Source: Felis catus (Eukaryota). From it: DNA of 64,000 bases. The notes under the pieces were generated by a model. The model was given only the letters and a program-made list of their open reading frames with translations. It searched no databases and was not told the DNA's origin. This document shows positions 1 through 64,000 of this stretch, piece by piece; positions within the stretch are counted from its first letter, which is position 1; every line of letters starts with the position of its first letter. The position numbers were made by a program, and so were the translations under genes. The stretch covers positions 8,928,001-8,992,000 of the forward strand of contig NC_058369.1 of NCBI RefSeq assembly GCF_018350175.1. The letters run 5' to 3'.

Positions 1-187
1 ATAGACAGATGAAAACGAACACTTCTCTGCCAGAATATTTGCATTCAGCCAGCTGCATCAGACTATTCCTGATGGCCTGGAGTACTTGGGGACAATATGG
101 GGCTAGCTGGTCCTAGTTACCAATTGGATTCCCACAGGCCTTCTGGCCTTTCGTGGTTGGCAGTGGAAATAGAAGCAGAAGCTCTCA

Positions 188-425
188 GGGCGCCTGAGTG
201 GCTCAGTCGGTTAAGCATCCGATGTCGGCTCAGGTCATGATCTCACGGTTTGGGGGTTCGAGCCCCGCGTCGGGCTCTGTGCTGACAGCTCGGAGCCTGG
301 AGCCTGCTTCCGATTCTGTGTCTCCCTCTGTCTCTCTGCCTCTCCCCTGCACGTCCTCTCTCTCTCTCTCTCTCTCTCTCGCTCGCTCTCTCTCAAAAAT
401 AAACATTAAAAAAATTTTTTTAAAG
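188..425 (+). mobile_element. CAN-SINE (SINEC)
   Basis: GGGCGCCTGAGTGGCTCAGTCGGTTAAG head, (CT)n tract, A tail, TSD agaagca(g/a)aagctctca. Confidence 0.9.
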
Positions 426-689
426 AAGCAAAAGCTCTCAATGTTTCACTGTGTTTTTATTCATTAAAACTTGACGTGGCTGTGCCCCTCTGCTTCATGG
501 AGTGCTGTGTGACATGACGGGTAATAAAGAAGGAGGCGAGCTTTTTCTCACAAGGAATTGGTGGCCTTACAATGGAAGTGTTTCTTTCATTTGCATAGTA
601 TTTCCTTTCCCAACGTGCTTGGGACTCTACCGTTAGAAAGCAATGAGACTGGAAGTGAACGTAGTAAACGTAGTAAAAGTGGGAATAAT

Positions 690-912
690 TTTTTTTTCAA
701 CGTTTTTTTTTTTATTTATTTATTTTTGGGACAGAGAGAGACAGAGCATGAACAGGGGAGGGGCAGAGAGAGAGGGAGACACAGAATCGGAAACAGGCTC
801 CAGGCTCCGAGCCCTCAGCCCAGAGCCTGACGCGGGGCTCGAACTCACGGACGGCGAGACCGCGACCTGGCTGAAGTCGGACGCTTAACCGACTGCGCCA
901 CCCAGGCGCCCC
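690..912 (-). mobile_element. Young felid CAN-SINE
   Basis: Near-consensus felid SINE with perfect TSD aaaagtgggaataa. Confidence 0.92.
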
Positions 913-944
913 AAAAGTGGGAATAATTTTTTTAAAAAAAGTTT

Positions 945-1098
945 TATCTATTTATTTTGAGAGAGGAGCATGAGCCCACGAGCAAGGGAGCAAGCAGGCT
1001 GTGCGCTGACGCGGTGCTCGATCTCAGGAACCGCGAGATCCTGACCTGAGCCGAAATCAAGAGTCGACGCTTCACCGACTGAGCCACCCAGGCGCCCC
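945..1098 (-). mobile_element. CAN-SINE (older, shorter)
   Basis: Reverse complement of GGGGCGCCTGGGTGGCTCAGTCGG head. Confidence 0.8.
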
Positions 1099-1297
1099 CA
1101 AAGTAGAGAGAATTTCCGTGTATTCATGACACTACCAAATTTATGAGGAGATGATTGTGTAGAGAGAGTGGGAATTCTGATGACCAAGTCATAGAGTATT
1201 TTGAGATCACAGAGTCATGTGAACTTCTTATGAATTGACTATAGATTCCTAGTGCTGTCTCATCCATCCTCCTCCACACGTATGTGGGATGTTTTAG

Positions 1298-3928
<2,631 letters not shown>

Positions 3929-4535
3929 GTAAATTGTTAACTGAAAAGTACAGGAGAGCGTTCAGTCTTAACAAACGCAGAGTCATGTAAAAACACCACT
4001 GGAGAAAAATGACATAAATGTAAGAAATATGGGAAAGTCTGATGCACGTTCAAAGACGGTACTCCGGAGAATTCACAACATGAAAGAAATGCTTCAGAAG
4101 TTGGAGATGATGAATTTTGTTCTGAAACTCAGTCTCTGGACTATAGCTTCTGGTTGTTGCTTTTCAGCTGAACGTTGAGTTGAGACAATTCTGTGAGCAT
4201 TGTTTAAGCAATAGTACGGAAGCTTAGTAAGTAGTCTTTTTCCTTAAATCAGTTTGTAAAAGTTTTGTCTTTCCATTTTCAAGTCTGTTGGATCTATGGG
4301 TGAGTTACAGTGTATTTGTAATATGTAAGTATTAATTTTTATATAATTTTTTAACTTCTGAACATGAAGGGGCCATGGTATAATGACATTTTGGTATTTG
4401 TTGGGATTTTCTTATTGACCTCCTGTCACAGGTACTGGATATTCCTTGTCTATTATAAATATTCCTCCTTTCGTATGTGAAATGGTTTCTGTTTTTGTTT
4501 TTTTTTTAATCCAAAGAGTCTTTTCTTTCCTGGTT

Positions 4536-4541
4536 AATAAA
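4536..4541 (+). terminator. Candidate polyadenylation signal for ZNF791
   Basis: AATAAA about 600 nt downstream of the stop codon. Confidence 0.45.
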
Positions 4542-4673
4542 TTGTAGGCATCGATTTGTAAGTATGCAGAGTTTATCATAGGGTATAATCTCATTGGAAT
4601 TGCTGTTTACATCTTTTCCCTTGACTCTGTCATTTCTTCCGACTGTGATTTGGAGATTATACTTTAAGAGACC

Positions 4674-4708
<35 letters not shown>

Positions 4709-6199
4709 TGTAGCATTGGAGATAGCACTCCTGGAATGCGTTAGGTCAACATGGGTAATGTTGGGACCTAATTTTCTAGAATCTGCTCTCTTTATAGTTT
4801 CGTGTTAGAATTCACCGGTAGCCTCACTTGCATGAGAGTCGGAAGGCAAAAAAGGAAGAAGGCCTTAGTTTTTGGAATCACGGTACAGACAGTGATCGAT
4901 ACCATAGGAATTTTGCCTACACCTTCCAGCCCGTTTTGCTGAATCTTTGCCCTGCCCGTCAAGAGTATCTTCAGTACCACCGCCAGCTACTCGACTTCCA
5001 TTTTCTCAGAGCTGTAGCTTCCCACAGATGCCGCCACGAGGTCTACGACCTGGCAAAGGTTGATGCCGCTTGGATTTTCCCGCAAGCCATCATGTGTCCA
5101 CCAGACCATCGTGGTTGAGAATGTTCTTTAGAGCGCTGACTTCCCTCTTCTCTGGACTGTATTTGTATAGGGTCTAATTTGTGTAGTAAACCCCTCGTTC
5201 TGTTAACACTCCTAATTACTGTGTGTTCCCCATTTCACCAGTACAGCTACAACATGCAGCCAAGAGGAACCCCATGGTAACCTATTCCTCTACCGCATTG
5301 TACAGTGACTTCTGTGAAAATAAGCCTTCTCGTGTGAAAATAAGCACCTTCTCCTTATCAGGCAGATTGTGGGTGTTTCTGATTACTCACATCTGAACAT
5401 AAGTCTTCGGTATATTTTCAATTATGTTTTTATGTGATTTAAAACATTTCCTAAAGCTCAAAGCACTGTTTCTGTCCATGGTCCTTAAAATTTTTTATTA
5501 ACTGTTGGATATTAACAAATGCTATCTTCTCCATTTCCTGATAGGATATATTAAAACGTCCCATTGCGATTGTGGCTTTTCAAGTCAACCTGTAATTTTG
5601 TCAGCATTATGCATTCCGAGGGTCATCGTGTGCAGACGAGTTCAGATATTTTTTCCTCCAATTTTGTTTTTTATTCTGTAGTCATAATTTTTGTAATTAA
5701 ATTTCTCGTCCTCCGTTATTGATTCCAAAAATCTGCATCATGGTTTTGTCAGTGCCTTCTTGCCAAAGACTGCCAGGGTGACATCTGTGGTCAAACAGAG
5801 AGAGGTGGAATGAATTGTAGTGATAAAGATGACCACAAACCACAAATAACGGGATTATGTTGGGGCGCCTGGCTGGTTCAGTCAGCGGAGCGCGCGACTC
5901 TTGGTCTCGGGGTTGTGAGCTCGAGCCTCACGTTAGGTGTAGAGATTACTTTAAAAAAAATAAAATCTTCTAAAAAAACGGTGGAGTCAATCAATGCGAA
6001 GGTGCTCAAATGGTCTAGGATTTGGGCTTGTGAAACTCTTACAGAAATTAATACAATTAAAAGCAGATGTTTTTACAGGGGAATTGAGAACAAAGCACAC
6101 CCACAGACCGAGGGAAGACCCTTTCCCAGAAAAGGCCTTCAGGCTGGGCTGAAGAGGCAGTCTTTTCTTTGCGTGGAGCCAGTCTGCCCAGAGGTGATG

Positions 6200-7115
6200 T
6201 GGGTGTTTTATCAAATGCCCAAGTTTCCACAAAAGATGATGAGGCATACAAAGAAACTTGGAAGCCTGGCCCACTAAAATCAAACCCTCAATCTCCAGAA
6301 ACCAAGCCTAACAAAACACAGGCCTCAGACTTTAGTAGACAAAGAATTTAAAATAATACGCCTAAAGAGCTTAAAAGGAAAATAAAGTCCAAAGAACAAT
6401 GGATGAAGAAATTGAGAATATCAAAGAGAAATCATTTTTTAAAAATCTGGAGCCCAGGGCACCTGGGGGACTCCGACGGTTGAGCATCCAACTTCACCTC
6501 AGTTAGAGTCCCGCATCGGGCTCACTGCTGTCAGCACGCAGCTTGCTTCGGATGCTTTGTCCCCCTCTCTTTGTCCCCTGCTCACGCTCTCTCAAAAATA
6601 AGCCTTAGGGCGCTTGGGTGGCTCAGTCATTTAAGCATCCGACTTCAGCTCAGGTCACGATCTCACAGTTTGTGAGTTCGAGCCCCACCTCGGGCTCGCT
6701 GCTGTCAGCACAGCTCCCAGAGCCTGCTTCGGATCCTCTGACCCCCCGCCCGCCCCCCCCCCCGACCCCCGCCTCTGCCACTCCCCTGCCTGTACTCTGT
6801 CTCTTAAAAGTAAACATTAAGAAATAAATAAACCTTTAAGAAAAAATAAAATAAAATTCTGGAGCTGAAATCTACAAGAACTGAGTTGAAAGAATTCACC
6901 AGAGGGGTCAAAAGCAAACTTGAACAAGCAGCAGATGCAAAGTTGAAAACAGGTCGTTTGAAATTTGAGTCTGGGGAGCAAAGAAAAAAAGAATAAAGGA
7001 AACTAAACTAAGCCAAGGAACTTAAGGGATACCATTAAGCCAACCAATATGCACGATATGGGAGTCCCAGAAAAGAGTGAAAGAAGAGAAAGGGTCAGAG
7101 AATTTGTTTGCAGCA
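6200..7115 (+). mobile_element. Old LINE-1 ORF1-region fragment interrupted by two CAN-SINEs (~6457-6605, ~6608-6855)
   Basis: L1 ORF1-like text (aaattctggagctgaaa...ggataccattaagccaaccaatatgcac...ggagtcccagaa). Confidence 0.7.
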
Positions 7116-7119
7116 ATAA

Positions 7120-9605
7120 TAGTGGAATATCCTCCTTTCTCTGTCTGGTGGTCCCATCATGCATATTTGTGCACTCAGTATTCCACATTTTCCAGCGGCT
7201 CTGTTCAGTTTTCTTCATTCTCCTCTGGTTGTATAATCTTTATTCATCTGTAACGTCTCAGTGTTGATATTCTTTAATGTGATGTCATCATCATACCCTC
7301 CCTTACTCCTTTAAATATGGTTTCCCTTAGATCTTCGAGCATATTTATAATGGGTGCCCCGAAGTCTTTGTTAAACATATCATCCGTCTAGACCCTCTCA
7401 CAGGCAGTTTCTGCTGTCTGCCTTTTTTTCTGTCTGTAAGTCCATCCTTTCCGGTTTTTTGCACGTATCCTACGTTTTCCGTTGAAAATTGGACATTCGA
7501 GATTATAGACTTTTCGGGGCTGCTTGTTTATGTGGTCAGTGATTAGCTGACGTTTTGGTGACATCTGTTTTTTTTTTTTTTTTTTCCACATTCGAGCCTC
7601 TGACGTTCCTCTTGTCACAAGAGCTTGCTTCCAGTCACAATGGGATGGCTGGTTTGGGCAGGGATCTCACTGAGTCTTTCCCGGATCACACGTTACGGCA
7701 GGCCGGTTGCTTTGTTGTTTTTGACACCGAGACATGAATTGCTCCAGAGTCTGATCCAATTTCACTCCTGCCCCCTTGTAGAGGTAGTTTTCGAGGCCAG
7801 GGTTTGAAGTTTGCTCGAATCCTAAGAGGGCTTTCCTATCTCGCTCTTCCCCTGGTTCTCTGGTAAACGAGCTGGCCTACTTGTTTCATATATATGTATA
7901 GATTTTTAACGTTTTTTAAAATTTTTCAATGTTTATTTTAGAGAGAGGGAGACACAGAATCCGAAGCAGGCTCCAGGCTCTGAGCTGTCAGCACAGAGCC
8001 CCACACGGGGCTCGAACTCACGAACCGTGAGATCGTGACCTGAGCCAAAGTCAGACATTTAACTAGCTGAGCCACCAAGACGCCCCTGATGTTTATTTTT
8101 GAAAGAGAGAGAGACAGAGTGGAGGGAGAGACAGGGCAGAGGGAGAGGGAGACACAGAATCTGAAGCAGGCTCCAGGAGCCAAGCCGTGCTCACTCTGAG
8201 GTTTTATTGAATAAAAGTTTCTTTGTTATACACCCTCATGACACTTTCCCAGACCCTTAAAAGGATTGGGTTTTTAAAGCGGCTCATCGTTTATATTTGT
8301 TTTGCTGGGGAGAGGATCCCACAGAGCTTAGTCATTGCAGAATATGCTGTCATTGCAGAATAGTATTTTTTTCTTTGGATGCTGTGGTGAATGGAACATT
8401 CTTAATTTCAGTTCTGGATTTTTCATTACTAGTAGTTAGCAATACATTTTTAAAAAATGTTTATTTTTGAGAGAGAAAGAGAAAGCACAAGCAAGGGAGG
8501 GGCAGAGAGAAAGAGGGAGACACAGAATCCAAAGCAGGCTCTGAGCTGTCAGCGCAGAGCCCGACGCGGGGCTCCCATTAACGAACTGCGAGATCATGAC
8601 CCGAGCCGAAGTCAGACGCCCAACCGACTGAGCCACCCAGGTGCCCTGTTTCGATGGTTATTTTTACAGACAAGATTGGGTCATCTGCAAATAAAGAGTT
8701 TTGCTTCTTTCTAACCTTTGTTCCTTTAAGTTCCCTCCTTGCCTTGCATTAGCTTGGTGTTCCAGGACAGTTTTGAATAGAAGTCGTGGGAGAGAGTACT
8801 TGTTTTGTTTCCAGTCGGAGGAGGAATGCATTCAGTCTTACAGCCCTAAGTACGATGCTACCTGTAGGTTTTTCATGTTTCATCAGATTGACGTTTCCTT
8901 CCAATGTTCTGTTTTGTTTTGTTTTTTGAGAGAGAAAGAGAGCGAGCAGGGGAGGGGCAGAGAGAGAGGGAGACACAAAATCCCAAGCAGGCTCCAGGCT
9001 CTGAGCTGTCAGCACGGAGCCCCACACGGGGCTCGAACTCACAAACCGCGAGATCCTGACCGGACCCAAAGTCAGACACCTAACCAACTGAGCCACCCAG
9101 GTGCCCCTGAAATTTCCTTCTAGATATCATTTGAGGAGAAGTTGTAGAGTGAATGGATGTTGGATTTTTCTCATTTTCTTTTCCTCTGGGGATTATTCTA
9201 TACTTTAGTCTTTTAATATCTTACGTTGGTTTTCAGATGTTAAATCCACACTTGCCTTCTTGGAAAAGCTTCACTTAGCTATACCGTATAAACCTTTATA
9301 TGTATTGCCATATTTCATTTCTCAGTACGTTAAGAGATTTTATGTTTGCGAAGGTCATTGATCTAATTGTCCCCCCCCCCTTTTTTTCAGTCTACCCAAA
9401 CCTGCTTGTGTATCAGTGTTTTCCCCCTCCAGCCTTTACTGTGGTATAATTGACAAATAAAATTATAAGATATTTAAAATATACATCGTGGTGATGGGTG
9501 GCTCAGCTAGTCGAGCATCCAACTTGATTTCAGATCATGATCTCAGGGGTCATAGAATCGAGCCCGTGTTGGGCTCCATGTTGAAATGTGCAGCCGGCTT
9601 AAGAA

Positions 9606-9642
<37 letters not shown>

Positions 9643-11030
9643 GTTCCTCTCCCCGACTTGTGCTCATGCGCTCTCTTAATTAATTAATTAATTAATTAAT
9701 TAATTAATAGTCATGGTGATTTGACTCAAGTATACAGTGTGAAAGAGTTCCTGCCATTTTTTTTCTTGTGATATCTTTGTCTAGATTTGATAAAATTATT
9801 TCTAATGTAGTTCCTCCTGTTTCATTAGTTTGGTACTGGTATTATTTCTTCTTTAAAGTGTGTTAGAACTGGACGCCTGGGTGGCTCAGTGGGTTAAACC
9901 TCCCGGCTCAGGTCGTGATCTCACAGTTTGTGAGTTCGAGCCCCGCGTCGGGCTCTGTGCTGACAGCTCAGAGCCTGGAGCCTGTTTCCGATTCTGTCTC
10001 CCTCTGCCCCTCCCCCGCTTGTGCGTGTGATCTCTTTCTCTCAAAAACAAATACACATTTAAAAATGTAAGAAAAAAAAATATGTTAGAATCCCAGCTGT
10101 AAAGCTATCTGGACCACAGCTCTTCTTTGTGTGAAGATGTTTTAACTACTAGTTGAACTTCTTAACTTCATAGAGTCCTGTTCAGATTTCAGTGTTTCTT
10201 CTTGAGTTGATTTAGTAGGTGTGAATGTTACTAGGAATTGTCCATTTCAAATAAATTATCCAATCTGTTGTCATAAAGAGGTTTATATGATTCCTTTATA
10301 GCTTTGAATTTTTTTTTAACGTTTATTCATTTTTTGATAGAGCGTGAGTGGGGGAGGGCAGAGAGAGAGAGGGAGACGCAGAATCTGAAACAGGCTCCGG
10401 GCTCTGAACTGACAGCACAGAGCCCGACACGGGGCTCGAACTCACAGACCGTGAGATCACGACCTGAGCTGAAGTCAGACGCTTAACCAACCGAGCCACC
10501 CAGGTGCCCGGATTCCTTTATAGCTTTAAAAAAAAAAAAAAAATCTCAGGTATGTTTGTAGATTTGGGTGGGTGAGGGGTGGAGTTTGGGGCTTTTTGTT
10601 TTTATTTTTTTTTTTGGAGCGTGTATATTTGTTTCCTTGGTTTTCTATTTTTGTAATTTGTGTCTTCTTTATTTCTTGGTTAGTGCTGCTTTGATTTTTA
10701 CAATTTTCTTTATCCTGTCAGAGAATAAATTTTGGTTTTGTGGATTTTTTTTTTATTGGTTTTCTCTACTTCATTGATTTCTGTTATTTTCAGTATTACT
10801 TTTGATACTCTTTTCCTTAAGGTTTAGTGAAGTTGAAATTTAGATTGTTGATTTTAGGTCTTCCTTCCTTTCTAATGTATTTAAAAGTATGAATTTGACC
10901 CTAAAGTTTTTGTGTGCGTTCCACAAATTTTGATATTCTATTTTCATAATCATTTACTTCAAGATGCTTTTTTCAGTATTTTTATTACATCATTGATTAA
11001 TTCCTTTTTTGTGGTTTGAACTATTTGATT
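7120..11030 (-). mobile_element. Degraded antisense LINE-1 fragments with nested CAN-SINEs (~7905-8177, 8450-8647, 8910-9107, 9490-9708, 9871-10080, 10308-10510)
   Basis: T-rich antisense L1-like motifs (tcatctgcaaataa, ttgaatagaagt, atctggacc, tccatttca) and multiple SINE heads. Confidence 0.65.
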
Positions 11031-11051
11031 TCTTCTAGGATCCAAAGCAAT

Positions 11052-11270
11052 TTTTTTTAAAGAATTTTTTTTATGTTTATTTATTTTTGAGAGAGAGAGA
11101 GAGCACAAGCAGGGGAGGGGCAGAGAGAGAGGGAGACAGAGAATCCGAAGCAGGCTCCAGTCTCTGAGCTGTCAGCACCGAGCCCGATGCGGGGCTTCAA
11201 CCCATGAACCGTGGGATCATGACCTGAGCTGAAGTCGCACACAACCGACTGAGCCACCCAGACCACCCCC
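11052..11270 (-). mobile_element. CAN-SINE
   Basis: SINE body, TSD ccaaagcaatttttt. Confidence 0.85.
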
Positions 11271-11344
11271 AAAGCAATTTTTTAAGGTTAAATTCTTTCA
11301 TTTCCATACAGTTAACATCTTTTCCCATGAAAATGACATTATTT

Positions 11345-12160
11345 TAGTAGGAACTTATGTCTTGCTTTCATCAATGCCATGCAGCCAAAGATGACCAGGA
11401 ACACAGTTACAGTAGAACATAGTTGAGTTACTGATACGTTGTAATGGTGGAGACCATACACCATGAGGAACCGTGATGCGTCTCAGGAGAGGCTGCTAGG
11501 ATGGATGGACTTACTATCTCTGATTTGGGCTTACATTCGTTGGTTGCCGGGGGGGAGGGCATTCCAAGAATTGGAACTTTGATTAATGACATCAGAAAGT
11601 CAGTGTAATTCTGTGATTGGGTATCTTAATCGTTAGATCTAGAAAGAACAAATGGAATGGGGTTAAAAGAAGCAATAGTCAGGGTGCCTGGGTGGCTCAG
11701 TCGGCTGGGTGTCCGACTTTGGCTCAGGTCATGATCCCCCGGCTTGTGGGTTCGAGCCCCGCGTCGGGCTCTGTGCTGACAGCTCGGAGCCTGGAGCCTG
11801 CTTCGGATTCTGCGCCTCCCTCTCTCTCTGCCCCTCCCCTCCTCGCACTCTGTCTCTTCTTCTCTCTCTCCCTCTCAAACATAAAATAAACGTTAAAATT
11901 AAAAAAAAAATAGTCAATCGTCTGTGTCAGAATAGTGACACATGCGGTCATTGTTGTGGCTTGGGCAGTTTCCTTGTGTAATGCAGTTACAGACATGACA
12001 GCGGCCTCGTGTTGGTCTTGTTCCATCACAGAGAGTGAACCTGTGGGGTTTGGGTTGTAAGACAGTTTATGCTCAACAGCAGAACAGGTATAGCCTTGTC
12101 ACAACAGGCCAGCAACTAGCAAGACCAAGGCCTCTCAGGCACCATTTTCATCGTTTTGTG
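11345..12160. mobile_element. Probable old ERV LTR-like fragment with nested CAN-SINE (11682-11910)
   Basis: LTR-like composition by eye, family uncertain; the SINE has TSD aatagtca. Confidence 0.35.
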
Positions 12161-12994
12161 GAAATGAGCCCCCACAGATTGATACCGTAAAACTTGAGCA
12201 AATTCTGTAAAGTAATTCTGTTTCCTGTCTTTCAAAAAAGCAAGGGGTTGCGGTACATTTTAGCAAGCTTCCAGTGGTCACGAAAGCTAGTAAAAGATAA
12301 AAGACTGACTTCAGACCCTTGCCAGTTGGCTCAGAGATTGTGGTCTCAATGCAGTTCTAATTTTGAAGCATCTCTCCTGTGCCGGGTGTTGTAAATCAGG
12401 TAAACTTTCTGCCAAAGGGCCAGGTCCCAGACCCGGTCATCTGGGCAGCCTCTGATCCCTGTCGAAGCTCCTCGGTTCTGCCATTGTTCCACTCAAGCAG
12501 CCCATGACTATTATGTAAACACACAGTTAAACTTGATTTACAAGAGATGTAATTGCTCGGTGCATTGTCTGTCTCTGTGAGTCAGACCCGGGACAAAGAG
12601 AGAGCAGCAAACCATTCGAGCAGTGTCAGCAACATGGTGGCTGGGAAGCTCCAAGTTCTTGCTCCCCCACAGAAACATTGGCAGGGAGGAAGCAGGAAGT
12701 GAACCAGAGTTCCAGCAGAGCTCTGGAAAATCGAGGTTTACAGCAACCAAATGAACACCTAATCAAGAAAAAGCCACGTTCAGATGGGGGGAAAGTGTTG
12801 TGCCTTTTCACTTACCCCTTCCTGACTCTCTCCCCAGCACATCAGTGGCCTTGGTCTTGAAGCCGTGGCGGCTTGGTTCCCAGCTCCTCCGTTGAACCCA
12901 AGGGAGCAGAGAAGACCTTATTTGCAAATTATCCCGTGTCTGTTCTAACCTTTCTGGAGGATCTTGAAGGATTGACACAAGGTACTTGTCTCTT

Positions 12995-13275
12995 TGTTTT
13001 TCTCTCTCTTTCCTTTCCTTTCCTTTCCTTTCCGTTCCGTTCCGTTCCGTTTCGTTTCTTTTCTTTCTTTTCTTTCTTTATGTTTATTCTTGAGAGAGAG
13101 AGAGAGAGTGCGAACAGGGGAGGGGCAGAGAGAGAGGGAGACACAGAATCTGAAGCAGGCTCCGGGCTCTGAGCTGTCAGCACAGAGCCCGACGCGGGGC
13201 TTGCACTCACAAACCGCGAGATGGTGACCTGAGCTGAAGTCGGACGCGTAACCGACTGCGCCACCCAGGCACCCC
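12995..13275 (-). mobile_element. CAN-SINE with complex microsatellite tail (TTTCC/TTCCG)n
   Basis: SINE body; TSD gtacttgtct. Confidence 0.88.
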
Positions 13276-13741
13276 AGTACTTGTCTTTTTCACCTAACTA
13301 GAAACTCAGGTGGAACAAGTGAACTGATGGCTTATAAAAGCTACAAGGTGAATACAGACAGACCCGCAGATGCCTGGTGCAAGAGAATGTACCATCTGAG
13401 GTCTGAGGAGAAGATGGGGTCAAACTCTTTGGGAAGTTAGGACATTGAAAAGCAGCTCTGTACAGGGGAGTTTGAAAGCCACGTTCATGCCCAGGTGAGG
13501 TACATACTCAGAAAAAAAGGCTAAGAAGACATTAAGCTTTTACCTCAGGTTTAGGACAAGTCTAGCCAAGTGTTGAAAGAGTGACAGAGCAGAGCTGGTC
13601 TGCAGACTTGGAGGGACTCCTGATATTCAAGGATCTCTGTCCGGGGCACCTGGCTGGCTCAGTCGGTTGAGCCTCTGACTCTTGATTTGAGCTTGGGTCG
13701 TGATCTTGCGGTTCCTGAGTTTGAGCCCCATGTCAGGCTCC

Positions 13742-13906
13742 NNNNNNNNNNNNNNNNNNNNNNNNNNNNNNNNNNNNNNNNNNNNNNNNNNNNNNNNNNN
13801 NNNNNNNNNNNNNNNNNNNNNNNNNNNNNNNNNNNNNNNNNNNNNNNNNNNNNNNNNNNNNNNNNNNNNNNNNNNNNNNNNNNNNNNNNNNNNNNNNNNN
13901 NNNNNN
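13742..13906. other. Assembly gap (165 N) between SINE sequences
   Basis: Run of n. Confidence 1.
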
Positions 13907-15551
13907 AGGGGCACCTAGCTGGCTCAGTCGGTAAAGTGTGCAACTCTTGATCTTGGGGTTGTGGGTTCAAGCCCCACGTTGTGGGGAGAGATTGCTTAAT
14001 AAATAAAAATTATATATATGCTAGACACAAGCTGAAGGAACAGAGACTTCAGTGATCACACAAGGAATAGGGTTTGCCAAAACAGTTTAGAAGAGTCTCA
14101 AAACTACTACATCTTTTTACAATTAAAAGAAAAAAACGCTGCGAACTCTAGAGAAGGGAAAGACTCTGATTTCCATAGTTCCCATATGAAGGTGCTCAAA
14201 TACCCAACATTTAACAAAAATTCATAGGGCATACAAAAAAACAGAAAAACACGGCCCACTCAGAGAAATTGACAGAAACTGTCCCTAGAGGAACAAATGT
14301 CAGACTTAACTAGACAAGGAGATTTTTTTTTTGAGAGAGAGGGAGCGTGAACAGGGGAGGGGCAAAGGGGGAGAGAGAGAATCTTAAGCAGGCTCCACAC
14401 TCAGCAGAGCCTGACGCAGAGCTCCGTCCCAAACTCAACCAACTGAGCCACCCAAGGGCCCCAAAGAGATTTAAAAAAAATTTTTTTAATGTTTATTTAT
14501 TTTTGAGAGAGAGAGAAAGAGCAGGGGAGGGGCAGAGAGAGAGAGAGAGGAAGACACAGAATCTGAAGCAGGCTCCAGGCTCTAAGCTGCCAGCACAGAG
14601 CCCGATGTGGGGCTCGAACCCACAAACAGTGAGATCATGACCCGAGGTCTGACCCAACCGACTGAGCCACCCAGGCATCCCGAGGCTTTTTAAAAAATAA
14701 AGAACAGAAAAGCAATAGGCCATAGAGAAATAAAGAATAGAAATCAATGACACAAAAGGTGGTTCTTTGAAAAAATAAAAAAAAAATTAGCATTTAGCTC
14801 AGTTGGCTAAGAGAAAAAGAAGATGCAAATTACTACAATAAATAAAAAGTGACATCACCACCAATTTTACAGGTAAAAAGGATTATTAGAGAAAATTGTG
14901 AACAATTGTACACAAATAAACTGGATAACCTAGATGAAATGGACAAGTTCCTAGAAGCACACAATATACTGAAACTGAATCATGAAAAAATAGAAAATCT
15001 AAATAGACTTAATAACTAGTACTGAAACTGAATCGTTAGTCAAAAACCTTCCAGCAAAGAAAGGGCCAGGACCAGATGGCTTCACTGGTGAATTCAAAGC
15101 CAGACAAAGACAAGAAAAGAAAACTACAGACCAATATCCCTGATGAATGTTGGTGCAAAAATACTAAAGAAAAATTAGCAAACCAAATTCAGCACATTAA
15201 AAGTATTATACACCATGACCAAGTGGGTCATGAGTGCACTAAACGTGAATGCAAGGATGGTTCAACATCAGAGAATCAGCGTAATATACCACATTAGCAG
15301 AATGAAGGGGAAAAAACATGAGCATCTCAATGCAGAAAAGACAGTTAACATGATTTAAAAAAAAAAAAAAAGGGCACGATCTTACATGTGAGAAACCCTG
15401 AAGATTCCACATACAAAAAAATAATCCAGCAAATCTGCAGGATACAAAGCAAGCAAAACTCAGTTGAGTTTCTGTACACTAACAATGAACGATTCAAAAA
15501 GGAAAGTTTAAGAAAACAATTTCATTTACAAGCATGAAAAAGAATAAAATA

Positions 15552-15790
15552 CAGTAAAACATTGGTTTGAGCATAATTCGTTCTGGAAACACGCTTGTAA
15601 TCCAAAGCACTTGTACATCAAAGCGAATTTCAAGAACTATTGGCTCACTTGTGATCCTGTGACTTTCGGCATCATGTATTACTTGTATTGCAAGACACCG
15701 CTCGTGTATCAAGTTAAAATATATGAGAAATGTTTGCTCGTCTTGCAGAACACCCGTCGAACAAGTTACTCTCCATCCAAGATTTTATCG
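15552..15790. mobile_element. Non-autonomous Tigger/TcMar DNA transposon (carnivore Tigger2a-like) nested in L1
   Basis: Imperfect TIRs cagtaaaacattgg / ccaagattttatcg with TA TSD; removing the element restores L1 'agaataaaatacttaggaataa'. Confidence 0.8.
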
Positions 15791-16167
15791 TACTTAGGAA
15801 TAACCTTAACCAAGGAGACAAGATTCATACACTAAAAACTACCAATGTTGCCGAAAGAAAGTGAAAAAGATCACAATAAATGCAAAGACATCCTGTGTTC
15901 ATGGATTGGGAGAGTTAAGGTGTTGACACCACCCAAGTTAATCTACAGACTGAGTGCAATCCCAGCAATGTTTTTTGCCGAAATAGGGGGAAAAAAAAAA
16001 AAAGATCCATTCTAAAATTCACATGGAGGGGCGCCTGGGTGGTTCAGTTGGTTAAGTGTCAGACTCTTGATCTCAGCTCAGGTCTTGATCTCAGGGTCAT
16101 GAGTTCGAGTCCTGCATTGGGCTCCACACTGGGCATGAAGCCTATTTTTAAAAATAAATAAGATAGA

Positions 16168-16390
16168 GGGGCGCCTGGGTGGCGCAGTCGGTTAGGCGTC
16201 TGACTTCAGCCAGGTCACGATCTCTCGGTCCGTGAGTTCGAGCCCCGCGTCAGGCTCTGGGCTGATGGCTCCGAGCCTGGAGCCTGTTTCCGATTCTGTG
16301 TCTCCCTCTCTCTCTGCCCCTCCCCCGTTCATGCTCTGTCTCTCTCTGTCCCAAAAATAAAAATAAAATAAAAACATTGAAAAAAATAAA
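16168..16390 (+). mobile_element. Young felid CAN-SINE inserted in the tail of an older SINE (16028-16160)
   Basis: TSD aaataaataagataga. Confidence 0.92.
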
Positions 16391-16448
16391 TAAGATAGAA
16401 TTCACATGGAATCTCTAGGTACCCCAAATAGACAAAACAATCTTTACT

Positions 16449-16687
16449 TTTTTTTTAATTTTAATTTTTTTTTCAACGTTTATTTATTTTTGGGACAGAG
16501 AGAGAGAGAGAGAGACAGAGCATGAACGGGGGAGGGGCAGAGAGAGAGGGAGACACAGAATCGGAAACAGGCTCCAGGCTCTGAGCCATCAGCCCAGAGC
16601 CCGACGCGGGGCTCGAACTCACATACCGCGAGATCGTGACCTGGCTGAAGTCGGACGCTTAACCGACTGCGCCACCCAGGCGCCCCC
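16449..16687 (-). mobile_element. Young felid CAN-SINE
   Basis: TSD aaaacaatcttta. Confidence 0.92.
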
Positions 16688-16798
16688 AAAACAATCTTTA
16701 AAAAGAAAAAAGTTGGGCGTGTCACACTCCCTGATTTTAAAACTTAAAGCTCCAGTAGTCAATACATTAAGGCACTGGCAGAAGGACAGATAGGTAGA

Positions 16799-19700
16799 GG
16801 GGGACTTCGAAAAATCTTCTGCAGGCAGGGGCGCCTGGACGGTTCAGTCGGTTGAGTGACTGTTGATTTTGGCTCTGGTCACCATCTCACATGGTGGGCA
16901 TAGAGCCTGCTTGGGAGTCTCTCTCTTCCTCTCTCTCTCTCTCTCTCTCTGTCTCCCCCTCCCCTGCTCATGTGCATTGCTCTCTCGCTCTCTAATAATA
17001 ATAATAATAATAATAATAGAAAAACATTCTGCAGGCATATCCAGCAGCCAGAGAATTTGGGGGAAGATGCTGAGCTCAGCCATGGTCTCATGTAGGGCCT
17101 GGATGCACCCCAAGAACACCAGAGGGAGAGTTAGAAACATTTGTGCAGGCAGCCTTCTATAGCCAACCACCAGTCAGTACCGCGTGTGGTCCTGGGGTGC
17201 TCTCCCTGGGCCTCCTGCTCTGCCTGGACTGTCTTCCTTTTCATAGAGGAACTAAAAATATCCGGGGAAGGGGCACCTTAAGCAGTTGGTTAAGCGTCTG
17301 ACTTTAGCTCAGGTCATGATCTCATGGCTCATGAGTTCGAGCCCCATGTCGGGTTCTGGGCTGACAGCTCGGAGCCTGGAGCCTGCTTCGGATTCTTGTG
17401 TCTCCCTCTCCCTGCCCCTCCCCCATTTACACTCTGTCTCTTTAAAATATAAATAAACTATATATATATATATATCCATCCAGGGAAGGCTTATCCTAAC
17501 AGTGGGACCCCAAGATGGGGGAGGTGGCCAGAGGGATTTTCACCAGCCTATCCGCCCTAAGCCAGGCCCAACTTCTGGGAGGGGATTAAGAAAATTACAG
17601 GGAGCGCTTCCAATGTTTGGAACCCATTATGGGTTGAATTGTGTCACCTAAAGTTCAAATATTGAAGTCCTAACATCAAGTACCTGAGAACGTGATCTTA
17701 TTTGGGAACAGGGTCATTGCACGTGTGATTAAGATGAATGGGGTCTTCGGGGTAATTCATGATGACTAGTGACCTTATAAAATGGGGACACTTGAGCACA
17801 GGCTCCCACAAGGAGAAGGTCATGCGAAGATGAGTGCATCTACAAACCAGGAAACACCTAAGATGGCCAGGAAACCCCCAGAAGCCAGGGGAGAGGCAGG
17901 GGACACAATCTCCCTCACAGACCTCAGAACGAAACCACCCTGCCCACACCTTGAGCTCCACCTTCTACCCTCCTAAACTGTGAGATACGTTTGTTTAAGG
18001 GGCCCAGCCTGGAATGGTACTTTGTTATGGCCGTCCTAGCAAATTAATAGAGAAGCCACCCTGGGTTGCACCCTAGCTCTGGATGAGCTCCGTAGGATAC
18101 TTAGAATAACATTTCGAGAGGTGCTCCAAATGTATAGAAGCCGTGTGGGACCACAGTTAGGCCCAGAGCACCTTCTCAGGCTTCCCTGGCTAGATGTGGC
18201 CCAAGCCCAGGACACAACGGAGATTCAGAGAAATTTCCAGAAAGCCCGTCCGACAGCCATGCCTCATGAAAGATGGGGGCTGTGCCCAGTGAACTCTCCT
18301 AGGGTGTCCTTAGCATGTTCACGCTGGAGATTTAGAAAATTTGGAACATACTAAAATGGGCCCCATGTGGGACTGTGGCTGGTTGGGGTCCTCCTCCTAG
18401 CCCTCCCCATCCAGCCCAAGCCATTCCCAGCCTCCAAAGAGGGACTAAGAAAACTTTGGGGAGGCATTCTCTGTGACCATAACCCAGGGTGGTCTGAGGC
18501 CTAGCTTTGGATGCCCTCTGCAAGCCTGCCAGGCTGACCAGGAATTGCAAATGTCTCCGTGAGCTGAATCAGATCACCAGGGCTAACATGGGACCTGGCG
18601 ACATGGGCCGATGCTTCCACTGATGGGGACTTAAAACATTAAGGGGGTACCTCCGACAACCAGGCCCTTCAAAGATCCACATTCTTCTCCAGGGAACCCT
18701 CATAGTGCATCCCTAACTGGCCCCAACACCGTGCCTCCCCTCCAGGAAGGGGAACTGGAAACGCTTGCAGGAAGTGCACGTGACAGCCAGGACCTATGGC
18801 ATCACCGTGGCCAGACCCGGATGCCTCCCCCAGTCACCACTGACACGAGACAAGCTGATTCTCCACCATTGGTGTAGAAGGGATCTCCTATCCCCTGTGC
18901 AGGATGGACACCTAAGCGCCCTGAAAATGTTTGTGCCAACTACTGGGCCCAATCTGGGCTGGGGACCGGACCTGGACCCCCTCCCTGGGTGGGAGGGCCT
19001 CCTTGTCTGGCTGGCTTGGTACCATGGAGAGAAACAAAAAAACCAAAAAGTGTTCAGGAGGTGCATCCAAGGAACCCACACGTGACTGCTCTTCCCTGGG
19101 GTAGGGAGTTGACGGTGGCCTTCCTCCCCTCAGGAAACATTTTCAGAAGGGACAGGTAATGACTGGAATCCCACTGAGGACAGCTGCCTACCAGTAGCAA
19201 CCTCCTCGAGCCGCCCTTGTAGCCTCCAAAGGATTCAGCCTTCTGAAGGAGCCTTGGAATGCTTTTTGGAAGGCCCACACCCCCAGGGCATCCCTACTCA
19301 CACCTTTTCCACTTGCCGGAGCCAGTGCCCCACCCCAGCCCGAGGCAGAATTGGAAACGGTTCAGGCAAGTGCTGCAGATTACCAAGTGCCCGCTGGGGA
19401 CCGCCACCAGATCCAGTGAGCCCACCCCTGCATCCCTCCGGCCCGGGATGGACCCTGCCACTGCAAGGAGACATCTAGAGATTTGAGGGAAGTGTCTCAG
19501 AACAGGCCCCACTGGGACTGCGGTTGGGCCCGAGCGTCTCCTCTCCCGAAGGCAAAGTTTCAGGATGCACAGCCAGCGACCCTGCTCCACGCGGGATCCA
19601 CGCAGGTTGGCTGGCAGCCAGGGGAGGGGAACGCTCCCAAGGGCTTCCTGGCCATGATCCCGGTCTCAGGAGGGAGAATCTAGAATTCTCAGGAGACACG

Positions 19701-21440
19701 CCCAACAATCAGGCACCAGGTGAGAATACGGCCCAGCCCAGGACAAACTACTGTCACCCGCAATGTCCCAAAAGGAGTCCCCACGTGCAGAGGGGACCAC
19801 CGTGTGCCAGCCAGCCCACCCATGCAGTTTCTAGATGCCGCTCTCCTCTATGTTGCAGTGACAATCTCAGGGGGACCCATGCAGCCGGGATGACACTGCT
19901 GTCCGCCTCCTGGAACTCCGCCTTGGGTTTGATGGCCGGATCCCATCCCAGGCCCACACCGCTGAGCTCCGGGGAAGATATAAAAGCAGCCGCTAGGTGG
20001 CGCGGGTCAACCAGCGCGACGGGGATGACCTTGGAACCCGCCCCCCACCCCCACTTCCACCTCCCCGGGTGCCGCTTTGTGTGGGTTCCACCCAAATTAC
20101 GTATCTTGGCCCATAGCAGGCGGGAGTGCCTGGTGGGCCCGGGACACCCTCCCCGCTGGTCCCTAGCCCAGCTGGCTGCTGCCTTTGGAGGGGGAGGTGG
20201 AAACATTTTCCAGTGGCATATGTGAATAGGGCCCACGTGTGACCATGGCTGGGCCTCCCTGGATGGCTGGGGCTGCTTGCCTCCCCGAGAGGGAGACCGA
20301 GAACAATGAGGGGAAGGAGGAGGGCATCCAGCAACCAGAGTGCAGTCCTGACCTCCACAGAAGGGCATAGAAAGTTTTCAGGAGACGTTCCCAATGACCG
20401 GGACGCAAGAGTGACACCACCTGAGCCCAAGGCATCCTCCAGGAGTCTACCTGTCCAGCCAGGCCAGTCGGGGTCTTCCCTTTGTTATTTTTGGGTTTTG
20501 TTTTTGTCCTGAAAGAGAGCGAGAGTAGGGAAGGGGCGAAGGGAGCCAGAATCTTCAGCAGACTCCACACTCTGTGCAGAGCCCACGGCAGGGCTTGATC
20601 CCACGACCCCGGGATTGTGACCTCAGCCGAAATCCAGAGTTGCACCCTCAACAGACTGAGCCACCCACGTGTCCCCACGGTCTTCCCTCTAAATGGGGAT
20701 GTGGATACGTTTTCAGGAGATACCACCAGGCGGGTCCAATACCAGGCCCTGTGCAGAACCACAGCCTGGCCCTGAGCACCCACCCCGAGTCTCTCTGGCC
20801 GGTCTCTCTGTGCTTGTCCCTGTCACCAGAGAAGAGCTGGAGAGGTTTACAGCGGTATAGCCAGCAATCGGGCACCATGTGGGACTGAGGGAGGACCCAG
20901 GGCAACCTCCACGGATCTCCTTGGCCAGCCGGGACAGCGCCTGCCATTGGAGGGGGATTTGGATACATTTTCAGGAGATCCCATGGCCTACCAAGCCGAG
21001 GATGTCATCCCTAGGGTGCACTTCCTGGCCAGCCTTTTTCCTGCCACCAGAGGAATACTTACAAGCAAATTTGGTGGGTACCTGCTAAGATGGGACCCTA
21101 CATAGGACAGCAGATGGCCCTGGGGCACAATCCCCAGACTACCCTGGCTGGCTCTGCTGCCTTTCCCTTCTGGAGGGAAACTTTGAAAAGTTTAAACTTT
21201 AAAAAGAGGTGCATCAAGTGACCGGACCCCAGGCAGGATGGCCACTTCCTTGGGCCTCTCTCGTCCATCTCTTTATGGGGAGACTTAGAGAAAATTTCGA
21301 GGCCCATGCAGCACCCAGGCCCCATCTGGGACCTCATCCAGGCCCACAGTGCCCTTCCTGGGGGTTCCTAGCTACCCAGGCTCATGCCTGCCACCCAAGA
21401 GGGACTTAAAAACATTTTCTGGAGGTGCATCCGACTGCAG
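16799..21440. repeat. Highly diverged tandem array, ~110-125 bp period, about 28 recognisable unit cores, interrupted by SINEs (16828-17017, 17270-17475, 20482-20677) and an MLT1 LTR
   Basis: Recurring core GGGGACTTAGAAACATTTTCAGGAG-like motif, often followed ~35-45 nt later by a GGCCCCATGTGGGACTG-like motif. Confidence 0.75.
17626..18049 (+). mobile_element. MLT1 (MaLR) solo LTR
   Basis: ttatgggttgaattgtgtc...ttatttgggaacagggtcattgca...ctgtgagata...tttgttatggc...ctagcaaattaata. Confidence 0.85.
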
Positions 21441-22092
21441 GTTGGTCTGGGATGCCCTCCTGGCCTCCATGCACCTTTAAGGGACCTGCACAAGGCTGTC
21501 CTTCCTGGAGGGAAAGTCCCTCATCTTCAAGTCTAAACCCCCAGTTTCCTCCCGGAGCCTCCTTCCTCGGTAACACACCCCAGAGCACACCAGGGTGCGC
21601 CAGGCTCTCCGCCTGCTCCTGGGAGCCCTGCAGCTCTAGTCCACCTGCCCCAGGCCCCTCTTTGGGGCCTGGCTCCAGTTCCACCCCCCTCACCAGGACC
21701 TCCTAGATTCCTTGCCCTCAGGGCCTGGCTCCCCCAAAGCCAGGTCTGGAAGCCCCCCTACCCCCACCCGCCAGGTATGTTCGGTTCTCTGGGCCCATAT
21801 CCAATGCAGGCCCCCCGCCCCCCAGTGGCTCCTAGGGACAGCTGTGCCACAGCCTGAGTGGACAAAGGAGGGAAGGAGGAGTGGAAGACGGAGTGGTGGG
21901 TGAGGTGGGGTGTGAATGGTGTAGTCTGGAGTCAGGATTCAGGCCGGGAAGTGACTTTCCTGCAAGGCCTCAGGTCAAGAGTCACATAATGTTTGCTGAC
22001 TTTTCTAGGTCACAAATTAAATCCCCTCCAAAAAAACAGCAACAAAAAACCCCCACTCAATCACACCTTGACCCAAGGCCTGGTAGTGGCAT

Positions 22093-22098
22093 TTTAGT
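22093..22098 (-). terminator. Candidate variant polyA signal ACTAAA for MAN2B1
   Basis: 65 nt after the stop, followed by a GU/U-rich downstream element; I saw no AATAAA nearby. Confidence 0.55.
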
Positions 22099-22162
22099 GG
22101 CTTTTGTTGGTGGCAGAAGCAGCAGGAGGAGGAGGGGGAGAGTCCGCCTGCTCCCAGCGTGT

Positions 22163-37874
<15,712 letters not shown>

Positions 37875-38829
37875 GGCTCCGCAGCCGCCGCTGCCTCCAC
37901 CGCCACCGCGGCCGCCTCCGGGGGGGGGGGGTCCCGGGCCCGGCAAAGGCGGGGCAAACGCCCCGCCCCCAGGACCCGACCTGGCCAATGGTTGCTGGCG
38001 GGGGCGGAGCTAAAGTGCGGCAGGGGCCCAGCGCCTCACTGGGCTGAGGCTGTTTCTGGCTACCCCCGAGGACGCGAGGAGTGTAGGGAGGCGTTAGGCG
38101 TGTCCCCCCCCCCCTCCCGAGGGTGCTGGTTTGGCCAGAAGAGCCTTTAGTGTCTCCCTACCTCCGAGTGGCCTCGGAGTGCCCCTTTGTCCCCGTGGAT
38201 GCATCGGTCTCAGATTTCCCCATGGGTGTAATTTTGGCTAGGAGGTGGGAGGGTGTGCACAGGATCCTAGGGTGTCCCATTGACCTTTAAGGCTGGGGTC
38301 TTGGAGGGACCTAGCTTGGCTAGGAGCAGGGGTTGATGGCGGTCCTGTTCTGTCCTACGAGGATTACGGATACGGGAACTGCCCTGAGAGTGCTGAGGTT
38401 GGGAGGTATCCAGCCTAGTTGTTAAAGAAATACCCACAGTACTCAGGTGAGGAGTGACCAGTGGGGGAGGTCTCAGCCTTTCATGCTTTTCCCAGTCCCT
38501 GTCATTCCATCCAGTTGGCTGATATTACCCAGTTTGTCTGATAAGAAAATCAAAGCCCACATTCCTCAGGTCAGCAGAGCCCATGTGCTAAATTGCCAGA
38601 GGACAGGGGTCACTTCCCTGTCTCTAGCAGCTGACTTAAGTCACAAGGCTTGTGAAATAAGCAAGTGAACCACCAGAAGGCTCCAGGCTAGAGCCCCACC
38701 GAAGGCCTGATTGAGTGGAAGAGCTGGAGCCCACCCACCCCCACCCCCCATGAGGAAGATCACCCAGAATGCACAGAAAAGAGAGGTCACAAAGAACAGC
38801 CAGAATGCAAAACTTTATTTAACTGGTTT

Positions 38830-38830
38830 C

Positions 38831-38868
<38 letters not shown>
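38830..38868. repeat. (CAA)13 microsatellite in WDR83OS 3'UTR
   Basis: Direct reading; about 10 nt from the minus-strand AATAAA at 38814-38819. Confidence 0.95.
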
Positions 38869-39134
38869 AACGAGTGGATACACCTAGAAACATGGACAGC
38901 ATCTCCCACCACAGCAGGCAGGTTGGGGAGGGTAGGCAGGAGGGGTAGGCCCAGGGTATTCCCCTCTGCCCAGCAGAAGTGGAATCCCAGGGAAAGGGTC
39001 AGGTTCCCTCCAGCCAGCTGCGGGCCCTGAGACTACCGCATTCATGGAAGCCCAGGACAGCAGCTGAGGGCAGGAGGCTGGGCAGCCAGGGGCCAGGCCT
39101 GGGGGAAGGTGGACAGAGTGGTCCTAGGCTGACA

Positions 39135-40192
39135 TCACCAGGGGGGCGTCATGGGCTGAGGGTTCTGCAGATATGACATCACCACGGCAGAGATGGACAG
39201 CCTGGGACAGGAGACAGGTGTCAGTCCAGGAGGGGTAGGCTTGGGTCCCCACTCCCGGTTAACTCAGGAGTCCTCCTTCTCTAGGCCCAGACTCACATGA
39301 AGCTACTCATCATCTGTTTAGTGTCCTCAGAGCTCCGGGAGTTGGCAAAGCTGATGAAGGAACAGTAGACGGCGACCCAAGCGCACCACTTCAGCTAGGG
39401 AAAGGTAGGTGGGTGCGTGGGATTTGGTCAATGAAAGGCACACCAATGACCACCCCACACCCACCCACCCCCCGCCCCCGGGGCATTACCAGGCACTGGT
39501 TCCAACCGACTGATTCCATCTGAAGCAGCTTGGACCTTGCCCCCAAGAGTCCCTCAGTCCCATTCCCCCTAGCCTACTCCAGGCACCCAGTGTTTGGTCC
39601 TACTCTCTCGGCGTGCGTCTCTGACCCCTCCACATACTCTCAGGCCCAAGAAGACTGGCCTCTAACACACCTCATGATGCTAAGAACCCCATCCTTTCGA
39701 GTCCCCTCCAAACCGCTTTAAAACCTGGCCCCCACCCTTAGACAGACTTCCTACGTACCCACCCAGACCCCTCGCTTCCCTCACGTCCTCGCCTTGCTCA
39801 GCCCCGCCCCCCGGCCAGGCCCCGCCCCCTCGGCAGCAGCCCCGCTTCGTTCCGAATCTGCTGCCCCTACAGGCTTCGCTGTCGGGCGGAGCTACGCCGA
39901 AGGAAACTCGGCGCCGCCCACCTTGAGCATGAGGCCGCACATGCTGAAGATCATGCCGAGCAGGTTCATGTAGTCTGGCGTCGGGTCGTCCAAGGCCGGG
40001 TTACACTCGCTCGGCGGGGGCTTGTACCTGCGGCAGGGTCAAGGGTCAGAGGCACTCAAGTCCCACCCCCGAGATGGACAAGCGCTTCCCTGGGCCTCGC
40101 CCCACAACCCGAGCCCCGTTCCCATGACGTAGGGGTCCTCACCTCAGCACTTTGTTCGGCCTCCGTGGGTCCGACATATTGTTAGTGGACAT
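39135..40192 (-). CDS. WDR83OS: Protein Asterix / PAT complex subunit, 106 aa; complement join(40143..40192,39922..40027,39297..39394,39135..39201)
   Basis: [64 protein letters not shown]...[10 protein letters not shown]; 321 nt, GT-AG. Confidence 0.97.
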
Positions 40193-40577
40193 GGCGGGTC
40201 GGAGGTCGAGCCTCTTCCGCTGCGGGAGTTGCAGTTTCCGGCGCGGAAACGGAGGATGGCTTTTAGAGTAGCACCCACAGACTTCGAGCTTCCGTTCCCG
40301 GCGGCGGGGGCCAGGACTCCTCCCAGGCAGGGGACAGACAATTAGAAGAGACCAAAAATGTTCCTTGACAACAAGAAGTGGGGAAAGAAACCTGGACGCT
40401 GGAATCAGGCTCCAGTATTCCCAAAACTATCTTCAAGAAGCCAAACATCTGAACCGGAAGTGAGAGACAGGAAGTAGACCGCGGAAGACCACAAGGTTAC
40501 ACCCAAGCGTGGGTTCCGAGGGCTCGAAATCTTCGGTGCCAACCGATTTAAGGCGGTGGGGAAGGGTCCTGACACAA
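40193..40577. promoter_or_regulatory. Bidirectional promoter for WDR83OS and WDR83
   Basis: Divergent ATGs 385 bp apart; tandem ETS/GABP sites CCGGAAGT (40454) and CAGGAAGT (40468); CpG-rich. Confidence 0.75.
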
Positions 40578-43500
40578 ATGGCTTTCCCTGAGCCCAAACC
40601 GCGGGGCCCGGAGCTGCCGCAAAAACGGGTGAAGACGCTGGACTGCGGGCAGGGAGCAGTGCGAGCTGTACGATTTAATGGTGAGCTCCCTCTTCATTCC
40701 GTGTCCTCCTGCCTCCTGAGGCCCGCGGCCCTATAATCCCCTCCTGGTGTTCCCCAGTGGATGGCAATTACTGTCTGACGTGCGGCAGCGACAAGACCCT
40801 GAAGCTGTGGAACCCGCTGCGGGGGACGCTGCTGCGGACCTACAGTGGCCACGGCTACGAGGTGCTGGACGCGGCCGGGTGAGCTGGGGGCCAGGCCGCC
40901 ATACGGGTGCCGAGGTCGGGATCCGACGTCAACACTGACCTTCCCTCCCATGCCGTCTAGCTCCTTTGACAACAGCAGTCTCTGCTCCGGCGGCGGGGAC
41001 AAGGCGGTGGTGCTGTGGGATGTGGCATCAGGGCAGGTCGTTCGCAAATTCCGGGGGCACGCGGGGGTGAGTACGAGCAAGAAGAGGCCTCATTAGGGCG
41101 TGGATGACGGAGAGGACCCGCATTGTTGTGTAGCTGGTGACAGGGAACCTTTCCACCCCTACCCACTACAGAGCAAGCATCCTTTCCCCATGGCCCAGCA
41201 TGCAGTTTCCCCAGAACCTTTCACCTCCCCTGTCTCTAGCCTTTGCCCTTGCCTTAACGTGCATTGGAACCCGGAACCCTGCCTTTATCCCAGTCCTCCA
41301 AAGTCCAGCCTCCTCTGAGTGGCAATTCCTGTTTCTCAGAAGGTGAACACGGTCCAGTTTAATGAAGAGGCCACGGTCATCCTGTCTGGTGAGTCTGGGG
41401 CCTAGGCAGGGTGCTGCCCCTGCAGCCCAAACCTGACCTCACCGTCATGCTGGCCTCACAGGCTCTATCGATTCTAGCATACGCTGCTGGGACTGCCGAT
41501 CTCGAAGGCCTGAGCCAGTGCAGACGCTGGACGAAGCCAGGGATGGCATATCCAGTGTGAAGGTGTCGGACCATGAGATCCTGGCAGGGTGAGTGGAGCC
41601 AGGACCTCACCCCTCCCGGGTGCCACGGGGGATCACCGCTGCCTCTCTGCTTAGGTTGTGAATCTCCTCTTCTCCCCTCAGCTTACAGGGCCCTGCACAG
41701 TCTGGTCTCTGCTGGTTTTGCAGCTTTTATCCATTCTTGGTCTCATTTCTCTTCATGTGCTAAGGACGCTCTCACCCCAGGACCTTTGCCTTTGCTCTTC
41801 CTCTACCTGGACTCCCTTTCTAATTACTCCTAGTGTTTTTTGAGCATCACCTGCATGTGATTTAGTCAGTGCACACACAGCAGTGAATGAAATCGGGAAA
41901 AATCTCCACCCACAGAGGGTTGGTATTCTAGTTGCTGGAGGCGAACAATTAAAATTCCCAACCCCGGGTGCCCAAGTGTTGCCACAACCCAGAGGAGTGC
42001 CATTCCCCCCTGTGGGGGCAGTTGGGGCTTCCCAGCCTATTGCTGGCCTGTTCCCACACGTCTCCTGGGCCACAGATGTTTGTCTCCTTATCCTTCAAGT
42101 CCTAGTTTAGATGTCACCTCCTCGGGGAGGCCTTCCTAGATTACTCTCAGTCAGTGGGGCTCTACGATGGCAGAAAGTGCTCCTGGCTGGGTGGCAGCTG
42201 TGTCCCAAGGACTAGCCCAGAGAGCATGCTCAGTCGGTATCAGAAACAGGTGGAGTGGGTCCGGATTGGCCCTGGGTGTGTAAGTCTCAAAGCCAGCGTC
42301 TCGGAATTACACTCGTGAGTTCACTTTAGTGCATAGTTTCCACGGCTAGCCTTGAGTGTGAGCATGAATGACAGTGAAGGGTACACAGGAAGGGCAAGCC
42401 CAGCCTTGCCCCCCCCAGCGTCCTGGCAGGGTCAAGGAGGGTACTGGGACTGGAGCCATGGACCTACTGGCCCCAGGTGATGCTTCAGCTGCATCCATCC
42501 TCCTGCAGTTCCGTGGACGGCCGGGTGAGGCGCTACGACCTGAGGATGGGGCAGCTCTTCTCAGACTACGTGGGCAGTGAGTGTGGCCGGGCTGTGGGGC
42601 AGGCAGGGAAGGCGGGGGCAGCAGATGGGGCCCTGGTCTCACTCACCCGCACCCCTCCCCATCCCCCCATCCCCCCCCCCCAGGCCCCATCACTTGTACC
42701 TGCTTCAGCCGGGATGGGCAGTGCACCCTGGTGTCCAGCCTGGACTCCACGTTGCGGCTTCTAGACAAGGACACCGGGGAACTGCTGGGCGAGTGAGTCC
42801 TCAAGGATGTGGCCCCCGCCCTGCCCCCAGCCCCGCCCAGCCCCCAGCCCCAGCCCCTTCTGATCCCACTGACCCCTAGGTACACGGGCCATAAGAACCA
42901 GGAGTACAAGCTGGACTGCTGCCTGAGTGAGCGTGACACACACGTGGTCAGCTGCTCCGAGGACGGGAAGGTGTACTTCTGGGACCTGGTTGAGGTGAGC
43001 CTTCTCACCCCAGCTCTGTACCAGGGTGCCTCCATCACTCCCACACCGGGAAAAGGCAATGCTGTTAGAGCTGGGAGGAGTGAGTGGGAGGATGAAGCAG
43101 GAAAGACATTCCCGGCAAAGGGAACTGTGTGCTTAGGCTTGGAGGTGTGGCCCACGTTGGTCAGGAGATGCAAGTACTGTGGGGTCGCGGCGGCAGCTGC
43201 AGGGCCAGGTTAACCAAGGCCACAGAAGCCAAGCTGAGGTGGGGCTGTGGTTCAGGAAACCTGAGCTATCTCTGAGCATCCCCACGGTTCTCAGTCCCGA
43301 GCCCTGTCCTGATGTGTCTGGTGGGGATGTCAGGCTGGGAACAGACAGTTCTGGCCTAAGGGGATCAGGGCTGAGGCTTGGCCAGGGAAAGTAAGCCCCC
43401 TAAGAGGATGGAGGAAACGGAGGGCGGGGGCGGCGCCTGGGAACTAAGAACACACCAGTGTTCTGCCTACTTCTCAAGAGTCTGGTAGACAAGAAGTCAC

Positions 43501-43778
43501 CCTGAAGGGAAGGGCACACGAAGGGACATGTTTGAAGTGGGAAGAGAAATCTGGAGCCTGCTCGAGGGACCATATGTGTTGAGCGATGACTGTAAGGTGA
43601 TGAAGGAAGTGAGCACGGAGGCTGTCCAGTGGGCCAGTAGAGCCTGGACGGTGGGGAGAGAAGCTGGGAAGAGACACAAGATTGGAGCCAGGTGGTGGCT
43701 GTGAATGTGGAGAGCATCCGCAGTCTGGACGTGGTCTAAAGGCAGAGCCAGGAGCACTTACTGATAAAGGGGTGGGAG

Positions 43779-43814
<36 letters not shown>

Positions 43815-44124
43815 CCCAAGGTGTCTGGCCCAGCACCTGGAGGGATGGAACGCCAGAGGGGTTCATTTTGGGGCAGGTGAGGTTTGCGGTGCCGGGGAAG
43901 CGATCCGAGGCAGGTGGCTGGAGGTCAGGGGAGAGACCTGCACCGGTAACTGCCCCCCATCCTTCCCTCCACAGGGTGCCCTGGCACTGGCCCTGCCCGT
44001 GGGTCCTGGTGTGGTGCAGTCGCTGTCCTACCACCCCCTGGAGCCCTGCCTGCTGACTGCCGTGGGGGGCAGCGTCCACTGCTGGCGGGAAGAGGCTTAT
44101 GAGGTGGAGGGTGGCACGGGCTGA
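40578..44124 (+). CDS. WDR83: WD repeat protein 83 (MORG1), 315 aa; join(40578..40680,40758..40878,40961..41066,41340..41388,41462..41588,42509..42576,42684..42792,42880..42994,43975..44124)
   Basis: MAFPEPKPRGPELPQKR...AVRAVRFNVDGNYCLTCGSDKTLKLWN; WD40 repeats; 948 nt in frame. Confidence 0.97.
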
Positions 44125-44177
44125 AGCTGGGGGACCCACCGCCACCAAGGGCACAGACTCCAGGCTCACAGAGACCA

Positions 44178-44233
44178 TTTATTGGAGACCCGCTGCTGAC
44201 CAAGGAGTGAGGGGAGAACTGCACGCTAATAAA
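44178..44233. terminator. Opposed polyA signals: DHPS AATAAA (-, 44178-44183) and WDR83 AATAAA (+, 44228-44233)
   Basis: Direct reading between the two stop codons (44124 and 44269). Confidence 0.85.
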
Positions 44234-44268
44234 TAGAGGAGGGGAGGCTTCGCTGGTGCGGTAGCCAT

Positions 44269-47977
<3,709 letters not shown>

Positions 47978-48330
47978 GCTCCTGCGGCCGCACTCTCAGA
48001 TCACAGCCACCCCAGGCCAGGCCTCCAGCGGCCTCGAAACGCGCTAAGCCCCGGCACGCTCTTCTGTAAGACAGTGCAGGAAGTAGGGCTTGGGAGAACC
48101 TGCCGAAGGGGACGGGAAGTTGTTTGGTCACATGACTCTCTGTGACTTCCGTAATCCAGGACGCGTCCATCTTTGCGCGTGCGTTCCGTAATACGGAAGC
48201 CGCGAGGAGCCGTTGTTCCCTTTCGCCCCTTGTCAGCCCGAGATGAAGAGTCCTACTTTTACTGCCGCCTGCTGGACACCCACCGCGTTGCGCGGCGCTC
48301 TCCCGTTCGTTTCTGTCCCGTTGGGGGAAA
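47978..48330 (-). promoter_or_regulatory. DHPS CpG promoter
   Basis: Several GGAAG(T) ETS sites, YY1-like CCATCTT near 48166, CpG-rich. Confidence 0.65.
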
Positions 48331-48679
48331 AGGATGGCTTCTTAGACGTCGCCCTTGGACAGGATTCGAGTCATCAGGAGATGTCAGATAGTTTCTGCCT
48401 CTGGGCGTCTCTCATCAAACGGTTTACTGATCCCTGTTCGTGCCTCACAGGTCTCCAGAGACTCCACAAGCTACCTAACTCTCTGATCTTCCCCTGGCAG
48501 CAGCGGCTGTCGCTTCTTCCAGGAAGCCTTCCCTGACCTTCCTCAAAGTAAGGGACCTCCTCTGGGATCCAAGGCTGACATCAACCTCCAGCAAGGCTGT
48601 GAGACCTTCGAAGGCGGGGTCTGTATCTTATGGGTCCTCAGAGCCCTGGACGGGGTCTGGTCCAGGGGGATTCTTTTAA

Positions 48680-50720
48680 CAAGTCCCTTTACAATTTATG
48701 GAGTCTGTACTATACGTTGAGCCCTGTATGTGGCGCGGCAGCTTTATCAGTGAATGAGATGCAGGCCCTGCCCTACTGGAGTCCACAGTTTGGGGAGCTA
48801 GAAAGGTAACAACAATAGCGGTAAGTGTTATTGAGGATTCAGAAATGATGGTGTGTCTTTGAATTAGGGATGGATGGAGGGGTAACCGGTGGCCTTATTT
48901 GCAGGGACAGGTAGTTAGGGAAGGACACCGAGGAGGTGACATTTGAGCCAAGGCCAGAAGGCCAAGAAAGTCCCCATATGTGAAGATTTGGGGAGGCCAT
49001 TCCCCCATCGTCCCCCGTTGGTAAAGAAACCTTTGCCAGTGCAAAGGTCCTGAGGCCAGAGATTAGCCTACTTAATTGGAAGAAGAGACCATCTTTGACA
49101 GTCTCCACTTGGATCTCAAACTCACCACCTCAGTCCCTCTCCTCCTAACTCTGATCTCCCTGAAGTCTTCCACACCTCAACAAAGAGCCCTCAACTCAGC
49201 AAAGGAGCGCTCCACACACCTGGTAGGTTCAAAACTGGGGAATTGAACTTGATGTCTCCCTTTCTCTCACACCCACATCCATCCCTCAGCACAGCCACCA
49301 AGTGCTACCCACAAAGTAGGTCCCAAATCCAGGTGCTTTTTTTTTATTTTTAAATAGAACTGACCTAGCACATTATATTAGTTTCAGGTGTGCAACTCAA
49401 TGGGCATTTGTATCCAGGTGCTTCTCGTTCTCAGCCTCCACGTGGGGCTACCTTCCCTCTGATTCATCTTCCAGCTGTGGCCAGAGAGCTCATTAAACAG
49501 AAGCCAGATACATCATTCCTTTTTAAATGTTGTTATTGTTTAGAGAGAGACAACGCGAGAGCGGGGGAGAGGGGCAGCAGGAGAGAGCGAGAGATCGAAT
49601 CCCAAACAGGCTCCACGCCCAGCACAGAGCTCGATGCAGGGCTTCCTCCCGCGACCCTGGGACCATGACCTGAACCGAAATCAAGAGTCAAACACTCCAC
49701 TGACGGAGGTAGCCAGGTGCCCCCACCAATTCTTTTTTATTGTGGTAAAATGTATATAACAAAATCTATTATCATAATCATTTTTAAATGTTTATTTTTG
49801 AGAGACAGAGCAGGAGACGGGCAGAGAGAGAGGGGACAGAGGATCCCAAGCAGGCGCCGCACAGACAGCAGAGAGACCTAGCTGAAGTAGGATGCCCAGG
49901 CGCCCCTATTATCATAATCACTGTAAGGCGTACTGTTCCGTGGCATTAAGCACATTCACACTGTTGTACAAACATCATCACCATACATTTCCAGAACCTT
50001 CTCATCTCTCCAAACTGAAACTCTGCCCCAGGAAACACTAACTCCTTACCCTTCCCCCCAGCCCCTGGTTTCCACCATCTGCTTCCTGTCTCTATGGATT
50101 TGACTCCTCTAGGGACCTCACATAGATGGGATCGTGCATTATCGGTTATTTTGTGACTGGCTCATTTCACTTAGCATAATGTTCTCAAGGTGCATCCGTG
50201 TTGTAATGTGATTTTTTACCAGATCCCGCTGGATGCCTTGAGAAGGGTGGTGGGGAGCGGGGGCAGTGGGGAAGGGAAGAACAGGGGAGACCAGAGCGGA
50301 GGTAACTGCACAGGTCCGAGCCGGCAGAGGTGGGCGCAGGAGCTGGGAGATGCCAACAGGTGTGGAGAGAAGTGACCAGACTGAGAACCTAATTTGAAGT
50401 TGATCTGAGGGTTCCTGGGAAAGGATCAGAAAGGGGACACCAGAAACGGAGGATTGAAGGGGTTCAAGATTTGGGCCAGGGCAGTTGGGTGGATGGTGGT
50501 GAACTTGGGGGCAGAAGATCTTGGGGGGGGGGAGGATAATCTGGAGCCCAGCTTTGGCCGAGTTAGATGAGAGACCCCCGAGACATCAGTGTGACCGACT
50601 GAAGAGCAGGAAGCTCTTTGGGCAGGTCTGAAATCAGGGACGGGGCTGGGATGGGGACAGGTGGAGCCATCAGCATAAGCAAGTGGATGGAGTAATCTGT
50701 GGGTAAGATCCCGGGGGTGA
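48680..50720. mobile_element. Mosaic of L2, L1 3' end (~49730-50200) and CAN-SINE fragments
   Basis: gaggaggtgacatttgag (L2-like); ttttgtgactggctcatttcacttagcataatg (L1 3'UTR-like); SINE remnants. Confidence 0.6.
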
Positions 50721-51065
50721 GTGTAGATGGAGGGGGAGAGGCAGGCCCGCACCTGAGCCAGGGTACACTCTATACACGGTGGGGAGCAGAGGCCGGGAAC
50801 CCCGCCTTCCCCTTAGCCAAGGTGACATGTGACACCAGCGCAGCCACTGGGCCCCCTGGGGCAGGGACCCCCCTCAGCTGAGGCAGCTGCTGCCGCTGAC
50901 ATTTCACTCCACGAGTGTCCAGGCTTCAAAGTCTCTGCAGGGGTGGGGGAGGAGAGGAGGGGGCTGAGAGGCCGGGCTGGCAAGGGAGGGAGCCAGAAGT
51001 GGGCTGCTGGAGGATTGAGCCGCCGGGAATCCGCCGGAGTCCTCAGCTGAAGTATGTGGTCCTGA

Positions 51066-51773
<708 letters not shown>

Positions 51774-52358
51774 TAGGGTCGGGGTCCCACTCTACATGCC
51801 GACACACGTCACACGCGCCCACAGGTGCCGTCGTACAGATGTGCGCACGCCCTCAAGGGCCTCCTCCCTCACAGACACCCACATCCGCCAGCACACAGAT
51901 GTGCGCAGACAGGGTCACCTCCCTAGTGACACCCGGACACACGTGATCACAGAAATGCACTCGAGCGGGCACAGGTGCCCGCAGACGTAAGTAGTGGCTG
52001 CCAAGGCTTTCACGACCGTCTCGCAGACCCCCCCCCCCCCGCCCCGCCACGAGCAAGCACAGGCAGAGCCCTCGGGTGACACCAGTACATCAGGTTTATT
52101 TCTCCTTTGCTCTCCAGGGAGAGCAGGTGTCCAAACCATAACAAAAACTGGGCCCAAGGGAGGGGAGCAAGCAGTCCCCTGGGTGGGCCTGAATGGCAGC
52201 CTCACCTTCCCTGGTGTGGGGCGCAGCCCGGGGACACTGCCTAACCGTGGCCCGGACTCCTTGGGCCCCAGGCCGTTGGGACAGGGCAGAGGCGGCACCG
52301 GTGTGGGGGAAGGTCCCCCGAGAACAGAAGCCCTGGCCCAGCCTGCGGGCCGGCAGAC

Positions 52359-52402
52359 CCACATCCACATCCACGTCCACGTCCACGTCCACGTCCACGT
52401 CC
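52359..52402. repeat. Hexanucleotide repeat (CCACAT)2(CCACGT)5 in FBXW9 3'UTR
   Basis: Direct reading. Confidence 0.95.
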
Positions 52403-52408
52403 GCCTGC

Positions 52409-55400
52409 TCAGGCCTGCAGCCGCCAGACCTCCAGCGATAGACCCCCAGAGGCAGCTACCACCAGGTTGCCCTCGGCACAAATCTGGGAGGGCAGGGACA
52501 GAAGTAGTCAGGGCCGTTCTGGGCAGCTGGGGAGGGTGCACAGGGCAGGGCCTTACCCCGTTTAGCACATTGTTGTGGCTTCGGGTGCAGATGGTCCTCG
52601 GTGGATCCGTGGGCACGTGCACCTGGTGAGGGGCGATGGGCAAAGGTCAGGAAGTGCACCTCTGACCGGCGGCGGGGGGGGGGGTGGAGGGGGGGCAGGG
52701 AAGGGAGGGGGCCTGTCTTGGGGCCTCACCCGGATGGTCTTGTCGGTGGACGTGGTGTACAAGGCCCCCAGTGAGTGTTTGATGCCTGTGATCTGAGACC
52801 TGTGGCCCACGTCAAAGGACTGCAGAAAAGAGGAACAGGTGACACTCAGGTAAGGGCTCTCCCAACGCCAGCCCGACAACCACCCAGGGGTCGAGAGGTA
52901 GGGAGGAGGCCCAGGGACGGTTGGGCAAGGGGCAAGAGCCCCGGCAGACCCGGACGAGTTGGAAGCAGCCACTGTGGTTGGCGAAGACGTGCAGCAGGCC
53001 CTGGTTGTCACCAGCCCAGAGCTGGGGCTCCCGGTAGGACATGCAGAGCAGGTAGGAATCCAGCTGTGGGAGGGACGCGGGACACGGCAGCTCAGGCCAG
53101 GCCAGGCCGCAGCCGCCGTCCCTCCAGGCCGCAGGGGAGGGCGCACCTGCAGTCGCTGCAGGACGCTGTTGGCCCGGCGGTCGAACACCACGAGTGTGTG
53201 GTCCTCGCTGCCCGAGATGATGTGACGGTCGTCCGCCAGCAGCGCCAGCACCGCGCTGGAGTGCAGCCGCCTGCTCTTCAGCAGCGCCGGGCCCGCTTCG
53301 CGAGTGATGCAGGGAGGAGGGAGACGTCAGAGCCCCTCGGAGGGGGCCCCAGGCCGCTCCCCACTCGGCTGAATCCTTGGTCTGCCCCGCCCACCCGCAT
53401 CCTGCAAGTGGTCCCGGCTTTCTCTTCTCCTGTCCCGTCTGAATCTGGGCCATCCAGGACCCCCAAGTCTCTGCCCTCCCATCTCCCATCGCCACCCCAT
53501 CTGCTCGCAGTGCAGAGCAGACCTCGGCAAGTCCCAGCATAAAACGCTTCCTCCTGCCGACTGATTGGAGACGAGTCCCACCATCACCCATCACCCTGCT
53601 CTGGCTGTGCCTGGGCCAAGAGCCCAGCCCTTCAAGTAAAAGAAGAATAAATAGACAGACAACAGAAAAGGCTCATATGCTGGGCAGTGTTTATCCTAGG
53701 CTTTTTATGTGAACATTTACTCCACCAAGGCTCTTACTGTCATCTCCTCCAATTAACCCTAGGGGGCTGGAGTCATTATCCACATTTTACAGATGGGGAG
53801 ACTGCGGTTCGAGCTTGAGAGCGAGGAAGTGGTGGACTCAGGGTTCTCGGGGGCTGTTCCACCTCCCACAGCATTGAGGCTCAGAGGCCCCTCCTCCGGA
53901 GCCCTCCCATCCTTCGCCGCAGGTGGAGGGGGGCTTCTGCCCCAACACCCGGCCCCCCCACCAGTTGCCTTGGTTGCCCCCAGCACAGCCCAGGCCACTC
54001 TTGAGTGGTCAGCCTCTGGTTGTGACTATCGTCGCAGCCAGGCTGTGAGGTTCAAGGGTCTCCTTCCCCGGCATGACCCTGGAGACCCCAGGTGGCCCTG
54101 CTCTCCCCACCTAGGCCCCAGGGCCCCTAGCCCACCTCTGGGGTCGTAGACGGTCACCTTCTTGTCATAGGTGCCAGTCACCAGGATGTCAGGCCGGTAG
54201 GACAAACACAGCACGGCCGCCTTGCCCCTGGGAACACACGGACCGCAAGGTCGGGGCTGCGACTGCACAGCACCCGGCCCTGCCCTGCCCCCGCTGCCCA
54301 GGACCCCACACACTTTATCTCGCCGAACTGCTGCCCGTCTGCCGCCATGTCCCAGAGCTTCACCGTGCTGTCCCAGGAACCGGAGCACACGCGGTGGTCC
54401 AGCGCTGCCAGCGACCACACCCAGCCCTGCGGACCAGACCTGCGATCATCCCCCTCTCAGAGGTAATAAAATTTAGGGTCAGAGGACGGAGACAACTGAC
54501 CCAGGGACCCAGAACAAGTCAGCTCCAAGTAGAGGTTAGGACTTAGGTCCGTGGGTCTGACTCCAGAGCCCAGGGGTACACACCCACACAGAATATTCCT
54601 AAATCCCTGTGAGACTCAGCAGCAGCGGTGGTTTGAGGCCACCTAACAATGTGATTAAGAACGGGGCCTCCACTAGGGGCGCCTGGGTGGCTCAGGCGGT
54701 TAAGTGGCCGGTCTCAGCTCAGGTCATGATCTCGTGGTTTGTGGGTTGGAGCCCTACATCAGGCTGCGTGCCGACAGCTCAGAGCCTGGAGCCTGCTTCG
54801 GATTCTGTGTCTCCCTCCCTCGCTCTCTGACCCTCCCCCGCTCCTGCTGTCTCTGTCTCTGAAAAACAAGCAAATGTTAAAAAAAATTTTTTTTAATTAA
54901 AAAAAAAAAAATGGGGCCTTCACTCCGTGGCCTGGGCAAATGAAGTACCCTCCTTCAGTTTCTTCATTGAGAAGATGGGCACAAAAAACAGCCCCTGTCT
55001 CAGGAGCTAACATGCACAAAGCACTGGCTGGTGACTAACTCCCCCCCAACCCCAACCCCCGCCAGACTCTCTGAGGACAGTACTGTAATTGTGTCCCATT
55101 CTACAAATGAAGAGACTGGAGCACAGAGAGGTTGCGTCCTGTGCCCAAGGTCACACAGCCAGAAAGCAGCAGAGTGGGGATTTGAACCCAGTAGCCTGGC
55201 TCTGAGACCAAGCTCCTGGCCACCTGCCTAGACCACCTCAATGACTGGTGGAGGTGCCCTCCACAGCCATTTCTCCCGAGATGCCAGCCATGCTCAGAGC
55301 TTTGTGATCCCCGCCGGCAGCCTCGTAACTGCCACCTGCCGTGCCCTGTGCCTCTCAAGGTCTGCCTGACGACCACCGAGCGCCTGTGGTGTGTCCCAGC

Positions 55401-57782
55401 CTAAGCGAAGCTCTTAGTGTGCGCTCATCCCATTCATTCTCATCCGGACCCCACACAAAGTAGAAACGGAGGCCCAGAGAAGCCCTACGTCTCATCCAAT
55501 GTCCCACTAACAGTAGCAGAGCAAGATTTAAATCTCTGAGGTCCAGTGCCAAAGAAAACTCACGCCCTTAGCCACGGCACCCTACCCAGGCTTCTCCCCT
55601 CCTACCCGTCTGGCTTCCTTTTTTTTTTTTTTTTTTTTTTTTAATATTTATCTATTTCTCTCTCTCTCTCTACCTGAGAGGGAGAGAGAGAAAGAGCTCA
55701 AGGAGGGGCAGAGAATCCCAAGCAGGCTCTGCGCTGCCAGTGCAGAGCCCAGTGAAACTCAAACTCAGGAACCGTGAGATCATGACTGGAGCCGGAATCA
55801 GACGCTCAACCGACTGAGCCCCCCAGGCAACCTCCCCCCCCTTTTAAAAATATTTATTTATGGCCTCCCAACCCCTCACCTTGTGGGTGCTGTTCTTCTG
55901 GGTGCCCAGGGCCTTGACTAGAACTCGGCTGGGCTCCACCCCGAGCTGCCGCAGGTCCCACAGGTTGACGTTGCGATCTCGGGAGCCTGACAGACAAAGC
56001 GTCCCACCCTGGGAAGAGAGTGAGGTGGTGTTGTCGGGGTCACCCAAGCCCACCCCTGCCTGCCCCCCACCGCCCCTGCTTCACCTGGAGCAGCAGCACG
56101 GAGTCGATGGAAGCAAAGTGTCCGTCGGCCAGGCAGAAGTACTCAGCCCAGCGCCCGTCCTCGGCCCAGCGCGACAGGTGTTGCTCCAGCTCAATGCAGG
56201 CCGTCGGCCAGTCAAAGTCCTCCTCTGTGGGGCACCGTGAGCAGAGTCCCCAGTGGGCAGGAATCCCGACATCCACACCAGCTCCAAGCCCACCTCTGGC
56301 TTCTGGGAAGCCCAACCTTCACCAGACTTGGAAACTGCCCCCCCCCCGTCCCCGTCCCGGGAGCCCTCACCCCACCCAAGGAGGCCCGGGATCTAGCTTT
56401 GGGACCACCAGTCCACCAGCCTTCCAAGCAGGTCTAGAACAACTCACCCCAGTTTCCAAAAATTGGGTAACTGGAGACTCAGTGCCGCTTTCCCAGGCCT
56501 CAGCACCCCCCGCCCCAACCCTGAGGATAGTAGCCTCAGGACGTTAAGGTCCTGCCTCAACCCTCAGGCTAAGCCTCGGAACTAGGACTTTTTGCGTCAA
56601 TGATCTTAACCAGACCCAATGAAGTGTTGTCAAATTAGTGTTGTCAAATCTGTAAACTTGGGAGCTCTGTCAAGATGTAGAACTCAAGCCCCAGGTGCAG
56701 AGAGTCAGCGGTATGATGGGACTCCAGCAACTATGTTTATCAAGCTGTTCAGAAAAGTCCCATCAATTCAAGGTCACCAAAGCTGTCTTATCCCCCAGGG
56801 ACCAATGACCTCAGGGACAGGACGAATTACCACCAGCCCTTGCCTAAGATCAGGCTAGACCCTGGGCTTGGGGATCTGTGATTGTGGGTATCCTAACCTC
56901 TAAACTCTAGATTGGGTTCAAGGGTTGAGGGCTCTGGACCTTTAGACCATTCCTCACTCCTACCTAGGTCAAGAGTCTAAGAGTGAGGGGCTTTGGATCA
57001 CCAGTTGCTAGCTCAGCGTCTATACTCAGAGGATTCTTTGGCTTACCCTGAGCCCCCAAGAGAGTCCAGAAGCTGAGACTTCAAGTCCCTGTGTCAACCA
57101 CCGGACCCCAAGCCTGAGGATCCTTGGGTCCTGAGTTCAGGGACCCCAACCCCCCAGGATAAATCTCCACAGCCCCGGAACCCCAAGCATCTGGTTCACG
57201 GTCCACCCGGAAGGTCAGGGGCTTTGGCACCATCGGTAACTACCTCAGCCTCCACCCAAGCCGGAACAACCAGGAAGCCTGCTCCAGGGCTCTGCTCACA
57301 GCACCCCAGGTACCTAATCCCCTGCCCCAAACCTAATCTGGGCAGCTGACCCCGGCCCCCCAGGCGCGCGCACCTTCCACCACTGGGTAGGGCGCGCGTA
57401 CGCGGCGCTGCGCGCGTAGTCTCCAGGTGACATGGTCACGCACGAGGTCGCGCAGCGTGTGGCACACGCGCGGCAGGACGTGGAGCACCAGACGCGCGTC
57501 TAGGTAGGCGCAGATCTCGAGCAGCAGCTCCGGAGGAAGGCTCAGCAGGCCCGGGACGCCCACGGGCGGACCCTTGGACGCCGCCCGCGGCTCCAGGGCG
57601 CCAGGGGACGCGACCGGAGCCGACAGCAAAGGCGCGCGCGGGAGCGCCTGCCCGACTTTCGGCGGACTGAGCACGCGGGCCACGTAAGCCTCGGCCTGCG
57701 CGTCGGGGTCGGGCTCCGGCTCCGGGTCCGAGTCATCGTCCCAGGCGCGGGGATCGTCGCGAGGCCCTGGGGGAAGCTCCAT
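52409..57782 (-). CDS. FBXW9: F-box/WD repeat protein 9, 458 aa; complement join(57374..57782,56085..56224,55880..56008,54314..54426,54136..54227,53147..53295,52950..53063,52730..52819,52557..52622,52409..52483)
   Basis: F-box [17 protein letters not shown]; WD40 repeats ([24 protein letters not shown]); 1377 nt; minus-strand AATAAA at 52095-52100. Confidence 0.96.
54676..54910 (+). mobile_element. CAN-SINE in FBXW9 intron 3
   Basis: SINE head and tail, TSD ggggcct.cact. Confidence 0.85.
55620..55830 (-). mobile_element. CAN-SINE in FBXW9 intron 3
   Basis: Diverged SINE body with polyT. Confidence 0.75.
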
Positions 57783-58000
57783 GGCGACCGAGTGGGCGCG
57801 GCCAGCCCGGCCCTGTCAGCCGACGGCCCCGCGTCCCGTCTCCTAGGCAGCGCGAAGGCACTTCCGGCGCCGCTTAATGATGTTGCAGCGCCGACCGGAA
57901 GCGAGTGGCGCGCGCGGAAACCGGCCGGACCGTAGGACCCCACTGTTTTTGAGGGCTCCCACGGTACAGCCCCGTGGGCCCTGGGCTGGAAAATGTAGAT
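57783..58000 (-). promoter_or_regulatory. FBXW9 CpG promoter
   Basis: ETS sites cacttccgg (57859) and ccggaag (57895), CpG island. Confidence 0.65.
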
Positions 58001-58356
58001 TCCTGCTCCCAGCGTTTGTTGAACAGGCATCTGTGGCGGTCCTGATACAGACGGCCAGCCGACTCCGGTTTGACGCGGCTCGGCCAAAGGCATCGCTCAC
58101 AGGAGACACTGGGCTTAGAAATGCAGTCTCTCTTCTGAGTTCAAAGTCTGGGGCTTTTATTGGGACTTCAACTCGTGTCTCTCCTTCCGGAGCCAGAAAG
58201 GTGCAGTTGTACTGCAGAGTCCCCGGTGAAACAAATCTCTGAATTCCCTATAATCGTTATTTCTCTCTTACTTACTGAAAGCCTCTTTTGAGCCAGGCGG
58301 GGTTAACCGAGCCACATAAATATCCCAGAGCACTTGCTGTTTTTCTCTGCCTCACT

Positions 58357-58545
58357 CTTTTTTAAATGTTCATTTATCTTTGAGACAGAGAGAGAAAGAG
58401 AGAGTGCAAGCGGGGGAAGGGCAGAGAGGGAGACGCAGAATCGGATGCAGGCTCCAGGCTCTGGGCTGTCAGCACAGAGCTCCATGCGGGGCTTGAAATC
58501 AGGAGCCTCGAGATCATGACCTGAGCAGAAGTCGGATGCTTAACC
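58357..58545 (-). mobile_element. CAN-SINE
   Basis: SINE body. Confidence 0.8.
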
Positions 58546-59536
58546 GGTTACCACCTTCACAGTGAGGCCTCCCCACAGTACCCTACGGTAACACTGACCA
58601 GTTTCCCACTGTTCTTTCCCCTCCCCTCTTTTTCTCTATGGGACAGATCACAGTTGCACTGCTTATCTCCTGTGCCCTCGCTAAAAATGTATGTTGAATG
58701 GATGCTGGACGTATGTCCGTGTCCGCTTTTCTCCCCCAAGATGATGCACGTGACTTTGGGCCCTGTTGAGGTTGCAACAAGATTGTATTCTGAGGCTGTG
58801 TGTCCCCAAGAGCTTAGCAGTTTTTGATTTGCCTCAGTAACTGTCACTCATACTTACTTATTACACCTCCAAGAGGCCTGGTGCCGAGCTTTTTACAAAA
58901 ACATCTAACCTGCCCCATGACCCGGAGTTGTGGGGTTAGGCGGAGAGGAGTGCTGCAAGGCTTTGCCCCTTAGTTTGGTCTAAGGCGGATGGGGATCTGC
59001 AACACTAAAGGCTCCCTTTTACTGAATTCAAGAGACCTGTAATTACATTCTGGAGAACACACTACATGTGTATGTTAGGACATTTAATCTTAGTCATTCA
59101 CTTTCACCTTTCCATTTCACTGGGAAGAAAGGTGAGAGGCTCCAGGTACCGAGAAATGTACCCTGTTAATGGTTACCTACTTCCCTACTCCGCCAATGAT
59201 TTCCTGAGTCCTGTGCATCCCTACTTCTAAAGCGTCCCAGGCAAGCCCCTCCATGTCTTTACTGCCAAAGCCGAGGATACAGGAGGCTGGACGGAGACCA
59301 AGTGTTTCACAAGAAACTGATCTTTACTCAACAAAGTTCTACACAAGTGGAATCTCACGCCACCTTGGCGCCAATCCCCAGCACGGCACAGTAACAAATG
59401 GACAGACCCTGGAGCCCGTAGGAGGAGGAGGGGGAGGGGGAAGGAGGGATGTGGAAAACAGAGGAACTGCAGATCGAGGCCAGTCAGGGTCTGCAGCCCT
59501 GGGCAGGGAGGAAGGTTGAGAAGCTGAAACTTCGTT

Positions 59537-59683
59537 NNNNNNNNNNNNNNNNNNNNNNNNNNNNNNNNNNNNNNNNNNNNNNNNNNNNNNNNNNNNNNNN
59601 NNNNNNNNNNNNNNNNNNNNNNNNNNNNNNNNNNNNNNNNNNNNNNNNNNNNNNNNNNNNNNNNNNNNNNNNNNNNNNNNNNN
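59537..59683. other. Assembly gap (147 N) in TNPO2 3'UTR region
   Basis: Run of n. Confidence 1.
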
Positions 59684-59836
59684 CCTTTCCTGAATGGCTG
59701 GAGCCCCCCATCCTGGGTGGAGAAGGGGTTACCAATCCCAGCAGCCAGCCGCTCCACCCACAACCCCCAAGGCCCAGTAGAGGATGCCCCAAAGAACTGG
59801 ATTACCAGAAAATTCAATGGTACCTAATTTTTTTTT

Positions 59837-59872
<36 letters not shown>

Positions 59873-60838
59873 AAATGGCTTCCAGAGACCTGTTGGGAGT
59901 CTGACAGGGTAAGGAAGCCAGCTGAGTTTATGGAATGTGCACCATGTACCCCTTGGAATCGAGGCAGGGCCCGACCCTGTCTGGGAGAAGACACAAGGCT
60001 ATAACGGGGCCGGGTCCAGGGCCCTGCGGGGATGAATGGAACAAGTCCCAGGATGTAGGAATCCAGTCAAAGCCCCACAAAACGACCCCCAGAAAAGCGA
60101 AAAGTAAGGGAGGAGAAAAAGGAAAACATTAAGGGGGCTGCAGGGCCCGGTTCAGTTCTGAGGCCAAGTGGGAAGTGACCACACCCCCCCGCCCCTCTAG
60201 GAGTGCCGCCCACACTGTGACTGCATCTCCAACCATTCCCAGAAGGTTCCCTAGAATCACTGCCCCTATCTGGTGGGGTCCTGTAGCCCGCCGGGAGCCA
60301 CGAAGACAGGAAGCCCCAGGGACAGAGAGAGTGGGGTCAGGGGGTGTACCACCTTCTCCTCCTCCAAAGCCCTTCATTTCCTTCTTGCTGGCAAAGCCTG
60401 AACTTTCATCCTCTGTCCCCACCAATTAAATGCCCTGGCCCCAGCCCTCGTGTTAAAACTCAGGCTGGAACCTGAGAGGAGGGCTCTTAAGAAGCACAGA
60501 GAAACAGACTGCCCTTGAAACGGACTTGCTTATGGAGAGACGCAGGGAGCAGAGGTCAGCAGCTCTGGCTGCCCCCAGCCCTCTTCAGGAAAAAGGTCCT
60601 GGCCCAGCGTCTTCAAAAGTCACTGGAGCACAGTGAGGGGGAGAAAGGGCAACCTCTGGCCAGCCTCGGCCACTCCGGCAGTCCCCACTCTTCTGGCTGG
60701 GACACAACAAGGAGGGGGACGCACGGGCTGTGGATGCCACAGAGCCGGCAGGAAGTGTGCGGAGCAGGTCCGAAGCGTGCGCGAGCTGACTCGGGCGGCC
60801 TGAAGACAGCCGTCCTCTTCCCCCGCCCCAGGGTCCCG

Positions 60839-61007
60839 NNNNNNNNNNNNNNNNNNNNNNNNNNNNNNNNNNNNNNNNNNNNNNNNNNNNNNNNNNNNNN
60901 NNNNNNNNNNNNNNNNNNNNNNNNNNNNNNNNNNNNNNNNNNNNNNNNNNNNNNNNNNNNNNNNNNNNNNNNNNNNNNNNNNNNNNNNNNNNNNNNNNNN
61001 NNNNNNN
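60839..61007. other. Assembly gap (169 N) in TNPO2 3'UTR region
   Basis: Run of n. Confidence 1.
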
Positions 61008-61543
61008 CAGCCTGGCTGGCTGCAGCGCCGCACATGCGTGTGGCCACGTGTGTACATGTGAGTGTACGTGTCTCTACAAGGACCCCCCTCCCCGCCTGCT
61101 TTCCCCTCGCCTCATCCTAAGCCGGATTCCGTCGGCCGTGTTGAATCTTCCCTCCCACGAGGCTGGCCCAGGTGGGCTGCCCGAGGTGACCCCGATTGAG
61201 CAAAGGGCCCTTGCTGCCAAGAAGTCCCACCCCCCTCCCCTGTTTGTAGGATGAGTGTGGAGACCCCACCCACTCGCCCGCTGGCCGGCAGGCCACACAC
61301 ACCCGTGGCAGGTAGGTGGACGGGGAAGGCGTCTGGATTTGGGTCCCGCTCACTCCTCCCTAACCCCCCTCGACCAGGGCACGGCGACTTCCGGACGCAG
61401 CGTGCTCCCCAGCAACCCCTCCAACGACGCAGACAGAAACCTGTGGGGAAAGGCGGGGGTCAGGGCCTGCACCCCTCCGCCCCCCTACAACAGCCACAGC
61501 GCCCTCGCGGGCAGCCTCCTCACCTGGCGGTCGCGAGGCTCAT

Positions 61544-63691
<2,148 letters not shown>

Positions 63692-64000
63692 CTGGGGGGT
63701 CAGAGCAGGGCTGGCGTGGCAAGATGCCCCTCCCCCCAACCAGCAGGGGTCCCAAACTAATCCCTCCCGGCAGGCCAGCTAGGGGAGCAGCCCCTGGAGA
63801 ACGGCCTGACCCTGCCACTTCCCATCATGGAAGCTAAAGGCCCCATCACAGGCACTCGGGGCCCGTGAACTGCAGGGCTTCGCTCACGGTACCGCTAGAG
63901 GAAGGGGCAGGGGTTAACTGCTGCCCGTCCGGAGACACTGGGGGTGCGCACATACGTCAAGTTGGAGGGGCTTATGCTTTCCTATCTCCTCTTTCTACCT

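Follow-up and report, generated by a model that had tools for sequence, protein, structure and literature searches.

The ZNF791-MAN2B1 interval and its tandem array

In the window (the whole 64,000-nucleotide stretch of Felis catus DNA that was analysed), a decayed tandem array lies between a zinc-finger exon and the 3' end of MAN2B1:

2225..3928, + strand: C2H2 zinc-finger exon, assigned to ZNF791 by synteny (PMC11734915 and an earlier sequence-only reading)
16688..16798, + strand: terminal part of an old dispersed repeat; homology ends exactly at the first core and sets the array's left edge
16797..21490, + strand: decayed tandem array of about 29 recognisable units, ancestral unit about 123 bp, recognised by pair counts, PWM and HMM
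22093..22240, - strand: last coding exon of MAN2B1; stop codon at 22165-22163, hexamer resembling a poly(A) signal at 22098-22093

The array lies 12.9 kb from the end of the exon assigned to ZNF791 and downstream of MAN2B1, whose 3' end is about 600 bp away; the MAN2B1 exon upstream of the last one matches lysosomal alpha-mannosidase (1o7d_E, E 1.9e-33). The dispersed repeat on its left, which we take to be L1 ORF2-type sequence, has 39 further genomic matches at 73-83% identity, none of which reaches beyond query position 111 (window 16798). Placing the array's start at a boundary between AT/L1-rich and GC-rich DNA, as the sequence-only reading did, is largely circular, because the left edge is the end of the L1 fragment and the rise in GC comes from the array itself. 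ZNF791 is reported to be imprinted in dogs and livestock, its arrival has been proposed at ~94 My, and the imprinted DMR maps to the CpG islands of its promoter, a long way from the array (PMC11734915). The array was not described in the literature that we searched, and the word 'tandem' is absent from the main text of PMC11734915. Among sequencing runs, no RNA run was listed as containing it, and 14 runs labelled by guess contained 0.82-0.90 of the query words.

Within the TE-masked region, 197 same-strand pairs of 24-mers are identical at 18 or more of 24 positions, against 23 opposite-strand pairs and 10 +/- 6 same-strand pairs in 10 Markov-3 control sequences. With an ungapped PWM, 22 of the 26 cores listed previously were found again and two more came to light (18536 and 20289); a gapped HMM, whose training set included 15 of the units that it recovered, found all 26 on one strand, as had been claimed, plus one more at about 18920-18990. 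With leave-one-out training, 19 of 19 tested units scored 15.6-43.0 bits, compared with a best score of 9.2 bits in the 200 kb upstream. The cores start at the following positions:

+ strand, first part: 16797, 17122, 17243, 17576, 18093, 18216, 18322, 18437, 18536, 18622, 18746, 18912, 19033, 19125, 19245
+ strand, second part: 19342, 19464, 19543, 19668, 20188, 20289, 20357, 20692, 20828, 20950, 21050, 21173, 21276, 21397

When TEs are excised, the proposed periodicity of ~110-125 bp is significant at lags of 110-129 (z 8.1; z 4.8 at 90-109), with none of 100 controls as high. In a cruder exact 5-mer spectrum nothing stands out at 100-129 (z no higher than 1.2), the peaks being confined to 220-229 and 330-339 (z ~3); Tandem Repeats Finder did not report the array. 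The spacing of mostly 100-125 bp noted earlier thus holds as a periodicity but not as a unit length: 9 of the 25 measurable intervals are 120-125 bp, the full-length unit is ~123 bp, and the shorter units carry independent deletions at different places. The second motif said to trail the core was found again, ~45 nt into the unit. The alternating spacings and the 220-229 lag peak also suggested a dimeric higher-order repeat (~122 + 100 bp), which we rejected since deletions in short units differ in place and units two apart are no more alike than others.

Decay, insertions and age of the units

The entire unit is homologous between copies, core and flank alike. Twelve dinucleotide columns show the signature of CpG decay, compared with 1, 1 and 3 for the GC, CC and GG controls; the unit's ancestor was CpG-rich and has decayed through methylation-type mutation. 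Divergence to the consensus is K ~0.45-0.5 and mean pairwise identity ~0.45-0.47, the best pair reaching 0.60-0.61. Similarity does not depend on distance (0.43 at lag 1, 0.44 at lag 2, 0.43 at lags of 8 or more); neighbours are no more alike than distant units, indicating neither recent homogenisation nor a higher-order repeat.

Four insertions interrupt the units:

16828..17018, + strand: SINE within the first core; target duplication of 19 nt (16809-16827 / 17019-17037, 2 mismatches)
17270..17477, + strand: SINE within the third core; its target duplication is short and imperfect
17627..18051, + strand: solo LTR in the second motif of the unit at 17576; unit sequence continues beyond it
20483..20677 (approximate ends), - strand: SINE in the pre-core part of the unit at 20692, with a 10-nt direct repeat on both sides

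The first two SINEs are presumably of carnivore type, and the LTR, as in the sequence-only reading, we take to be of MLT1 type. The LTR has 41 further genomic matches, the full-length ones 66-71% identical. With this LTR and three SINEs lying inside its units, the array predates all four, the MLT1-like LTR among them as had been proposed, and because its units are far more diverged than that LTR it is probably pre-eutherian, older than the eutherian radiation. The two cores broken by SINEs were never repaired afterwards.

DNA searches of the genome found only the array, and two core patterns with 3 mismatches allowed matched nothing else in 2.4 Gb; single-copy status holds at this sensitivity of DNA and pattern search, which very diverged copies could escape. 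The unit HMM found no further arrays in the 200 kb upstream, including the surroundings of three ZNF exons. The earlier failure to match a named repeat was repeated in our Rfam comparison, in which no family matched (best E 0.45, with each of the 5 hits well short of the gathering score). The array might instead descend from some named satellite or dispersed repeat, such as an ancient L1 5' monomer array or a catalogued satellite; in favour are the L1 fragment that abuts it exactly and the CpG-rich tandem monomers typical of L1 promoters. However, the adjoining L1 is on the + strand and meets the array with its truncated ORF2 end, not with a 5' end, and the confinement of the 3-mismatch patterns to the array disfavours a family of many hundreds of copies at up to 30% divergence, making this origin extremely improbable. 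A cluster of structured small RNAs (snoRNA, miRNA, tRNA or 5S) was also rejected, with no family match, 0 consensus pairs and 0 tRNA; a bacterial promoter scan, irrelevant to a mammal, found nothing.

We consider the array to be, on balance, a fossil local tandem repeat whose units have decayed essentially neutrally. A CpG-rich, GC-rich unit of ~123 bp would have been amplified head-to-tail at a single locus, presumably by unequal crossing-over or slippage. Homogenisation would then have ceased in an array methylated in the germ line, and the units, bounded on the left by the L1 fragment, would have drifted through CpG to TG/CA changes, independent deletions and the landing of one LTR and three SINEs. 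As a set, the units probably lack function. The significance of such a fossil is modest: it would show that arrays older than the eutherian LTR waves survive where standard repeat finders do not pick them up.

The nearest known class is the decayed GC-rich minisatellite or VNTR, which shares the head-to-tail order, one orientation, CpG-rich ancestor, single locus and TE interruptions; the array is far more diverged than TRF-detectable arrays and probably older than the eutherian radiation. DXZ4, ICCE and D4Z4, which are CTCF-bound GC-rich macrosatellites, resemble it as CpG-rich one-locus tandem arrays that are old in mammals and lie beside a chromatin transition, but its units are 123 bp rather than kilobases, unhomogenised, CpG-depleted and without a CTCF motif in each. 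Gamma satellite (GSAT), with a GC-rich unit of ~220 bp and CTCF/Ikaros barrier activity, invites comparison through its GC-rich tandem unit, the weak 220-229 lag peak and the barrier idea; by period and structure we set it apart, given the ~123-bp monomer, the independent deletions and the lack of dimer structure. Moreover, gamma satellite is pericentromeric (PMC11266386), whereas the array is an interstitial single 4.7-kb felid locus. Local repeats such as those of Firre (PMC4820808) are likewise present in many copies at one locus (here ~29 in 4.7 kb, none found elsewhere), and the array's unit falls inside their 67-804-bp range, with a possible CTCF link. However, Firre repeats are 85-93% identical within species through concerted evolution and all R0 copies bind CTCF, whereas units of the array are ~45% identical pairwise and a single CTCF-like site is predicted among them (PMC4820808). 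The array also differs from Firre in being strictly head-to-tail.

Core conservation and the coding frame

The sequence-only reading held that cores are better kept than spacers. As a raw contrast this stands (conservation 0.50 in the core and 0.35 in the flank, a difference of 0.150), but its 'spacers' are not unrelated DNA, for they align as parts of the unit. When CpG columns are left aside the contrast fades: identity is 0.69 in the core and 0.70 downstream (p 0.34), and across the 12 full-length units the core minus the next 60 nt is -0.01 (p 0.59). Neutral simulations with identical motif discovery gave contrasts of 0.127 +/- 0.023, 0.152 +/- 0.038 and 0.152 +/- 0.037 (14 runs each), from an ancestor derived from the data and with a final GC of 0.47-0.53 compared with the real 0.58; because simulated GC ends below real GC, the neutral model is imperfect. 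The AT-rich core is conspicuous for two reasons: no other part of the unit is low in CpG and distinct in composition, and it was by the core that units were detected. A pattern of conserved cores set in diverged spacers can thus come from nothing more than CpG decay and ascertainment, which calls for caution over similar findings.

Several observations count against neutrality. Across all 28 aligned units the core exceeds the next 60 nt by 0.055 (p 0.03), and in full-length units the 30 nt preceding the core are less conserved (p 0.017). A simulation without ascertainment yielded a core of 0.41 +/- 0.04, below the 0.47-0.50 of the real array. Gaps number 2.76 per unit, a deficit of ~2 SD relative to simulation at the LTR-control indel rate (3.53 +/- 0.34), although a lower indel rate fits (2.65 +/- 0.29). 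The low simulated GC and a weak codon signal in one frame, described below, also belong here. All tests of constraint were made within one genome.

The claim built on the core contrast was that selection keeps the cores as sites of one protein, for example a KRAB-ZFP, in a homotypic platform that brings in chromatin machinery where the ZNF block ends. The adjacent KRAB-ZNF cluster, the raw contrast, the residual excess with all units and the mild indel deficit would fit such a platform. The claim nevertheless fails, since full-length units show no core excess and neutral simulation yields an equal contrast. Furthermore, the cores are ~47% identical pairwise with no invariant column, SINEs and deletions have struck them, and as CTCF sites they do not qualify (none of the 28 units reaches 8 bits; median -4). 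If ZNF791 arrived at ~94 My (PMC11734915), the array appears to be the older of the two, and an origin as the target of that protein is thus unlikely. Taken together, these observations make a platform highly improbable.

We also weighed whether the array is a fossil repeat-coding exon, a 41-codon low-complexity repeat with core EG[D/E]LE[T/K]FSG (+) from a gene long dead whose DNA has decayed. The consensus unit of 123 nt is 41 codons and open in one + strand frame, where pN/pS is the lowest of six (0.82; others 0.84-0.92), synonymous and conservative changes exceed column-permuted expectation (p 0.04 for the unit, 0.011-0.015 for the core) and one core codon is Asp/Glu in 18 of 28 units via four codons. 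But these nominal p values (0.01-0.08) come from 6 frames x 5 subsets x 2 measures and lose their significance once corrected, a length divisible by 3 has a 1-in-3 chance, and 4 of the 6 frames of the consensus are open. Many units contain frameshifts and stops, in agreement with the earlier view that there is no consistent coding frame: only 10 of 69 gap lengths are divisible by 3, and the units hold 27 stops where 29.5 are expected, i.e. no depletion. No credible protein homologue emerged: Pfam gave 2 hits on 11 translations, both below cut-off; word-indexed searches of the longer proteins found none, which is weak evidence by the tool's own note; and a six-frame search of the genome found nothing better than E 0.5 besides the array itself. 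A profile of 16 unit translations, searched against 1.84 billion proteins, returned 9 hits scored via summed short matches, which we rejected as repetitive look-alikes (6 wasp gene models and, from metagenomes, 3 unnamed proteins, of which 2 are peptide-repeat and 1 bacterial-type). A coding origin is accordingly very unlikely; were an early-branching mammal to retain the unit as a coding repeat, the array would matter more.

A CTCF-like site in the middle of the array

Units are sparse at the array's centre, which holds its one strong CTCF-like motif:

19780..20130, no strand: unit-poor, single-copy middle; CpG o/e 0.56-0.63, compared with 0.27-0.31 elsewhere in the array
19987..20005, + strand: CTCF-like site, 1 mismatch to consensus, 16.6 bits (0.91 relative), scored with a working consensus and matrix

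No other site within the array reaches 13 bits, and across 264 kb 13 sites do so, this one included; further CTCF-like sites occur at 21813 and 27141. The barrier role that the sequence-only reading also put forward would hang on it. As a single site, it is not a property of the cores, and an array of CTCF sites, suggested by a pre-core stretch that resembles the motif by eye, was rejected on the unit scores given above. Within 150 bp around it lie 12 CpGs (Poisson p 6e-4, ~0.014 over 24 windows), in a window picked after the site was seen. Compared with the unit core, 19987-20005 scores 6.6 bits by PWM, the 95th percentile of shuffles, and the HMM makes no call; the site may, at the borderline, be a remodelled unit core.

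Bound CTCF shields DNA from germ-line methylation. The retained CpGs are what such protection would leave, and with the 16.6-bit score, unmatched in the array at 13 bits or more, they speak for a reading in which the units are neutral but a functional CTCF site in their midst, perhaps a remodelled unit, separates the KRAB-ZNF domain from MAN2B1 as a boundary or serves as a loop anchor. Its position between a ZNF gene reported as imprinted (PMC11734915) and a housekeeping gene would suit that role. Yet a motif match does not equal binding, the CpG window was chosen post hoc, 21813 and 27141 also carry CTCF-like sites, the case for descent from a unit is borderline, and the imprinted DMR of PMC11734915 is far from the array; we regard the proposal as possible but unlikely. 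It agrees with the neutral-fossil reading of the units and differs by giving the locus a function.

A fuller version is more doubtful still: that a pre-eutherian array, among the oldest readable single-locus satellites of mammals, is dead as a repeat while one of its units was remodelled into a protected CTCF site that forms the ZNF791/MAN2B1 boundary across boreoeutherians. If the site were a conserved boundary beside imprinted ZNF791, the locus would matter more. A TATA-like word at ~19978 lies just before the CTCF-like site.

An array between converging genes

The array is a head-to-tail series of about 29 units at 16797..21490 (+), each with an AT-rich core. Counted without reference to the motif of the sequence-only reading, same-strand pairs of 24-mers identical at 18 or more of 24 positions number 197, versus 10 ± 6 in Markov controls (n = 10) and 23 in inverted orientation. 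A PWM finds 22 of the 26 cores listed in that reading and two new ones; a gapped HMM finds all 26 and one further, all on the + strand, with leave-one-out scores of 15.6-43.0 bits (19 units tested). Elsewhere in the window the HMM gives no score above 3.6 bits, and its top score across 200 kb upstream is 9.2 bits. With insertions excised, a lag pile-up gives z = 8.1 at 110-129 bp and z = 4.8 at 90-109 bp, values reached by 0 of 100 controls, so both the tandem array and its proposed periodicity are upheld. Because the units are strongly diverged, the 110-129-bp period is not visible in the exact 5-mer spectrum of the array, and TRF did not report the array.

Features of the locus (window positions, except the first line)
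G000:C2:8928001-8992000, the window in chromosome coordinates of the source genome, of the cat family by its SINE type
2225-3928, + strand, C2H2 zinc-finger exon
MAN2B1, - strand, exon matching lysosomal alpha-mannosidase 1o7d_E (E 1.9e-33)
22165-22163, - strand, stop of the last MAN2B1 exon
22098-22093, - strand, poly(A)-signal-like hexamer of MAN2B1

The array lies between the converging 3' ends of the ZNF gene and MAN2B1, ~600 bp beyond the MAN2B1 end and separated by 12.9 kb from the ZNF stop. The CpG islands that precede the ZNF exon are >22 kb away from it. Dispersed L1-type repeat homology stops at 16798, the position of the first core, and the "boundary" earlier placed at this left edge is merely where the L1-type fragment ends. 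Inside that fragment are two young SINE copies in inverted orientation (16168-16686), 96% complementary over 183 nt and 153 nt apart, and a MAN2B1 intron carries a recent 27-bp duplication (23130-23189, 96% match).

The 200 kb to the left (G000:C2 8728001-8928000, pieces L002-L021) contain 12 CpG-island-like patches as well as three C2H2 exons, all three on the - strand. Candidate ZNF791 promoters are the patches closest to the window, at ~6, 19, 40 and 51 kb to its left. According to the accessible part of PMC11734915, ZNF791 is imprinted in dogs and in pigs, cattle, sheep, horses and goats, with a maternal DMR at its promoter CpG islands. Neither cats nor a tandem repeat is mentioned in the main text of that paper as far as available, and the array is not described in the literature searched.

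Unit structure and age

The unit consensus spans 123 columns. Among 25 measurable core spacings (those >140 excluded), nine are 120-125 bp, 14 shorter and two longer. A true dimer is ruled out because the short units have lost different segments from one another; units two apart are no more similar than other pairs, and the between-core stretch is homologous along its whole length. Many variable columns are TG/CA pairs, and the CpG-decay pattern appears in 12 dinucleotide columns versus 1, 1 and 3 for control dinucleotides, indicating a CpG-rich ancestor that was later methylated; the model ancestor has 15 CpG and 78% GC. Neither a consensus structure of the units nor a tRNA in the array was found, and the best of five Rfam matches has E 0.45, each of the five falling far under its gathering score.

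Two SINEs have inserted inside cores, at 16809-16827 and 17254-17269, each with a target duplication, and a third lies ahead of core 20692. The AT-rich core, site of two of the three array SINEs, resembles an L1 endonuclease target and acts as the sole good insertion site within the GC-rich unit.

Unit 17576 is split by an LTR that has 41 further matches in the genome and whose family is usually dated to early eutherians. Divergence from the unit consensus is K = 0.46 (0.52 for non-CpG sites, leave-one-out), versus K = 0.30, or ~0.15 per copy, for pairs among the window LTR and 17 long copies picked from the 41, a value biased low because these are best hits. The array is therefore about 2-3 times as diverged as the LTR family, assuming that the history was star-like and that local rates are similar, and bearing in mind that a GC-rich ancestor decays faster; together with the split unit, this bears out the suggestion that the array predates the LTR. 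The array is probably also older than the arrival of ZNF791 beside MAN2B1, proposed at ~94 My in the accessible part of PMC11734915.

Searches of the genome with 3.4, 0.8 and 0.5 kb of array DNA returned only the array itself or an embedded SINE, and two core patterns with three mismatches allowed gave one match each, within the array; both kinds of search are less sensitive than a profile search.

Probable neutral decay and the coding alternative

Better preservation of the cores had been taken to suggest a homotypic protein-binding platform. In our first alignment, non-CpG identity was 0.69 for the core versus 0.70 for the downstream part (p 0.34). Among 12 full-length units, the core is kept as well as the 60 nt that follow it (p 0.59), and the 30 nt preceding it are less well kept (p 0.017); when all 28 units are taken, the core comes out slightly above those 60 nt (p 0.03). 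Simulation anchored at true positions, taking no account of how units get found, gave cores of 0.41 ± 0.04 versus 0.47-0.50 in the real array. With real and simulated arrays put through identical data-driven discovery, cores exceeded flanks by 0.150 in the real array and by 0.127 ± 0.023, 0.152 ± 0.038 and 0.152 ± 0.037 in three neutral settings (14 runs each), so the contrast is explicable without selection. Two results count against pure neutrality: gaps number 2.76 per unit, where an indel rate calibrated on the LTR gives 3.53 ± 0.34, and the neutral simulations shed too much GC. On balance we favor a GC-rich tandem repeat of great age, confined to a single locus and decayed neutrally.

A fossil repeat-coding exon, once translated on the + strand with each 123-nt unit giving 41 codons, seems to us quite improbable. 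The consensus is open on that strand, its core reading EG[D/E]LE[T/K]FSG, and pN/pS is lowest in this frame (0.82; 0.84-0.92 in the others), where synonymous or conservative changes are nominally in excess (p 0.01-0.08, many tests made), but stops are not depleted in it and only 10 of 69 gap lengths are multiples of 3. Moreover, a profile built from 16 unit translations free of stops matched nine of 1.84 billion proteins (six repetitive wasp models, three unnamed metagenome proteins), none homologous past a few residues, and other searches for a protein homologue (translations, genome six frames) were negative. The wasp "uncharacterized proteins" (P0001-P0006, up to 2783 aa) look like translated satellite DNA; P0007 and P0008, short proteins with near-perfect peptide repeats and random-looking spacers, resemble translated CRISPR-like arrays.

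Known arrays and CTCF-like sites

By the two features tested, the array belongs to the local repeats class as described in the accessible part of PMC4820808, its units having decayed much further than the Firre repeats there. Unlike DXZ4/ICCE-type arrays, it lacks per-unit CTCF sites and homogeneity; with a CTCF matrix, 0 of 28 units reach 8 bits, and an array of CTCF sites was dismissed. Gamma satellite is excluded by its different unit length.

One strong CTCF-like match (19987-20005; 16.6 bits, one mismatch to the consensus) lies in the unit-poor middle. CpG is retained around it (o/e 0.63 versus ~0.28), with 12 CpG in 150 bp (p 6e-4; ~0.014 allowing for 24 windows). The site may be a remodelled core, but its core score is only at the 95th percentile of shuffles. 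A boundary at this predicted site is plausible. Directly upstream, in the same CpG-retaining patch, a TATA-like word (19970-19986, +) could mark a small promoter aimed at the MAN2B1 3' end. Further CTCF-like sites by the same matrix are at 21813-21831 (-, 13.4 bits), convergent with 19987 (+) over the array's right half, and at 27141-27159 (+, 20.8 bits). The upstream ZNF cluster has two identical copies of a 19-nt CTCF-like site (19.1 bits each), ~195 and ~124 kb to the left of the window (region of L002 and L009), probably carried by gene duplication.
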